Positions 1 through 10,688 of a stretch of 10,688 bases of DNA are shown here, piece by piece. The notes below the pieces were generated by a model. It ran no database searches and had not been told where the DNA came from. It worked only from the letters and a program-made list of their open reading frames with translations. The stretch comes from a virus (taxonomy: Duplodnaviria > Heunggongvirae > Uroviricota > Caudoviricetes): the IMG/VR virus record IMGVR_UViG_2778261676_000006, positions 1 through 10,688 of that record. One strand, given 5' to 3'. The translations under genes and the position numbers were made by a program. Every line of letters begins with the position of its first letter. Within the stretch, counting starts at the first letter, position 1.

Positions 1-996
1 TTATGGACGCATTATGGACATTCCTGACACCGGGTTAAGAGTCACAGCATCTTGTAAGAAATCCGGTGCAAAGTGTGCGTAGGTCATAGTTTGCTGAATG
101 TTAGAATGACCCAGGATGCGCTGCAATGTGATTATGTTACCTCCATTCATTATAAAATGTGTGGCAAATGTATGCCTCAAAACATGTACTGCTTGTCCGT
201 CAGGTAAATCGGGTTTTACTTCCCTGAGAGCGTTACGCACTTTGTAGTAACTGGCATTAAAAAGCCTGCCTGAATTTTTGGTCTTGATCCGTTTAATCAG
301 GTCCTGCGAAACGGGAATTGTCCTGCGTTTTCCGTTTTTAGTTTTCATAAACGTAACCATCTGGTTAATGATGTGTTCAGCTTTTAAATTAGCCACTTCA
401 CTCCAGCGTCCACCAGTAGAAAGGCAGACCAGAGTTGCATTTAATTCATCACCATCAAGCATGGATAACAGCCGCGTAATCTCTTCACTGGACAAAAAAG
501 CCATTTCCGTAACAGCTTCACGTAACCGTTTAATCTCACGGAACGGGTTGTGAGAGTGGTATTCACCGGCGTCAATTAACTTGGTGAACATCCCACTCAT
601 TATTGCCAGATGTCGATTTACGCTGGCTGGTTTTAGACCATCGTTCATCATTACAACGCGATAATCAGTTATCGTTTTCTTTGTTAGCTGGTCAGCTCTG
701 GACACTCCCATTTCTGCAAATTTGGCGATTATTGTCGTTAAACGCCCCCGTTCAATATCTCCACGCTCATGTGATTTTCCGTGATATATCCACCATCTGC
801 CTAACAACTCTGTAAGAGTTCGGCGGTCGGCTGGTTTCTCCAACCACTCTTTGTTGTGGTAGTTAACCAGTACATGACGTTCGAATGCTTGAGCTTCACC
901 TTTAGTTTTAAATTTCCGCCTGATACGTTTTCCATCTGCACCCTGCGGTCTGACGTCCACTTCATAACGACCATCATCGAGCTTTTTAATAGACAT
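1..996 (-). CDS. int: P2-type tyrosine integrase (site-specific recombinase, phage integrase family)
   Basis: 331-aa ORF. C-terminal catalytic box HVLRHTFATHF...LQRILGHSNIQQTMTYAHF (conserved R/H/R/Y pattern of tyrosine recombinases). N-terminus MSIKKLDDGRYEVDVRP matches P2 Int as I recall it. Lies directly downstream of the repressor on the same strand, as in P2. Confidence 0.9.
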   Translation of the reverse strand: MSIKKLDDGRYEVDVRPQGADGKRIRRKFKTKGEAQAFERHVLVNYHNKEWLEKPADRRTLTELLGRWWIYHGKSHERGDIERGRLTTIIAKFAEMGVSRADQLTKKTITDYRVVMMNDGLKPASVNRHLAIMSGMFTKLIDAGEYHSHNPFREIKRLREAVTEMAFLSSEEITRLLSMLDGDELNATLVCLSTGGRWSEVANLKAEHIINQMVTFMKTKNGKRRTIPVSQDLIKRIKTKNSGRLFNASYYKVRNALREVKPDLPDGQAVHVLRHTFATHFIMNGGNIITLQRILGHSNIQQTMTYAHFAPDFLQDAVTLNPVSGMSIMRP

Positions 997-1089
997 AAAG
1001 CCCTCCGATGACGCTGTTAACTTCTACTACTTGAAAATTAATGCAATTTTCTTTCGTACATTTACTACACACATATGCTGAATAAATCG

Positions 1090-1389
1090 TCAGCCAGTCT
1101 TCTGGTCTGAGTGGTGCAAGGTTGTTGAGTCTTGCCCAATGTGTGCGAGAGCCGGGGCTATTTGTCCAGCTGCTGGATCTGTTTCATCAAACATGAACCA
1201 GTCACGATACTTGCGAAAGCGTGGATGCTTAAACAGCTTCATACCTGCTTCCATAGGCATTTTTGATTTTCCTGATTCATATCCATGATATGTGTAGTAA
1301 TTAATTCCAATTAATTCAGCAAGTTCCTTAGTTTTAAGGCGTTCGGATTCACGGATGAGCTTTAGTTTCTCACTTTGTTCACTTGACAT
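1090..1389 (-). CDS. C: P2 C-type immunity repressor (small HTH repressor)
   Basis: The track ORF 1090..1407 uses a TTG start. The internal ATG at 1389 gives 99 aa (MSSEQSEKLKLIRESE...), the length of P2 C. The C-terminal half GQIAPALAHIGQDSTTLHHSDQKTG closely resembles the P2 C C-terminus as I recall it. HTH-like segment LKTKELAELIGINYYTYHGYESG. Sits between int and the divergent cox gene. Confidence 0.75.
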   Translation of the reverse strand: MSSEQSEKLKLIRESERLKTKELAELIGINYYTYHGYESGKSKMPMEAGMKLFKHPRFRKYRDWFMFDETDPAAGQIAPALAHIGQDSTTLHHSDQKTG

Positions 1390-1407
1390 AATTTTGCTAA
1401 TCTCCAA

Positions 1408-1482
1408 TTATATTGTTACTTGGCAATTTGTGATTCACTCAAAAAGGCTCTAGATGGCTCCAGTTGGTGAATCGCAAATCTT
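1408..1482. promoter_or_regulatory. Divergent early promoter/operator region (Pc/Pe-like) between C and cox
   Basis: 75-bp AT-rich spacer between divergent genes. A TATAAT hexamer reads on the minus strand at about 1407-1412 (plus strand attata). Direct repeat aGGCTC / tGGCTC at about 1445-1450 and 1455-1460 (10-bp periodicity) flanks a TAGAT -10-like element on the plus strand, reminiscent of the direct-repeat operators bound by P2-family C repressors. Confidence 0.4.
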
Positions 1483-1497
1483 ATGGAGGATAGCAAA

Positions 1498-1854
1498 GTG
1501 ACGACAAATGTAGAAATTTCTTGTCCAACTAGCGATGAGGCAAGTTTCGAAAATGAAGCCAAACGTAAAAGCATTCAGATTTCAGAGCGCCCATCTGATT
1601 TGCTGTCGAAAGAAGGTTTTGCTCTTTACATCGGTAAGACACCACGCGCGGTGGCTGAAATGGCTAAAGCAGGAAAGCTGCCAGCCTTCTACATGACAGA
1701 CCCATTAAAACCAAGAGGGAAAGCTGAATTATGGATTAATCGCCGTGAGTGGGACAAGTACGCAGCCCAACTGGTTGATGAAGCTCCGACAGAATGGCAT
1801 GACTGGAAAAATCGCATTAGTTACAGCAAATCAAGACATGGCCGTGCGGCTTAA
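1498..1854 (+). CDS. cox: Cox-like excisionase / early-promoter regulator
   Basis: Track ORF 1483..1854. GGAGGA at 1485-1490 followed 7 nt later by in-frame GTG 1498 suggests the real start. Segment GKTPRAVAEMAKAGKLPAFYMTDP resembles the winged-helix core of P2 Cox (GKLPVIDMTDP as recalled). First gene transcribed divergently from C. Confidence 0.6.
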   Translation: MTTNVEISCPTSDEASFENEAKRKSIQISERPSDLLSKEGFALYIGKTPRAVAEMAKAGKLPAFYMTDPLKPRGKAELWINRREWDKYAAQLVDEAPTEWHDWKNRISYSKSRHGRAA

Positions 1855-2035
1855 GGTGGAAAGGATGAACGAGCCTCGTTGTATTGCTCTGTTATTGCGT
1901 AACGAAAGCCCCAGGGCGATTGACTTCACCATCACCCACGGGAAGGGACGCAAGGGAATCATTATCCGTACCAAAAAACAGAGTCCGTTAAAAAAGGCTC
2001 TGACCTTTCTGAAAAGCCGGAGGGTCTGGAAATGA
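1799..2035 (+). CDS. Small early-region protein (P2 orf78-like position), start uncertain
   Basis: Open frame 1745..2035 ends with ATGA overlap into gene B. Candidate starts are ATG 1799 (78 aa), ATG 1838, or ATG 1865 (preceded by AAGGTGGA, the best SD). The stop is firm; the start is not resolvable from sequence alone. Confidence 0.35.
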   Translation: MTGKIALVTANQDMAVRLKVERMNEPRCIALLLRNESPRAIDFTITHGKGRKGIIIRTKKQSPLKKALTFLKSRRVWK

Positions 2036-2532
2036 CAGTGATGACGCTTAACCTCGTCGAAAAACAGCCAGCAGCCATGCGCCGGATAATTGGTAAGCAT
2101 CTGGCCGTCCCTCGCTGGCAGGAGACATGTGATTATTATAATCAGATGATGGAACGCGAACGGCTAACGGTTTGCTTTCATGCGCAGTTAAAACAGCGTC
2201 ACGCAACGATGCGTTTTGAAGAAATGAATGACGTCGAACGTGAACGGCTGGTTTGTGCAATTGATGAACTGCGTGGGGCATTCTCAAAACGCCGTCAGGT
2301 TGGCGCAAGTGAGTATGCATATATTAGTTTTTTAACAGTCAGTCAGCGTCGCACTTTATTTATGCACGCACGACTGACAGAAAAAGAATTTAACCAGCCA
2401 TACTGGCGAATTAATGAGGAATCATGTTACTGGCGTGATGCTTTATTCCGTGCATTACGTGAATTATTCAGCCTGTTTGAGTATGCACCGACAATTCTGA
2501 CGTCGGTAAAACCAGAGCAATATCTGCATTAA
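2032..2532 (+). CDS. B: Replication gene B protein (P2 gpB family, DnaB helicase loader)
   Basis: 166-aa ORF; the sequence MT.MTLNLVEKQPAAMRRIIGKHLAVPRWQ...FEYAPTILTSVKPEQYLH matches P2 B protein as I recall it, and the length is the same. SD GGAGGG lies upstream; the start overlaps the upstream stop (ATGA). Confidence 0.85.
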   Translation: MTVMTLNLVEKQPAAMRRIIGKHLAVPRWQETCDYYNQMMERERLTVCFHAQLKQRHATMRFEEMNDVERERLVCAIDELRGAFSKRRQVGASEYAYISFLTVSQRRTLFMHARLTEKEFNQPYWRINEESCYWRDALFRALRELFSLFEYAPTILTSVKPEQYLH

Positions 2533-2552
2533 ATAATTAACCAGAGTTTTTA

Positions 2553-2581
2553 ACGCACTTAATCGTGCGGGGCTTCTTTTT
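2553..2581 (+). terminator. Weak hairpin plus T-tract between B and the next ORF (possible attenuator)
   Basis: cgcac-ttaatc-gtgcg 5-bp stem followed by gggcttcttttt. Short stem and interrupted T-run, so weak at best. Confidence 0.2.
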
Positions 2582-2595
2582 GCCTGGAGAAAGTC

Positions 2596-2820
2596 ATGCA
2601 TACAGTTTCTGAAAATCAGTGCGGTAAATACGCATTACTGCTGCAACAGGCCAGAACCGAAGCACAGGCCGACGCTGCGACGCGCTTTTCTTCTCATCTT
2701 GACGCCATGATTCGCCATATCACAAAGGCGGAGTTATCCCGCGTGGAGATAGTCGAGCTGCTCAGTCAGGAGTCGGAAAAATTTCACAATATCGGATTGT
2801 CTCGCGGGGAGGTGCTTTGA
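2596..2820 (+). CDS. Hypothetical early-region protein (P2 orf80-like position)
   Basis: 74-aa ORF with SD GGAGA upstream of ATG 2596; same strand and spacing as the small ORFs between B and A in P2-like phages. Confidence 0.65.
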
Positions 2821-3119
2821 TGTCCTGTTCTCATTCAATTGTATTACTGAATAACGCCTTAAAAATCGCCGTTATGAAAAATGGCGATTTATCTCTTATT
2901 CAACTTTGTCTTGATAAAGAAAAACGCGACATAACTGAATCTGTTATCGCGATTTATCAGAATGAATTAAACCTCCTGTCTGATATGGTCAATTTACTTG
3001 TTAAACGCGCTGTGTTCCACAAGCAAATTTCCTCAGTGGATGAACTGACAAAATTAACGACAGAACTCGCCAGTTATTGCGCTGATGTATCCAGGAAACT
3101 TAACGATAAAAGGAGCTGA
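2820..3119 (+). CDS. Hypothetical early-region protein (P2 orf81-like position)
   Basis: Track ORF starts at TTG 2817; ATG 2820 overlaps the upstream stop (TGATG), with SD GGGAGG upstream. About 99 aa. Confidence 0.65.
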   Translation: MSCSHSIVLLNNALKIAVMKNGDLSLIQLCLDKEKRDITESVIAIYQNELNLLSDMVNLLVKRAVFHKQISSVDELTKLTTELASYCADVSRKLNDKRS

Positions 3120-3121
3120 TA

Positions 3122-3223
3122 ATGCCGGACAACGTAGATTTTATTCAGGAACAACAGGCTGAATTACTGGAGCGCCAGATTAACGCGGCAAGGGTAAAAC
3201 ATTGCGGTGTTTCTGCGCTGGTT
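3122..3223 (+). pseudogene. 5' fragment of orf82-like gene (probable TraR/DksA-type zinc-finger protein), truncated at a deletion junction
   Basis: Good SD (AAAGGAG) and ATG 3122. The N-terminus MPDNVDFIQEQQAELLERQINAARVKHCG looks like the start of a TraR/DksA-like small protein, but the C4 zinc-finger cysteines never appear. After about codon 34 the frame continues as an out-of-frame reading of gene A sequence up to 3538. Confidence 0.45.
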
Positions 3224-3993
3224 ACCGTGAACTACGCAAATTGCCTCGCGGCGTCAGCATTGCTGATGAGTTTGACGAGCGCGTCGAGGCTGCACGCGCC
3301 GCCGCAGACAGTGGTGATTTTGCGCTGTATATCAGCGCGCAGGGCGGGGCAAATGTCCCGCGCGATTGTCAGACTGTCAGGGTCGCCCGTAGTCCGTCGG
3401 ATGACGTTAACGAGTACGAGGAAGAAGTCGAGAGAGTGGTCGGCATTTACGCGCCGCATCTCGGCGCGCGTCATATTCATATCACCAGAACCACGGACTG
3501 GCGCATTGTGCCGAAAGTGCCGGTCATTGAGCCTTTGACTTTAAAAAGCGGCATCGCCGCGCCTCGGAGTCCTGTCAATAACTGTGGAAAGCTCACCGGT
3601 GGTGATACTTCGTCACCGGCTCCCACGCCTTCTGAACACGCCGCAGCAGTGCTTAATCTGGTTGATGATGGTGTTATCGAATGGAATGACCCGGAGGTCG
3701 TGAGGGCGCTCAGGGGTGCATTAAAACACGACCTGAGAACGCCAAACCGTCAGCAAAGAAACGGAAGCCCGTTAAAACCACATGAAATTGCACCATCGGC
3801 CAGACTGACCCGGTCGGAAAGAATGCAAATTACCCGTATCCGCGTTGACCTTACTCAGAACGGTATCAGGCCGCAGCGATGGGAGCTTGAGGCGCTGGCG
3901 CGTGGCGCGACCGTAAATTATGACGGGAAAAAATTCACGTATCCGGTCGCTGATGAGTGGCCGGGATTCTCAACAGTAATGGAGTGGAAATGA
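3221..3993 (+). pseudogene. A: 3' fragment (about 258 codons) of P2-type replication initiator gene A, lacking the N-terminal two-thirds
   Basis: The 263-aa open frame has no credible start (opens at TTG 3202 inside the orf82 frame; no SD or ATG near its 5' end). The sequence ...YRELRKLPRGVSIADEFDERVEAARAAADSGDFALYISAQGG...TVMEWK matches the C-terminal region of P2 gpA as I recall it. Full-length A is about 760 aa. Confidence 0.7.
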
Positions 3994-4445
3994 TGGCAAA
4001 AATTCACGAGGTAAAGCTGCACGCAAAATATTTTGACCTTGTGCTGGAAGGAAAGAAACGCGCAGAGTTTCGGAAAAATGACCGTAATTATGAGCGCGGG
4101 GACACGTTGATTTTGCATGAATGGGTGCAGGGTGTGTATACGGGGCGAAAGGTTGAAGCCCGGATAACAGATGTTACTGACTTGTCAGACTGGCTGGAAG
4201 ATTATGTCTTGCTAAGTATTGAGCTGCTTAATACAGGCGCATATGAGTTTGTGAACTGGAAAGAACTTAGTGAGCGTGGTCTGGTATTCAGAATTAATCA
4301 TGAAATTATGCATCAGCTCGGCCTTGCTGTTGTGTATGAACCAGAGACGGGGATGTCTGGCGGGGCAGTGGTTGGTGCGGATGGGATATGGAACTATTCA
4401 GATGAACAGGTGGAGCGTGCACAGCAAAACGGGTGGCTTGGATAA
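3990..4445 (+). CDS. ASCH/DUF3850-like (PUA-fold) protein
   Basis: Track ORF 3957..4445; ATG 3990 overlaps the stop of the A fragment (ATGA). N-terminal KIHEVKLHAKYFDLVLEGKKRAEFRKNDRNYERGDTLILHEW resembles ASCH/DUF3850 domains common in phage early regions. Confidence 0.65.
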   Translation: MMAKIHEVKLHAKYFDLVLEGKKRAEFRKNDRNYERGDTLILHEWVQGVYTGRKVEARITDVTDLSDWLEDYVLLSIELLNTGAYEFVNWKELSERGLVFRINHEIMHQLGLAVVYEPETGMSGGAVVGADGIWNYSDEQVERAQQNGWLG

Positions 4446-4651
4446 TGCACAGAATACCAGGCGAGATACCGCAGCATAAAACTAAAAATATCAAGCTGAT
4501 GGCCATTGTTCACCGTCTACAGCAGATTATGGTCAACGAAAATCTGACGCCCGATGAGCTAGTCGGGTGTGCCGAAATAGTCCGGGATAATTACGTATGG
4601 CTTAACTATATCGGTCAGCCCAGCGCTGCACCGCCACCACGCAGACGATAG
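4445..4651 (+). CDS. Hypothetical small protein (68 aa)
   Basis: ATG 4445 overlaps the upstream stop (TAATG); GC-rich like the phage backbone. No recognisable motifs. Confidence 0.4.
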   Translation: MHRIPGEIPQHKTKNIKLMAIVHRLQQIMVNENLTPDELVGCAEIVRDNYVWLNYIGQPSAAPPPRRR

Positions 4652-4840
4652 AGAACGCAGCCAGCTCAGGATTGGCGGGGGATAGAATAACGAGCATAGT
4701 GATGCGATTAGACAAACAGACTGACTGGTACACTTAGGATGGTTATAGTGGTTTCTAAGTGCTTTAGCGATACATCTGGTGGACTGTTTTACCAACCTCA
4801 GAGTTAGCTGAATTTTTAACAAAATACCATTTTGATAGAT

Positions 4841-4869
4841 TTGCCTAATTTATTAATTAAACTATACTG
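4841..4869 (+). promoter_or_regulatory. Candidate sigma70-like promoter for the + strand cargo operon
   Basis: TTGCCT (about 4841-4846), 16-nt spacer, TATACT (about 4863-4868), in an AT-rich stretch about 90 bp upstream of ATG 4960. Confidence 0.3.
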
Positions 4870-4959
4870 GACTTATACACAGTGTTCTGTTAATTGTTAG
4901 GTTGGTAAGATATTGTGAGGAGGTGATTACTATCTTGGCATCAATCAAGTGGAGGTTAA

Positions 4960-5196
4960 ATGATGAATATATTTGAACGTATTATAGGTAAAGCTGCTAT
5001 TGAAAAGGAAAGAGAACTGGCGAGGAGGCTTGAAGCATCTGGAACAAACACTGTTGAGGTGGTAGGTCGAGGCGCGATTATCACGTCTAAAGAAGACTTG
5101 GCAAGCTCAGATACAGTAAAATTGATGAAAATTAAAGCAAGAAAAATAGTTTCTGAGCAGGTAAAGCAAGAAGAAAAAATGGCTAAAGGGAATTAA
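4960..5196 (+). CDS. Small charged soluble protein (78 aa), first gene of a two-gene cargo operon
   Basis: GGAGG at 4951-4955 precedes ATG 4960/4963. Lysine/glutamate-rich, no TM segment. The stop is 2 nt before the start of the next gene. Low GC. Confidence 0.6.
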   Translation: MMNIFERIIGKAAIEKERELARRLEASGTNTVEVVGRGAIITSKEDLASSDTVKLMKIKARKIVSEQVKQEEKMAKGN

Positions 5197-5198
5197 TA

Positions 5199-5960
5199 AT
5201 GTTTGCTTTATTAATTATTCCATTACTTGTGAGTGGTTATATTGTATTAACCACTCATCCTTATCATTTCTATAGATTACACCGTTATGATGGGCAGTTG
5301 TTATATATGAAGTCAGCCGCCTTTGGTCTGTGGTGTTTTATATGGACATTGATTATAGCTTACTTAATAAAATGGATATGTCCGAGCTTCCATCCTGTCA
5401 CGATGGTTCGGGAACAATTAGATCTCAAACTTAGTGACAATGGTACTGAAAGAATCATAGGATGGATGATTTTACTTTCATGTGGAACGATATTTTTGGC
5501 TTGGATATGGAGTGTCGGTGCTAGATATTTGGTTATATATAGAGCTAAAATTATAAATTATATCCAAGGGGTAAAGGCTGCCAATATTGATTATGAGAAT
5601 CTTGTCATGCTAAGGATGAGGCAAGAGCTTATTAATGATAATCCAATGGATGAAATATTTTTTGATTCGTTAGTTGATAGACGTTCAATACTTATTACGT
5701 TGCAAAATAAAAAGACATATGTAGGAATTGTTAACGCATTAGGTGAGCCTAACGAGAAAGAAGGACCTAACCAGTATGTTTCAATCTATCCTATTATCTC
5801 TGGGTATAGAGATAAGGATTCATTGAAAGTAATCTTGGTGAATGAATATAGAGAGCTTGAGGATGCTGATACTAGTATCATCTTTCCACTAAAAGAAATT
5901 TCGCAAGTTTCTTGGTTTGATATGGATATTCATAAAATAGTTGAAAATAATAAGGTGTAG
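5199..5960 (+). CDS. Predicted integral membrane protein (3 N-terminal TM helices plus a soluble C-terminal domain of about 145 aa)
   Basis: 253-aa ORF. Hydrophobic segments FALLIIPLLVSGYIVL, AAFGLWCFIWTLIIAYLIKWI and IIGWMILLSCGTIFLAWIWSV. SD AAAGGGAA upstream; tightly coupled to the upstream gene. Low GC. Confidence 0.7.
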   Translation: MFALLIIPLLVSGYIVLTTHPYHFYRLHRYDGQLLYMKSAAFGLWCFIWTLIIAYLIKWICPSFHPVTMVREQLDLKLSDNGTERIIGWMILLSCGTIFLAWIWSVGARYLVIYRAKIINYIQGVKAANIDYENLVMLRMRQELINDNPMDEIFFDSLVDRRSILITLQNKKTYVGIVNALGEPNEKEGPNQYVSIYPIISGYRDKDSLKVILVNEYRELEDADTSIIFPLKEISQVSWFDMDIHKIVENNKV

Positions 5961-5963
5961 TAA

Positions 5964-5988
5964 ATGGTCACCTATAAAAGGTGACCAT
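5964..5988. terminator. Bidirectional intrinsic terminator between the convergent cargo operons
   Basis: Perfect 9-bp inverted repeat ATGGTCACC-tataaaa-GGTGACCAT, followed by a T-run on the + strand (ttattttt) and flanked by an A-rich stretch (T-rich on the - strand). Sits exactly between the stop at 5960 (+) and the stop at 5994 (-). Confidence 0.55.
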
Positions 5989-5993
5989 AATGC

Positions 5994-8258
5994 TTATTTT
6001 TGACGAATCCTGATTTTTGGTTGTTCACGAACAACAATATCAGTTTCTTTCCAACCAAGATTATTTATTTCAACCTCGGCTTCGTTGTAGACTGTAGTAG
6101 AATTGGCAAGAGATCTTAACGTAATAGCCAATACAGCACGTTGAGGTGAAGATAGAGGCTCTTGCTCTGCTCGTCTCTGAACATCAAGTTTAAGTCTCCA
6201 TTGCTCCCCATTTATACCTTGCGGAAATTGTTTTCTATAAACTTTGACTGGAGACCATTTGAAGCCATTTTCTATCAGTACCTTTTCAAATAATTCACTC
6301 TTTTCTTTTATTTGTGGAATTTTTCCGCTATGTATCCATTTAGCGTTAACTGGATCATAAGTGTAAGTCCCGAATGACACATCCACATTAGAACGGCAAT
6401 ATTCGGATGGGTAGTCATAATCAAGCGGTGGAGAATAAACGAGTGTCATAATAATTTCACCTGTGAATTTTCCATCCTCAGTACGTAATGACTGTGGTAT
6501 TACAAATGGCGTTCTACTGAATTCAATACCTTCTCGGGTATCTATTTCAAATAGAAATGTAATCTCATTTTTATTGCAACCAATAATATCATTTATATGA
6601 TCGCTTGGGCGTCCAAATCCTTGATAATTAAACGCATAATGCTCCGTTTTGGCTGGTGAGTTTTTTAACGCAGAATGAATTAATAGTGCCTTGATACGTT
6701 CAGGCGATGGTGAAATAGAACCATTAACATCTAGTTCATGCCACAGTGATGCCGCTAAACTTGAGATTAACGGTGCTGATAAACTTGTGCCAATACTTTC
6801 GCAAAGAGCATTGTCCTCGCCAATAGCTATGATTCCGGTATGTTCACAGTTTAATTTACTGTCACAATTACCTCCAAAGTGATTTATCTCTGGTTTGGGT
6901 ATAAAGGCTGGGCCGGGACCTCTTCTAGAAAAAGATGAAGGTTCAAATCTTTTGACCACAGAGTCAGACGATTCTAAATGGGCAACTGAGCCAACAGTTA
7001 ATGAACGAACAGAATCTGCGGGGGCTGATATTCTGTCATGCCCACCTAATTCTTGAGGAGGCCAGGTTCGTTGAGGATCATAAATGTAGTTGCCGGATGC
7101 TACGACGAAAAGACAATCATGCTCATCATGAAGTGCATTTAAAAAATGCCCCAATTCAGAGAAGCTGTCTTCAGAACATGGGGATTGACAACCTAATGAC
7201 AGATTCCATACACGTACTTCTGGATAGGTGGTCACAGCCTCTCGGATAGCTTTCATTAATTGTGGCAATTTGAGCGTACCATCTTTGGGAAAGGCTGCAA
7301 CATCAACAATTTCAGCTTGGCATTGAGGAAAACCAGCATAGTTATTCAACCATCTTCCATTAATTGCTAAACTTGCAACCATGTTCCCATGAGAATAGTC
7401 GTGTTCTCCTTTTACTAAATCTAAACTATCCCAAATCCATGGCCTAAGTATGTTGTTATTGGGATCGACTCCGCTATCTATAATTCCGAGTAGTGGATAA
7501 TGTTTATCCTCTTGAGGTAAGGGAAAATCATCTAGGTCTAGAGTTTCAGCAGGAATATATTGCGATACTGTATGAGTAAGACCAAATGTTGGCATAGGTT
7601 CTAATTTTCGTATGCCAATAAAACTTGCCAGTTGGGCGATGTTATCATTCCCTTTTACTTCATATATACTCAAATCTGAACTGATATCATACTTTTTGGG
7701 TTTTTGTATTCCTAGTTCATCTGCAAATTCCATTAATTCTTTGTCGATACTGCGGTTAGTTGTTCTATCTTTATGGTCAAAGAGTTTCAGAAGAAAACTA
7801 TCTGATTTATTTTTATCTATAACATCATGGTTAAGACTAAAAGGTTCGATCTTTTCAATTACAGCAATATGTACTGTCCCATTATGAGAATTAGTGCTAT
7901 TTTCAATTTTTTTGCGAAGTTGTGCTAACCCTTTTTCAGTAACACTTATAAGTAATTCTCCAAAATTATCACTGCCTATTACGGGACATGTATTATCACC
8001 TAATAGGCTTGATGGGCGATGTGACTTAGCAAGAGCTTTTTCATGAAGAGTAACTCTAGCCACCGCCGGTATATTGGGCCATTTTTTAAATGAGCTCTGG
8101 AAAAAATTTTTAACGTCATCGACTTCTTGTTTGAGTCTATTTTTTAGACTAGTTGTTACTGTTCGGATAGGTTGTTTCTTTCCGAAATTATATGTTTTTT
8201 CAGTAAAATCTTGAGGTGTCGCCTCAATTATTTTTATTGGTCTTTCTTTGTTACTCAT
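5994..8258 (-). CDS. ietS: S8 subtilisin-family serine peptidase, cytoplasmic, with extra N- and C-terminal domains (IetS-like)
   Basis: 754-aa ORF. S8 catalytic motifs in canonical order: Asp LLGIIDSGVD, His HGNMVASLA, oxyanion Asn VVASGNY, Ser GTSLSAPLISSLAA. No N-terminal signal peptide (MSNKERPIKIIEATPQDF). The start overlaps the stop of the upstream ATPase (ATGA at 8255-8258). Confidence 0.8.
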   Translation of the reverse strand: MSNKERPIKIIEATPQDFTEKTYNFGKKQPIRTVTTSLKNRLKQEVDDVKNFFQSSFKKWPNIPAVARVTLHEKALAKSHRPSSLLGDNTCPVIGSDNFGELLISVTEKGLAQLRKKIENSTNSHNGTVHIAVIEKIEPFSLNHDVIDKNKSDSFLLKLFDHKDRTTNRSIDKELMEFADELGIQKPKKYDISSDLSIYEVKGNDNIAQLASFIGIRKLEPMPTFGLTHTVSQYIPAETLDLDDFPLPQEDKHYPLLGIIDSGVDPNNNILRPWIWDSLDLVKGEHDYSHGNMVASLAINGRWLNNYAGFPQCQAEIVDVAAFPKDGTLKLPQLMKAIREAVTTYPEVRVWNLSLGCQSPCSEDSFSELGHFLNALHDEHDCLFVVASGNYIYDPQRTWPPQELGGHDRISAPADSVRSLTVGSVAHLESSDSVVKRFEPSSFSRRGPGPAFIPKPEINHFGGNCDSKLNCEHTGIIAIGEDNALCESIGTSLSAPLISSLAASLWHELDVNGSISPSPERIKALLIHSALKNSPAKTEHYAFNYQGFGRPSDHINDIIGCNKNEITFLFEIDTREGIEFSRTPFVIPQSLRTEDGKFTGEIIMTLVYSPPLDYDYPSEYCRSNVDVSFGTYTYDPVNAKWIHSGKIPQIKEKSELFEKVLIENGFKWSPVKVYRKQFPQGINGEQWRLKLDVQRRAEQEPLSSPQRAVLAITLRSLANSTTVYNEAEVEINNLGWKETDIVVREQPKIRIRQK

Positions 8259-9418
8259 AATATCTCTCTATAGTTCTTAGTTAGCCTTGACACTTTAGCA
8301 TTTGAAAGCCCTAGTATTTTTGCTATCTTTCGTATTGTAAATCTTTTGGGATTGTATTCTCTGAGAGTGGTCACAATCTTTATAAGTAAATTATCTTCTT
8401 CATCAAATGTAACTCCCTTCGCTTCTAAGATAGCCTCGACTAAAAATCGGGTATCGATTTGTTTATTATTGTAAACCAGAGCATGTCGCTCAGATCTTAA
8501 GCAGCATTGTTCTATAAATGAGCAGTTTAGCCCTGATGATATTTCCGCAAGGTCATCAACAAAATCGTCATATGTAGCTTTTATGTTTGAATATTGTTCA
8601 AATAGTTGTTTTCTGACTTCAAAATTAGGCAATCCAATAGATATTCTATACTCAAAGCGCCTCCAAACTGCGCTATCTAGAAGATTTTCATGATTACTTG
8701 CAGCAATCAATATTGTTTCTTCAGGTAGATTGTCAATATTTTGCAATAAAGAAACCACCACCCTCTTCAGTTCACCTAACTCATGCTGATCATCTCTAGC
8801 CTTTGCTAGAGAATCTAGTTCATCTAGAAATAAAACACATGGTGCTTTACTTGCATACTCAAATAGCTGCCTGATATTTTTAGAAGTAGACCCCAGATAT
8901 GATGAGACTAAGGAGTCACATCTTGCAGTAAGAAGCGGTAAATTTAGACAGGATGCAATATATTTTGATGTCAAGGTTTTACCACAACCTGGTGGCCCAT
9001 ATAAAATCATAGAGGATGTCACGCCAAGACCGGCATCCTTTAATTCTTTAGCTCGTTCAGTGAAAGTCAAAAATTCTTTAATTTTTTTCAGAGTGCTATC
9101 TTTCAACAATGGGAGTTGAATTTCAGAAGACGGTTGAGTTACGTCTGCTAAATCAAATTTAGTTTCTTTATCTACAGGTAATGTATCAAGACGTTCAAAA
9201 ATAGGTGATGTACTGCGTGATACTTTCTGCAAGTTAAACGTGTTTTTATCTTGAATACTACCTCTAATGGCTGAAGCAAGCTCAGGCAGCCCCATAGAAT
9301 CATAGGAACGCGCGAGTTTCGAAGCCTGCCGAACAAAAGCAACTTTATCCCCTTTGAGTCCAAGACTGATAAGCTGCGAAAGTATCTCGTTTGTGGTCAT
9401 TTGTGATACAAACCTCAT
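8255..9418 (-). CDS. ietA: AAA+ ATPase with C-terminal HTH-like tail (IetA-like)
   Basis: 387-aa ORF. Walker A GPPGCGKT (about 8975-8998), Walker B CVLFLDELD, sensor-1 LIAASNHEN, probable Arg finger in VWRRFEY. C-terminal IRKIAKILGLSNAKVSRLTKNY resembles a helix-turn-helix. Translationally coupled to the downstream S8 peptidase. Confidence 0.8.
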   Translation of the reverse strand: MRFVSQMTTNEILSQLISLGLKGDKVAFVRQASKLARSYDSMGLPELASAIRGSIQDKNTFNLQKVSRSTSPIFERLDTLPVDKETKFDLADVTQPSSEIQLPLLKDSTLKKIKEFLTFTERAKELKDAGLGVTSSMILYGPPGCGKTLTSKYIASCLNLPLLTARCDSLVSSYLGSTSKNIRQLFEYASKAPCVLFLDELDSLAKARDDQHELGELKRVVVSLLQNIDNLPEETILIAASNHENLLDSAVWRRFEYRISIGLPNFEVRKQLFEQYSNIKATYDDFVDDLAEISSGLNCSFIEQCCLRSERHALVYNNKQIDTRFLVEAILEAKGVTFDEEDNLLIKIVTTLREYNPKRFTIRKIAKILGLSNAKVSRLTKNYREIL

Positions 9419-9600
9419 TAATCTGTTGTCTAAATGGCTTATAGGTGAGACAAATTTCTATTTTAATGTAGTTTATATGTATTTTGGTGAAACGAACACT
9501 ATGTTTTACATAAATCTTTCAGGTTTGGAGTTCTTGGAGGGCATAGAGTTGCATCAATTTGCATTCTAATTAGACTTTTTTATTGCTATCGTATTCTACA
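9419..9600 (-). promoter_or_regulatory. AT-rich upstream region, presumed promoter of the ATPase-peptidase operon
   Basis: About 180 bp of AT-rich non-coding sequence upstream of the ATPase start on the minus strand, with several -10/-35-like hexamers; no single promoter can be assigned by eye. Confidence 0.3.
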
Positions 9601-9659
9601 TGTGACTAGGTCTGCCCTTCCTGATGCGTTTGCATTAAAACCTCCCCATGAAGCGGGCG

Positions 9660-9678
9660 GGCGAGGCGGGGAAAGCAC
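9660..9678. other. cos site (19-nt cohesive-end sequence of P2/P4 type)
   Basis: GGCGAGGCGGGGAAAGCAC matches the P2/P4 cohesive-end sequence as I recall it. It lies where cos is expected, between the cargo and the portal-side end of the genome. Confidence 0.6.
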
Positions 9679-9810
9679 TGCGCGCTGGCGGTGGTGCTGA
9701 TTTTATTTTTTCAGCGTCTGAGCGCGTCGTGATGGCGTTTAGATTGTGTTCCGGGGCCTGCGGGATGTTTTGCGCGGAGGTGAGCGTGTGAGGGCGTGAT
9801 GACGGGGTGT

Positions 9811-9832
9811 AAAAAAGCCGCCCGCAGGCGGC
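9811..9832 (-). terminator. Minus-strand intrinsic terminator (in P2 would end the leftward portal/terminase operon)
   Basis: On the minus strand: GCCGCC-tgcg-GGCGGC hairpin followed by TTTTTT (plus strand reads aaaaaa gccgcccgcaggcggc). Confidence 0.45.
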
Positions 9833-9938
9833 GATGTTCAGCCGTTGTCAGTGTCCAGTGAGTAGTTTTTAAAGCGGATGACCTCCTGACCGAGCCAGCC
9901 GTTTATTTCCCGAATCCTGTCCTGTAGCCTCCCGTAAC

Positions 9939-10688
9939 AGGCTGGAAGCCAGTGTCGCTCCGTCACTGGCCGGAATTAAAATCCCGCACATCGACCAGTC
10001 GCAGGAGTCTGATGCAAAATTCCTGACCCGCCTTGCTGAACGCAACGGCGGTGAGGTGTCGGTAAAAATGGGAAAATTGTTGTTTCTCAAAGCGGGGCAG
10101 GGGGTGACGGCCAGCGGTAAAAAAATCCCGCAGATTACCATCGCCCGCAGCGACGGCGACCGTCATCATTTTGCGATTGCTGACCGTGGAGCCTACACCG
10201 GCGTAACGGCAAAGTGGTTACACACCAAAGACCCGAAGCCACAAAAGCAGAAGGTAAAACTGAAACGCAAAAAGAAAGAGAAACACCTGCGCGCACTGGA
10301 GCACCCGAAAGCGAAACCGGTCACGCAGAAGAAAGCGCCAAAAGTACCGGAAGCGCGCGAAGGTGAATACATGGCCGGTGAGGATGACAATGTTTTTGCC
10401 CTGACCACGGTATATGCCACGAAAGCGCAGGCCATGCGCGCCGCTCAGGCGAAGTGGGATAAACTGCAACGGGGCGTTGCGGAGTTCTCCATCAGCCTGG
10501 CTACCGGTCGGGCAGATATTTACACGGAAACACCGGTTAAGGTGTCAGGCTTTAAGCGTGTCATAGACGAGCAGGACTGGACCATCACTAAGGTGACACA
10601 TTTTCTGAATAATAGCGGCTTCACGACGTCCTTAGAGCTTGAGGTCAGGCTTTCTGATGTGGAGTACGAAACAGAAGATGATGAGTGA
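9939..10688 (+). pseudogene. D: 5'-truncated tail gene D (P2 gpD / phage late control D family), C-terminal part only
   Basis: The frame opens right after a stop at 9936-9938. The sequence IKIPHIDQSQESDAKFLTRLAERNGGEVSVKMGKLLFLKAGQG...SLELEVRLSDVEYETEDDE matches the C-terminal region of P2 gpD as I recall it (full length about 387 aa). The first standard start is GTG 10056 (track ORF 10056..10688). Only about 260 bp separate it from cos, with no N-terminal coding sequence. Confidence 0.75.

Follow-up and report, generated by a model that had tools for sequence, protein, structure and literature searches.

The DNA stretch analysed (10,688 bp, hereafter the window) is the remnant of a P2-like (Peduovirus) prophage, found in one isolate of E. 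coli (GCA_002518955.1) and inserted between pflB and pflA, at the 5' end of the latter. The remnant is very probably a defective, recently decayed prophage, derived by two deletions from an intact parent of the DCE7/E302 type carrying the IetAS defence genes. The features identified are listed in Table 1.

Table 1. Features of the window.
Feature	Position	Strand	Evidence and remarks
int, P2-type tyrosine integrase, intact	1..996	-	Pfam Int_N and Phage_integrase
C-type immunity repressor, 99 aa, intact	1090..1389	-	weak Pfam HTH_19 match
predicted face-to-face Pe-like and Pc-like promoters, between C and cox	1383..1434	Pe-like +, Pc-like -	consensus scan
Cox, excisionase and Pc repressor, 123 aa, intact	1483..1854	+	Pfam Phage_Cox, E=3e-29
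P2 orf78 homologue	1865..2035	+	98% identical to P2 Orf78; phrog_273
replication gene B, intact	2032..2532	+	98% identical to P2 gpB, all 166 aa
P2 orf80 homologue, DUF2732	2596..2820	+	tblastn 98.6%; PHROGs; source-contig gene call
P2 orf81 homologue, DUF5405	2820..3119	+	tblastn 86.9%; PHROGs; source-contig gene call
orf82', 5' fragment, TraR/DksA-like, 34-35 codons	3122..3223	+	P2 Orf82 residues 1-35 only
'A, 3' third of replication gene A, pseudogene	3224..3993	+	residues about 505-761
orf91-like DUF3850/ASCH protein	3990..4445	+	source-contig Pfam; PHROGs; P2 Orf91 residues 1-75 at 97%
68-aa hypothetical protein	4445..4651	+	PHROGs
two low-GC cargo genes, 78 aa and 253 aa (hydrophobic N-terminal region)	4960..5960	+	
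IetS, S8 serine protease, intact	5994..8258	-	PADLOC E=1.1e-273, residues 1-747; Pfam Peptidase_S8
IetA, AAA ATPase partner of IetS, intact	8255..9400	-	PADLOC E=1.4e-131; Pfam AAA
cos core common to P2 and P4	9631..9685	+	19-nt cohesive end at 9660-9678
tQ terminator hairpin	about 9817-9832	-	sequence reading; tQ annotated in P2
Q', last 28 codons of portal gene Q	within 9811..9925	-	P2 Q residues 316-343 only
'D, 3' two-thirds of tail gene D, pseudogene	9926..10688	+	lacks own promoter and start codon

The attL core falls outside the window, 90 bp to the left of its first position. The source contig stops 23 bp beyond the D stop codon, and the right end of the element (ogr, attR, pflB) is unassembled. 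The break is probably due to a repeated D'/ogr copy; remnants of the D 3' end are common, being matched in 2,061 genomes, and in only 1,614 of these over the full length. Assuming a standard right end, excision is predicted to give a circle of 11,204 bp, as compared to the 11,624 bp of P4. The figure comes from two independent estimates, the D-stop-to-int-stop distance in phage P24A7b, which has the same int, C and cox (516 bp), and the attL/attR geometry of strain 98-3133 (90 + 407 + 19 bp). A preliminary description had put the element at roughly 11-12 kb, on condition that it ends shortly after D/ogr. The two estimates fall in this range, but the size is not readable from the data, because of the end of the contig just past D.

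The early module features the order int - C - Pe/Pc - cox - B typical of P2 and Peduovirus. Int, C and Cox hardly differ from their counterparts in the intact DCE7 prophage and in the sequenced phage P24A7b: 330 of 331 Int residues and all 99 C residues are shared with both, and Cox is identical to that of DCE7 (123/123) and differs at one position from that of P24A7b (122/123). Identity to the P2 proteins is 53% for Int, 50.5% over the full length for C, and 35% for Cox. The Pe-like and Pc-like sites fit the consensus at 10/12 positions each and are laid out as the annotated Pe/Pc of P2, and on these matches the pair may be a P2-type transcriptional switch. In such a switch C, made from Pc, would repress Pe, keeping cox off and conferring immunity to homoimmune phages such as P24A7b. 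An Rfam search and a tRNA scan of the window gave no match.

The replication gene A is not functional. In tblastn, P2 A matches the window at A residues 503-760 only; both the HUH motif (about residue 400) and Tyr450/Tyr454 were in the part deleted. With motif and catalytic tyrosines gone, no functional rolling-circle initiator is encoded and the element cannot replicate. What 'A does keep is the ori nick site (P2 29892, window 3566). Its surroundings are about 97% identical to P2 over 121 bp, with about 30 bp either side of the site matching exactly.

A 19-nt stretch identical to the P2 cohesive end (GGCGAGGCGGGGAAAGCAC) is present in the window, with 0.01 matches expected by chance. Over the 55-bp cos core the remnant agrees with the intact DCE7 prophage at every base and with P2 at all but two, and cohesive end and core sit between cargo and Q, as in Peduovirus. 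When all P2 late proteins were compared to the window by tblastn, only Q residues 316-343 and D residues 134-387 were found. The latter are 97.6% identical to P2, and only the C-terminal half of the Pfam Phage_GPD domain is matched. Of the operons for late morphogenesis and lysis (Q, P, O, N, M ... D) only these two fragments are left. The element is a remnant and not a phage, and cannot lyse the cell or make particles.

Intact-type relatives sharing att site, Int, C, Cox, B, orf91, cargo and cos core are found in DCE7 (NZ_CP090611), ETEC4089, C21-2 and E302. The remnant is 98.4-99.3% identical in DNA sequence to the intact IetAS-carrying Peduovirus prophages and is collinear with DCE7 except for two deletions: the intact elements keep orf82-orf83-A and the full Q-to-D late region, of which the remnant has only fragments. 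In the E302 prophage ISEc12 is found within A. Deletion 1 (junction 3223/3224) corresponds to 1,898 bp of DCE7 (L001 6224-8121), and took away A residues 1-504, most of orf82 and all of orf83. Deletion 2 (junction 9925/9926) removed about 22.9 kb, in P2 coordinates, from inside Q to D residue 133, with loss of terminase, capsid, lysis, tail and baseplate genes and the Z/fun locus. Microhomology of 2 bp is present at both junctions (TT and TA, respectively), and four truncated pseudogenes (orf82', 'A, Q', 'D) are left there. A prophage of the DCE7/E302 type, inserted at pflA by its own integrase, would have been turned into the remnant by two illegitimate recombination events at these microhomologies. 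The right end being unassembled, a rearrangement instead of a simple deletion, or a non-standard right end, is a less probable alternative.

Searches of 5,426 complete E. coli genomes, the GTDB representatives, IMG/VR and the JGI metagenomes gave no hit for either junction. Just 2 contigs carry the junction-specific ORFs, and the remnant is known from a single isolate. The 263-aa A' ORF and the 206-aa D' ORF led to the source contig, while a 138-aa orf82' fusion ORF and a 210-aa D' ORF with GTG start had no match on record. The A' ORF is also present in an independent Logan assembly, while the D' ORF is recorded from NCBI sources only. This difference, together with the location of the Q'/'D junction 787 bp from the end of a contig that stops 23 bp past D, could point to a chimera of short-read assembly, the prophage being intact or otherwise arranged. 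Such an artefact is highly improbable. The junction has only 2 bp of microhomology, on which graph assemblers do not join sequences; deletion 1 has been reproduced independently, and comparable real deletions occur in closed genomes.

The cargo (4650-9420, GC 0.32-0.39) is interposed between gpA/orf91 and cos/gpQ, the P2 defence hotspot next to cos defined by Rousset et al. 2022 (PMC9122126). PADLOC and Pfam identify an intact IetAS operon, in which ietA and ietS are adjacent, co-oriented, full length, and overlap by 4 bp. IetA is identical to the common variant at 380 of 381 residues, the sole difference being D259N, and the exact IetS sequence is found on 527 contigs. The 78-aa and 253-aa proteins match phrog_37504 and phrog_3630, families of unknown function, and have no match in PADLOC or Pfam; their genes have a GC content of 0.32-0.37, and the exact sequences are on about 390 contigs. 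The preliminary description had depicted a P2 derivative of about P4 size, devoid of capsid genes and functional A, in which int, Cox, C repressor, cos and defence cargo are retained. The analysis confirms each of these traits, the size on the assumption of a standard right end.

The four cargo genes, IetA and IetS included, would be expressed from their own promoters, and may provide anti-phage defence by lysogenic conversion. IetAS has been described as toxin-antitoxin-like (PMC13069673). The operon could work as an addiction module, the protease being the toxin and the ATPase the antitoxin, and deletions reaching into the cargo would be disfavoured. This property of IetAS may itself explain why the cargo survived.

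Defective P2-like prophages combining conserved defence genes and pseudogenised replication genes have already been reported (PMC13586616, NAR 2026). The remnant is similarly organized, with P2 core markers, a pseudogenised replication gene and intact defence genes between gpA/orf91 and cos/gpQ. It differs for the IetAS cargo, the pflA site and the two junctions, and among the collections searched is found in the source isolate only. It is therefore one more example of a published pattern, in which P2-like prophages lose replication and late genes and the cos-proximal defence cargo stays intact. Its value is modest, and lies in being a clean natural case, with both junctions mapped to the base and an intact, 99% identical parent type for comparison.

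Other late-deleted remnants were found in the closed genomes of O157:H16 98-3133, at the pflA site, and of K_EC180 and W13-16, at the cpxP/fieF site. Discounting an IS30 insertion, their sizes are 10.8, 11.5 and 11.9 kb. All three resemble the remnant in keeping early region, cargo and cos, and in having lost most or all late genes. In contrast, A and Q are intact in them, and the junctions, the cargo (HNH endonuclease, retron, other) and, in two, the att site are different. The search was biased towards remnants keeping cos and cargo, and towards the same size class. An 89-aa ORF, corresponding to the terminase C-terminus, is common to 98-3133 and K_EC180 and found on 490 contigs, and had suggested a widespread mini-P2 lineage. 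The hypothesis was rejected, because an intact P C-terminus is missing from just 24 of the 1,622 records matched, no junction occurs more than once in the 5,426 genomes, and the 98-3133 flanks are 100% identical to other genomes and about 96% to K_EC180.

The element may have been domesticated as a non-mobile defence and immunity island, selection keeping C immunity and the IetAS and two-gene defence, and purging late genes that are costly or lethal. Cargo and immunity genes are indeed intact, and replication and late genes destroyed. The same holds for the defective P2 elements already described, for which domestication is raised as an open question (PMC13586616), and the three other remnants likewise keep early region, cargo and cos. 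This reading is possible, yet clearly on the doubtful side. The sample of other remnants is biased, as mentioned, towards elements keeping cos and cargo, and a toxin-antitoxin-like IetAS could retain the cargo with no benefit for the host. Moreover, a single isolate, about 99% identical to intact cargo-matched prophages, leaves too little time for purifying selection to show. For the same reasons the remnant is to be regarded as young, and the notion of a domesticated element, kept in the long term for its cargo and immunity, is not supported. As a product of recent decay, the remnant would still have cos, ori, int and cox because the deletions happened to miss them, and not through adaptation to piracy.

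Retention of int, cox, ori and cos, and a size near one-third of P2, is also what a mobilisable element would show. The Int/Cox-excised 11.2-kb circle might have its cos recognised by the terminase of a P2-like helper and spread IetAS horizontally, with T=7 heads taking a trimer (33.6 kb) or, if P4 is co-present, T=4 heads made by Sid taking a monomer. In favour of this are a cos core unchanged from the intact relative, the conserved ori nick site, and undamaged int and cox. The circle approaches P4 in length, and three copies (33,612 bp) approach P2 (33,593 bp). P2/P4 systems package cos plasmids, and a P2 head can be filled, if inefficiently, by a set of three P4 genomes (PMC6893505). The defective P2-like Sp13 of O157 Sakai has been found in DNase-resistant particles (PMC2669165). 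For all this, mobilisation by a helper, as envisaged in the preliminary description, is improbable. The P4 hallmark genes sid, psu, delta, epsilon, alpha and alpA are all missing; the best E-value obtained by searching all P4 proteins against the window by tblastn was 0.25. P2 A acts in cis and, A being non-functional, an excised circle would remain single-copy. Expression of cox is under the remnant's own C, which would also repress the phages whose Int and Cox match, these being homoimmune; in the heteroimmune P2, Int and Cox are only 53% and 35% identical. The junctions were found in no other genome, virome or metagenome searched, and the other remnants of roughly 11 kb are each singletons among 5,426 genomes. 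Immunity logic and cis-acting A thus argue against efficient helper transfer.

The size, put forward as a P4-like trait, is no evidence for mobilisation, as the layout of the P2 genome accounts for it. The non-late part of any P2-like genome, made up of early region, cargo and ends, comes to about 10-11 kb, and the three other remnants, which are independent, fall between 10.8 and 11.9 kb. The match to P4 in size, and that of three copies to P2, accordingly do not speak for packaging selection. A functional cos-bearing mini-P2, in which C is inactivated, for example by the epsilon antirepressor of a co-resident P4, the own Int and Cox excise the element, and the terminase of a P2-like helper packages a monomer in small Sid-made capsids or a trimer of nearly exact P2 length, is slightly less probable still than mobilisation in general. 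If it were true, satellite-like, transducible defence islands could evolve by way of decayed P2 prophages. For the spread of defence systems the remnant would become relevant only on proof that cos-bearing remnants of roughly 11 kb are transferred with the aid of a helper.

The remnant is like P4 in predicted size (about 11.2 vs 11.6 kb, the former value depending on the unassembled right end), 55-bp cos core, cos-side defence hotspot and absence of virion genes. It differs from P4 in having P2-type integrase and immunity, and in lacking an autonomous replicon and functions for helper derepression or transactivation. It is also like cos-type phage-inducible islands (e.g. SaPIbov5) in bearing the cos of a helper, the terminase of which packages the island. 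In these islands, however, a replicon and a helper-sensing repressor are part of the element, often along with genes redirecting capsid size; the remnant has none of these. Further P2 remnants deleted in the late region are Sp13 of O157 Sakai and the D'-ogrK remnant of K-12; unlike the remnant described here, Sp13 carries an epsilon-like gene.

The sequence corresponds exactly to bases 6800-17487 of the source contig locus L003 (contig NONG01000007.1, 188,492 bp, assembly GCA_002518955.1). The gene content was established from six-frame ORFs, Pfam, PADLOC, PHROGs and tblastn searches with every P2 and P4 protein. These analyses, together with the exact cohesive end, confirmed the features listed in the preliminary description. 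GC content is 0.32-0.39 in the cargo stretch vs 0.45-0.57 in the P2 core. Neither tRNA genes (tRNA scan) nor Rfam matches were found in the window.

Features of the P2-like remnant in window coordinates
Feature	Position	Strand
int	1-996	-
C repressor	1090-1389	-
Pe/Pc-like promoters, face-to-face	1383-1434	
cox	1483-1854	+
orf78 homologue	1865-2035	
B	2032-2532	
orf80 and orf81 homologues	2596-3119	
orf82 (TraR/DksA-like), first 34-35 codons	3122-3223	
A, last ~257 codons	3224-3993	
orf91-like DUF3850/ASCH gene	3990-4445	
68-aa ORF	4445-4651	
Two low-GC genes with no assigned function	4960-5960	
IetS	5994-8258	-
IetA	8255-9400	-
cos (cohesive end 9660-9678)	9631-9685	
tQ hairpin and last 28 codons of portal gene Q	up to 9925	-
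Tail gene D, codons 134-387	9926-10688	+

Seven complete E. coli genomes share this prophage, cargo and insertion site included, at 98-99% identity, and in all seven the match to the window ends at 9926 or 9928. The DCE7 prophage is intact, and runs on into portal, terminase and scaffold genes. Two deletions separate the window from such a prophage. The first extends from orf82 codon 35, through orf83, to A nucleotide 1514, and corresponds by alignment to bases 6224-8121 of the intact DCE7 locus L001 (1,898 bp). The second joins Q base 89, counted from the 3' end, to D nucleotide 401, with the loss of P2 coordinates 276-23190, about 22.9 kb. Microhomology is limited to 2 bp at each junction (TT in deletion 1, TA in deletion 2), which is typical of illegitimate recombination. 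A join made by the assembler is very unlikely, since 2-bp microhomology is not what assemblers join. The A' ORF (263 aa) is present also in an independent Logan assembly, and the A' and D' ORFs are found on two contigs only. The Q'/'D junction is present in none of 5,426 complete E. coli genomes and was not found in JGI metagenomes; neither junction was found in GTDB representatives or IMG/VR. Because the junctions are missing from these collections, the remnant is judged to be young and restricted to a single isolate.

E302, the closest relative, carries an ISEc12 element of the IS21 family in A, inserted at L001 8129-8134 (22141-24718 of the E302 locus L012). The right breakpoint of deletion 1 (L001 8122; window 3223/3224) is just 7 bp away. 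A simple IS-mediated event does not explain deletion 1, since no IS is present in the window and the 5 bp separating insertion and breakpoint are still there. Their nearness reflects either coincidence or a local hotspot.

The left flank of the prophage contains pflA, ycaK, ycaN and dms genes. By comparison with the empty K-12 site, the att core AATGCGACCAATAACTGAC covers the first bases of pflA, and the attL end is located 90 bp left of window position 1. The core overlaps the pflA start codon (L003 6691-6799 / L005 1561-1581, left of the window), and the native ATG is replaced upon integration. The pflA frame called in lysogens reads out from prophage sequence and gains 19 codons (798 vs 741 bp); the gene is also cut off from the pflB-pflA intergenic region. 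On the right side, the contig breaks off within the D-ogr spacer (L003 17488-17510), 23 bp past the stop codon of D, and ogr, attR and pflB lie beyond its assembled end. A break at this position suggests that the source genome has a further copy of the D 3' end and ogr, candidate sources being a second P2-like prophage or a K-12-type D'-ogrK remnant. A partial D 3' end is the best match in ~450 of the 5,426 genomes. The distance from D stop to int stop is 516 bp in the sequenced phage P24A7b, and likewise at the ends of the 98-3133 prophage (90 + 407 + 19 bp). With a standard right end, excision would give a circle of 11,204 bp, vs 11,624 bp for P4 and 33,593 bp for P2. No P4 protein has a match in the window (tblastn; best E-value 0.25).

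The cargo is located in the published P2 defence hotspot, which spans from gpA to gpQ and adjoins cos (PMC9122126). IetAS, formed by the AAA ATPase IetA and the S8 protease IetS, is recognised in the literature as a defence system, often prophage-borne in E. coli. The pair entered the literature as a toxin-antitoxin-like system that stabilises plasmids, the protease acting as toxin and the ATPase as antitoxin; how it counters phages is not yet known (PMC13069673). The IetS sequence recurs unchanged on 527 contigs. Compared with a variant present on 690 contigs, IetA has one conservative substitution, D259N, which is private: the exact window IetA is present in the source isolate only. Two low-GC genes lie beside IetAS in the hotspot, encoding proteins of 78 aa (4960-5196, +) and 253 aa (5199-5960, +), the latter being hydrophobic in its N-terminal part. 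PADLOC and Pfam gave no match to either gene, each hits a PHROG without known function, and the exact sequences are found on about 390 contigs. They may represent an undescribed defence or accessory pair.

The HUH motif of P2 A, near residue 400, and Tyr450 and Tyr454 in GYIAKYISK, which from the P2 literature we take to be the catalytic residues, all fall in the deleted part. The annotated P2 nick site (29892) corresponds to window 3566 and is conserved. The element thus keeps an origin and lacks the initiator. The intact prophage and the phage P24A7b have identical or near-identical Int, C and Cox (for P24A7b 330/331, 99/99 and 122/123 residues, respectively). Identity to the P2 proteins is only 53, 50 and 35% (tblastn), so the element is predicted to be heteroimmune to P2 and to use a different att site. 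Cox (123 aa) has a ~30-residue N-terminal extension relative to P2 Cox (91 aa); P24A7b annotates a shorter, 64-aa ORF in the same frame, and which start codon is used is therefore uncertain.

The P2 19-nt cohesive end has an exact match in the window, 0.01 matches being expected by chance. The 55-bp cos core is common to P2 and P4, and the window copy is identical to that of intact DCE7. One base, at 9643, is unusual (ACCTCCCC vs ACCGCCCC in P2, P4 and several isolated phages); the stretch around it varies among isolated phages too. The variant is probably tolerated, because the intact DCE7 prophage carries it. The element keeps about 240 bp of sequence left of the cohesive end and 247 bp right of it. 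The 9700-9760 tract, just right of cos, is nearer to 98-3133, PhiR44_1 and vB_YpM_50 than to DCE7, otherwise the closest relative, and constitutes a small mosaic patch.

The earlier reading is supported in part: the element is a P2 remnant of P4 size in which immunity, cos and defence cargo are intact. That it had been domesticated for its cargo, and might be transferred by P2-like helpers via cos, found no support; gene content, regulatory logic and distribution argue against both. As precedents for a helper-mobilisable P4-like island, three P4 genomes fit the P2 head, though inefficiently (PMC6893505), P2/P4 systems package cos plasmids, and the defective P2-like Sp13 of O157 Sakai was found in DNase-resistant particles (PMC2669165). 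However, the element encodes neither antirepressor nor transactivator, and its cox would be repressed by the remnant's own C. Phages with matching Int and Cox are homoimmune, and so would be blocked, whereas Int and Cox of heteroimmune helpers are divergent. The initiator is also absent, and as P2 A acts in cis, an excised circle would stay single-copy. No sign of spread was seen in any searched collection. That such remnants are transducible is very improbable. The window fits the published description of defective P2 prophages with conserved defence genes and pseudogenised replication genes in PMC13586616, which leaves open domestication as a cause, and adds another case to an already known class of element.

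Three remnants in closed genomes similarly keep early region, cargo and cos. That of 98-3133 (O157:H16), at pflA, measures 13,096 bp, or ~11.87 kb without a 1,221-bp IS30, and lacks P2 1506-22301. Two are located at cpxP/fieF: K_EC180 (11,491 bp; P2 1507-22408 deleted) and W13-16 (about 10.8 kb; organized as Q-P'(177 bp)-ogrK, with retron cargo). The three are independent of each other; cargo differs in all, and each junction occurs just once among the 5,426 genomes. Outside the late region, a P2-like genome comes to about 10-11 kb, so any late-region deletion leaves a 'P4-sized' remnant, and the search that discovered these three favoured a P4-like size class. The size is therefore not evidence of packaging selection. 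A widespread mini-P2 lineage, suggested by an 89-aa terminase-fragment ORF on 490 contigs, was dropped, as an intact P C-terminus is missing in only 24 of 1,622 matching records.

The 98-3133 and K_EC180 remnants differ in int, immunity and cargo. Their left breakpoints fall in terminase gene P at P2 nucleotides 1505 and 1506, within GGCGTGTA(G/A/T)CGG (18933/18934 in the 98-3133 locus L002, 14485/14486 in the K_EC180 locus L013), and the right ones are 107 bp apart. With only about 96% identity in the flanking DNA, separate events at a microhomology hotspot are the favoured reading. The retron-type cargo of W13-16 (locus L015, 2721-13490) consists of an HTH protein and a reverse transcriptase. 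Its 177-bp P fragment abuts or overlaps ogrK, and the entire late region, D included, is therefore gone.

Follow-up and report, generated by a model that had tools for sequence, protein, structure and literature searches.

The early operon of a P2-like (Peduovirus) prophage of E. coli is interrupted within the stretch of DNA that we analyzed (10,688 nucleotides; hereafter the window), where the 5' end of orf82 runs directly into the 3' third of the replication initiator gene A. We hold with high confidence that this arrangement is a genuine and recent 1,900-bp illegitimate deletion, which joined codon 34 of orf82 to codon 506 of A. An earlier note on the same letters had proposed an orf82-A deletion junction with a switch into A at about 3221-3224; the two arms indeed lie 1,900 bp apart in intact relatives, with full-length orf82, orf83 and A between them, and alignment puts the breakpoint at 3222/3223. 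The feature is real and the reading given in that note is supported; in biological terms we have a pseudogene of the ordinary kind in a cryptic prophage, a product of ordinary prophage decay. The gene order characteristic of P2-like prophages, int-C-cox-B-orf80-83-A-orf91-cargo-cos-Q...D, is kept in the window apart from two deletions (Table 1); from orf78 onwards to the right, the sequence matches P2-like phages and prophages at 95-100% identity. The immunity region (int, C and cox) is 66-70% identical to that of P2 and Wphi and 98-100% identical to that of three prophages: the one in E. coli DCE7, and two referred to here as L013 (GCA_002230755.1) and L015 (sample SRR3993833).

The left arm, positions 1-3223, is P2-like prophage sequence running from int to codon 34 of orf82, and the right arm, positions 3222-9926, picks up at codon 506 of gene A. 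When compared with P2, Wphi, DCE7 and L015, the arms overlap by 2 bp (TT, 3222-3223); in a base-by-base display the left homology ends with ...GCGCTGGTT at 3223 and the right homology starts with TTACCGTGAAC at 3222. Local blastn placed window 1851-3223 on P2 orf78 through orf82 and the sequence from 3222 onwards on P2 gene A. In a megablast of positions 2800-4500 against phage records the match likewise set in abruptly at 3222; it fell inside genes that the records of P2, Wphi, L-413C and many other phages label A or "nicking at origin of replication". Aligned with P2, Wphi, DCE7 and about 1,600 E. coli genomes, the window takes up gene A at 3222, which puts the junction at 3222/3223. Each arm is 95-100% identical to relatives over hundreds to thousands of bases (E = 0), and this two-arm match is not due to chance. 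Relative to P2, DCE7 and L015 exactly 1,900 bp are missing, comprising orf82 codons 35-74, the whole of orf83 and A codons 1-505.

Since 1,900 is 1 modulo 3, orf82 and A are fused out of frame. The good Shine-Dalgarno sequence and ATG that the earlier note ascribed to the orf82-like frame are present (AGGAG; Table 1), and this frame enters A out of register as described there: the resulting 138-aa ORF has 34 true orf82 codons followed by A sequence read in the wrong frame to its stop, and an exact protein look-up of the 138-aa fusion returned no match on record. The frame of A itself is open from 3202 to 3993 (263 aa from a TTG start), with A sequence proper limited to 3223-3990. It runs from codon 506 (TAC at 3223) to the stop at 3991-3993 and thus retains 256 of 761 codons, close to the first estimate of about 258 of roughly 760. 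That this frame has no usable start, as had also been claimed, agrees with its content: the upstream TTG at 3202 is the sole in-frame candidate ahead of A sequence and has no Shine-Dalgarno sequence, the internal Met503 is deleted, and the first ATG comes at 3823. The only likely translation product at the junction would be the 138-aa nonsense fusion made from the orf82 ribosome-binding site, and the A remnant would be an untranslated pseudogene fragment. Even the fusion ORF is probably mostly silent, since the early operon would be off in the repressed state.

Table 1 Features of the 10,688-nt window, with deletion junctions and truncated genes
Feature	Position	Strand	Remarks
int (331 aa), intact	1..996	-	99.7% aa identity to DCE7
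Immunity repressor C (99 aa), intact	1090..1389	-	100% aa identity to DCE7
cox (Phage_Cox PF10743), intact	1483..1854	+	Early operon gene 1
orf78-like ORF			Between cox and B
Replication gene B (166 aa), intact	2032..2532	+	
orf80 (DUF2732), intact	2596-2820	+	
orf81 (DUF5405), intact	2820-3119	+	
AGGAG Shine-Dalgarno sequence of orf82	3111..3115	+	6 nt upstream of ATG 3122
orf82' codons 1-34	3122..3223	+	TraR/DksA-type zinc-finger gene
Deletion junction 1	3222..3223		TT microhomology; 1,900 bp missing
'A codons 506-761 and stop	3223..3993	+	Without catalytic domain, without Met503
Out-of-frame tail of 138-aa fusion ORF	3224..3538	+	Stop 3536-3538
P2-type origin region, 57 nt	3536..3592	+	Identical in window, P2, Wphi and DCE7
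orf91-like gene (DUF3850/ASCH), intact	3990..4445	+	Overlaps A stop as in intact phages
IetS (S8 peptidase), intact	5994-8258	-	PADLOC full-length, E = 1.1e-273
IetA (AAA ATPase), intact	8255-9400	-	PADLOC full-length, E = 1.3e-131
cos cohesive-end sequence (19 nt) GGCGAGGCGGGGAAAGCAC, retained	9660..9678	+	
'Q, portal gene, last 29 codons and stop (89 nt)	9838..9926	-	
Deletion junction 2	9926..9927		Blunt; 20,629 bp missing vs DCE7
'D, tail gene D codons 135-387 and stop	9927..10688	+	3' two-thirds

The deleted stretch takes in all catalytic elements of A. In P2 A as well as in DCE7 A, Pfam assigns residues 133-462 to the Phage_GPA domain (PF05840). The HWH motif of P2 A occupies residues 399-401, and its Tyr450 and Tyr454 fall within GYIAKYI (449-455). 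A passage of PMC3986222, citing Odegrip and Haggard-Ljungquist (2001), identifies the two tyrosines of motif C as the active site of P2 A. Domain, HWH motif, both tyrosines and the internal Met503 all belong to the deleted part. The remnant from residue 506 matched no Pfam family and has neither the catalytic domain nor the active-site tyrosine pair of an HUH initiator, which bears out the claim that the element lacks a functional rolling-circle initiator. Orf82 has fared no better: the zinc finger of the P2 protein (C4; PF01258) lies at residues 34-64 of 74 and is gone from the window, and the 34-aa stub had no Pfam match and does not qualify as a TraR/DksA-type protein.

The origin itself was spared. 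The P2 ori lies within gene A, as a passage of PMC3986222 states with reference to Liu and Haggard-Ljungquist (1994). The nick annotated at P2 29892 (NC_001895) maps to window 3566, within GCGCCTCGGAGTCC, and a four-way alignment of the window with P2, Wphi and DCE7 has 57 consecutive invariant positions at 3536-3592. The suggestion that the P2 origin in the 3' part of A may have been retained is therefore well founded as far as the nucleotide alignment goes, and the window keeps a P2-type origin sequence without its initiator. No A-mediated nick would be available to start P2 rolling-circle replication, though ori and B are intact; without nicking at ori replication could not start, and an excised copy would be lost by dilution.

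As for how the deletion arose, no direct or inverted repeat of at least 8 bp was found near either breakpoint of junction 1. The search for short direct repeats recommended in the earlier note thus yielded only the 2-bp TT, an overlap such as about 16% of random junctions would show by chance. A repeat-mediated event was rejected on these grounds, and the deletion at junction 1 is accordingly classed as illegitimate. We also considered, and rejected, a deletion mediated by the A protein and ending at the ori nick, as 344 nt separate junction 1 from the nick downstream of it.

The window is 100% identical to contig NONG01000007.1 of assembly GCA_002518955.1, in which int adjoins the host gene pflA and which ends 23 nt past the D stop. 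The exact 263-aa ORF is present on three contigs (NCBI, Logan) with the same gene neighbors, the evidence for junction 1 coming from assemblies. The closest complete genome is that of E. coli DCE7 (NZ_CP090611.1), which has a full prophage between pflA and pflB; it is 98.4% identical to the window over 1-3223, 99.3% over 3222-9926 and 97.1% over 9927-10688, and has orf82, orf83 and a 761-aa A standing between the left and right arms. Apart from the truncated genes, all window genes are full length, with 94-100% amino acid identity to DCE7. Codons 1-34 of orf82 are 97% identical to DCE7 at the amino acid level and 100% identical in DNA to L013 and L015. Both prophages share the chromosomal site of the window element and match it with 100% identity over 1-3223, but have orf82, orf83 and A intact. 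The lack of a single substitution over 3.2 kb relative to these intact prophages indicates that the deletion is very recent and restricted to one lineage.

Junction 1 occurs in none of 5,426 complete E. coli genomes, and exact-pattern scans did not find it among GTDB species representatives, in IMG/VR (which was scanned for this junction) or in JGI metagenomes. Its absence from these large collections marks it as a rare allele. A known defective P2-type prophage of a laboratory strain, such as E. coli B, was likewise rejected as the source, since neither junction is found in any of the 5,426 complete genomes.

The same rarity could be read as a sign of an assembly artefact, in which the contig misjoins parts of P2-like prophages and the real orf82-orf83-A region is intact. 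The window comes from a draft contig that stops 23 nt beyond D, junction 1 was encountered in none of the large collections searched, and E. coli genomes with a match to the region have it at a median of 2 places and at as many as 8, so that more than one P2-like prophage could share a genome. The arms, however, have only 2 bp in common and no repeat of at least 8 bp near either breakpoint, which would leave an assembler without a basis for the misjoin; the same 263-aa product and neighborhood recur on the three NCBI and Logan contigs; and a clean second deletion, together with similar derivatives elsewhere, fits real decay. We judge such a chimera to be very unlikely and keep to a genuine deletion.

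A protein search with the A remnant brought up many proteins of 248-266 aa, 50-73% identical, that begin with MGAYRELRK, corresponding to internal Met503. Together with a frame that is open over 263 codons, they invite the reading that the roughly 260-aa C-terminal frame of A is functional, either as a stand-alone gene or through a programmed -1 frameshift from the truncated orf82, possibly with a role in interfering with the replication of incoming P2-like phages. The genomic settings of these proteins speak against it. In one pair of loci (L005/L006), a remnant combines the truncated A with AAA_13 cargo and a portal gene that is truncated too (L005 10001-14543), and homology to A reaches back to residue 476, upstream of the called Met. 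In another (L007), A is both truncated and frameshifted, with homology from residue 453; in a Serratia genome (L008; GCA_052219335.1, 10001-13311) the truncated A and two cargo genes stand alone between host genes; and a further locus (L009) is a rearranged remnant. Because the homology extends upstream of the called Met, the proteins of about 255 aa are first-ATG calls on truncated genes, and a stand-alone gene for the A C-terminus was rejected, as the MGAYRELRK proteins sit in remnants or frameshifted genes. In the window even this Met503 is deleted; upstream the frame has only the TTG at 3202, with no Shine-Dalgarno sequence, and its first ATG comes as late as 3823.

The frameshift version fares similarly. 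There is no slippery heptamer of the form X XXY YYZ at the junction (CTG GTT ACC), and the arrangement, seen in 0 of 5,426 genomes and in none of the three further collections, is conserved nowhere in the material searched; a programmed frameshift was therefore rejected. The earlier note had itself allowed that the 263-aa frame might prove to be a complete protein in related phages, or the region an intact gene with a programmed frameshift. Neither is the case: the seemingly complete proteins are calls on truncated A, and the junction is neither slippery nor conserved. A functional C-terminal frame of either kind thus seems exceedingly improbable, and we continue to regard the A frame as the debris of a deletion.

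Two more loci add breakpoints of other kinds. On contig 9220 of Logan SRR9333242 (L011, 3159-4457), two distinct internal deletions have put orf82 codons 1-46 in frame with A. The resulting 432-aa protein lacks the catalytic domain, and elsewhere on this contig the terminase gene is truncated and a deletion affects the late region. In a P2-like prophage on CADHDY010000129.1 of NCBI assembly GCA_902846645.1 (L012, 6125-6200), cox is fused to A in a 195-aa ORF. On the right the deletion ends exactly at the annotated ori nick, where GCTCG in cox and CCTCG at ori overlap by 4 bp (CTCG); such an endpoint is what one would expect if the A protein itself had cleaved and joined DNA aberrantly at a pseudo-nick site. 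Truncation of A is common in P2-like remnants, with L005/L006, L008, L009, L011 and L012 as independent cases. Within complete E. coli genomes the 3' third of A occurs at 1,934 places in 1,682 genomes and the 5' and middle part at 1,902 places in 1,622 genomes, which as a rough background puts 3'-only remnants in a few per cent of carriers. Judging from the L008 and L005 remnants, the cargo region and the sequence directly beside it may be what persists longest as P2-like prophages decay.

The second deletion is larger. Blunt junction 2 joins codon 316 of Q to codon 135 of D with no microhomology, and the 20,629 bp lost comprise most of Q, codons 1-134 of D and every other late gene ahead of D. 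With them have gone the lysis genes and the whole set of morphogenesis genes, so neither lysis nor particle formation would be expected. Junction 2, too, was found in none of the 5,426 complete E. coli genomes, and neither among GTDB species representatives nor in JGI metagenomes. To say, as the earlier note did, that the element probably cannot replicate autonomously understates the defect, as the 20.6-kb deletion also removes nearly all late genes. We estimate the remnant at about 11.1 kb, from a DCE7 prophage of roughly 33.6 kb less 22.5 kb. What it retains is ori, B, int, cox, C, cos and the IetAS cargo; ori and cos are both kept, cos with its flanks intact, and A and all packaging genes are lost. 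The two deletions leave a cryptic remnant with immunity (C), int and cox, cos and an intact IetAS pair. Prophage domestication usually takes this course, shedding lethal and replicative functions and keeping cargo that benefits the host.

The cargo is a predicted IetAS defense pair. The IetS and IetA genes are adjacent, with a 4-nt overlap, at the position of the P2 tin/old cargo hotspot, and their proteins are 99.7-100% identical to the DCE7 pair. Three conserved ORFs between orf91 and IetS, of 68 aa (4445-4651), 78 aa (4960-5196) and 253 aa (5199-5960), are 100% identical in DCE7; they have no Pfam hit recorded in the source contigs and no PADLOC match, and could be further cargo or IetAS accessories. 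L013 (13386-19217), whose left arm is identical to that of the window, has other cargo, namely a reverse transcriptase and an AAA/SMC-like ATPase, as well as an AAA/TIR-like gene inserted where its own late region is deleted; it illustrates the swapping of cargo on an identical backbone. Elsewhere in the early region, the cox ORF comprises 123 aa in the window and its relatives, with the Phage_Cox domain confined to residues 31-111. P2 Cox has 91 aa and one assembly calls cox at 118 aa; translation may really begin at an internal codon.

An estimated length of about 11.1 kb is about one third of the P2 genome and near the size of P4. With int, C, cox, B, the ori nick site and cos intact and IetAS on board, the element might be imagined as a helper-dependent, P4-sized, mobilizable defense island, which an infecting heteroimmune P2-like phage would mobilize: its own Int and Cox would excise it, helper A would act at ori in trans, and it would be packaged from cos as multimers. 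Classically, though, P2 A acts preferentially in cis, so rescue by a helper in trans should be inefficient. Such cis-action, for which our literature search gave indirect support at most, is consistent with the work in PMC11719329, where P2 A serves to attach a protein covalently to the DNA template that encodes it. The window also has no satellite-type replicase, capsid-size determinant or helper-activating gene, both deletions stop at arbitrary positions inside genes, and the allele is on about three contigs with no sign of spread. A mobilizable island is, in our view, highly improbable, and decay by two deletions remains the preferred account.

Deletion-inactivated cryptic prophages with defense cargo are well known, and what is new here is this allele only. 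Its significance is modest: it captures a cleanly resolved and very recent step of prophage decay, in which replication, morphogenesis and lysis are gone and immunity and the IetAS cargo are intact. As a natural ori-plus, A-minus derivative of P2, it could serve to measure how strict the cis-action of A is. In annotations of this assembly, the 263-aa "replication endonuclease" ORF ought to be marked as a pseudogene fragment and the prophage as defective.

In comparison with known systems, the window stands closest to P2 (NC_001895; A at 28034-30319), to which positions 3222-4213 are 96.4% identical and with which it shares the order orf80-orf81-orf82...A-orf91. P2 A is a full initiator, whereas the window keeps codons 506-761 of 761, without PF05840, HWH or Tyr450/454. 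DCE7 shares with the window the pflA-int side, the immunity region and the IetAS cargo; unlike the window, DCE7, L013 and L015 have complete orf82, orf83 and A (761 or 756 aa), and DCE7 also the whole late region. L011, L012, L005/L006, L008 and L009 resemble the window in having lost the catalytic part of A and kept the A 3' end that flanks the cargo. The breakpoints of L011, L012 and the others are nonetheless independent, and the window junction differs in being out of frame and 344 nt upstream of the nick. The cryptic P2 remnant of E. coli K-12 consists of ogrK and a 3' fragment of D beside ogr; the name "prophage P2 remnant" is also used in an annotation. It represents the end stage of the same process, of which the window is a much earlier stage that still holds int, C, cox, B, ori, cargo and cos. 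P4 is an element of about 11 kb with an integrase and a cos site recognizable by the P2 terminase, and the window element resembles it in size (about 11 kb), integrase and cos. It differs from P4, however, in having no primase-helicase replicase, no sid or psu and no helper-activating regulators, its other ORFs being P2 early genes, IetAS and small ORFs of unknown function, so that it does not qualify as a P4-like satellite. The window element is P2 itself with deletions and not a distinct satellite lineage.

Follow-up and report, generated by a model that had tools for sequence, protein, structure and literature searches.

Prophages related to P2 carry a hotspot for anti-phage genes between the replication gene A, the cos site and the portal gene Q, defined as the gpA-cos-gpQ hotspot in Rousset 2022 (PMC9122126). 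That survey counted 1,650 arrangements among 18,150 hotspot loci; in its list of systems ietAS is #7, with 400 occurrences, while a pair of genes for proteins of 253 and 78 amino acids appears as the uncharacterised system #57 (75 occurrences). Its Table S5A also holds the exact arrangement described below (WP_000210436, WP_032144906, WP_000554775, WP_021570510, WP_000457800, WP_000066157). Both the type of island and its gene content are thus already catalogued, and the whole case is ordinary and largely known.

IetAS (Gao_Iet), the closest described system, is a two-gene operon in which ietA comes first, encoding an AAA+ ATPase with intact Walker motifs, followed by ietS for a protease with an Asp/His/Ser triad. 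It is often prophage-borne in E. coli, and published homologues display toxin-antitoxin behaviour, abortive infection, and triggering by a phage protein. In the variant ietHAS, IetAS is joined by a co-oriented SNF2 helicase that a mutation test showed to be required (PMC13069673), which makes it a precedent for IetAS clades recruiting further genes.

The window analysed here, the whole stretch of 10,688 nt, has a P2-like backbone (int, C, cox, B, orf80-82, the 3' part of A, and the DUF3850 gene) with 95-99% identity to Peduovirus genomes. The segment 4665-9630 is very probably exchangeable cargo of the P2-family hotspot, consisting of two convergent operons that would protect the host and would be moved by recombination in the flanks. 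The features are the following:

3223 to 3993, plus strand: 3' third of replication gene A (blastn breakpoints against comparison sequences L001, L002 and L007; junction sequences)
3993 to 4445, plus strand: DUF3850/ASCH/DUF7415 gene, orf91-like (Pfam 7.8e-18; L002 annotation)
4445 to 4651, plus strand: ORF of 68 aa, phrog_11386, the last gene of backbone composition (GC 0.49)
4665 to 9630, no strand: compositional island, variable hotspot cargo (GC, change points, loss of homology to P24A7b and P2)
4665 to 4959, plus strand: non-coding leader before the 78-aa gene, with an imperfect inverted repeat (4789-4812 / 4885-4908) and sites resembling promoters
4960 to 5196, plus strand: small protein of 78 aa, first gene of the pair (phrog_37504; WP_021570510)
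5199 to 5960, plus strand: membrane protein of 253 aa (phrog_3630; WP_000457800)
5964 to 5988, no strand: perfect hairpin with a 10-bp stem between the convergent operons, likely a bidirectional terminator (sequence)
5994 to 8258, minus strand: ietS, S8 subtilisin-like protease of 754 aa (PADLOC IetS PDLC02197, 1.1e-273, over residues 1-747, full length)
8255 to 9418, minus strand: ietA, AAA+ ATPase with an HTH-like C-terminal tail (PADLOC IetA PDLC02196, 1.4e-131; Pfam AAA 1.1e-31)
9419 to 9630, minus strand: AT-rich non-coding stretch (33.5% GC), presumed promoter region of ietAS
9631 to 9678, plus strand: conserved stretch beside cos at which all P2-like relatives become homologous again (P2 cosR annotation)
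9849 to 9925, minus strand: last 77 nt of portal gene Q (mapped to the L002 portal CDS, 17748-18782)
9926 to 10688, plus strand: 3' 763 nt (last 254 codons) of tail gene D (Pfam Phage_GPD; blastn to the L001 D gene, 2501-3262, and to L015)

The initial annotation had placed four cargo genes at the replication-gene/cos hotspot and proposed an alignment to P2 and its relatives. Compared by blastn with P2-like relatives holding other cargo, the island has its edges at 4664/4665 and 9630/9631, so that the edges first given (4700 and 9640) lie within about 35 nt on the left and 10 nt on the right, and the gene count is correct. Homology to P2 is lost at 4213, inside the DUF3850 gene, and homology to P24A7b at 4664; both are regained at 9631, 29 nt ahead of the 19-nt cohesive-end sequence of P2, GGCGAGGCGGGGAAAGCAC, at 9660-9678. 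Synteny and the cos 19-mer put the cargo between A (with orf91/DUF3850) and the cos site and portal gene Q, and in intact prophages the same cargo is found between A/DUF3850 and the portal gene. The flanks are conserved while the content differs between related phages, with tin-old at this site in P2 and hypothetical genes in P24A7b (locus table). Among megablast matches, apparent alternative cargo, judged by feature names only, includes a DUF4238 gene (pro483) and a reverse transcriptase (pro147). The location claim is therefore borne out by synteny, by the cos sequence and by the alternative cargo of relatives, and the PADLOC matches to IetA and IetS suggest that the site encodes an anti-phage system, as this hotspot does elsewhere.

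Position, flanks and AT-rich defence cargo are the same as at the tin/old locus of P2, and there is no difference in kind; what differs is the surrounding prophage, which is degraded. The 5' part of orf82 is fused to the A remnant at 3222/3223 through a deletion of 1,899 bp, with the context of the P2 ori nick site kept in that remnant (3553-3578). The DUF3850 gene is a backbone gene (GC 0.47) at the left edge of the hotspot. On the other side, the Q remnant, with the Q terminator hairpin at 9817-9832, directly abuts the D remnant at the deletion junction 9925/9926. The latter covers profile positions 152-304 of the 305 in Phage_GPD, and right of cos there is no intact late region. The window is a doubly deleted P2 remnant, in which most of A and the segment from Q to mid-D are gone.

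Within the cargo, the minus-strand operon is ietA-ietS. The ietA stop overlaps the ietS start (ATGA, 8255-8258), with ietA upstream, as in the described operons. The longest ORF for ietA has 387 codons' worth of protein (387 aa), and the annotated start at 9400 gives 381 aa. IetA has an intact Walker A motif (GPPGCGKT, 141-148) and Walker B motif (FLDELD, 197-202), whereas IetS matches Pfam Peptidase_S8 and has Asp261, His290, Asn352, and Ser492 all present, including the Asp/His/Ser triad (D261, H290, S492). Both proteins stay below the NCBIfam equivalog cut-offs, with 782 bits against 900 for IteS and 385 against 510 for IteA. Judged from sequence, the present IetAS is a family member by the PADLOC subtype models and belongs to a divergent clade, not to the NCBI equivalog. 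IetS is 51-100% identical inside an Enterobacterales clade and shares no more than 46% identity with all else, including the IteS proteins named by NCBI, and IetA is 34% identical to that of the common P2-hotspot ietAS. The locus shares with IetAS the gene order, the motifs and the prophage setting, and differs in being a distinct Enterobacterales clade, below the NCBIfam cut-offs, with a convergent pair of 78-aa and 253-aa genes.

By analogy with these homologues, ietA-ietS would act as a toxin-antitoxin-like abortive-infection system, in which the AAA+ ATPase IetA would hold the S8 protease IetS in check until toxicity is set off by a phage protein. In the literature on IetAS and on the P2 hotspot, no experiment on this clade was found. 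The presumed promoter region (9419-9630) has a position equivalent to that of the old-tin transcript starts beside cos in P2. Both operons are presumed to be active in the lysogen, where they would shield the host, and hence the prophage, from other phages. Promoter scans gave scores no better than for shuffled sequence.

The plus-strand operon is the pair of 78-aa and 253-aa genes. The 78-aa protein has no match in Pfam, PADLOC, or NCBIfam, and its structure model is of low confidence (pLDDT 57). The 253-aa protein is modelled with three transmembrane helices (about 1-19, 39-60, and 85-108) that a helical linker connects to an Sm/Hfq-like beta-barrel at the C-terminus (about 149-240). In the model this domain consists of an N-terminal helix and a strongly bent five-stranded barrel, and superposes on Sm/Hfq structures, while in Pfam and NCBIfam it has no sequence match to the LSM/Sm, Hfq, or WYL families. 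Compared with the small beta-barrels of the Sm/Hfq/LSm and WYL types, the domain is here fused to three transmembrane helices, and any binding of RNA or a ligand, like assembly into a ring, is hypothetical. An MscS-like channel, an idea suggested by three transmembrane helices with an Sm-like beta domain, was rejected, since the structure did not match the MscS TM3-beta-domain unit. The two genes would be translationally coupled, and the 253-aa product is predicted to sit in the inner membrane, its Sm-like barrel facing the cytoplasm.

The pair is a widely conserved two-gene operon found at moron sites of unrelated temperate phages, a result that is new here. In genomes from 60 species, the operon is kept in about 55 of 58 full-length loci, with an intergene gap of -4 to +24 nt. 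It stands without IetAS at the int-att junctions of lambdoid prophages, in phiES15, SEN5 and a Klebsiella P2-like phage, and in Pseudomonas and Alpha- and Betaproteobacteria. The chances are about even that the pair is an independent module, acting in membrane abortive infection or superinfection exclusion or as a toxin-antitoxin-like addiction system, that merely travels with IetAS. The conservation of the operon speaks for this, as do its classical moron positions (the int-att junction and the P2 hotspot), its AT-richness, the predicted combination of a membrane anchor with an oligomerising, ligand-binding type of fold, and the occurrence of Sm/WYL-like barrels in the defence regulators BrxR, CapW, and DriD. 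Against it, PADLOC (whose defence library gave no match to the pair), Pfam and NCBIfam reveal no homology to validated defence or toxin-antitoxin proteins, and no experimental test was found in the literature. In Pseudomonas and other distant taxa, moreover, the downstream neighbour (a single neighbour per locus) is a housekeeping gene, and these neighbours therefore give no independent support for a defence role. The role that seems most plausible for the pair would be that of a second, membrane-acting exclusion or abortive-infection module.

A closer relationship has also to be considered. All sampled homologues of the 253-aa protein at 55% identity or more are encoded convergently to IetS/IetA, with a spacer of 26-40 bp, in E. 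coli, Enterobacter, Citrobacter, Pectobacterium, Providencia, Salmonella/Citrobacter, and Scandinavium, some of these loci having no P2 backbone homology. Conversely, the pair accompanies the sampled IetS homologues whose identity is about 60% or higher. This reciprocal, cross-genus linkage of one clade of the pair with the present IetAS clade is new here, and because of it the four genes may form one system, with the pair as an obligate accessory (for example, a membrane effector or sensor controlled or cleaved by IetAS). We consider this possible, with the odds leaning against it. In its favour, the linkage holds in both directions and across clades among the examined loci, identity falls in step in all four proteins (88/90/84/89%, 76/78/65/72%, and 55/60/55/54%), the block is never partial in the 12 of 12 complete E. 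coli genomes that have it, and the extra gene of the published three-gene variant ietHAS is essential. However, the pair stands alone in many more lineages, two Arsenophonus loci have it without IetAS, two genes suffice for IetAS in other clades, and the convergent operons are not co-transcribed. Several loci from other genera are also P2-like, so part of the linkage could reflect shared descent in a phage lineage, and the sample is small, with seven homologue look-ups for the pair or IetS. The extra genes differ from that of ietHAS as well, being a convergent membrane/Sm-like pair instead of a co-oriented helicase, and any dependence is here hypothetical. It is proposed only tentatively that the Enterobacterales clade recruited the small protein and the membrane Sm-like protein to serve the IetS protease as effector or sensor, or to be its substrate.

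Whatever the relationship between the operons, the island is shared as a unit. It is whole in 12 of 5,426 complete E. coli genomes at 99.7-99.9% identity. Among E. coli prophages it is 99.8-99.9% identical, their flanks 91-99%, and the prophages sharing it use two different integrases and attachment sites. The initial annotation described horizontally acquired cargo that had been inserted; the swappable nature of the cargo is supported, while the word "inserted" is misleading. Insertion of a discrete mobile element into an empty site, by transposition or site-specific integration, would agree with the sharp compositional edges, but is very unlikely: no terminal direct or inverted repeats were found at 4665/9630, nor any transposase, integrase, or recombinase inside the island, and the site in relatives holds alternative cargo instead of being empty. 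Since such repeats and a recombinase are lacking and the island is more uniform than its flanks, spread by flank recombination is favoured over insertion. The identity pattern fits cassette exchange, in which homologous recombination within the conserved flanks would carry the cassette from one diverged P2-like backbone to another.

The composition of the island agrees with its reading as exchangeable cargo. Its 4,966 bp have a GC content of 36.5% (0.364 for the interval 4700-9640 first proposed), against 0.464 on the left (1-4664) and 0.549 on the right (9631-10688). In sliding windows GC is 0.32-0.43 over about 4600-9600, 0.46-0.58 over 3000-4600, and 0.54-0.58 over 9600-10688. A maximum-likelihood fit with two change points sets the breaks at 4810 and 9605 (log-likelihood gain 87.8; chi-square p ~7e-37). 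Codon third positions differ most: pooled over the four cargo genes GC3 is 0.268 (0.25-0.30 in single genes), compared with 0.471 for ten backbone genes (0.37-0.61; Fisher p = 1e-31). The AT-rich island of about 5 kb and its AT-biased codons, as first noticed, are thereby confirmed. The description of the flanks as GC-balanced to GC-rich needs a qualification on the left: the backbone there is uneven, with 43.8% GC over 1-3222 and dips to 0.37-0.40 at orf81 and the C/cox intergenic region, and for this reason the contrast is sharper on the right. Such local dips are what could favour ordinary within-phage fluctuation or an amino-acid composition effect over foreign cargo, an explanation with virtually no chance of being correct and refuted by the change-point, GC3, and homology-break results, as the shift is sustained over 5 kb (p ~1e-33 to 1e-37), is largest at synonymous third positions, and coincides exactly with the loss of homology to relatives.

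In all hosts examined (six genera), the block has 34-38% GC and flanks of 41-52%. Low GC is hence a property of the cassette and not a pointer to an identifiable low-GC donor. Other hotspot cargo is AT-rich too, with 34% GC in tin-old of P2 and 37.5% in P24A7b. For annotation the result is of routine use: where GC stays low over a long stretch beside cos, a P2-like prophage has its defence hotspot.

The prophage has lost replication and structural genes while its defence cargo is intact, a pattern that a 2026 survey of P2/P4 defences raises as an open question. If the four genes do form one system, a protease/ATPase abortive-infection system would be tied to a membrane component. An IetAS clade consistently tied to a membrane/Sm-like pair offers a handle on the mechanism of IetAS, with the pair as a candidate partner or substrate.

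A block of AT-rich DNA between positions 4665 and 9630 of the window differs clearly in composition from the P2-like backbone on either side. Its GC content is 36.5%, or 36.4% within the limits of 4700-9640 proposed by the initial annotation, against 46.4% for 1-4664 and 54.9% for 9631-10688. Along the sequence (400-nt sliding window), GC stays at 0.32-0.43 from about 4600 to 9600, with values of 0.46-0.58 in the left-adjacent backbone (3000-4600) and 0.54-0.58 in the right flank, and a two-change-point likelihood fit places the breaks in composition at 4810 and 9605 (log-likelihood gain 87.8, p ~7e-37). The contrast between cargo and backbone is greatest at synonymous sites, where GC3 is 0.25-0.30 in the four cargo genes vs 0.37-0.61 in ten backbone genes (pooled, 0.268 vs 0.471; Fisher p = 1e-31). 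Both the island and the AT-biased codons that the initial annotation had read from the sequence are hence borne out, with a significant difference from the flanks by either measure. Its description of these flanks as GC-balanced holds better for the right side and the A-gene region than for the far left, because the early-region backbone (1-3222) has just 43.8% GC, with short dips to 0.37-0.40.

Low GC is a property of the cassette. In Pectobacterium, Providencia, Salmonella/Citrobacter, Enterobacter, Citrobacter, and Scandinavium, the homologous block has 34-38% GC vs 41-52% in its flanks. The hotspot cargo also lies below its own backbone in P2 (34%), in the P2-like relative P24A7b, which carries other cargo (37.5%), in a Klebsiella P2-like phage, and in SEN5.

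The cargo forms two operons that converge on a hairpin with a perfect 10-bp stem (5964-5988):

4960-5196, plus strand: gene for a 78-aa protein; PHROGs family of unknown function
5199-5960, plus strand: gene for a 253-aa protein, starting 2 nt past the 78-aa gene; PHROGs family of unknown function
5994-8258, minus strand: ietS; PADLOC IetS, full-length, 1.1e-273; Pfam Peptidase_S8
8255-9418, minus strand: ietA; PADLOC IetA, full-length, 1.4e-131; Pfam AAA

The backbone around these genes, comprising int, C, cox, B, orf80-82, the 3' part of A, the DUF3850 gene, and a 68-aa ORF, is 94-99% identical to Peduovirus genomes and P2-like E. coli prophages. Homology to P24A7b is lost at 4664 and that to P2 already within the DUF3850 gene, at 4213; both return at 9631, 29 nt before the 19-nt cohesive-end sequence of P2, GGCGAGGCGGGGAAAGCAC, at 9660-9678. 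These edges, together with the position of cos, therefore show that the AT-rich block occupies the gap that separates cos from the replication module, the place initially proposed. Since homology to P2 stops at 4213, the variable region has a ragged left edge, which lies about 450 nt to the left of the compositional edge; the DUF3850/ASCH gene (3993-4445) holds an extra C-terminal DUF7415 segment, encoding 150 aa vs the 109 aa of P2 orf91.

The backbone is a mosaic around a constant cargo. The first part of the window (1-1864; integrase, repressor, and cox) has no megablast match to P2 itself and is 99% identical to P24A7b and to E. coli prophages adjacent to pflA. The same cargo is also found in prophages adjacent to yegR, whose integrase (337 aa) and repressor are not those of the window.

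The island is present in 12 of 5,426 complete E. coli genomes, always whole and never partial, with 99.7-99.9% identity, and it is 99.8-99.9% identical among the eleven carrier loci that were fetched. Backbone identity among carriers is 95-97% from cox-B to orf82, 98-99% from the 3' part of A to the 68-aa ORF, and 91-94% from cos to the 3' end of Q, and the carriers are integrated at two different sites, beside pflA or beside yegR, with two different integrases. The island has neither terminal direct or inverted repeats nor a recombinase gene inside, and a transposon-like insertion is very unlikely given the absence of terminal repeats. A constant island, variable flanks, and the lack of repeats and recombinase are what a cassette that has spread recently through recombination in the conserved flanks would leave, rather than an insertion event. 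Of the initial reading as acquired cargo inserted at the hotspot, the cargo and its location stand, while insertion does not agree with the missing repeats and recombinase or with the pattern of identity. A plasmid search with the island returned nothing but weak AAA matches in Enterococcus.

The prophage itself is degraded, with apparent deletions that are defined against every intact relative and whose junctions may be natural or assembly artefacts. At 3222/3223, 1,899 bp are absent from orf82 into A, removing orf83 and about two thirds of A, and leaving an out-of-frame fusion of the 5' part of the DksA-like orf82 with the final third of A; the context of the ori nick site is kept (3553-3578). 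At 9925/9926, only the final 77 nt of Q (portal gene) remain, and they run straight into the last 254 codons of D (tail gene); what is absent lies between a point 77 nt short of the Q end and codon 134 of D. The window keeps cos and lacks essentially all structural genes. Both junctions show only 2 nt of microhomology. By exact search, the Q'/D' junction is absent from genome, viral, and metagenome contig collections and the A-deletion junction from the viral contig collection; no record across Q'/D' came up when 9600-10400 was compared with complete E. coli genomes by megablast, and the fusion ORF (3122-3538) has no recorded match. The ends of the window coincide exactly with the stop codons of int (start) and D (end). 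Two further loci from E. coli or metagenomes are independently degraded P2 prophages with the four-gene cargo intact, one lacking cox to DUF3850 and part of the terminase (L011), and the other running from the portal gene straight to U-D-ogr (L015); the defence cargo therefore recurrently outlives the phage.

The ietAS genes, which share an ATGA stop/start overlap, are intact in their Walker A and Walker B motifs (IetA) and in the Asp261/His290/Ser492 triad (IetS). Published IetAS homologues are toxin-antitoxin-like, with the protease as toxin and the ATPase as antitoxin, and defend by abortive infection triggered by a phage protein, through a molecular mechanism that is still unknown; in E. 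coli, ietAS is frequently prophage-borne (Wu et al.). Sequence comparison places the allele of the window in a distinct clade. Matches to IetS split into a group at 51-100% identity and another at <=46%, which includes the proteins named IteS by NCBI; IetA is only 34% identical to that of the ietAS common in P2 hotspots, and both proteins score under the NCBIfam equivalog cut-offs. A structure search with IetS found no solved structure beyond generic subtilases.

The 78-aa and 253-aa proteins have no meaningful match in PADLOC, Pfam, or NCBIfam, and no description of the pair was found in the literature by protein accession or by Sm-like, anti-phage, or transmembrane theme. In the AlphaFold model of the 253-aa protein (pLDDT 79.5, from a 41-sequence alignment), three hydrophobic helices are connected by a helical linker to a small beta-barrel at the C-terminus, modelled as Sm/Hfq-like. 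The distribution of charges points to a cytoplasmic location for both the barrel and the conserved RLHRYDGQLLYMK loop. Fold matches gave no support to an MscS-like channel. The 78-aa protein is poorly modelled (pLDDT 57). Upstream of its gene, the non-coding 295-nt leader holds an imperfect 24-nt inverted repeat (4789-4812 / 4885-4908; 79% complementary, 72-nt spacer) that may be a regulatory element; Rfam has no match anywhere in the window, this repeat included, and a promoter scan found no enrichment over shuffled sequence.

Judging from its homologues, the pair is an old operon that stands on its own. Among 60 species-representative genomes of Gamma-, Beta-, and Alphaproteobacteria, about 55 of the 58 full-length homologues have a co-directional ORF of 59-94 aa, whose end lies at -4 to +24 nt relative to the larger gene's start. 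The pair also occupies other moron sites, namely the int-att junction, both in lambdoid E. coli prophages and in phiES15, the P2 hotspot of SEN5, and the P2 hotspot of a Klebsiella phage, where it lies beside a TIR protein. In the latter (ST15-OXA48phi14.1, 3283-5992), a distant homologue (72 aa + 280 aa, 21% identity) is followed on the same strand by a 69-aa ORF and a 477-aa TIR-domain protein. Ten distant homologues, with one downstream ORF considered per locus, gave no defence-island signal, the ORFs being housekeeping genes (MFS, TonB receptor, FliF, DnaE-like).

One clade of this family is reciprocally tied to the IetAS clade of the window, as seen in about 100 sampled loci. All examined homologues of the 253-aa protein with at least 55% identity have IetS/IetA in convergent orientation at 26-40 bp, bar two loci of Arsenophonus endosymbionts, and those examined at <=48% have IetAS in none. 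Conversely, the pair accompanies IetS homologues sampled at 72% and 61% identity, is replaced by a different, non-homologous convergent pair at 51%, and has no convergent counterpart at 44% and 42%. The locus at 51% (L095-L097, metagenomic) carries the IetS that has diverged furthest within its clade, and its 57-aa and 216-aa genes occupy the same position with an analogous layout, encoding different proteins. The four cargo proteins show parallel divergence. Part of the linkage could reflect shared descent, because several of the loci from other genera are P2-like; those of Pectobacterium and Providencia have no P2 backbone homology across the flanks of the block, except for a short integrase fragment in Pectobacterium. 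Chances are about even that the pair, which also occurs apart from IetAS, is an independent module merely co-travelling with it in the tied clade. An obligate functional coupling, consistent with the near-constant association at >=55% identity and harder to reconcile with the two Arsenophonus loci, is rather unlikely.

The gpA-gpQ locus by cos is a known defence hotspot of P2-like phages (Rousset et al. 2022; PMC9122126), with 1,650 arrangements in 18,150 E. coli loci. In the same study, ietAS is system #7 (Table S5B, 400 occurrences), identical sequences of the 253-aa + 78-aa pair are system #57 (Table S5B, 75 occurrences, no domains and no note), and the exact cargo arrangement of the window is present, by protein accession, in Table S5A. 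The feature is a textbook example of a described hotspot with a catalogued arrangement; the initial observation was correct and its interpretation essentially right. The sole less ordinary element is the uncharacterised membrane/Sm-like pair, tightly associated with the IetAS clade of the window.

Follow-up and report, generated by a model that had tools for sequence, protein, structure and literature searches.

The window (i.e., the whole 10,688-nt stretch of DNA analysed here) is a P2-like prophage that has become defective. An intact relative is present in E. coli ABWA45, and two segments found there have been deleted from the window, one comprising orf82/83 and the N-terminal two thirds of gpA and the other extending from the portal gene to the middle of gpD. 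The features of the locus are as follows.

1–996, minus strand: integrase
1090–1407, minus strand: C-type repressor
1483–1854, plus strand: Cox
3957–4445: orf91-like gene (ASCH/DUF3850), located after the truncated gpA
4433–4651: 72-aa ORF between the orf91-like gene and the ORF-A/ORF-B pair
4841–4868, plus strand: sigma-70 promoter-like site TTGCCT-16-TATACT, found by a consensus scan, in a block kept in relatives
4865–4884: LexA (SOS) box TACTGGACTTATACACAGTG, lying across the −10 hexamer and the point where transcription is expected to start
4951–4955, plus strand: Shine–Dalgarno sequence GGAGG of ORF-A, 4 nt before the ATG, invariant in the upstream alignment
4960–5196, plus strand: ORF-A, 78 aa, soluble partner, TAA stop (phrog_37504)
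5186–5190, plus strand: ribosome-binding site AAGGG of ORF-B, 8 nt before the ATG
5199–5960, plus strand: ORF-B, 253 aa, predicted inner-membrane protein
5964–5988: hairpin with a 10-bp stem and a 5-nt loop, a shared terminator between the stop codons of ORF-B and IetS
5994–8258, minus strand: IetS-like S8 protease (PADLOC IetS, E = 1e-273)
8255–9418, minus strand: IetA-like AAA+ ATPase with a C-terminal HTH (PADLOC IetA, E = 1e-131; Pfam AAA)
After the IetA gene: cos-like stretch, then the C-terminal half of gpD

The original prediction for this locus had described a two-gene operon at 4960–5960 with its own candidate promoter, strong Shine–Dalgarno sequences, tight coupling and low GC content, converging with the ATPase–protease cassette on one terminator and occupying the tin/old position of P2. 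Our analysis agreed with this description. Both ORFs were found at these coordinates, each preceded by its ribosome-binding site (GGAGG and AAGGG), and 2 nt separate the TAA of ORF-A from the ATG of ORF-B. The promoter-like site lies upstream of ORF-A, and the hairpin lies between the two convergent stop codons. The GC content was 0.32–0.37 over 4800–9400, compared with 0.45–0.58 in the phage backbone, and the slot corresponds to the tin/old position of P2, with the gpA/orf91-like genes on one side and cos/portal on the other. The dN/dS values against two relatives were 0.05–0.07 for ORF-A and 0.03–0.05 for ORF-B, and homologues numbered in the hundreds. Judged by these sequence measures, ORF-A and ORF-B are genuine genes, tightly coupled to each other and maintained by purifying selection.

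The predicted layout of a small soluble protein plus a membrane protein with three transmembrane (TM) segments was also recovered, as ORF-A contained no hydrophobic segments and ORF-B contained three (aa 1–22, 34–64 and 85–113). An AlphaFold model of ORF-B, obtained with 27 homologues as input (pLDDT 77), consisted of three long helices (3–19, 32–60 and 83–123), two shorter helices and then a six-stranded small barrel at aa 164–239. The barrel corresponded to an Sm/LSm/Hfq-like fold, defined as a small and strongly bent barrel of five or six strands that superposes on Sm/Hfq structures. The TM helices were placed at aa ~1–20, 39–62 and 85–110, followed by two cytoplasmic helices and the C-terminal barrel (aa ~162–240; nt ~5682–5918) in the predicted arrangement. 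The positive charge of ORF-B sits in the loops after TM1 (RLHRYDGQLLYMK) and after TM3; we therefore infer that the N-terminus faces out and the C-terminus faces in. ORF-B is predicted to be an inner-membrane protein with an N-out/C-in orientation, three helices and a cytoplasmic Sm/Hfq-like beta-barrel. Invariant residues of ORF-B were concentrated in TM1, the first cytoplasmic loop and the barrel (KxYxG, EPxE, SGYR and SWF). One member of the ORF-B family carried a C-terminal H-NS-type DNA-binding domain and many carried K/R-rich tails, which would be consistent with a cytoplasmic C-terminus near nucleic acid. ORF-A was modelled as a helix, a beta-hairpin with an invariant VVGRG motif and a second helix (AlphaFold, pLDDT 75).

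Neither protein had been assigned to a known family in the original prediction, and profile and sequence searches led to the same result. In PHROGs, ORF-A and ORF-B fell into two unnamed families. The window proteins had no match in Pfam at E ≤ 1 and none in NCBIfam. The Pfam LSM, Hfq and WYL models were matched neither by ORF-B at E ≤ 1 nor by 137 family members at E ≤ 0.01, and the PADLOC v2.0.0 component HMMs matched neither the window pair at E ≤ 1 nor three diverged pairs at E ≤ 0.01. Searches of PDB sequences with two profiles yielded nothing below E = 0.1, and a Foldseek search of BFVD yielded weak matches to Sm-like domains only, with no full-length match. Across these searches, no homology to validated defence, exclusion or toxin proteins was found. 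The comparison with P2 Tin suggested in the original prediction indicated that the proteins are unrelated (best BLASTP E = 6.7, no HMM match), and the common length of 253 aa is a coincidence. P22 SieA was likewise rejected as a relative (hmmsearch E = 0.08 with an eight-sequence set; hhalign probability, 0.3%). The name “TfoX/Sxy family regulator”, attached to an ORF-A homologue in one source, had no Pfam match behind it. MscS-type channels have three TM helices per subunit in an N-out/C-in orientation followed by a cytoplasmic small beta-barrel, and the ORF-B model shares this layout, its barrel belonging to the same Sm-like class. MscS was nevertheless rejected as a relative, with no match to Pfam MS_channel and an hhalign probability of ~0.

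A profile search with ORF-B retrieved 2,585 clusters at 50% identity, and the ORF-A profile retrieved 305 clusters, in which the small gene always immediately preceded that of an ORF-B homologue. The family was found in Enterobacterales, Pseudomonas, Vibrionaceae, and Beta- and Alphaproteobacteria. Among 38 species-level genome loci spanning Gamma-, Beta- and Alphaproteobacteria, the spirochaete Turneriella and a contig labelled Nostoc, the small gene was immediately upstream of the membrane gene in 33; the other five were either on very short contigs or in the most distant relatives, which matched only in part, and one of these five had an unassigned 76-aa ORF directly upstream of the membrane gene. 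The same order held in all IMG/VR loci (identified by a pattern scan based on a 27-sequence alignment) where the contig allowed. The two genes were separated by 2–4 nt or overlapped.

The genomic settings of the pair were diverse. IetAS was found beside it in just six of the 67 IMG/VR loci. Nine others occupied the hotspot between gpA and the portal gene in P2-like prophages, with no IetAS beside them, and in 15 the pair adjoined the integrase at a prophage end. The largest group (23/67) comprised P22-like prophages with the pair between the tailspike/Ant genes and a gene-16-like ejection protein, i.e., in the immI-type region that is home to sieA in P22; about 14 loci were unclassified. A megablast search of the pair against sequenced phages returned nothing, and tblastn returned matches. 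In the inducible phage phiES15, the order is integrase, pair and attP, and the integrase–att junction also holds the pair in lambdoid prophages of E. coli and Klebsiella. Phage SEN5 carries the pair in the P2 hotspot without IetAS, and in the same hotspot of Klebsiella phage ST15-OXA48phi14.1, likewise without IetAS, it is co-oriented in one array with DinI and bSEFIR. We also considered whether the operon of the latter phage corresponds to the validated 2TM+1TM+TIR system of phage AC1. Its TIR protein matched PADLOC bSEFIR and the other three proteins were unmatched, which gave no support for such a link. Outside phages, the pair was found on IncC plasmids and, in several Pseudomonas species, at a conserved chromosomal site. 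Most of the 95 nearest neighbours in 25 species were ordinary genes, those outside phages including MFS transporters, TonB receptors and GGDEF proteins, and the few defence neighbours were pAgo, a CBASS set, PD-T4-6 and IetAS. The module was present in 32 of 5,426 complete E. coli genomes (12 of the window type, three of a second IetAS-linked type and 17 of the lambdoid integrase–att type). From these gene contexts, the pair is an autonomous module that is far commoner alone than with IetAS.

When the sequences upstream of the pair were aligned for four diverged relatives, one block stood out as conserved, consisting of the −35 and −10 hexamers and the next 16 nt, and this block was kept in C. 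youngae, a metagenome contig and Pectobacterium despite diverged flanks. The block contains a LexA box, a feature overlooked in the original prediction. Candidate sites were scored with a weight matrix derived from a set of 21 E. coli SOS boxes, whose consensus is TACTG(TA)5CAGTA. With this matrix, TACTGGACTTATACACAGTG at 4865–4884 scored 19.7 bits, equal to the training-set median, whereas the next best site in the window scored 10.9 bits; this box is also the sole exact match to TACTG-N10-CAGT in the window. The counterpart in C. youngae scored 21.9 bits, and that in Pectobacterium, a perfect CTGT-N8-ACAG in the same place between barely alignable flanks, scored 24.7 bits. Since the LexA box lies over the −10 hexamer of the pair's own promoter, the window pair is probably kept silent by LexA until SOS induction, and not expressed constitutively in the lysogen.

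The LexA box is not a universal feature of the family. Among 108 distinct loci, boxes of at least 14 bits occurred at a ~7-fold higher density within 2.3 kb upstream of the membrane gene (27 in 230 kb) than elsewhere (19 in 1,097 kb), although only about a quarter of the loci had one. Boxes over the pair's own promoter were found in the window clade, a Klebsiella locus (L114) and a Proteus locus (L057). In 186-like phages, the box is located just after gpA and drives gp11, DinI, the pair and bSEFIR, and in P22-like phages it is located ahead of the Ant operon that ends with the pair. In these two phage types the box is part of an antirepressor or tum-type operon, and location alone may account for some of the enrichment. 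In three of the seven IetAS-linked cassette lineages, the box was absent or present only as a decayed copy.

The neighbours on the opposite strand are an AAA+ ATPase (IetA) and an S8 protease (IetS) that lie side by side in one orientation, the composition of an IetAS system. IetAS is said to have been reported as a defence system by Gao et al. in 2020 and originally as the plasmid stability pair IetA/IetS of pTi. Both window proteins aligned end to end with the canonical profiles. Their scores (IetS, 782 bits; IetA, 385 bits) were below the NCBIfam equivalog cut-offs (900 bits for IteS_antiphage and 510 bits for IteA_antiphage), so the window IetAS belongs to a distinct subclade. All located ORF-B homologues with at least 54% identity converged, together with their small gene, on IetS–IetA, with 24–39 bp between the stop codons. 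A hairpin-like inverted repeat was present in this gap in all six lineages examined, its sequence differing in each. The lineages of this four-gene cassette, most of which came from ORF-B searches, included P2-like prophages of E. coli and C. youngae, a 186-like prophage of Yersinia, a P2-like prophage of Rahnella, a Salmonella/Citrobacter island with AlpA and an integrase, an IS-flanked Pectobacterium islet near cpxAR, and a Rac-like lambdoid prophage of E. coli. Between them, these lineages place the cassette in no fewer than four kinds of mobile element.

Across six lineages, the pairwise identities of ORF-B correlated strongly with those of IetS (r = 0.98), those of all four proteins were tightly correlated, and dS was similar for all four genes. 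Therefore, the four-gene block has moved and diverged as one unit. The pair was always present when IetS had at least 59% identity to that of the window; in searches led by IetS (IMG/VR, a metagenome scan and E. coli genomes), loci with 60–100% identity always had it. IetS proteins with 28–44% identity never occurred with the pair (a Dongshaea plasmid, phage 683R6 and eight metagenome loci), the data containing no IetS between 44% and 59%. On this distribution, ORF-A/ORF-B is not a component of canonical IetAS in general, and its association with IetAS probably arose from a single ancestral event.

The probable LexA switch, the inheritance with IetAS and the placement of the family in accessory slots make a new anti-phage module a good, though unproven, reading of the pair. 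The interpretation offered in the original prediction, i.e., a new anti-phage module or an accessory of the neighbouring system, was therefore supported in part: the operon, the lack of a family and the hotspot position stood, and neither the module nor the accessory alternative was proven. The former gained support from the occurrence of the pair without IetAS in accessory slots, but no known homologue shows defence. The latter agreed with the co-divergence of the four genes, but both halves of the cassette look complete and the family of each is widespread without the other.

We consider it an evenly balanced proposition that the pair is a membrane-acting module directed against phages or rival prophages. 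The translationally coupled, self-contained module rides as cargo in the accessory slots of mobile elements, temperate phages among them, and in this model its expression would be switched on by the SOS signal. Ring assembly is usual for proteins with an Sm fold. The Sm-like domains of ORF-B could likewise assemble into a ring, collecting 18–21 membrane helices into a latent pore or a platform on the membrane face. ORF-A, made stoichiometrically, might bind the cytoplasmic face via its VVGRG hairpin and act as a gate or sensor. The output would be a membrane-level block to an infecting phage or to a co-resident prophage induced by the same SOS signal, either by abortive depolarisation or by exclusion of DNA entry. 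P2 is not induced by SOS. Blocking induced rivals would be useful to such a prophage, which is not SOS-induced itself. In the lineage of the window, the module became fixed next to a divergent IetAS and was inherited with it as a four-gene cassette, with probable cooperation or synergy between the two. A broader version of this proposal appears doubtful but possible, namely that the locus is the founding example of a widespread system against phages and rival prophages, in which a membrane-anchored Sm-like ring is gated by a 60–90-aa partner, is SOS-armed in many lineages and serves as the membrane arm of IetAS in one subclade.

Three other, partly overlapping explanations were considered. The pair might be a required, integral part of a four-gene IetAS variant, acting as its membrane sensor or effector arm or as a substrate of IetS. 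The convergent pair accompanied every IetS with at least 59% identity in seven cassette lineages, including loci found by IetS alone, and the correlated ORF-B/IetS identities, the similar dS and the below-cut-off scores of a distinct IetAS subclade point in the same direction. Other variants have gained an essential third gene, as in ietHAS (PMC13069673). The association, however, looks like one ancestral event, IetA and IetS are full-length relative to the canonical profiles, and the pair is complete, occurs without IetAS in most lineages and never accompanies IetAS at 44% identity or below. The two units also converge on each other, each pointing to separate transcription, with the pair served by its own promoter. 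We regard an obligate role in IetAS as unlikely. Somewhat less likely still is an SOS-induced membrane toxin with a small regulator, i.e., an addiction or persistence module of TisB/DinQ logic that is not phage-specific and would stabilise its mobile element or induce dormancy following DNA damage. The layout, with the small gene first and a 2–4-nt gap or overlap before the membrane protein, resembles that of toxin–antitoxin modules, and its LexA box over the −10 hexamer is placed as in known SOS-controlled membrane toxins. The occurrence of the pair on plasmids and at prophage ends, its retention in a prophage stripped of replication and structural genes, and the first description of IetAS as a plasmid-stabilising toxin–antitoxin pair (PMC13069673) would also fit an addiction function. 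On the other hand, ORF-B is a 253-aa protein with a folded cytoplasmic domain, in contrast to the known small SOS membrane toxins, and the LexA box is missing in most family members.

SOS-timed expression is also compatible with a role in the phage's own induction programme. The pair might serve the induction or lytic programme itself through superinfection protection of the induced cell, lysis timing or DNA handling at the membrane, without any host-protective defence. In P22-like and 186-like phages, the pair lies downstream of antirepressor or tum-type promoters under LexA control and is co-oriented with them. This position is consistent with such a role, as is the presence of the pair in the region that houses sieA in P22. 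In contrast, purifying selection has persisted in a prophage unable to replicate or build virions, and plasmids and chromosomal sites without nearby phage genes also carry the pair. Moreover, the pair is missing from the majority of relatives within each phage type and hence does not represent a core function. Of these explanations, service to the induction programme is the least probable, and we consider it improbable. The anti-phage model has its own difficulties. Proteins with validated roles in defence, exclusion or toxicity show no homology to the pair, and its neighbourhoods outside phages consist mostly of ordinary genes and include the conserved chromosomal site in several Pseudomonas species.

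Comparison with known systems suggests that the pair resembles prophage two-component membrane systems and exclusion proteins in its logic, although by sequence it belongs to none of them. IetAS is its immediate neighbour and, in this subclade, is inherited with it as one cassette with a common terminator; the pair is nevertheless unrelated in sequence to IetA/IetS, convergent and equipped with its own promoter, and canonical and more distant IetAS loci occur without it. The Tin/Old cargo of the P2 hotspot shares its slot, its low GC content and its variation from phage to phage. Like SieA of P22, ORF-B is a prophage-encoded (predicted) inner-membrane protein, located in the immI-type region in 23 P22-like contigs; the pair differs from SieA in the lack of sequence similarity, in having two genes rather than one, in its large cytoplasmic Sm-like domain and in its occurrence outside phages. 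RexAB, Kiwa and the hydrolase+TM system of Rousset et al. also combine a soluble partner with a polytopic membrane protein in prophages, but the pair has no PADLOC match, and its soluble partner is just 60–90 aa with no enzymatic fold. The gene order and coupling of the pair would fit type II toxin–antitoxin pairs, with toxicity and neutralisation being putative.

Parallels to the regulation of the pair are found among SOS-controlled genes. LexA boxes lie over the promoters of the p95/tum operons of coliphage 186 and of the SOS membrane toxins TisB and DinQ, as in the window pair. The position just right of gene A matches that of the 186 tum operon. Tum and DinI are, however, unrelated to ORF-A/ORF-B, and type I SOS toxins are far smaller than the proteins of the pair.

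Should the pair prove to act in defence or exclusion, it would add a large family (~2,600 clusters at 50% identity) for which Pfam, NCBIfam and PADLOC have no model, and its combination of a membrane-anchored Sm-like domain with a very small partner would be a new architecture relative to the PADLOC v2.0.0 defence models. The LexA box offers a concrete and easily tested regulatory hypothesis. SOS control would also change assay design, as plaque assays with the native promoter could miss a phenotype if SOS is not induced. The fixed four-gene cassette provides a route into the mechanism of IetAS and would be a clean natural case of two systems held together over a long divergence. IetAS can synergise with the membrane-anchored Zorya II (bioRxiv 10.1101/2022.08.21.504612).

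The full-text literature searched contained no description of the family, whether as an Sm-like domain with a membrane protein and phage defence or as accessory genes of P22 immI, and both protein accessions were absent from this literature and from the searched parts of the DefensePredictor supplements. The “Peptidase + TM” clone pFR104 of Rousset et al. appears, judging by a short sequence excerpt, to be a different locus from that in the window. AAA+S8 alone is listed in other P2 hotspots (Rousset et al. 2022, PMC9122126). The exact gene set of the window is among the P2-hotspot cargo in the tables of the same study, with no sign found there of cloning or testing of the listed locus.

The prophage in the window is defective. 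An intact relative is present in E. coli ABWA45; measured against that relative, the window's prophage lacks orf82/83 and the N-terminal two thirds of gpA, with the junction near 3222, and a second loss, with its junction near 9928, has removed everything from the portal gene through mid-gpD. The int-C-cox region is intact, as is the hotspot cargo. The intact ABWA45 relative has an IS30 element inserted within its early region (L001 2142-3293). The features that flank the pair (ORF-A, a small soluble protein, and ORF-B, a predicted membrane protein) and IetAS in the window are as follows.

3957-4445, orf91-like protein of 162 aa with ASCH/DUF3850 and, in addition, a DUF7415 domain
4433-4651, ORF of 72 aa (phrog_11386) overlapping the end of the ASCH gene
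9631-9678, 48 nt that match the P2 genome's right-hand end (cosR region) at 96%, located between IetA and the gpD fragment
3122-3993, stretch with the orf82/83 and gpA loss, from comparison with E. coli ABWA45

In contrast to the 162-aa protein of the window, P2 Orf91 has only 109 aa, and its sequence departs after approximately residue 75; the P2 copy therefore looks truncated or altered. In relatives the 72-aa ORF carries the annotation 'hypothetical protein', and the promoter of the pair lies a short way downstream of it.

The neighbouring IetS and IetA (5994-9418) define a divergent IetAS subclade. IetS scored 782 bits against an NCBI equivalog cut-off of 900, and IetA 385 bits against 510. 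These sub-threshold scores would explain why the RefSeq names go no further than 'S8 family peptidase' for IetS and 'AAA family ATPase' for IetA. On a Dongshaea plasmid, the gene next after an IetAS with 44% identity is convergent with it and encodes a 201-aa hypothetical protein (L076 7765-8370), which had no match to ORF-B in an HMM search and is unrelated to it.

Arrays preceded by a LexA box carry the module in other phages. In Klebsiella phage ST15-OXA48phi14.1 (L069 3003-6492), the box directly follows gpA and lies upstream of a co-oriented array of gp11, DinI, a small gene, an ORF-B-like membrane gene, a 69-aa gene and a bSEFIR TIR protein; in the P2 hotspot this may be a composite operon under SOS control. 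In P22-like prophages (L122 4344-6837 and 22 IMG/VR loci resembling it), two small ORFs, an Ant antirepressor and then the pair follow a LexA box close to the consensus (27 bits), an order that looks like a LexA-controlled antirepressor operon with the module aboard.

The ORF-B family also varies at its C-terminus. One member of 322 aa (P0184) has an H-NS-type DNA-binding domain at that end (TWSGKGRRPKW; Pfam Histone_HNS, E = 1e-9), and many others have K/R-rich tails; in the IetAS-linked clade the tail is merely short. Genomes of Arsenophonus and Sodalis and a single one of Lautropia (L086, L022, L050, L052, L053) have the ORF-B homologue broken up into two or three ORFs, apparently through pseudogenisation, an expected outcome in the two endosymbionts, Arsenophonus and Sodalis.

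Follow-up and report, generated by a model that had tools for sequence, protein, structure and literature searches.

An IetAS-family ATPase and protease gene pair in the A-to-cos hotspot of a decayed P2-like prophage

Introduction

The founding pair of the IetAS family, IetA and IetS of the Agrobacterium plasmid pTiC58, and its homologue in SGI1, S026 and S025, consist of an AAA+ antitoxin encoded upstream of an S8 protease toxin, and their documented role is the stability of a plasmid or island, not defence (PMC13069673, PMC5006074). In SGI1, the homologue functions as a toxin-antitoxin pair (PMC5006074). IetS was shown to be the toxin and IetA the antitoxin, protease activity was needed for defence, and ietA mutants could not be cloned (PMC13069673). 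The SNF2-associated variant ietHAS, which is common in E. coli (for example in E24377A), also required protease activity and had an antitoxin-like IetA (PMC13069673). In Bacillus cereus, ietAS acted by abortive infection and was triggered by YosG of SPbeta; cultures carrying Bacillus ietAS collapsed at high multiplicity of infection, and toxicity was trigger-dependent (bioRxiv 10.1101/2022.08.27.505566). A preliminary description of the locus studied here had called the mechanism unresolved. This was too strong for the roles of toxin and antitoxin, the need for the protease, abortive infection and the YosG trigger, all of which are published. Our literature search found no mechanistic or structural paper on IetAS.

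The slot between gene A and cos/Q is a defence hotspot of P2-like phages, in which P2 carries tin and old and which frequently houses two or more systems that are independent of each other; the main text of that study names several known systems for this hotspot, but IetAS is neither one of these nor one of those validated there (PMC9122126). Defective P2 elements commonly retain intact defence genes (bioRxiv 10.64898/2026.02.27.708500).

Here, we analysed a stretch of viral DNA of 10,688 nucleotides (the window) with an ATPase-protease cassette in this slot. The cassette is a member of the IetAS family (PADLOC ietAS, DefenseFinder Gao_Iet) of anti-phage and toxin-antitoxin systems. By analogy with other members, it is probably a functional, two-gene, toxin-antitoxin-like abortive-infection module carried as cargo of the P2-like hotspot (probability about 0.8).

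Results

Gene arrangement of the cassette

The features of the cargo and its right boundary are as follows:

4665 to 9659: low-GC cargo in the P2 A-to-cos/Q hotspot, 36.6% GC, without a counterpart in Peduovirus P24A7b (blastn)
4960 to 5196, plus strand: 78-aa gene, product charged and soluble; in one operon with the 253-aa gene, which follows after 2 nt
5199 to 5960, plus strand: 253-aa gene; three predicted transmembrane helices (about 1-20, 39-62 and 85-108) and a C-terminal Sm/Hfq-like beta-barrel (about 149-240)
5964 to 5988: hairpin ATGGTCACCT-ATAAA-AGGTGACCAT with a perfect 10-bp stem, within the 33 nt that separate the 253-aa gene from the convergent ietS
5994 to 8258, minus strand: ietS ORF, 754 aa, cytoplasmic S8 subtilase
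8255 to 8258, minus strand: ATGA, 4-nt overlap of the ietA stop and the ietS start, translational coupling
8255 to 9418, minus strand: ietA ORF, 387 aa as drawn, AAA+ ATPase of the classic clade
9419 to 9659, minus strand: non-coding DNA between ietA and the cos-proximal end of the cargo, presumed ietAS promoter region
9660 to 9928: cos-proximal region and last approximately 90 nt of portal gene Q (Q at about 9838 to 9926, minus strand), right boundary of the hotspot

Both ORFs were found exactly where the preliminary description had placed them, and the 4-nt coupling that it reported was read directly in the letters of the junction (...ATATT ATGA GTAAC...), where the ATG of ietS shares 4 nt with the TGA of ietA. 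The two genes lie on one strand with ietA upstream and adjoining ietS, which is the gene arrangement of IetAS. The same order, with the genes directly adjoining, was present in all 77 testable homologous loci, from many bacterial phyla and archaea, and the distance from ietA to the nearest possible ietS start was -101 to +37 nt in 82 of 86 loci. The true start of ietA is probably Met7 (base 9400), not 9418, giving a product of 381 aa, because the family profiles and homologue alignments all begin at Met7 and the RefSeq start lies 18 nt downstream of 9418.

Family membership

IetA matched the PADLOC profile PDLC02196 with E=1.4e-131 and 437 bits (residues 9-382 on profile positions 3-370 of 374), and IetS matched PDLC02197 with E=1.1e-273 and 908 bits (residues 1-747 on positions 1-747 of 749). 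Three more PADLOC profiles for IetA and seven more for IetS also matched. This profile search had been proposed in the preliminary description, which suggested an ietAS architecture and regarded a lack of similarity to IetA/IetS profiles as evidence against it; the full-length matches of both proteins bear the suggestion out. The best NCBIfam matches were IteA_antiphage (NF042959) for IetA and IteS_antiphage (NF042956) for IetS. The scores of 385.3 and 782.4 bits were below the curated cut-offs of 510 and 900, respectively; therefore, the proteins carry the generic RefSeq names 'AAA family ATPase' and 'S8 family peptidase'. The RefSeq accessions of the four cargo proteins were not found in a full-text search of the literature.

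Active sites and domains of IetA and IetS

The two proteins are laid out as follows:

IetA: N-terminal helical region of approximately 110 aa; AAA module 137-262 and lid; C-terminal HTH-like tail at about 353-385
IetS: N-terminal region 1-250; catalytic domain 255-549; C-terminal beta-sandwich at about 565-740

The Pfam AAA family (PF00004) matched IetA with E=1.1e-31. The Walker A motif is GPPGCGKT at 141-148 (K147), Walker B is LFLDE (D199/E200), sensor-1 is N242, and the SRH arginines are R253/R254. These residues were 99-100% conserved among 81 distinct IetA homologues, so the intact Walker A/B, sensor-1 and Arg-finger reported earlier were all located. A pore-loop-like SSYLG is present at 172-176; the motif SS[Y/F/L]LGxT was invariant in the 81 homologues, with Y, F or L at residue 174. 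The nearest solved structures were the D2 rings of VCP/Cdc48/Rix7 (E about 1e-48). HTH families matched the C-terminal tail consistently, below threshold (HTH_28, E=7.5e-4).

Pfam Peptidase_S8 spanned residues 255-549 of IetS (E=6.7e-24). D261, H290, N390 and S492 aligned with the catalytic residues of Tk-SP and were invariant in a 42-sequence alignment with identity down to 36%. The full D/H/N/S set attributed to the 754-aa peptidase is thus complete on proper alignment, where a gap had been regarded as a possible counter-argument. No signal peptide was seen in IetS and its N-terminus is hydrophilic; a secreted subtilase was rejected because of this lack of a signal peptide. The N-terminal region comprises two beta-alpha-beta-beta-alpha-beta units, at 65-139 and 154-221. 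No IetS-like structure was found in the PDB.

Comparison with described IetAS systems

The canonical IetAS (Gao_Iet; NCBI IteA/IteS) of an E. coli CT282 ICE has the same gene order, similar sizes (382 and 752 aa, compared with 381/387 and 754 aa in the window), the three-part IetS architecture, a long IetA with a C-terminal tail and full-length family profile matches. However, its IetA and IetS were just 36% and 34% identical to those of the window, respectively, its locus does not have the 78-aa and 253-aa neighbours, and its carrier is an ICE rather than a P2 hotspot. Judged by these identities of 34-36% to the canonical iteA/iteS, the window pair is a divergent enterobacterial branch of IetAS.

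IetA of pTiC58 aligned over its full length with IetA of the window (28% identity, E=1e-35), while BLASTP of the two IetS proteins gave a local match only (24% over 133 aa, E=1e-3). Both pTiC58 proteins matched the PADLOC Iet profiles, as the window pair does. The pTiC58 IetA is short (328 aa) and without the C-terminal HTH-like tail, and its IetS has 836 aa. The ietHAS locus of E24377A shares the AAA ATPase, the S8 peptidase and the PADLOC call ietAS, but it has an SNF2 helicase gene upstream and a type III restriction-modification system downstream, an IetA of 326 aa and an IetS of 795 aa, with 33% and 24% identity to the window proteins, respectively. An ietHAS variant was rejected for the window, which has no helicase gene; the 240 nt upstream of ietA are non-coding and are followed by cos and the Q remnant. 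The ietAS of ECOR52 that Wu et al. tested was also considered as a possible match, and no link was found: the cloning primers match neither the window nor the compared loci.

A constant neighbouring gene pair

The 78-aa and 253-aa proteins gave no match in PADLOC, Pfam or NCBIfam, even at lenient thresholds. The 78-aa protein matched phrog_37504, a phrog without assigned function, and Foldseek against viral models gave weak matches only, a few of them named Sm-like, for the two proteins.

The gene pair stood beside IetS in all eight independent loci with IetS at least 58% identical to that of the window, with a convergent stop-to-stop gap of 24-48 nt between ietS and the 253-aa gene, and homologues of the 78-aa gene accompanied the 253-aa gene in these loci. 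The eight loci comprised an E. coli P2-like hotspot, Citrobacter, Pectobacterium (between HicAB/VasI and an IS3 element), a non-prophage chromosomal site, a 186/P2-like prophage, Enterobacter, an E. coli Rac-like lambdoid prophage and Rahnella. This constant presence means that the two-gene description is possibly incomplete. A unit of four genes, in which the pair is a working partner of this IetAS branch and defines a new IetAS subtype, is possible but doubtful. The pair might, for example, supply a membrane effector or sensor that is cleaved by IetS, with cleavage activating an effector, or that passes a signal to IetA; an input that senses nucleic acid is another option. Such a partnership would fit the occurrence of the block in several unrelated contexts and the parallel fall in percent identity of IetS and the 253-aa protein across the eight loci (100/100, 91/87, 78/76, 72/74, 63/59, 60/56, 60/56 and 58/54), although this co-divergence may reflect mere block transfer. 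In Pectobacterium, DNA similarity to the window covered 4947-9046 and ended inside ietA, and was thus limited to the four-gene block and little else. IetAS is also known to take on extra components, as in ietHAS. On the other hand, IetAS works with two genes elsewhere, the pair was absent from 75 loci with IetS at most 51% identical, and related small and 270-aa gene pairs without IetAS adjoin integrases in other prophages. The hairpin at 5964-5988 is likely a bidirectional terminator, and together with the convergent orientation it suggests separate transcripts for ietAS and the 78/253-aa pair. Independent systems often share a P2 hotspot, which also argues against a single unit.

Relatives of the 78/253-aa pair were widespread at prophage ends in Enterobacterales.

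The carrier element

The window aligned to Peduovirus P24A7b up to 4664, which covers the C-terminal part of gene A and the DUF3850 gene, and again from 9660. The region 9660 to 9928 was 92% identical to P24A7b positions 1-279 (blastn), and Q was placed from the portal CDS of the compared locus. The cargo therefore lies between the gene A remnant and cos/Q, the position of the P2-like gpA-gpQ hotspot, and identical cassettes in E. coli P2-like prophages lie between the same genes. The GC content was 37.3% in the cassette, 46.4% in the left flank and 54.9% in the right flank, confirming the low-GC cargo between the replication region and cos that was noted at first reading. The placement of the cassette where P2 has tin/old and P2-like phages hold anti-phage systems likewise agrees with the published hotspot. 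Compared with the gpA-gpQ cargo described by Rousset et al. (2022), the window's cargo shares the slot by cos, low GC and an expected defence function, often of more than one system; the proteins themselves are unrelated to IetAS.

While the hotspot position given in the preliminary description was correct, the carrier is not a phage. Deletions have reduced the P2-like element around the cassette to a remnant of approximately 11 kb, a badly decayed prophage that retains only a minor part of gene A and no structural genes, of which 22.7 kb are lost. None of the isolated phages in the searched collection had this allele, and the best identity among them was 32%. The large deletions and this absence from isolated phages were the grounds for rejecting an intact phage as the carrier.

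No consensus sigma-70 site was called on the minus strand in 9419 to 9659, and the 19 promoter-like sites in the region were not enriched over the 16.2 expected from shuffles, so no clear ietA promoter was found. A strong terminator-like hairpin was detected at 9832-9817 on the minus strand, between the Q remnant and ietA (terminator scan). The Rfam search of the window gave no match, and the repeat search gave only short, chance-like matches.

The integrase gene, the immunity genes and the cargo remain intact in this prophage despite its losses, a pattern that could point to an addiction module which stabilises its element by post-segregational killing. The founding function of IetAS was plasmid stability in pTiC58, and the SGI1 homologue aids island maintenance. 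We nevertheless regard addiction as the main role, rather than phage defence, as unlikely. Several IetAS members have demonstrated anti-phage activity, defence systems are documented cargo of the A-to-cos slot, and the retention of intact defence genes is common in defective P2 elements (bioRxiv 10.64898/2026.02.27.708500). The two roles are, moreover, compatible with each other.

Discussion

Proposed mode of action

This analysis shows that the pair belongs to the IetAS family, that its active sites are intact, that its gene order is conserved and that it lies in the hotspot; the reading of the cassette as an IetAS abortive-infection module builds on these results. The roles of toxin and antitoxin, the dependence on the protease, abortive infection and a phage-protein trigger are carried over from other IetAS members and would apply here by analogy. 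IetA would be an AAA+ ATPase of the classic clade that forms rings and has a conserved pore-loop-like motif. Driven by ATP, it may hold the cytoplasmic IetS latent, probably via the two pro-domain-like N-terminal modules of IetS. An early phage protein or process would upset this restraint, the released IetS would cut essential proteins of the cell (or of the phage), and the infected cell would stop growth or die before phage release. An unfoldase-style restraint, the analogy with pro-domains and the identities of trigger and target are what we infer. In the structure-library comparison, IetA was closest to the substrate-threading VCP/Cdc48/Rix7 rings, which was counted toward the restraint model. 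The pro-domain-regulated subtilases pro-subtilisin E, Tk-SP, CspB and PCSK9 were compared for working mode, not for membership; IetS differs from them in being cytoplasmic, with two such modules, a C-terminal sandwich and an AAA+ ATPase partner.

The same ATPase features could also serve a two-component ATP-dependent protease, comparable to ClpXP or the PAN-proteasome, in which IetA unfolds a phage protein for IetS and defence is direct and non-suicidal. All the features of a threading AAA+ unfoldase, the conserved pore-loop-like motif among them, are present in IetA, and the pairing of ATPase and peptidase is obligate and universal in the family. We consider this mode improbable. IetS alone was toxic and was neutralised by IetA in pTiC58, SGI1 and ietHAS, which argues for restraint rather than substrate delivery. 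The collapse of Bacillus cultures at high multiplicity and the trigger-dependent toxicity also do not fit a non-suicidal defence, and subtilases are not chambered and have no need of an unfoldase. The heavy deletion of the host element and the lack of a recognised promoter in the promoter scan might suggest a dead prophage whose cassette is no more than an inactive relic. This is hardly credible: neither ORF is truncated, all catalytic residues are intact, the matches to the family profiles run from end to end, and the ORFs are 99.7-99.9% identical and intact in 12 unrelated E. coli genomes.

Significance

At face value, the cassette adds another IetAS locus to a site where defence systems are no surprise, and PADLOC or a similar standard tool would annotate it. 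It is mostly an ordinary IetAS locus, except for the constant linkage of this branch to two extra genes. Its practical value lies in a compact, E. coli-native IetAS allele with a constant neighbouring gene pair, which is a possible pointer to a partner or target. If the linkage is not functional, the 78/253-aa pair would still be an uncharacterised module and potentially a defence system itself. A functional linkage, in contrast, would establish a new IetAS subtype and suggest a candidate substrate or effector of the protease; a true four-gene unit would give the first handle on what the IetS protease acts on.

Identification of the ietAS Cassette

Four genes are pertinent here, the two of the cassette on the minus strand and two on the plus strand:
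8255-9418, minus strand, ietA, open reading frame of 387 aa
5994-8258, minus strand, ietS, open reading frame of 754 aa
4960-5196, plus strand, gene for a 78-aa protein, convergent on ietS
5199-5960, plus strand, gene for a 253-aa protein with three predicted transmembrane helices and a predicted Sm/Hfq-like barrel, convergent on ietS

The preliminary description had proposed an IetAS-like pair, and profile search bore this out, with end-to-end PADLOC matches to IetA and IetS (E = 1.4e-131 and 1.1e-273, respectively). The top NCBIfam models were IteA_antiphage and IteS_antiphage, and the scores of 385 and 782 bits were below the equivalog cut-offs of 510 and 900, respectively, so that the identical RefSeq genes carry only generic names ('AAA family ATPase' and 'S8 family peptidase'). 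IetA and IetS were 36% and 34% identical, respectively, to canonical iteA/iteS from an E. coli ICE (CT282), and 33% and 24% identical, respectively, to the SNF2-associated ietAS of E. coli E24377A. Compared with the founding pTiC58 pair, IetA showed 28% identity and IetS only local similarity. Based on these direct comparisons, the pair is assigned to a branch of its own within the IetAS family. In E. coli E24377A (locus L100, 4030-14793), the PADLOC-called 'ietAS' lies between an upstream SNF2 helicase and a downstream type III restriction-modification pair. This layout is consistent with the reported co-localisation of RM III and ietAS and with the ietHAS variant, but the branch differs from that of the window pair.

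When the IetS alignment was scanned against one genome per species, 80 loci were found in many bacterial phyla and several archaea. An IetA homologue was directly upstream of ietS in all loci with upstream DNA present (77 of 77), and the two genes overlapped or were at most 37 nt apart in 82 of 86 loci.

Host Element and Hotspot

The window was mapped by alignment to Peduovirus P24A7b:
1-3223, int, C, cox, B and small genes, ending halfway into a DksA-like gene
3222-4664, final third of replication gene A and a DUF3850 gene
4665-9659, cargo without counterpart in P24A7b
9660-9928, cos and the final ~90 nt of portal gene Q (Q remnant 9838-9926)
9925-10686, C-terminal two-thirds of tail gene D (D remnant, to 10688)

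The cargo (4665-9659) was located, as previously described, between the replication region and cos, extending from the gene A remnant to cos/Q, and the GC content of the cassette was 37% versus 46% and 55% in the flanks. The slot from gpA to cos/gpQ is the P2 defence hotspot, occupied in P2 itself by tin and old, and numerous P2-like hotspots harbour two or more systems (PMC9122126); the proposed placement in this variable hotspot with defence cargo agrees with that study. As judged from sequence, the cassette is a divergent member of the known IetAS family, at a site of a known kind.

According to the map, 1.9 kb and 22.7 kb were lost. Compared with intact P2-like phages, the 1.9-kb deletion includes the N-terminal two-thirds of gene A, and the element therefore cannot replicate as a phage. 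With the 22.7-kb deletion, all head, lysis and tail genes were lost, including each structural gene lying between Q and D, while int, C, cox, B and the cargo were kept. The window thus holds, essentially in full, a prophage remnant (about 11 kb) and not a phage. Defective P2 elements retaining intact defence genes are known (bioRxiv 10.64898/2026.02.27.708500). At the smaller deletion (window 3122-3993, junction 3222-3229), the DksA/TraR-like gene breaks off in its middle and runs into the final third of gene A; at the larger one (junction 9925-9928), the final ~90 nt of Q abut the C-terminal two-thirds of D.

Of 5426 complete E. coli genomes, 12 had the cassette at 99.7-99.9% identity; in E302, one of the 12 and inspected in detail, it sits within a P2-like prophage. 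Gene A of E302 is split by an IS21-family element instead, whose right end coincides with the 3222-3229 junction. Neither deletion occurred in the 12 cassette-bearing genomes, the exact Q-D arrangement was found in none of the 5426, and the ietAS allele was not found in the isolated phages of the collection.

The Linked 78-aa/253-aa Genes

The 78-aa and 253-aa genes form an operon (4960-5960), with a perfect 10-bp-stem hairpin between it and ietS. Just 5' of the 78-aa gene, a non-coding 24-nt inverted repeat (4789-4812 and 4885-4908; arms 79% complementary and separated by 72 nt) may have a regulatory role.

Homologues of both genes were convergent beside IetS in all eight independent loci with IetS at least 58% identical:
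E. coli P2 hotspot
Citrobacter youngae
Pectobacterium island, flanked by HicAB/VasI and an IS3 element
non-prophage chromosomal site
186/P2-like prophage
Enterobacter island
E. coli Rac-like lambdoid prophage
Rahnella P2-like prophage

The IetS/253-aa identities were 100/100, 91/87, 78/76, 72/74, 63/59, 60/56, 60/56 and 58/54%, the 253-aa identity dropping in step with that of IetS, and the DNA similarity between Pectobacterium and the window was largely confined to the four-gene block. A four-gene IetAS subtype, with the linked membrane Sm-like 253-aa protein as functional partner or substrate, is conceivable though rather unlikely; the 78-aa/253-aa pair was missing from 75 loci with IetS at most 51% identical. 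We read ietAS and the 78-aa/253-aa pair as two autonomous modules with unusually faithful linkage. Lone pairs (82 + 272 aa in E. coli, 93 + 278 aa in Klebsiella) adjoin integrases at other prophage ends and are 36-48% identical to the 78-aa/253-aa pair (loci L087-L093; queried ~270-aa gene at 6001-6837). The collection lists one such relative in 1851 index blocks. These lone relatives are a widespread uncharacterised cargo module.

Features of IetA and IetS

Both open reading frames, 8255-9418 and 5994-8258, were present as placed in the preliminary description, whereas the start of the former at 9418 is doubtful. Met7 is the IetA start in every family profile, in the pTiC58 and E. coli homologues and in RefSeq, so that ietA probably begins at 9400. 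The coupling overlap was also recovered, the ietA stop and ietS start sharing ATGA at 8255-8258.

The AAA+ motif set reported for IetA was intact (Pfam AAA, E = 1.1e-31), with Walker A (GPPGCGKT, 141-148), Walker B including D199/E200, sensor-1 (N242) and, within the second region of homology, the arginine pair R253/R254 all located. Among solved structures, the substrate-threading VCP/Cdc48/Rix7 rings are the closest to IetA, and at the pore-loop position the segment SS[Y/F/L]LGxT was invariant in 81 homologues. The C-terminal tail (residues ~353-385, window 8258-8360) gave many consistent sub-threshold helix-turn-helix matches (HTH_28, E = 7.5e-4). It is kept in most (long) homologues, is missing from the short forms of pTiC58 and E24377A, and may serve autoregulation or DNA sensing.

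In IetS, Pfam Peptidase_S8 spans residues 255-549, and the proposed catalytic set D261, H290, N390 and S492 aligned with the catalytic residues of Thermococcus subtilase Tk-SP and was invariant in 42 homologues with identity down to 36%. With its hydrophilic N-terminus, IetS is cytoplasmic, as had been suggested. The confident predicted structure (pLDDT 89.2, pTM 0.91) suggests two beta-alpha-beta-beta-alpha-beta units followed by the catalytic domain and a beta-sandwich. Invariant non-catalytic motifs were A-x-A-K-(S-H)-R-P (75-82, window about 8015-8036) in the first N-terminal module, and E-Y-C-x-x-N (619-624, about 6387-6404) and G-F-K-W (665-668, about 6255-6266) in the C-terminal sandwich.

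Proposed Mechanism

In pTiC58, IetS is the toxin and IetA the antitoxin (PMC13069673), and the SGI1 homologue has the same roles (PMC5006074). Defence needs protease activity and ietA mutants were unclonable; the anti-phage mechanism was still called unknown in April 2026 (PMC13069673). B. cereus ietAS caused culture collapse at high multiplicity of infection and was rendered toxic by the SPbeta protein YosG (bioRxiv 10.1101/2022.08.27.505566). Combining these roles with the ring and pore-loop features of IetA and the IetS model, we propose that IetA would act as an ATP-driven ring holding IetS, with its putative pro-domains, latent, that a phage product would break this restraint, and that proteolysis by released IetS would abort infection. 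The toxin and antitoxin roles are already known from other members; new here are the likeness of IetA to the VCP/Cdc48/Rix7 rings, its pore-loop segment and C-terminal tail, and the predicted domain layout of IetS.

What the first reader, a model, noticed from the sequence alone, without database searches (positions are those of the whole stretch)
5994..8258. The subtilase is predicted cytoplasmic and carries about 250 aa of uncharacterised N-terminal sequence and about 230 aa of C-terminal sequence
Typical subtilisins are secreted, with a signal peptide and propeptide. This protein starts MSNKERPIKIIEATPQDF with no hydrophobic leader; the catalytic Asp appears only around residue 260 and the catalytic Ser around residue 495. 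The flanking domains are candidates for autoinhibition, for sensing a phage trigger, or for substrate recognition.
Basis: seen in the sequence. Interest (0 to 1): 0.5.

Follow-up and report, generated by a model that had tools for sequence, protein, structure and literature searches.

The report
IetS toxin protease of IetAS defence
The long, leaderless subtilisin-like protease is IetS, the cell-killing protease of the already described two-gene IetA–IetS toxin–antitoxin and anti-phage system. Here it sits in the defence hotspot of a decayed P2-like prophage, and its extra N- and C-terminal domains are shared by the whole family and only partly unexplained.

Summary
ORF 5994..8258(-) encodes a 754-aa protein with no hydrophobic leader or membrane segment. 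Its only Pfam domain is Peptidase_S8 at aa 255-549 (triad D261/H290/S492). That leaves 254 aa on the N side and 205 aa, not 230, on the C side.

It is not an orphan. It matches PADLOC IetS end to end (E 1e-273). Its start overlaps the stop (ATGA) of an upstream AAA+ gene that matches IetA (E 1e-131). This is the known ietAS toxin–antitoxin / abortive-infection system, in the cos-proximal defence hotspot of a degraded P2-like prophage of E. coli.

Homologues are about 740-790 aa long and align over their full length, so both flanks belong to the family.

- **N flank:** an AlphaFold model (pLDDT 89.7) and fold searches suggest two tandem ferredoxin-like domains. The one next to the catalytic domain resembles subtilase prodomains and superposes in place with pro-subtilisin, Tk-SP and PCSK9.
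- **C flank:** a β-domain that superposes best with KP-43.
- **Still unassigned:** aa 1-150, which carry the family's most conserved non-catalytic loop (ALAKSHRP).

Most likely it is a cytoplasmic, prodomain-latent protease restrained by the IetA ATPase. The system is already known but its mechanism is unsolved, so interest is modest.

The parts
5994..8258 (-). ietS coding sequence: 754 aa plus stop, the toxin/effector S8 protease
   Evidence: ORF. PADLOC IetS PDLC02197 covers 1-747 of 749 positions, E 1.1e-273. NCBIfam IteS_antiphage scores 782 bits, below its 900 cut-off. phrog_3964 matches full length.
8073..8258 (-). aa 1-62: hydrophilic N-terminal tail (consensus LPIKVV...D) and a helical hairpin (H36-52, H54-59); no signal peptide
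   Evidence: Hydropathy. Residues 1-20 form short strands with pLDDT 81-92 only in the full-length model. In the isolated N-terminal model they have pLDDT 62-72 and no strands. By inference, they dock on the rest of the protein.
7839..8072 (-). aa 63-140: first α/β (ferredoxin-like) domain, specific to IetS and the best conserved non-catalytic segment
   Evidence: Secondary structure E65-71, E93-96, E101-106, H108-132, E134-139. Mean conservation of aa 63-107 is 0.70, against 0.61 for the S8 domain. Foldseek aligns the N module with tandem RRM, ACT and ferredoxin proteins over 165-190 columns.
8013..8036 (-). aa 75-82: ALAKSHRP loop, a family hallmark of unknown role
   Evidence: A75, A77, K78, R81 and P82 are invariant in 48 homologues. 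A77, K78 and P82 are still kept in phage-borne homologues of 21-32% identity (GIAKTHRP, FLAKTYIP).
7596..7799 (-). aa 154-221: second α/β domain with β-α-β-β-α-β order, resembling a subtilase prodomain (I9) at fold level only
7497..7595 (-). aa 222-254: poorly conserved linker between the prodomain-like and catalytic domains, ending in FPxP...YP; candidate pseudo-substrate or autoprocessing segment
   Evidence: Conservation 0.40. Strands E224-226 and E235-239 appear only in the full-length model, not in the isolated N-terminal model. The role is inferred.
6612..7496 (-). aa 255-549: Peptidase_S8 catalytic domain. Codons: D261 at 7476-7478, H290 at 7389-7391, N390 at 7089-7091, S492 at 6783-6785
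6024..6611 (-). aa 550-745: conserved C-terminal, mainly β domain (about 9 strands) with invariant E619, Y620, C621, N624, K667, W668, W687, R696 and W736
5997..6023 (-). aa 746-754: basic tail QPKIRIRQK, predicted disordered
   Evidence: pLDDT below 50 for 746-754.
8255..9418 (-). ietA: AAA+ ATPase (antitoxin), 387 aa from the first ATG; RefSeq starts at 9400 (381 aa). Its stop overlaps the ietS start
   Evidence: PADLOC IetA E 1.4e-131. Pfam AAA at aa 137-262. Walker A at 141, pore-loop YLG at 174, Walker B at 195, sensor-1 N at 242, RRF at 253. ATGA overlap. RefSeq start.
5964..5988 (.). 10-bp-stem hairpin between the convergent ietS and the 253-aa ORF; likely a bidirectional terminator
   Evidence: Terminator scan.
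9660..9678 (+). Phage P2 cos 19-mer, which places the cassette in the cos-proximal P2 defence hotspot
   Evidence: Exact match where 0 are expected by chance. The P2 cos sequence itself was recalled from memory. The hotspot is defined in PMC9122126.

Best explanation
The ORF is IetS, the subtilisin-family toxin/effector of a two-gene IetA–IetS toxin–antitoxin and abortive-infection module. The module is cargo in the gpA–cos hotspot of a decayed P2-like prophage of E. coli.

IetS is made and acts in the cytoplasm. Its 254-aa N flank is a family-specific module of two tandem α/β domains. The domain adjoining the catalytic domain is a covalently attached, prodomain-like unit that packs on the catalytic domain as in pro-subtilisins. 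I infer that it folds the enzyme and/or keeps it latent. The first domain carries the invariant ALAKSHRP loop and, I infer, is the regulatory contact for IetA or for a trigger. The 205-aa C flank is a β-domain of the type seen in KP-43.

The translationally coupled AAA+ ATPase IetA has Walker motifs, arginine fingers and an aromatic pore loop. It neutralises IetS in an ATP-dependent way, most likely by remodelling or unfolding IetS or by holding its prodomain in place. When a phage product disables or diverts IetA, or when IetA is lost, IetS becomes active and cleaves cytoplasmic proteins. That stops the cell and aborts the infection.

- **Shown here:** identity, gene pairing, absence of a leader, intact catalytic and ATPase motifs, family-wide conservation of both flanks, and fold-level domain assignments on a predicted model.
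- **From the literature:** toxin/antitoxin roles, the abortive-infection phenotype, and the need for protease activity.
- **Inferred:** latency through the prodomain, the mode of IetA action, and the roles of aa 1-150 and of the C domain.

The confidence of 0.6 is for the whole statement. Taken separately, I put identity as IetS of an IetAS module at about 0.95, the fold-level domain map at about 0.65, and the latency / IetA-restraint mechanism at about 0.45.
For: **Identity and pairing**
- PADLOC IetS 1-747/749 at E 1e-273, and IetA at E 1e-131.
- NCBIfam names IteS and IteA as best hits.
- ATGA start/stop overlap.
- The AAA+S8 gene pair recurs in a Flavobacteriales MAG, a cyanobacterium, a lambdoid E. 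coli phage and a Paenibacillus phage.

**Cytoplasmic location**
- No hydrophobic leader or membrane segment in this protein or its 48 aligned homologues.
- IetA also has no hydrophobic segment (maximum KD19 1.06).

**Flanks belong to the family**
- The homologues listed are about 720-766 aa long and cover 94-100% of the query.
- The N-terminal profile finds 647 cluster representatives. Among the top 150, the full-length proteins are about 690-790 aa, and the module starts within the first residues in nearly all of them.

**Structure**
- AlphaFold2 model with pLDDT 89.7 and pTM 0.91.
- KP-43 aligns 369 of 434 residues.
- Linker strands 224-226 and 235-239 appear only when the catalytic domain is present.

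**IetA as an active machine**
- Walker A, Walker B, pore-loop YLG and RRF.
- Its nearest solved relatives are VAT, p97 and Rix7 unfoldases, E 1e-47 to 1e-49.

**Literature**
- IetS is the toxin and IetA the antitoxin. The anti-phage mechanism 'remains unknown', protease activity is required, and ietA mutants could not be constructed (PMC13069673).
- ietAS causes abortive infection and is triggered by a phage protein, SPbeta YosG for the B. cereus system (bioRxiv 10.1101/2022.08.27.505566).
- A homologous Mycoplasma AAA/S8 pair behaves as a toxin–antitoxin system, and the protease is toxic when expressed inside E. coli (PMC8562856).
Against: - Scores fall below NCBIfam's equivalog cut-offs: 782 against 900 bits for IteS, and 385 against 510 bits for IteA. 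This is a divergent clade, and this allele has not itself been tested.
- Which of the two α/β domains is the prodomain equivalent, and whether the linker lies in the active-site cleft, could not be read out. The tools return no coordinates or aligned ranges.
- The C-domain assignment rests on aligned length alone.
- Nothing computed here shows autoprocessing, how IetA neutralises IetS, or what IetS cleaves.
- No dedicated signal-peptide predictor was run.
Confidence: 0.6

Rival explanations
1. The flanks are primarily sensors. The IetS-specific N-terminal module (aa 1-150), the C-terminal β-domain, or both bind a phage protein directly. Binding, rather than loss of IetA control, releases the protease. 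IetA then acts only as a folding or holding chaperone.
For: Residues 63-107 are more conserved than the catalytic domain (0.70 against 0.61). The AK[ST]xxP loop survives at 21% identity. Foldseek likens the N module to tandem ACT/RRM-type ligand-binding domains. Three of the more distant PADLOC IetS models align only from about aa 143-177 onward, which suggests clade-specific N termini. A single phage protein is enough to trigger ietAS toxicity.
Against: A sensor facing diverse phages is usually the most variable part of a defence protein. Here the segment is the most conserved. Literature reports that ietA mutants cannot be constructed, which points to continuous active restraint by IetA. No ligand- or protein-binding family is detected by sequence.
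Confidence: 0.2
2. IetA and IetS form one ATP-dependent proteolytic machine, analogous to FtsH, Lon or PAN–proteasome. The IetA hexamer unfolds substrates and feeds them to IetS, and the IetS flanks are docking domains for the ATPase ring.
For: IetA is a classical-clade AAA+ protein with an aromatic pore loop. Its best matches outside the Iet family are proteasome-activating nucleotidase, FtsH and Cdc48. The genes are translationally coupled, and the pairing is conserved across phyla.
Against: Literature describes IetS as toxic on its own and IetA as the neutralising partner. That is the opposite of an obligate activator. Subtilases have open clefts rather than the gated chambers that unfoldase-dependent proteases need (established knowledge).
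Confidence: 0.12
3. It is an ordinary exported pre-pro-subtilisin with a pro domain and a C-terminal stabilising domain, and it merely lies next to an unrelated ATPase gene.
For: Fold-level likeness of the flanks to the prodomain and C-terminal domain of the secreted subtilases Tk-SP and KP-43.
Against: There is no hydrophobic leader or anchor in any of the 48 aligned homologues, and no room upstream for a leader. The start overlaps the ATPase gene's stop by 4 bp. The AAA–S8 pairing is conserved in distant lineages. Specific IetS and IetA profiles match full length.
Confidence: 0.02

Closest known systems
IetS/IetA (ietAS) of Agrobacterium pTiC58 (Yamamoto 2009, cited) and the ietAS anti-phage system (Gao 2020, cited)
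   Same: Two-gene operon with the AAA+ ATPase upstream of an S8 protease of about 750 aa. Full-length IetS and IetA profile matches. Intact triad and Walker motifs. Carried on a mobile element.
   Different: Divergent enterobacterial clade, scoring below the NCBIfam equivalog cut-offs. Located in a P2-prophage hotspot rather than on a Ti plasmid. This allele has not been tested. The original papers could not be read here.
Mycoplasma mycoides T133/A132 toxin–antitoxin pair of AAA-ATPase and subtilisin-like protease (PMC8562856)
   Same: Same architecture: a 757-aa S8 toxin and a 353-aa AAA antitoxin, with the antitoxin gene upstream. The toxin is lethal when expressed intracellularly.
   Different: Chromosomal in a wall-less Mollicute. 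Its sequence relationship to this protein was not measured here.
ietHAS, a three-gene variant with an SNF2 helicase (PMC13069673)
   Same: Shares the IetA and IetS modules. Protease activity is required for defence.
   Different: The window has no helicase gene. Upstream of ietA lie only an AT-rich leader, the cos site and a portal-gene remnant.
Pro-subtilisins with an I9-type prodomain (pro-subtilisin E 3whi, ProN-Tk-SP 3afg, PCSK9)
   Same: The predicted model places a β-α-β-β-α-β domain on the catalytic domain in the same position as their prodomains. By inference, this suggests zymogen-like latency or a foldase role.
   Different: No signal peptide. No Inhibitor_I9 sequence match. A further N-terminal segment of about 150 aa precedes it. 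Autoprocessing is unknown.
KP-43 alkaline protease (1wmd) and Tk-SP, subtilases with a C-terminal β-jelly-roll domain
   Different: They are secreted enzymes, and their C domain serves stability (from memory of the primary papers). The IetS C domain is about 200 aa, is as conserved as the catalytic domain, and has no sequence match.
[not shown]
   Different: ISPs are about 320 aa with a short LIPY/F-type N-terminal extension and no partner ATPase. IetS has 254 + 205 aa of extra domains, no LIPY/F motif (sequence), and depends on IetA.

Membership tests
IetAS (ietAS) toxin–antitoxin / anti-phage system | S8 protease gene immediately downstream of an AAA+ ATPase gene on the same strand, as one operon | tested here: met
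   ietA is at 8255..9418(-) and ietS at 5994..8258(-), with an ATGA overlap. The same pairing occurs in four distant lineages.
IetAS (ietAS) toxin–antitoxin / anti-phage system | Full-length match to IetS and IetA profiles (PADLOC) | tested here: met
   IetS PDLC02197 covers 1-747 of 749, E 1.1e-273, 908 bits. IetA PDLC02196 covers 9-382, E 1.4e-131.
IetAS (ietAS) toxin–antitoxin / anti-phage system | Score above the NCBIfam equivalog cut-offs (IteS_antiphage NF042956; IteA_antiphage NF042959) | tested here: not met
   782.4 bits against a cut-off of 900, and 385.3 bits against 510. These are the best hits by far and cover the full length, but they are sub-threshold. This matches the generic RefSeq names 'S8 family peptidase' and 'AAA family ATPase'.
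IetAS (ietAS) toxin–antitoxin / anti-phage system | Intact Asp-His-Ser triad and oxyanion Asn in IetS; Walker A/B and arginine fingers in IetA | tested here: met
   D261, H290, N390 and S492 are invariant. GPPGCGKT at 141, VLFLDE at 195, RRF at 253.
IetAS (ietAS) toxin–antitoxin / anti-phage system | IetS toxic in the cytoplasm and neutralised by IetA | not testable with these tools
   Known for homologues only.
IetAS (ietAS) toxin–antitoxin / anti-phage system | Protects against phage by abortive infection | not testable with these tools
   Shown for other alleles, from B. cereus and from E. coli ECOR52. Whether those are this allele was not checked.
Classical secreted pre-pro-subtilisins (S8A with I9 propeptide) | N-terminal signal peptide | tested here: not met
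   Hydrophilic N terminus, no hydrophobic stretch, and no upstream extension possible. This rests on hydropathy only; no SignalP was available.
Classical secreted pre-pro-subtilisins (S8A with I9 propeptide) | Sequence match to the Inhibitor_I9 propeptide family | tested here: not met
   No Pfam hit for aa 1-250 at E<=10, and none in 28 family members.
Classical secreted pre-pro-subtilisins (S8A with I9 propeptide) | β-α-β-β-α-β prodomain packed on the catalytic domain | tested here: met
   [not shown]
Classical secreted pre-pro-subtilisins (S8A with I9 propeptide) | Autocatalytic removal of the prodomain | not testable with these tools
   The linker aa 222-254 is poorly conserved, and no cleavage site can be called.
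Kexin/furin proprotein convertases | P domain (P_proprotein) following the catalytic domain | tested here: not met
   No Pfam hit in the C flank of this protein or of 19 members. Furin 4omc_A aligns only 278 of 466 residues.
KP-43 / Tk-SP type subtilases with a C-terminal β-jelly-roll | C-terminal β-domain superposable in place | tested here: inconclusive
   KP-43 aligns 369 of 434 residues, against 234-255 for single-domain subtilases. No aligned ranges are available, no isolated C-domain model was made, and there is no sequence match.
Bacillus intracellular subtilisin proteases (ISP) | Protein of about 320 aa whose only extra element is a short N-terminal LIPY/F extension | tested here: not met
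   The protein has 754 aa, no LIPY/F motif in the N terminus, and two large flanks.
Type VII secretion mycosins | Score above the TIGR03921 cut-off, plus a signal peptide and a C-terminal membrane anchor | tested here: not met
   29 bits against a cut-off of 278.75. No hydrophobic segments.

The most novel reading that the evidence does not exclude
IetS is a true zymogen whose latency is maintained actively. The AAA+ unfoldase IetA continuously engages an IetS-specific handle, either the invariant ALAKSHRP loop of the first N-terminal domain or the disordered basic C-terminal tail. This keeps the prodomain-bearing protease from maturing. Phage proteins that stall IetA then release a cytoplasmic subtilisin. 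That would be an ATP-fuelled 'guarded protease' principle not described for other defence systems. The first domain would be a new regulatory fold family confined to IetS.
Probability: 0.2. Interest if true: 0.65.

Novelty: already known. Interest (0 to 1): 0.3.

Why it matters
ietAS is a widespread toxin–antitoxin and abortive-infection system, and a 2026 paper still describes its anti-phage mechanism as unknown.

The map proposed here is a prodomain-like unit plus a KP-43-like β-domain, with the unexplained part narrowed to aa 1-150 and its invariant ALAKSHRP loop. It gives concrete boundaries for truncation and point-mutant experiments, and a testable latency model. It does not reveal a new kind of system. 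The locus itself is a routine instance of defence cargo in the P2 cos-proximal hotspot.

Tried and rejected
- **Pfam on the isolated flanks** (aa 1-250 and 551-754) at E<=10 found nothing.
- **Pfam on family members.** The 28 N-terminal and 19 C-terminal sequences gave only scattered single-member hits, taken as noise.
- **Profile searches of the flanks against PDB sequences** gave only ribosomal S3 (E 0.11) for the N flank and eL31 (E 0.008-1) for the C flank. I treat both as chance.
- **Full-length PDB sequence search** found only S8 cores at E>=5e-4, so no IetS structure has been solved.
- **T7SS mycosin and QhpE NCBIfam hits** were rejected as far below their cut-offs.
- **The afdb50 fold library** was unavailable.
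- **Literature.** Yamamoto 2009 and Gao 2020 are not held in the library. Searching for 'IteS'/'IteA' returned nothing. A 2026 review of defence systems does not mention ietAS.
- **Not possible here.** No isolated C-domain model could be made because the structure jobs were exhausted. No coordinates are returned, so contacts of the linker or the ALAKSHRP loop with the active site could not be inspected.
Full report
**1. The observation**

The window holds an ORF at exactly 5994..8258 on the minus strand. It encodes 754 aa beginning MSNKERPIKIIEATPQDF. Only three in-frame codons are open upstream of the ATG, so no leader can be hidden by a mis-called start. The ATG overlaps the stop of the upstream gene as ATGA.

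The first 40 residues are hydrophilic. The highest 19-residue Kyte-Doolittle mean anywhere is 1.15, at aa 484-502, which is the helix carrying the catalytic serine. That is below the usual 1.6 membrane threshold. In 48 aligned homologues the median maximum 12-residue hydropathy in the first 70 aa is 0.73. The few 19-residue windows that reach 1.6 are internal β-strands.

Pfam finds only Peptidase_S8, at aa 255-549 (E 6.7e-24). D261, H290 and S492, plus the oxyanion N390, are invariant. One detail needs adjusting: the C flank beyond the Pfam domain is 205 aa, not about 230. No dedicated signal-peptide predictor was available, so 'cytoplasmic' rests on hydropathy, gene context and literature.

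**2. What it is**

The protein matches PADLOC's IetS model over its whole length (1-747 of 749, E 1.1e-273). The upstream 387-aa ORF (8255..9418, minus strand) matches IetA (E 1.4e-131). NCBIfam's best hits are 'S8 family anti-phage peptidase IteS' and 'anti-phage ATPase IteA'. Both cover the full length but score below the equivalog cut-offs: 782 against 900 bits, and 385 against 510 bits. This explains the generic RefSeq names.

According to the literature, ietAS was first described as a plasmid-stabilising toxin–antitoxin pair, with the serine protease as toxin and the ATPase as antitoxin. It was later shown to protect against phage. A 2026 paper states that its anti-phage mechanism 'remains unknown', that protease activity is required, and that ietA mutants could not be constructed (PMC13069673). 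A preprint reports that a B. cereus ietAS acts by abortive infection and is triggered by the SPbeta protein YosG. A Mycoplasma AAA/S8 pair of the same architecture is a functional toxin–antitoxin system, and its protease is toxic when expressed inside E. coli (PMC8562856).

The AAA–S8 gene pair recurs next to distant homologues. These are found in a Flavobacteriales MAG, a cyanobacterium, a lambdoid E. coli phage and a Paenibacillus phage.

**3. Context**

The 4.7-kb cassette region is at least 99.7% identical in 12 of 5426 complete E. coli genomes. In strain DCE7 it sits in a P2-like prophage between the replication gene A region and the portal gene Q. The P2 cos 19-mer, recalled from memory, occurs exactly at window 9660-9678, where 0 matches are expected by chance. 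The cassette therefore occupies the cos-proximal gpA–gpQ defence hotspot defined by Rousset et al. (PMC9122126).

Compared with DCE7, the prophage in the window is decayed. About 1.9 kb is missing at window 3222/3223, which truncates gpA. Homology ends at 9926, inside the 3' end of Q. After that a 3' fragment of tail gene D follows. G+C is 0.32-0.42 across 5000-9500, against 0.52-0.55 in the flanks.

**4. The flanks belong to the family**

456 homologues score E<1e-5. The 120 listed are about 720-766 aa long and cover 94-100% of the query at 37-90% identity. A profile of aa 1-252 searched against 1.84 billion cluster representatives finds 647 proteins. Among the top 150, the full-length proteins are about 690-790 aa, the rest are shorter sequences, and the module starts within the first residues in nearly all. 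At this depth the N module looks specific to IetS.

Conservation is uneven:

| Segment | Mean conservation |
|---|---|
| aa 63-107 | 0.70 |
| S8 domain | 0.61 |
| C flank | 0.56-0.58 |
| aa 151-222 | 0.42 |
| Linker 223-254 | 0.40 |

The loop A75-L-A-K-S-H-R-P82 is invariant at A75, A77, K78, R81 and P82. It survives as GIAKTHRP and FLAKTYIP in phage homologues of 32% and 21% identity.

**5. Structure**

- **Single-domain enzymes** such as thermitase, proteinase K and PatA align 234-255 residues.
- **Pro-enzymes align more.** ProN-Tk-SP aligns 408, against 300 for mature Tk-SP. Unprocessed pro-subtilisin E aligns 316. PCSK9 with its prodomain aligns 308, against 237 for the catalytic chain.
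- **KP-43**, which has a C-terminal β-barrel domain, aligns 369 of 434 residues.
- **Furin**, which has a P domain, aligns only 278.

These are interleaved with other ferredoxin-like folds such as ribosomal S6/S10 and ACT domains. Foldseek finds nothing at E<=1e-3. It does give prob 1.0 and 0.98 for the Alp1 and PCSK9 prodomains. It also aligns 165-190 columns to tandem RRM, ACT and ferredoxin proteins.

I read the N flank as follows:

- **aa 1-62:** a tail and a helical hairpin.
- **aa 63-140:** a first α/β domain.
- **aa 154-221:** a second α/β domain with canonical β-α-β-β-α-β order, which is the prodomain equivalent.
- **aa 222-254:** a linker.

Residues 1-20 and linker strands 224-226 and 235-239 are ordered only in the full-length model. 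This is what one would expect if they dock on the catalytic domain. That is an inference, because no coordinates are returned.

At sequence level there is no Inhibitor_I9, P_proprotein or any other Pfam signal in either flank, and no credible PDB sequence hit. No IetS structure has been solved.

**6. IetA**

IetA has Walker A (GPPGCGKT, 141), an aromatic pore loop (YLG, 174), Walker B (195), a sensor-1 Asn and an RRF arginine pair. Its nearest solved relatives are substrate-threading unfoldases such as VAT, Rix7 and p97, at E about 1e-47 to 1e-49. Its last 65 residues give 15 weak, sub-threshold helix-turn-helix family hits.

**7. Mechanism**

The best-supported reading is that IetS is a cytoplasmic subtilase made with a covalently attached prodomain-like unit that aids folding, keeps it latent, or both. 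IetA uses ATP to keep it harmless. A phage product, or loss of IetA, lifts that control. IetS then cleaves cytoplasmic proteins and aborts the infection.

- **Shown here:** identity, gene pairing, leaderless sequence, intact motifs, conserved flanks, and fold-level assignments.
- **From the literature:** toxin/antitoxin roles, abortive infection, and the requirement for protease activity.
- **Inferred:** prodomain latency, how IetA acts, and the roles of aa 1-150 and of the C domain.

My confidence is about 0.95 for the identity, about 0.65 for the domain map and about 0.45 for the mechanism, or 0.6 for the statement as a whole. The rivals are direct trigger sensing by the flanks (0.2), an IetA-fed proteolytic machine (0.12) and an ordinary exported subtilisin (0.02).

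**8. Comparison and verdict**

The locus meets the architectural and profile criteria of ietAS, apart from NCBIfam's strict equivalog scores. It fails the defining features of secreted pre-pro-subtilisins (leader, I9 sequence), proprotein convertases (P domain), ISPs and mycosins.

Its interpretation is partly supported. Autoinhibition is plausible, but much of the 'uncharacterised' sequence resembles ordinary subtilase accessory domains at fold level, and the protein belongs to a named system. The novelty rating is 'already known'.

The residual interest lies in the unsolved mechanism and in the IetS-specific first 150 residues.

Noticed in passing
window 4960-5196 (+) and 5199-5960 (+): Two adjacent ORFs of 78 and 253 aa converge on ietS inside the same low-GC hotspot cargo. 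They match only PHROG families of unknown function (phrog_37504, phrog_3630) and no PADLOC, Pfam or NCBIfam family. The 253-aa product has three strongly hydrophobic segments, at about aa 1, 39 and 85. They may be a separate exclusion or defence gene pair.
   Followed up: partly
window 8258-8452 (-), last 65 aa of IetA: The C-terminal tail of IetA (…RFTIRKIAKILGLSNAKVSRLTKNY…) gives 15 weak, sub-threshold helix-turn-helix family hits; the best is HTH_28 at E 1.3e-3. The ATPase antitoxin may also bind DNA and autoregulate the operon.
   Followed up: partly
window 9660-9678 (+): An exact copy of the phage P2 cos 19-mer GGCGAGGCGGGGAAAGCAC, a sequence recalled from memory. It places ietAS in the cos-proximal P2 hotspot.
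   Followed up: yes
window 3222/3223 and 9926/9927: Compared with the intact P2-like prophage of E. coli DCE7 (L001), about 1.9 kb is missing at 3222/3223, which truncates replication gene A. Homology ends at 9926, inside the 3' end of portal gene Q. After that a 3' fragment of tail gene D (10056-10688) follows. The window is a decayed prophage remnant that has kept ietAS.
   Followed up: partly
window 5000-9500: G+C drops to 0.32-0.42 across the cargo (the two small ORFs plus ietS and ietA), against 0.52-0.55 in the phage backbone on either side. This is consistent with horizontally acquired cargo.
   Followed up: no
window 5964-5988 and 9817-9832 (-): A 10-bp-stem hairpin fills the 33-bp gap between the convergent 253-aa ORF and ietS. 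A GC-rich hairpin followed by a T-run lies on the minus strand upstream of the ietA leader, next to the portal-gene remnant.
   Followed up: no
L007 about 2995-3108 (Paenibacillus phage Yerffej): The annotated start of the phage's S8 gene lies just before the conserved AK[ST]xxP loop. The frame stays open upstream without an ATG and encodes GGGEKPY…, which resembles the family's N-terminal consensus. The annotated protein is probably N-terminally truncated.
   Followed up: partly
window 8255-9418 (-): The ietA start is ambiguous. The first ATG is at 9418 and gives 387 aa, whereas RefSeq uses the ATG at 9400 and gives 381 aa.
   Followed up: no

Follow-up and report, generated by a model that had tools for sequence, protein, structure and literature searches.

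Genetic organisation of the ietAS locus

The window (the whole 10,688-nucleotide stretch of viral DNA that was analysed) carries an ATPase gene, ietA, and a protease gene, ietS, with the following features.

8255-9400, minus strand: ietA coding sequence, an AAA+ ATPase of 381 amino acids counted from the conserved ATG at 9400
8633-9010, minus strand: AAA+ core of IetA, residues 137-262 (Pfam AAA, E = 1e-31)
8420-8623, minus strand: AAA lid, the alpha-helical subdomain of IetA, residues 266-333 (AF2)
5994-8258, minus strand: ietS, an S8 (subtilisin-like) protease of 754 amino acids, the toxin/effector partner
8255-8258, minus strand: ATGA overlap of the ietA stop and the ietS start (ORF coordinates and sequence)

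Residue numbers refer to the 387-residue ORF (8255-9418) that starts at the ATG at 9418. This upstream ATG was not conserved in eight related loci, and the RefSeq annotation gives the protein as 381 residues. PADLOC identified the ietA product as IetA (PDLC02196, E = 1.4e-131 over residues 9-382), with PDLC02195 also matching it (E = 1.4e-99), and identified the ietS product as IetS (E = 1e-273), which was also matched by Pfam Peptidase_S8. The two genes have the gene order and the overlapping stop and start of IetAS and are members of that system. This pair is widespread, acts against phages and stabilises plasmids; its mechanism was still called unknown in 2026 (PMC13069673). In related genomes, the cassette occupies the P2 gpA-gpQ defence hotspot (PMC9122126). 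The locus lies in a P2-type prophage hotspot and, as a defence system, is ordinary and already catalogued.

The AAA+ core contained a Walker A motif (GPPGCGKT), a Walker B motif (LFLDELD), a sensor-1 residue (N242) and the arginines R253/R254; G141-K147, D199, N242, R253 and R254 were invariant in an alignment of 109 sequences. The nearest solved relatives in PDB sequence and Foldseek searches were VAT, Rix7, p97, Rpt and FtsH, and IetA is a classic-clade AAA+ protein (p97, Rpt, FtsH, Vps4-like). A structure of IetA itself was not found in the PDB, where the sequence search gave only generic classic-clade AAA+ chains. In the AF2 model, the lid helices lay at residues 266-274, 277-280, 286-293, 299-316 and 323-333. 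Judged from its sequence, the ATGA overlap suggests translational coupling between ietA and ietS. The variable final codons of ietA coincided with the position expected for the ietS ribosome-binding site.

A helix-turn-helix module at the C-terminus of IetA

The original prediction was that the last ca. 29 residues of the ATPase resemble a helix-turn-helix (HTH) unit. Nucleotides 8255-8344 (minus strand) indeed translate exactly to RFTIRKIAKILGLSNAKVSRLTKNYREIL followed by the stop codon, that is, residues 359-387 at the C-terminus of IetA, and the classic 20-residue HTH register fits IRKIAKILGLSNAKVSRLTK with Ala at position 5, Gly at position 9 and hydrophobic residues at positions 4, 8, 10, 15 and 18. 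The proposed extent (8258-8344) was too short: it takes in helix 2, the turn and helix 3, but the unit starts ca. 18 residues earlier, with a first helix that had been omitted.

8258-8398, minus strand: tri-helical HTH module, residues 341-387 (AF2, Foldseek, orthologue Pfam matches and profile search)
8354-8398, minus strand: HTH helix 1, residues 341-355, DNLLIKIVTTLREYN (AF2)
8312-8335, minus strand: HTH helix 2, residues 362-369 (AF2), preceded by the nearly invariant F360-T361
8261-8302, minus strand: HTH helix 3, residues 373-386, NAKVSRLTKNYREI, predicted to be the recognition helix and capped at its N-terminus by S372, which is nearly invariant

Fold prediction agreed with the HTH assignment. 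The helices after the lid had pLDDT values of 89-96 in the full-length AF2 model, and an isolated 52-residue tail segment folded alone (pLDDT 90, pTM 0.71). The net charge was +8 over the 32 residues from N356 onwards, compared with -3 in the first 335 residues. As Foldseek searches with the full model were swamped by Rpt, p97 and FtsH, the tail was folded and searched by itself. Its top neighbours were HTH DNA binders and included DeoR (DNA-binding domain in complex with its operator, 7bhy; TM 0.76/0.70, rmsd 2.5 over 50 columns) as well as LsrR, SorC, Fis, sigma region 4, Lrp and resolvase, with the reservation that all Foldseek and PDB-profile E-values for this 52-residue domain were at least 0.15. 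Matches of the tail profile in the PDB were likewise mostly HTH proteins at E of at least 0.15, DeoR being a weak sequence match. Helix 1 also showed a weak alignment to the C-terminal helix that follows the lid in VAT/p97 D2.

Taken by itself, this tail passed no Pfam curated cutoff, its best matches being HTH_28 (E = 8e-4; 19.8 bits, cutoff 25) and HTH_23 (E = 1.7e-3), and the pattern alone was marginally above chance. It is the evidence from relatives, namely conservation, orthologue Pfam scores and the profile search, that places the HTH well above chance. In orthologues, tails at the corresponding position passed the Pfam gathering thresholds for HTH_23 (33.0 bits, cutoff 24.6) and HTH_3 (24.4 bits, cutoff 23) in L028, for HTH_38 (28.4 bits, cutoff 27) in L026 and for HTH_24 (22.7 bits, cutoff 21.9) in L012; Pfam matches among the tails also included Xre-like-HTH and AbiEi_4. 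Furthermore, a profile of the tail searched against 1.84 billion representatives retrieved multi-HTH proteins with library-wide E-values down to 5e-11.

The tail was kept in 108 homologues (38%-88% identity) and conserved across phyla, with F360, T361 and S372 each at least 90% conserved and the recognition helix conserved within clades. It was nevertheless absent from 10 of 36 IetS-linked orthologues from genomes and from 3 of 31 on viral contigs, which stop right after the last lid helix, just past the position that aligns to ca. residue 336. Since these 13 orthologues end at the lid, the tail is an optional add-on module rather than a lid helix. The contrary reading, in which the segment is the end of the AAA lid with an HTH-like pattern arising by chance, is scarcely credible: this tail does lie under all Pfam thresholds, but the lid is complete at residue 333, the segment folds without it, 13 orthologues dispense with it, and the tail is both conserved across phyla and matched by HTH proteins in profile searches. 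The independence of the HTH from the lid, as originally proposed, was thus borne out by the fold prediction, with its three confident post-lid helices and HTH structural neighbours, and by the comparison with other IetA members, in which the tail proved conserved yet optional. Fold, optionality, conservation and positive charge of the module were all computed. By modelling, the tail is a basic tri-helical HTH module, predicted to bind DNA, appended after the IetA lid. A DNA-binding domain was not found in the other proteins of the cassette. One NCBI record (P0077) names an IetA homologue 'DNA-binding protein'.

Direct repeats upstream of ietA

Three TTGTnTCA direct repeats lie upstream of ietA, 42 bp apart, at -95, -53 and -11 from the ATG.

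9488-9495, minus strand: box 1, TCGTTTCA, the distal repeat, a candidate operator (mean pairwise identity 0.82)
9446-9453, minus strand: box 2, TTGTCTCA, in the 17-nt spacer of a weak putative promoter (mean pairwise identity 0.85)
9404-9411, minus strand: box 3, TTGTATCA, between the Shine-Dalgarno sequence GAGG (9413-9416) and the ATG at 9400 (identity 0.88)
9438-9466, minus strand: putative sigma-70 promoter, assigned by eye, with a -35 element TTAAAA (9461-9466), a 17-nt spacer and a -10 element TATAAG (9438-9443)

In an alignment of nine enterobacterial loci from three different genomic contexts (IetA identity 54%-100%), boxes 3, 2 and 1 were, in this order, the top three conserved 8-nt blocks upstream of ietA, with the pairwise identities given above against a mean of 0.42. 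They shared one motif and a spacing of 41-42 bp across the nine loci, and they were retained with the cassette in P2 hotspots, at a chromosomal site and in a Pectobacterium island. Within the 10.7-kb window, TTGTNTCA was found only twice, both times among the upstream boxes. A -10-like hexamer followed box 2 in most of the nine loci. A consensus promoter scan gave no sigma-70 site upstream of ietA, and its intragenic matches did not exceed the shuffle rate. An inverted-repeat search of the same upstream region returned weak pairs only, and a palindromic operator was not found there. Inspection by eye against general consensus sequences led to the rejection of a P2 Ogr/late-promoter dyad (TGT-N12-ACA) and of CRP or PhoP half-sites as identities of the boxes, because spacing and flanks do not match and the boxes also occur outside P2 prophages. 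The nine-locus alignment also contained a second conserved motif further upstream, ATGCA, repeated every 10 bp.

Phasing of the repeats across phyla

A per-locus count of the most repeated 8-mer was underpowered, and a pooled histogram of repeat offsets was therefore used instead. In 30 tail-bearing loci, direct 8-mer repeats peaked at offsets of 20-21 and 40-42, with no peaks at 10-11 or 31-32, the offsets expected of simple A-tract phasing. The count at the target offsets in this discovery set was 44, compared with 16.4 ± 4.7 in shuffles, the 21/42-bp target having been picked after these loci had been viewed. This circularity is mitigated by a held-out set of 21 viral-contig loci, in which the same, now pre-set, target gave 51 repeats against 11.8 ± 3.7 in dinucleotide-preserving shuffles, none of 200 shuffles reaching the observed count. 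The signal was also local: between -150 and +3, 33% of repeats fell in the target offsets, compared with 7%-18% in six control windows taken from these loci.

None of 10 tail-less loci had repeats at the target offsets (Fisher p = 0.006), a comparison to be read with the phylogenetic relatedness of the loci and with the tail-less loci being few (13) and GC-richer. Over the tail-less loci as a whole, the signal was nearly absent. Approximately one third of tail-bearing loci were without a phased repeat under the criterion used. The box sequences were lineage-specific and differed between lineages with different recognition helices. The existence of the repeats, their phasing and their association with the tail are computed observations.

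Possible function of the tail and the repeats

Our results favour, with moderate confidence, an antitoxin-style autoregulation in which an oligomeric ATPase docks on phased repeats upstream of its own gene through its HTH tails. IetA would assemble as a rotationally symmetric AAA+ oligomer, and we propose that this symmetry would make the HTH tails point head-to-tail. Just upstream of ietA, the tails could then dock on short direct repeats, whose spacing is two helical turns in general and four in this clade. The docking sites in this locus would be the three TTGTnTCA boxes, one of them within the spacer of the putative promoter and another between the Shine-Dalgarno sequence and the start codon. 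Occupancy might repress or tune transcription of the putatively translationally coupled ietA-ietS operon, as in type II antitoxins; in homologous systems, IetA acts as the antitoxin (PMC13069673, PMC5006074). We infer that IetA, rather than another factor, is the box binder and that binding means repression, and the oligomeric geometry is likewise part of our interpretation. The homologous operon sgiAT may need activation, not repression, for its expression (PMC5006074), and since box 3 lies within the 5' UTR, it could also play a role at the RNA level. Autoregulation of the cassette had been suggested in the original prediction; the phased repeats found specifically upstream of tail-bearing ietA give this suggestion indirect and replicated support, while the DNA binding that it presupposes is itself predicted.

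An alternative with some plausibility, though unlikely, is that the tail serves as a sensor or recruiter whose target is nucleic acid (of phage or of any origin) or a replication intermediate, and that binding of this target switches the ATPase and releases IetS, the repeats being unrelated or secondary. Nucleic-acid sensing had also been raised in the original prediction, and for sensing of phage the results neither favour nor contradict it. The strongly basic tail and its resemblance to generic DNA/RNA binders, including mitoribosomal rRNA-binding proteins, would fit such a role, as would the mapping of ietAS escape mutants to phage replication-associated or unknown proteins (10.1101/2022.08.27.505566, PMC13069673) and the recruitment of an SNF2 helicase by a variant system, which hints at a nucleic-acid connection (PMC13069673). 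However, in Bacillus cereus the trigger of ietAS is the phage protein YosG alone, without phage DNA (10.1101/2022.08.27.505566), the conservation of the recognition helix within clades is what a specific site would predict, and lineage-specific, 21-bp-phased repeats that precede ietA, within 150 nt, at tail-bearing but not at tail-less loci would be left unexplained. The same repeats count against a tail made for protein-protein contact without nucleic-acid binding, whether for IetS docking, for ring stabilisation like the Vps4/p97 D2 C-terminal helix, or for binding of a phage trigger protein. We regard this as quite unlikely. It agrees with the alignment of helix 1 to the VAT D2 post-lid helix, with the high pLDDT of the linker, which suggests a fixed pose against the lid, and with the fact that sigma region 4-like and HTH folds also bind proteins, anti-sigma complexes being among the Foldseek matches; but the canonical A5/G9/V15 register and the +8 charge are concentrated on helices 2 and 3, and the tails of orthologues match standard DNA-binding HTH families.

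The repeats might instead be real but recognised by a factor of the host or prophage, or represent a curved-DNA promoter architecture, with the link to the tail as a by-product of ancestry and base composition. The loci are related, the few tail-less ones are GC-richer and the boxes are A/T-rich; additionally, the upstream ATGCA motif, with its 10-bp period, needs another explanation. This reading is nonetheless very unlikely, given that peaks occur at 20-21 and 40-42 and are absent at 10-11 and 31-32, that dinucleotide-preserving shuffles never attain the observed count, that the boxes travel with the cassette across genomic contexts, and that no single host factor fits motifs that vary from Planctomycetes to Firmicutes.

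Docking of IetA on the repeats could be extended to a model, in our view unlikely, in which ring-shaped IetA parks on the promoter repeats via up to six tails, coupling DNA occupancy, ATPase/oligomeric state and restraint of IetS; by remodelling or titrating the ring, a phage trigger would then both derepress the operon and free the protease. If true, IetAS would have a transcription-coupled switch of a kind so far undescribed among AAA+/protease defence pairs, and IetA would join the rare classic-clade AAA+ unfoldases that act as regulators by binding DNA sequence-specifically.

Relation to known systems

No mention of the C-terminal HTH module or of the phased repeats was found in the searchable literature, which did not reach Yamamoto 2009 and Gao 2020. 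The description of both is new; the membership of the locus in IetAS is unchanged. One parallel is with HTH type II antitoxins (HigA, MqsA, HipB and Xre-type; also AbiEi), in which the neutralising partner carries a small HTH; as in those systems, the candidate operators overlap the putative promoter and ribosome-binding site of their own bicistronic operon. In contrast to them, the HTH of IetA sits on an AAA+ motor of ca. 340 residues rather than on a small neutralising peptide domain, and its candidate sites are direct repeats 21/42 bp apart rather than the palindromes of dimeric antitoxins.

The succession of an AAA+ domain and a C-terminal HTH of ca. 50 residues is shared with NtrC/PspF (Fis-type HTH_8) and with DnaA (domain IV), which also use repeated-site arrays near a promoter or origin, and Fis and the NtrC1 DNA-binding domain were among the Foldseek neighbours of the tail. 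IetA nevertheless lies outside the sigma-54 activator and initiator clades, and it is partnered by a protease instead of by RNA polymerase or a helicase loader. A sigma-54 enhancer-binding protein was rejected as an identity for IetA (Sigma54_activ_2, E = 0.012, 16.2 bits against a cutoff of 25; no HTH_8 match), and the likeness to the NtrC family is one of architecture only. Structurally, the isolated tail came closest to the HTH domains of SorC/DeoR proteins (7bhy, 8r7y, 4go1 and 2w48; TM 0.60-0.76, 25%-33% identity), with E-values of at least 0.4, which are not significant. A SorC/DeoR regulator was also rejected, as only the HTH is alike and the rest of IetA is an AAA+ ATPase; unlike those regulators, IetA is without a sugar-phosphate-binding effector domain and has its HTH at the C-terminus, not the N-terminus.

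Plasmid Rep initiators bind iterons, direct repeats with a period of ca. 22 bp, as monomers arranged head-to-tail. The ietA repeats resemble iterons in being short and direct and in recurring every two helical turns, and differ in that the boxes are ca. 8 bp long, number about three and lie at a promoter/5' UTR rather than an origin; a Rep-like protein was not found.

The presence of a predicted DNA-binding module in most IetA proteins, together with repeats phased at two helical turns, offers a concrete and cheap experimental handle on this system. It raises questions about the control of the operon, the ATPase-to-protease ratio and whether DNA occupancy is part of sensing. The distinction between tail-bearing and tail-less proteins is a natural subdivision of the IetA family for annotation tools, and cloning ietAS 'with native promoter' brings the candidate operator array along.

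The ietA–ietS locus

Translation of window positions 8255–8344 on the minus strand gives RFTIRKIAKILGLSNAKVSRLTKNYREIL followed by a stop codon. This is the C-terminus of an ORF (8255–9418) that matched the PADLOC IetA models (E = 1.4e-131) and carries a Pfam AAA domain at residues 137–262. The longest form of the ORF begins at ATG 9418 (387 aa), a start that was unconserved in related loci; the start at ATG 9400 was conserved, has a Shine-Dalgarno sequence (GAGG) at 9416–9413 and yields a 381-aa product, as in the RefSeq annotation. Residues are numbered throughout by the 387-aa ORF. The partner gene is as follows:

5994–8258, minus strand: ietS, S8 protease (PADLOC IetS, E = 1e-273), downstream of ietA with an ATGA overlap

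All testable features of IetAS membership were found at this locus, which is a standard IetAS system. A purine-rich AGAGAG lies in the final, unconserved tail codons (YREIL; 8255–8275, minus strand) at the position expected for the ietS ribosome-binding site, so any constraint on the variable extreme C-terminus of IetA may act on the RNA and not on the protein.

A helix-turn-helix module at the C-terminus of IetA

The C-terminal tail of IetA (residues 341–387; 8258–8398, minus strand) contains IRKIAKILGLSNAKVSRLTK, which shows the canonical helix-turn-helix (HTH) register of Ala5, Gly9 and a hydrophobic residue at position 15. Taken by itself, the pattern was only marginally above chance, with the best Pfam scores (HTH_28, 19.8 bits; HTH_23, 18.5 bits) both below the curated cutoffs. 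The tail was kept in 108 of 108 homologues (38%–88% identity) with the consensus LRxxNxKxFTxRxLAxxFGxSxGKISxL, in which F360, T361 and S372 were at least 90% conserved. Tails at the same position in distant IetA genes adjoining an IetS gene exceeded the gathering scores of HTH_23 (33.0 vs. 24.6), HTH_38 (28.4 vs. 27), HTH_24 (22.7 vs. 21.9) and HTH_3 (24.4 vs. 23). When searched against 1.84 billion representative proteins, the tail profile retrieved IetA proteins and their fragments, multi-HTH proteins and HNH/NUMOD endonucleases with a C-terminal HTH, the non-IetA matches reaching library-wide E-values down to 5e-11. Because the tails of relatives are conserved and pass Pfam, and because their profile retrieves HTH proteins, the pattern is more than chance. 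The tail is also positively charged: its net charge from N356 onwards is +8, compared with −3 for the first 335 residues, and the family means per residue are +0.12 for the tail and −0.01 for the part upstream.

The significant profile matches P0131, P0200, P0122, P0125 and P0170 comprise HNH/NUMOD4 homing-endonuclease-like proteins whose C-terminal HTH is assigned to Pfam 'MRP-L20' and proteins of three to six tandem HTH units. MRP-L20 was also the commonest Pfam match among IetA tails (20/79), which suggests, from sequence similarity, that these tails and the MRP-L20-type endonuclease HTHs represent a common HTH subtype.

In an AlphaFold2 model of IetA built on a 109-sequence alignment (pLDDT 87), the lid helices occupied residues 266–333 and were followed by three separate helices (341–355, 362–369 and 373–386; pLDDT 89–96). 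The final 52 residues folded in isolation into the same three helices (pLDDT 90, pTM 0.71). The top Foldseek neighbours of the isolated tail were HTH DNA-binding domains, including Bacillus subtilis DeoR on its operator (TM 0.76/0.70), with further matches to LsrR, SorC, Fis, sigma region 4, Lrp and resolvase, as well as a mitoribosomal HTH-like protein; none had an E-value under 0.15, which is unsurprising given the small size of the domain. The original prediction of an HTH-like tail at 8258–8344 was thus borne out, and the segment is not an integral helix of the lid. Comparison within the family pointed the same way: among IetA orthologues linked to IetS, the tail was absent from 10/36 in the genome-derived set and from 3/31 in the viral-contig set; in these, the protein terminates directly after the last lid helix and ietS begins a few bases downstream. 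Since the lid ends at residue 333, the tail folds alone and 13 orthologues stop at the lid, the tail is an optional add-on module. Its first helix showed weak alignment to the C-terminal helix that follows the lid in VAT D2, and may therefore derive from a helix of that kind.

Phased direct repeats upstream of ietA

The 5′ regions of nine loci (IetA identity 54%–100%) were aligned; these came from E. coli, Pectobacterium, Enterobacter/Scandinavium, Yersinia, Serratia and metagenomes, and represented P2 hotspots, a chromosomal site and a Pectobacterium island. The three best-conserved 8-nt blocks (mean pairwise identity 0.82–0.88 vs. 0.42 overall) are candidate operators:

9495–9488, minus strand: box 1, conserved block
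9453–9446, minus strand: box 2, conserved block in the spacer of a weak putative promoter
9411–9404, minus strand: box 3, conserved block between the Shine-Dalgarno sequence and the start codon

A single motif, TTGTnTCA (GTTTCA in box 1), is common to the three boxes, which point the same way at intervals of 41–42 bp. The sequence TTGTNTCA occurs twice in the entire 10.7-kb window, both times among the boxes. The weak putative promoter around box 2 (TTAAAA-17-TATAAG) was chosen by eye and was not reported upstream of ietA by a consensus promoter scan. A second cis-element distinct from the boxes, ATGCA(A) in two to three copies spaced 10 bp apart (9541–9564, minus strand; ca. 140–165 nt upstream of the ietA start), was conserved in eight of nine enterobacterial loci.

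Phasing extended across phyla. Direct 8-mer repeats with at most one mismatch were counted over the 150 nt preceding ietA and pooled over loci. In a discovery set of 30 tail-bearing loci from many phyla, counts peaked at offsets of 20–21 (11 and 11) and 40–42 (9, 4 and 10) over a background of 0–4. The target offsets (20–22, 41–43 and 62–64), picked after inspecting these data, held 44 repeats vs. 16.4 ± 4.7 in dinucleotide shuffles (maximum 28). As the target had been chosen post hoc, the identical test was repeated on 21 held-out, non-redundant tail-bearing loci from IMG/VR. Here, 18 repeats fell at offset 21, nine at 42 and six at 63, and the target count (51/132 vs. 11.8 ± 3.7) was reached by none of 200 shuffles. 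Across 51 tail-bearing loci, enrichment was confined to −150 to +3, where 33% of repeats fell in the target, compared with an expected 14.5% and with 7%–18% in six other intervals taken from these loci. Ten tail-less loci had no direct repeats at 20–22 or 40–43 in the same upstream count (Fisher p = 0.006). Simple A-tract phasing was ruled out because the pooled upstream repeats showed no corresponding peak at 10–11 or 31–32.

Box sequences were lineage-specific: TTGTnTCA in this clade, and TCTTCAy, wTwCGTTC, GTTwACAT, TTGACrAT, (A)TAAC-type, ATGGAAAT and TGGTAyAT elsewhere. They followed clades with differing recognition helices, a qualitative correspondence confounded by shared ancestry.

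The tail-less subfamily (loci L016, L021, L025, L029, L032, L042, L043, L048, L052, L054, L119, L134 and L137) encodes an IetA of ca. 330 aa matching a shorter PADLOC model (PDLC04232), with more divergent, often longer IetS partners and without the phased repeats upstream of ietA; its regulation may be different.

Proposed mechanism and alternatives

IetA acts as the antitoxin in homologous systems (PMC13069673; PMC5006074). The best-supported reading is that IetA binds its own 5′ region and autoregulates the operon: the C-terminal HTH would dock on the ietA 5′ region, and binding would repress the translationally coupled ietA–ietS operon. As the repeats are direct rather than inverted, they would be read, one per two helical turns, by a head-to-tail IetA oligomer (AAA+ ring or spiral) rather than by a dyad-symmetric dimer. 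A 21-bp step (ca. 71 Å) would roughly match the expected spacing of adjacent subunits along the rim of an AAA+ hexamer 120–150 Å across. The fold, optional occurrence, conservation and charge of the tail, and the presence, phasing and tail-association of the repeats, are computational results; IetA as the binder, repression on binding and the oligomeric geometry are inferred.

Several alternatives were weighed against this reading. The tail might instead sense phage nucleic acid, which we consider unlikely though the strongest of the rivals. Somewhat less probable is that the tail docks a protein partner. Slightly less probable again is that another factor reads the repeats: no DNA-binding domain was recognisable in the other cassette proteins, and the boxes travel with the cassette across genomic contexts, which together argue for IetA as the binder. 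A chance HTH pattern is already contradicted by the models and family comparisons and is very improbable.

The proposed autoregulation resembles that of HTH antitoxins, and in IetAS the carrier of the HTH would be the AAA+ ATPase. An AAA+ domain with a C-terminal HTH is also the architecture of NtrC-type activators and DnaA; IetA, however, belongs to the classic clade and, unlike NtrC-type activators, failed the sigma-54 activator test. Neither an HTH on IetA nor phased repeats at ietA is mentioned in the searchable literature, which covers the key IetAS papers incompletely; one NCBI record names an IetA homologue 'DNA-binding protein'. Through the HTH tail, the regulation of IetAS, and possibly sensing, become directly testable.

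Prophage setting and neighbouring genes

Related E. coli genomes carry the cassette in a described P2 defence hotspot (PMC9122126), flanked by the P2 replication gene A and the portal gene Q. Window positions 1–4445 and 9620–10,688 are a degraded P2-like prophage:

1–996: int
1090–1407: C-like repressor
1483–1854: cox
ca. 3122–3993: replication gene A remnant, short or frameshifted
10,056–10,688: tail gene D, 5′-truncated (Phage_GPD profile positions 152–304)
within 1–4445 and 9620–10,688: DUF2732, DUF5405 and ASCH/DUF3850 genes

Because the cassette abuts the truncated gene D where intact relatives have gene Q, this prophage has lost the structural region from Q to D.

The gene at 5199–5960 (plus strand), convergent to ietS, encodes a protein of 253 aa in which three transmembrane helices are predicted near the N-terminus. 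The protein had no Pfam or PADLOC match and was found at the same position with 74%–87% identity in loci (L081–L086) from three genomic contexts; possibly, IetAS systems of this subtype include it as a third component. Directly upstream, with a 2-nt gap, lies a 78-aa ORF (4960–5196, plus strand) without a family match, present among the compared loci only in a near-identical E. coli locus (L176). A hairpin with a perfect 10-bp stem (5964–5988; ATGGTCACCT...AGGTGACCAT) between the 253-aa gene and ietS is probably a bidirectional terminator.

Follow-up and report, generated by a model that had tools for sequence, protein, structure and literature searches.

The window, that is, the whole stretch of 10,688 nucleotides analysed here, carries early genes, defence genes and the packaging site of a P2-like phage, followed towards its right-hand end by fragments of two late genes. 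From position 68 onwards (68-10688) it is base-for-base identical to the final 10.6 kb of contig NONG01000007.1 (188,492 bp), which belongs to the draft E. coli assembly GCA_002518955.1. On that contig the genes to the left of the window run in the order dmsC-ycaC-ycaD-ycaM-ycaN-ycaK-pflA, with pflA directly left of the integrase gene that opens the window, and related strains carry this insertion between pflA and pflB. These relatives include the P2-like prophages of two complete E. coli genomes, DCE7 (CP090611) and E302 (AP022362), which occupy the same pflA-pflB site, bear IetAS and are 98-99% identical to window 1-9926 (98.4-99.3% over int, C, cox, B, the IetAS hotspot and cos). Beyond the stop codon of gene D the contig runs on for only 23 bp, breaking off within the D-ogr spacer, and the right flank (ogr, attR and pflB) lies outside it; ogr and attR of the element would be expected further to the right. 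The arrangement is that of a cryptic prophage, in that a phage-derived block sits at a known att locus, its essential genes are deleted or truncated, and the host gene pflA flanks it on the left.

Early genes and defence cargo

The genes that define the integration, immunity and defence functions of the element are the following.

1-996, minus strand: integrase, 331 aa, full-length (Pfam Int_N and Phage_integrase)
1090-1389, minus strand: C-type repressor, 99 aa, full-length (Pfam HTH_19, below the Pfam cut-off)
1483-1854, plus strand: Cox, 123 aa, full-length (Pfam Phage_Cox)
5994-8258, minus strand: IetS, S8 peptidase (PADLOC, E=1e-273, full-length model match)
8255-9418, minus strand: IetA, AAA ATPase (PADLOC, E=1e-131, full-length model match)

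The lengths of Int, C and Cox equal those in the complete prophages of DCE7 and E302, and their amino acid identities to the P2 counterparts are 53%, 51% and 35%, respectively, values low enough to place the element in another immunity and integration type than that of P2. Also retained are a full-length B gene, orf78, orf80, orf81, the orf91/DUF3850 gene and small genes of unknown function. With P2 proteins as tblastn queries, the early order, which runs int-C-cox-orf78-B-orf80-orf81 and, further on, A-orf91-hotspot-cos, matches that of a P2-like prophage, and the B-to-orf82 and A'-orf91 stretches are 95-96% identical to P2 at the nucleotide level.

The IetA and IetS genes are adjacent on the minus strand and overlap by 4 nt. 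P2-like phages have a cos-proximal hotspot between gpA and gpQ (PMC9122126), and it is in this hotspot, between A/orf91 and cos, that the IetAS pair is placed. A first reading of the same DNA, made from its letters without database searches (the sequence-only reading), had proposed that the element kept its packaging site, immunity, integrase and defence cargo, and this is borne out by the full-length open reading frames of int, C, cox and IetAS and by the unaltered cos core described below.

Two further hotspot genes lie beside IetAS on the plus strand, within window 4960-5960. They encode products of 78 aa and 253 aa that belong to PHROGs 37504 and 3630 (function unknown) and that gave no Pfam or PADLOC match; they may represent additional accessory or defence cargo. 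The hotspot as a whole is AT-rich, its GC content being 36.6% where the remaining segments of the window have 43-57%.

The cos site and the joint between genes Q and D

The right-hand end of the window, in which all P2 coordinates refer to the annotated phage P2 genome NC_001895, holds the packaging site and what is left of the late genes.

9631-9685, plus strand: cos core, about 55 bp, including the cleavage site (three-way alignment with circularised P2 and P4)
9660-9678, plus strand: cohesive-end sequence GGCGAGGCGGGGAAAGCAC, 19 nt, identical to the annotated P2 cosL and cosR (19/19)
9832-9817, minus strand: tQ, rho-independent terminator of the P-Q operon (terminator scan; stem GCCGCC/GGCGGC, then TTTTTT)
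9838-9926, minus strand: 3' stub of portal gene Q, its last 89 nt, made up of 28 codons, the stop codon and 2 nt (P2 alignment; Q is P2 187-1221)
9925-9926, no strand: deletion joint, TA common to the Q and D sides, a 2-bp microhomology (base-by-base comparison; the BLAST segments overlap by 2 bp)
9927-10688, plus strand: 5'-truncated tail/baseplate-hub gene D, codons 135-387 and stop (P2 alignment, gpD alignment, Pfam Phage_GPD)

The cohesive-end sequence occurs once in the window, with no match in 200 shuffles and none expected by chance, and the linear phage records R18C and HQ103 have as their first base the one that corresponds to window 9660. In the alignment with P2, window 9631-9678 corresponds to 33546-33593, at the right end of the phage genome with cosR, and window 9660-9926 to P2 1-275, which takes in cosL, the annotated tQ (P2 160-181) and the last 89 nt of Q. 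The extent given for the core, 9631-9685, comes from the P2/P4 alignment made here together with the 55-bp figure for the core common to P2 and P4 in PMC9594776, where that figure is itself second-hand. The flanks of cos are conserved from 9631 to about 9740, and the few substitutions in the core are also found in the prophages of DCE7 and of E. coli O157:H16 strain 98-3133 (CP051001). Alignment of the motif to the P2 cos site, which the sequence-only reading had named as a check on its call, gave this match, and both the retained cos site and the minus-strand terminator said to close the Q-P operon beyond it are where that reading had put them.

At about window 9757/9758, where a spacer separates cos from the Q terminator, the window has a 10-bp gap relative to P2, DCE7 and 98-3133 (GTTGGTGTGT in the relatives). 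This gap lies outside the 55-bp core, and at least one phage record, vB_EcoM-12474V, aligns over the same stretch with no net length difference.

Leftward on the minus strand, the Q stub reads in a frame with its stop codon at 9838-9840, and all of its 28 residues are identical to gpQ 316-343 (28/28). At 9925-9926, about 266 bp past the start of cos, Q gives way to D, as window 9925-10688 aligns to P2 23191-23954, or D nt 401-1164, that is, from nt 401 to the stop codon. A base-by-base comparison in which the Q region of DCE7 and the D region of 98-3133 served as the parents found no extended homology, IS sequence, repeats or inverted repeats at 9925/9926, and an IS-mediated origin of the deletion was rejected for want of an IS sequence, inverted repeat or extended homology at the joint. 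The D stub has 96-98% nucleotide identity to D of P2-like phages; only residues 134-387 of gpD can be aligned with it (248 of the 254 amino acids identical, 98%), the Pfam Phage_GPD match covers profile positions 103-304 of 305, and stop codons at 9870-9872 and 9879-9881 shut the D frame on its upstream side. The gene caller places an ORF of 206 aa at 10068-10688, the same product being called on the source contig, and a scan of 9400-10688 found no sigma-70-like promoter for the D remnant.

In P2 coordinates the deletion takes out 276-23190, a length of 22,915 bp; against the DCE7 prophage, the closest complete one, it amounts to 20,627 bp. When all P2 proteins were compared with the window by tblastn, only Q 316-343 and D 134-387 were left of the late gene set Q to D, and there was no match in the window to P, O, N, M, L, X, Y, K, lysA, lysB, R or S, nor to V, W, J, I, H, G, FI, FII, E, T or U. 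The loss of the late genes from Q to D makes the element a defective derivative rather than a functional member of the P2-like phages.

Most of what the sequence-only reading had said of this end of the window holds. It had the sequence entering the middle of a 5'-truncated D about 260 bp past cos, across a junction somewhere within 9869-9977, with the entire structural module gone. The joint is now mapped to 9925/9926, where D nt 401 is reached, a full-length D with an alternative upstream start is absent, and the genes from Q to U are missing in the alignments with P2 and related prophages as well as by tblastn. Its statement that the element had lost all virion genes is correct for this locus and extends no further than the locus, as the contig ends 23 bp after D. 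It was mistaken in taking the frame that ends at 9869 for a possible 3' remnant of Q: the real stub is the frame ending at 9838, and the ORF ending at 9869 is a spurious antisense frame that crosses the joint by chance.

A second deletion in replication gene A

A second deletion, absent from the earlier reading, removed two-thirds of gene A.

3222-3223, no strand: second deletion joint, TT microhomology (base-by-base comparison, P2 alignment)
3222-3993, plus strand: 3' remnant of replication-initiator gene A (window 3222-4213 aligns to P2 29548-30539)

The missing sequence corresponds to P2 27650-29547 (1,898 bp) and comprises the 3' two-thirds of orf82, orf83 and nt 1-1514 of A, and around the joint tblastn recovers only residues 1-35 of orf82 and 503-760 of A. 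An intact A is not present, and its remnant is without the native start codon. The ori nick site has been kept (P2 29892, window 3566), in the middle of 61 nt that match P2 at every position (61/61). As at the first joint, the base-by-base comparison found no extended homology. With most of gene A deleted the element is defective in replication as well as in virion production, and by itself it would presumably be able neither to make virions nor to replicate.

The right breakpoint of the second deletion (window 3222-3234) lies 5-7 bp from the point at which ISEc12, an IS21-like element, is inserted in gene A of the closest relative, the E302 prophage (positions 7135-7140 and 9719 of locus L007, with a 6-bp target duplication, GAGCTA). 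A simple IS-mediated deletion is a poor fit, since no IS is present in the window and 5 nt to the left of the ISEc12 target site have been kept, and the proximity of the two sites may reflect either coincidence or a local breakage hotspot.

Origin and relatives of the remnant

Taken together, the region is very probably a scar on the right-hand side of a cryptic, that is, defective, prophage of the P2 type that resides beside pflA on the E. coli chromosome, and that arose by a single deletion between Q and D and a separate deletion in A. One illegitimate-recombination event in the integrated prophage would have joined Q, 89 nt before its stop, to D nt 401 by way of the shared TA, taking out about 20.6-22.9 kb and with it all capsid, terminase, lysis, tail and baseplate genes, while a separate 1.9-kb deletion of the same type, with its TT overlap, would have destroyed gene A. 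The loss of costly or lethal functions such as lysis, virion formation and replication may have been tolerated or even favoured, with immunity, integrase and defence cargo staying behind. The remnant still has full-length int, C, cox and B, the ori nick site, IetAS and a cos core without alterations, together with Q, D and A as dead stubs. In this setting the cos site would owe its survival to its place between the retained cargo and the breakpoint, 266 bp from the latter on the retained side, and not to any use made of it, and the likely roles of the remnant in its host would be superinfection immunity and anti-phage defence.

The D stub is 97.0% identical to D of DCE7, as against about 99% for the left 9.9 kb, which points to a mosaic relative, rather than DCE7 itself, as the immediate ancestor. 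To the right of cos, in window 9735-9926, the sequence variants are those of 98-3133 rather than those of DCE7. Judged by these patterns of identity, the ancestor would have been a recombinant mosaic with a boundary near cos. A history in which a newly integrated prophage came to lie beside a pre-existing D'-ogr remnant was also considered; it still needs the same illegitimate event to produce the joint between Q and D, and is not a separate explanation.

One has to ask whether the joint at 9925/9926 could be an artefact of assembly or library preparation, that is, a chimeric short-read join in a genome whose prophage is in truth intact. The source contig is indeed from a draft assembly and breaks off 23 bp past D, and the joint was found nowhere else in the collections searched: a 301-nt query across it had no place covering both sides among 5,426 complete E. 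coli genomes, its 22-mer had no exact occurrence in GTDB species-representative genomes or in JGI metagenome contigs, and exact look-ups of the antisense ORF 9869-10141, of the extended Q-frame ORF 9838-9966 and of the GTG-start D remnant returned nothing from the collection. Against this, de Bruijn mis-joins would need a k-mer in common, and no more than 2 bp are shared at this joint; an intact prophage, in turn, should offer a competing path and hence a contig break at 9926, whereas the joint is internal to a 188-kb contig. Moreover, the second, independent deletion scar is recovered on three contigs, a Logan re-assembly among them, and the truncated D ORF on two. The former is seen as the 263-aa ORF that spans the second deletion and has a junction-specific N-terminus (three contigs, NCBI and Logan), the latter as the 206-aa ORF (two contigs), and these are counts of contigs, not of strains, as the contigs may come from one isolate. 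We consider an artefact very improbable, and the joint has the look of an event that is recent and confined to one lineage.

Another proposal is that the remnant is a working, P4-sized, cos-bearing defence island. Its own Int and Cox would excise it, and a P2-like phage that superinfects the cell or already resides there, whether or not a P4-type satellite is also present, would package it and thereby spread IetAS; such an element would be a satellite in the making, derived by deletion from its helper. In its favour are an unaltered cos core, full-length int and cox, and an ori nick region that matches P2 throughout (61/61); the length estimated for the whole element, about 11.1-11.2 kb, is close to the 11.6 kb of P4 and to one third of the 33.6 kb of P2. 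It has also been reported that P2 transduces plasmids that carry the P2/P4 cos (PMC9594776), and that cosmids of 5-10 kb are packaged into P4-type capsids (PMC2231350). On the other hand, the element is known from one strain background only, its non-functional Q, D and A stubs fit random decay and not a streamlined satellite, and it is without a replication initiator of its own. The A protein of P2 is known to act mainly in cis, and repressors of the P2 type are not known to be SOS-inducible, both of which count against mobility. None of the P4 proteins (0 of 13), sid, psu, delta, epsilon and alpha included, has a homologue in the window by tblastn at E<=0.01. Satellite P4 does have in common with the remnant the 55-bp cos core, a similar size of about 11 kb, an integrase of its own and a defence hotspot beside cos, but the remnant clearly derives by deletion from a phage of the helper type and does not belong to a satellite lineage. 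We regard such helper-dependent mobility as highly unlikely, and only if it were true would an unaltered cos beside defence cargo carry weight.

The cryptic-prophage reading, by comparison, has parallels among known elements. At the same pflA-pflB site, the prophage of 98-3133 has the same architecture, from int-C-cox through to A-hotspot-cos, and there too an internal deletion took most of the structural module and left cos, D and ogr. That deletion is an independent one, which connects a truncated terminase gene P to a point just before U (positions 14649-15417 of locus L001), and unlike the remnant described here the 98-3133 prophage has intact Q, U, D and A, other cargo, and an IS30 between cox and B. 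The prophage of DCE7 retains the whole Q-to-D module (20.6 kb) and a full-length A, with several tail genes annotated as frameshifted, while that of E302, compared as far as gene P, differs in having ISEc12 inserted in A. A further likeness is offered by PR-X of E. coli K-12 (ogrK and the D pseudogene yegZ, NC_000913 2167183-2167811), which is likewise a P2-family remnant with a 5'-truncated D, followed in PR-X by ogr, and whose D stub (219 nt) aligns to window 10476-10688 with 95.8% identity. PR-X is only 629 bp long, sits at another chromosomal site and is without int, immunity, cargo and cos, the remnant in the window being the larger; its breakpoint in D lies about 550 nt further downstream, and the two are independent events. 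The element is in this sense a genuine but ordinary cryptic prophage remnant, a further, independent and unusually tidy case of a known type.

It is nevertheless a well-resolved case of P2-type prophage decay, in which two microhomology deletions left immunity, integrase and defence behind. This pattern agrees with the established picture of prophage domestication, and its weight beyond annotation is small. For annotation it calls for some caution, as the called 206-aa 'late control D' and 263-aa 'replication endonuclease' are pseudogene stubs. As both the gpA and the gpQ anchors are truncated, surveys of hotspots anchored on these proteins (as in PMC9122126) would probably miss this IetAS locus.

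The length of the whole remnant, about 11.1-11.2 kb, is an estimate, because a search for direct repeats between both prophage ends in 98-3133 (CP051001) yielded no att core; the only match was one of 10 bp within the pflA flank, which was judged to be due to chance. The contig break itself falls in the D-ogr spacer (positions 10622-10644 of locus L003, 23 bp beyond the end of the window). A break at this point suggests that the ogr region is repeated elsewhere in the source genome, in another P2-type prophage or a PR-X-like remnant, and its position 23 bp after D is what one might see if the genome carried a second P2-type copy.
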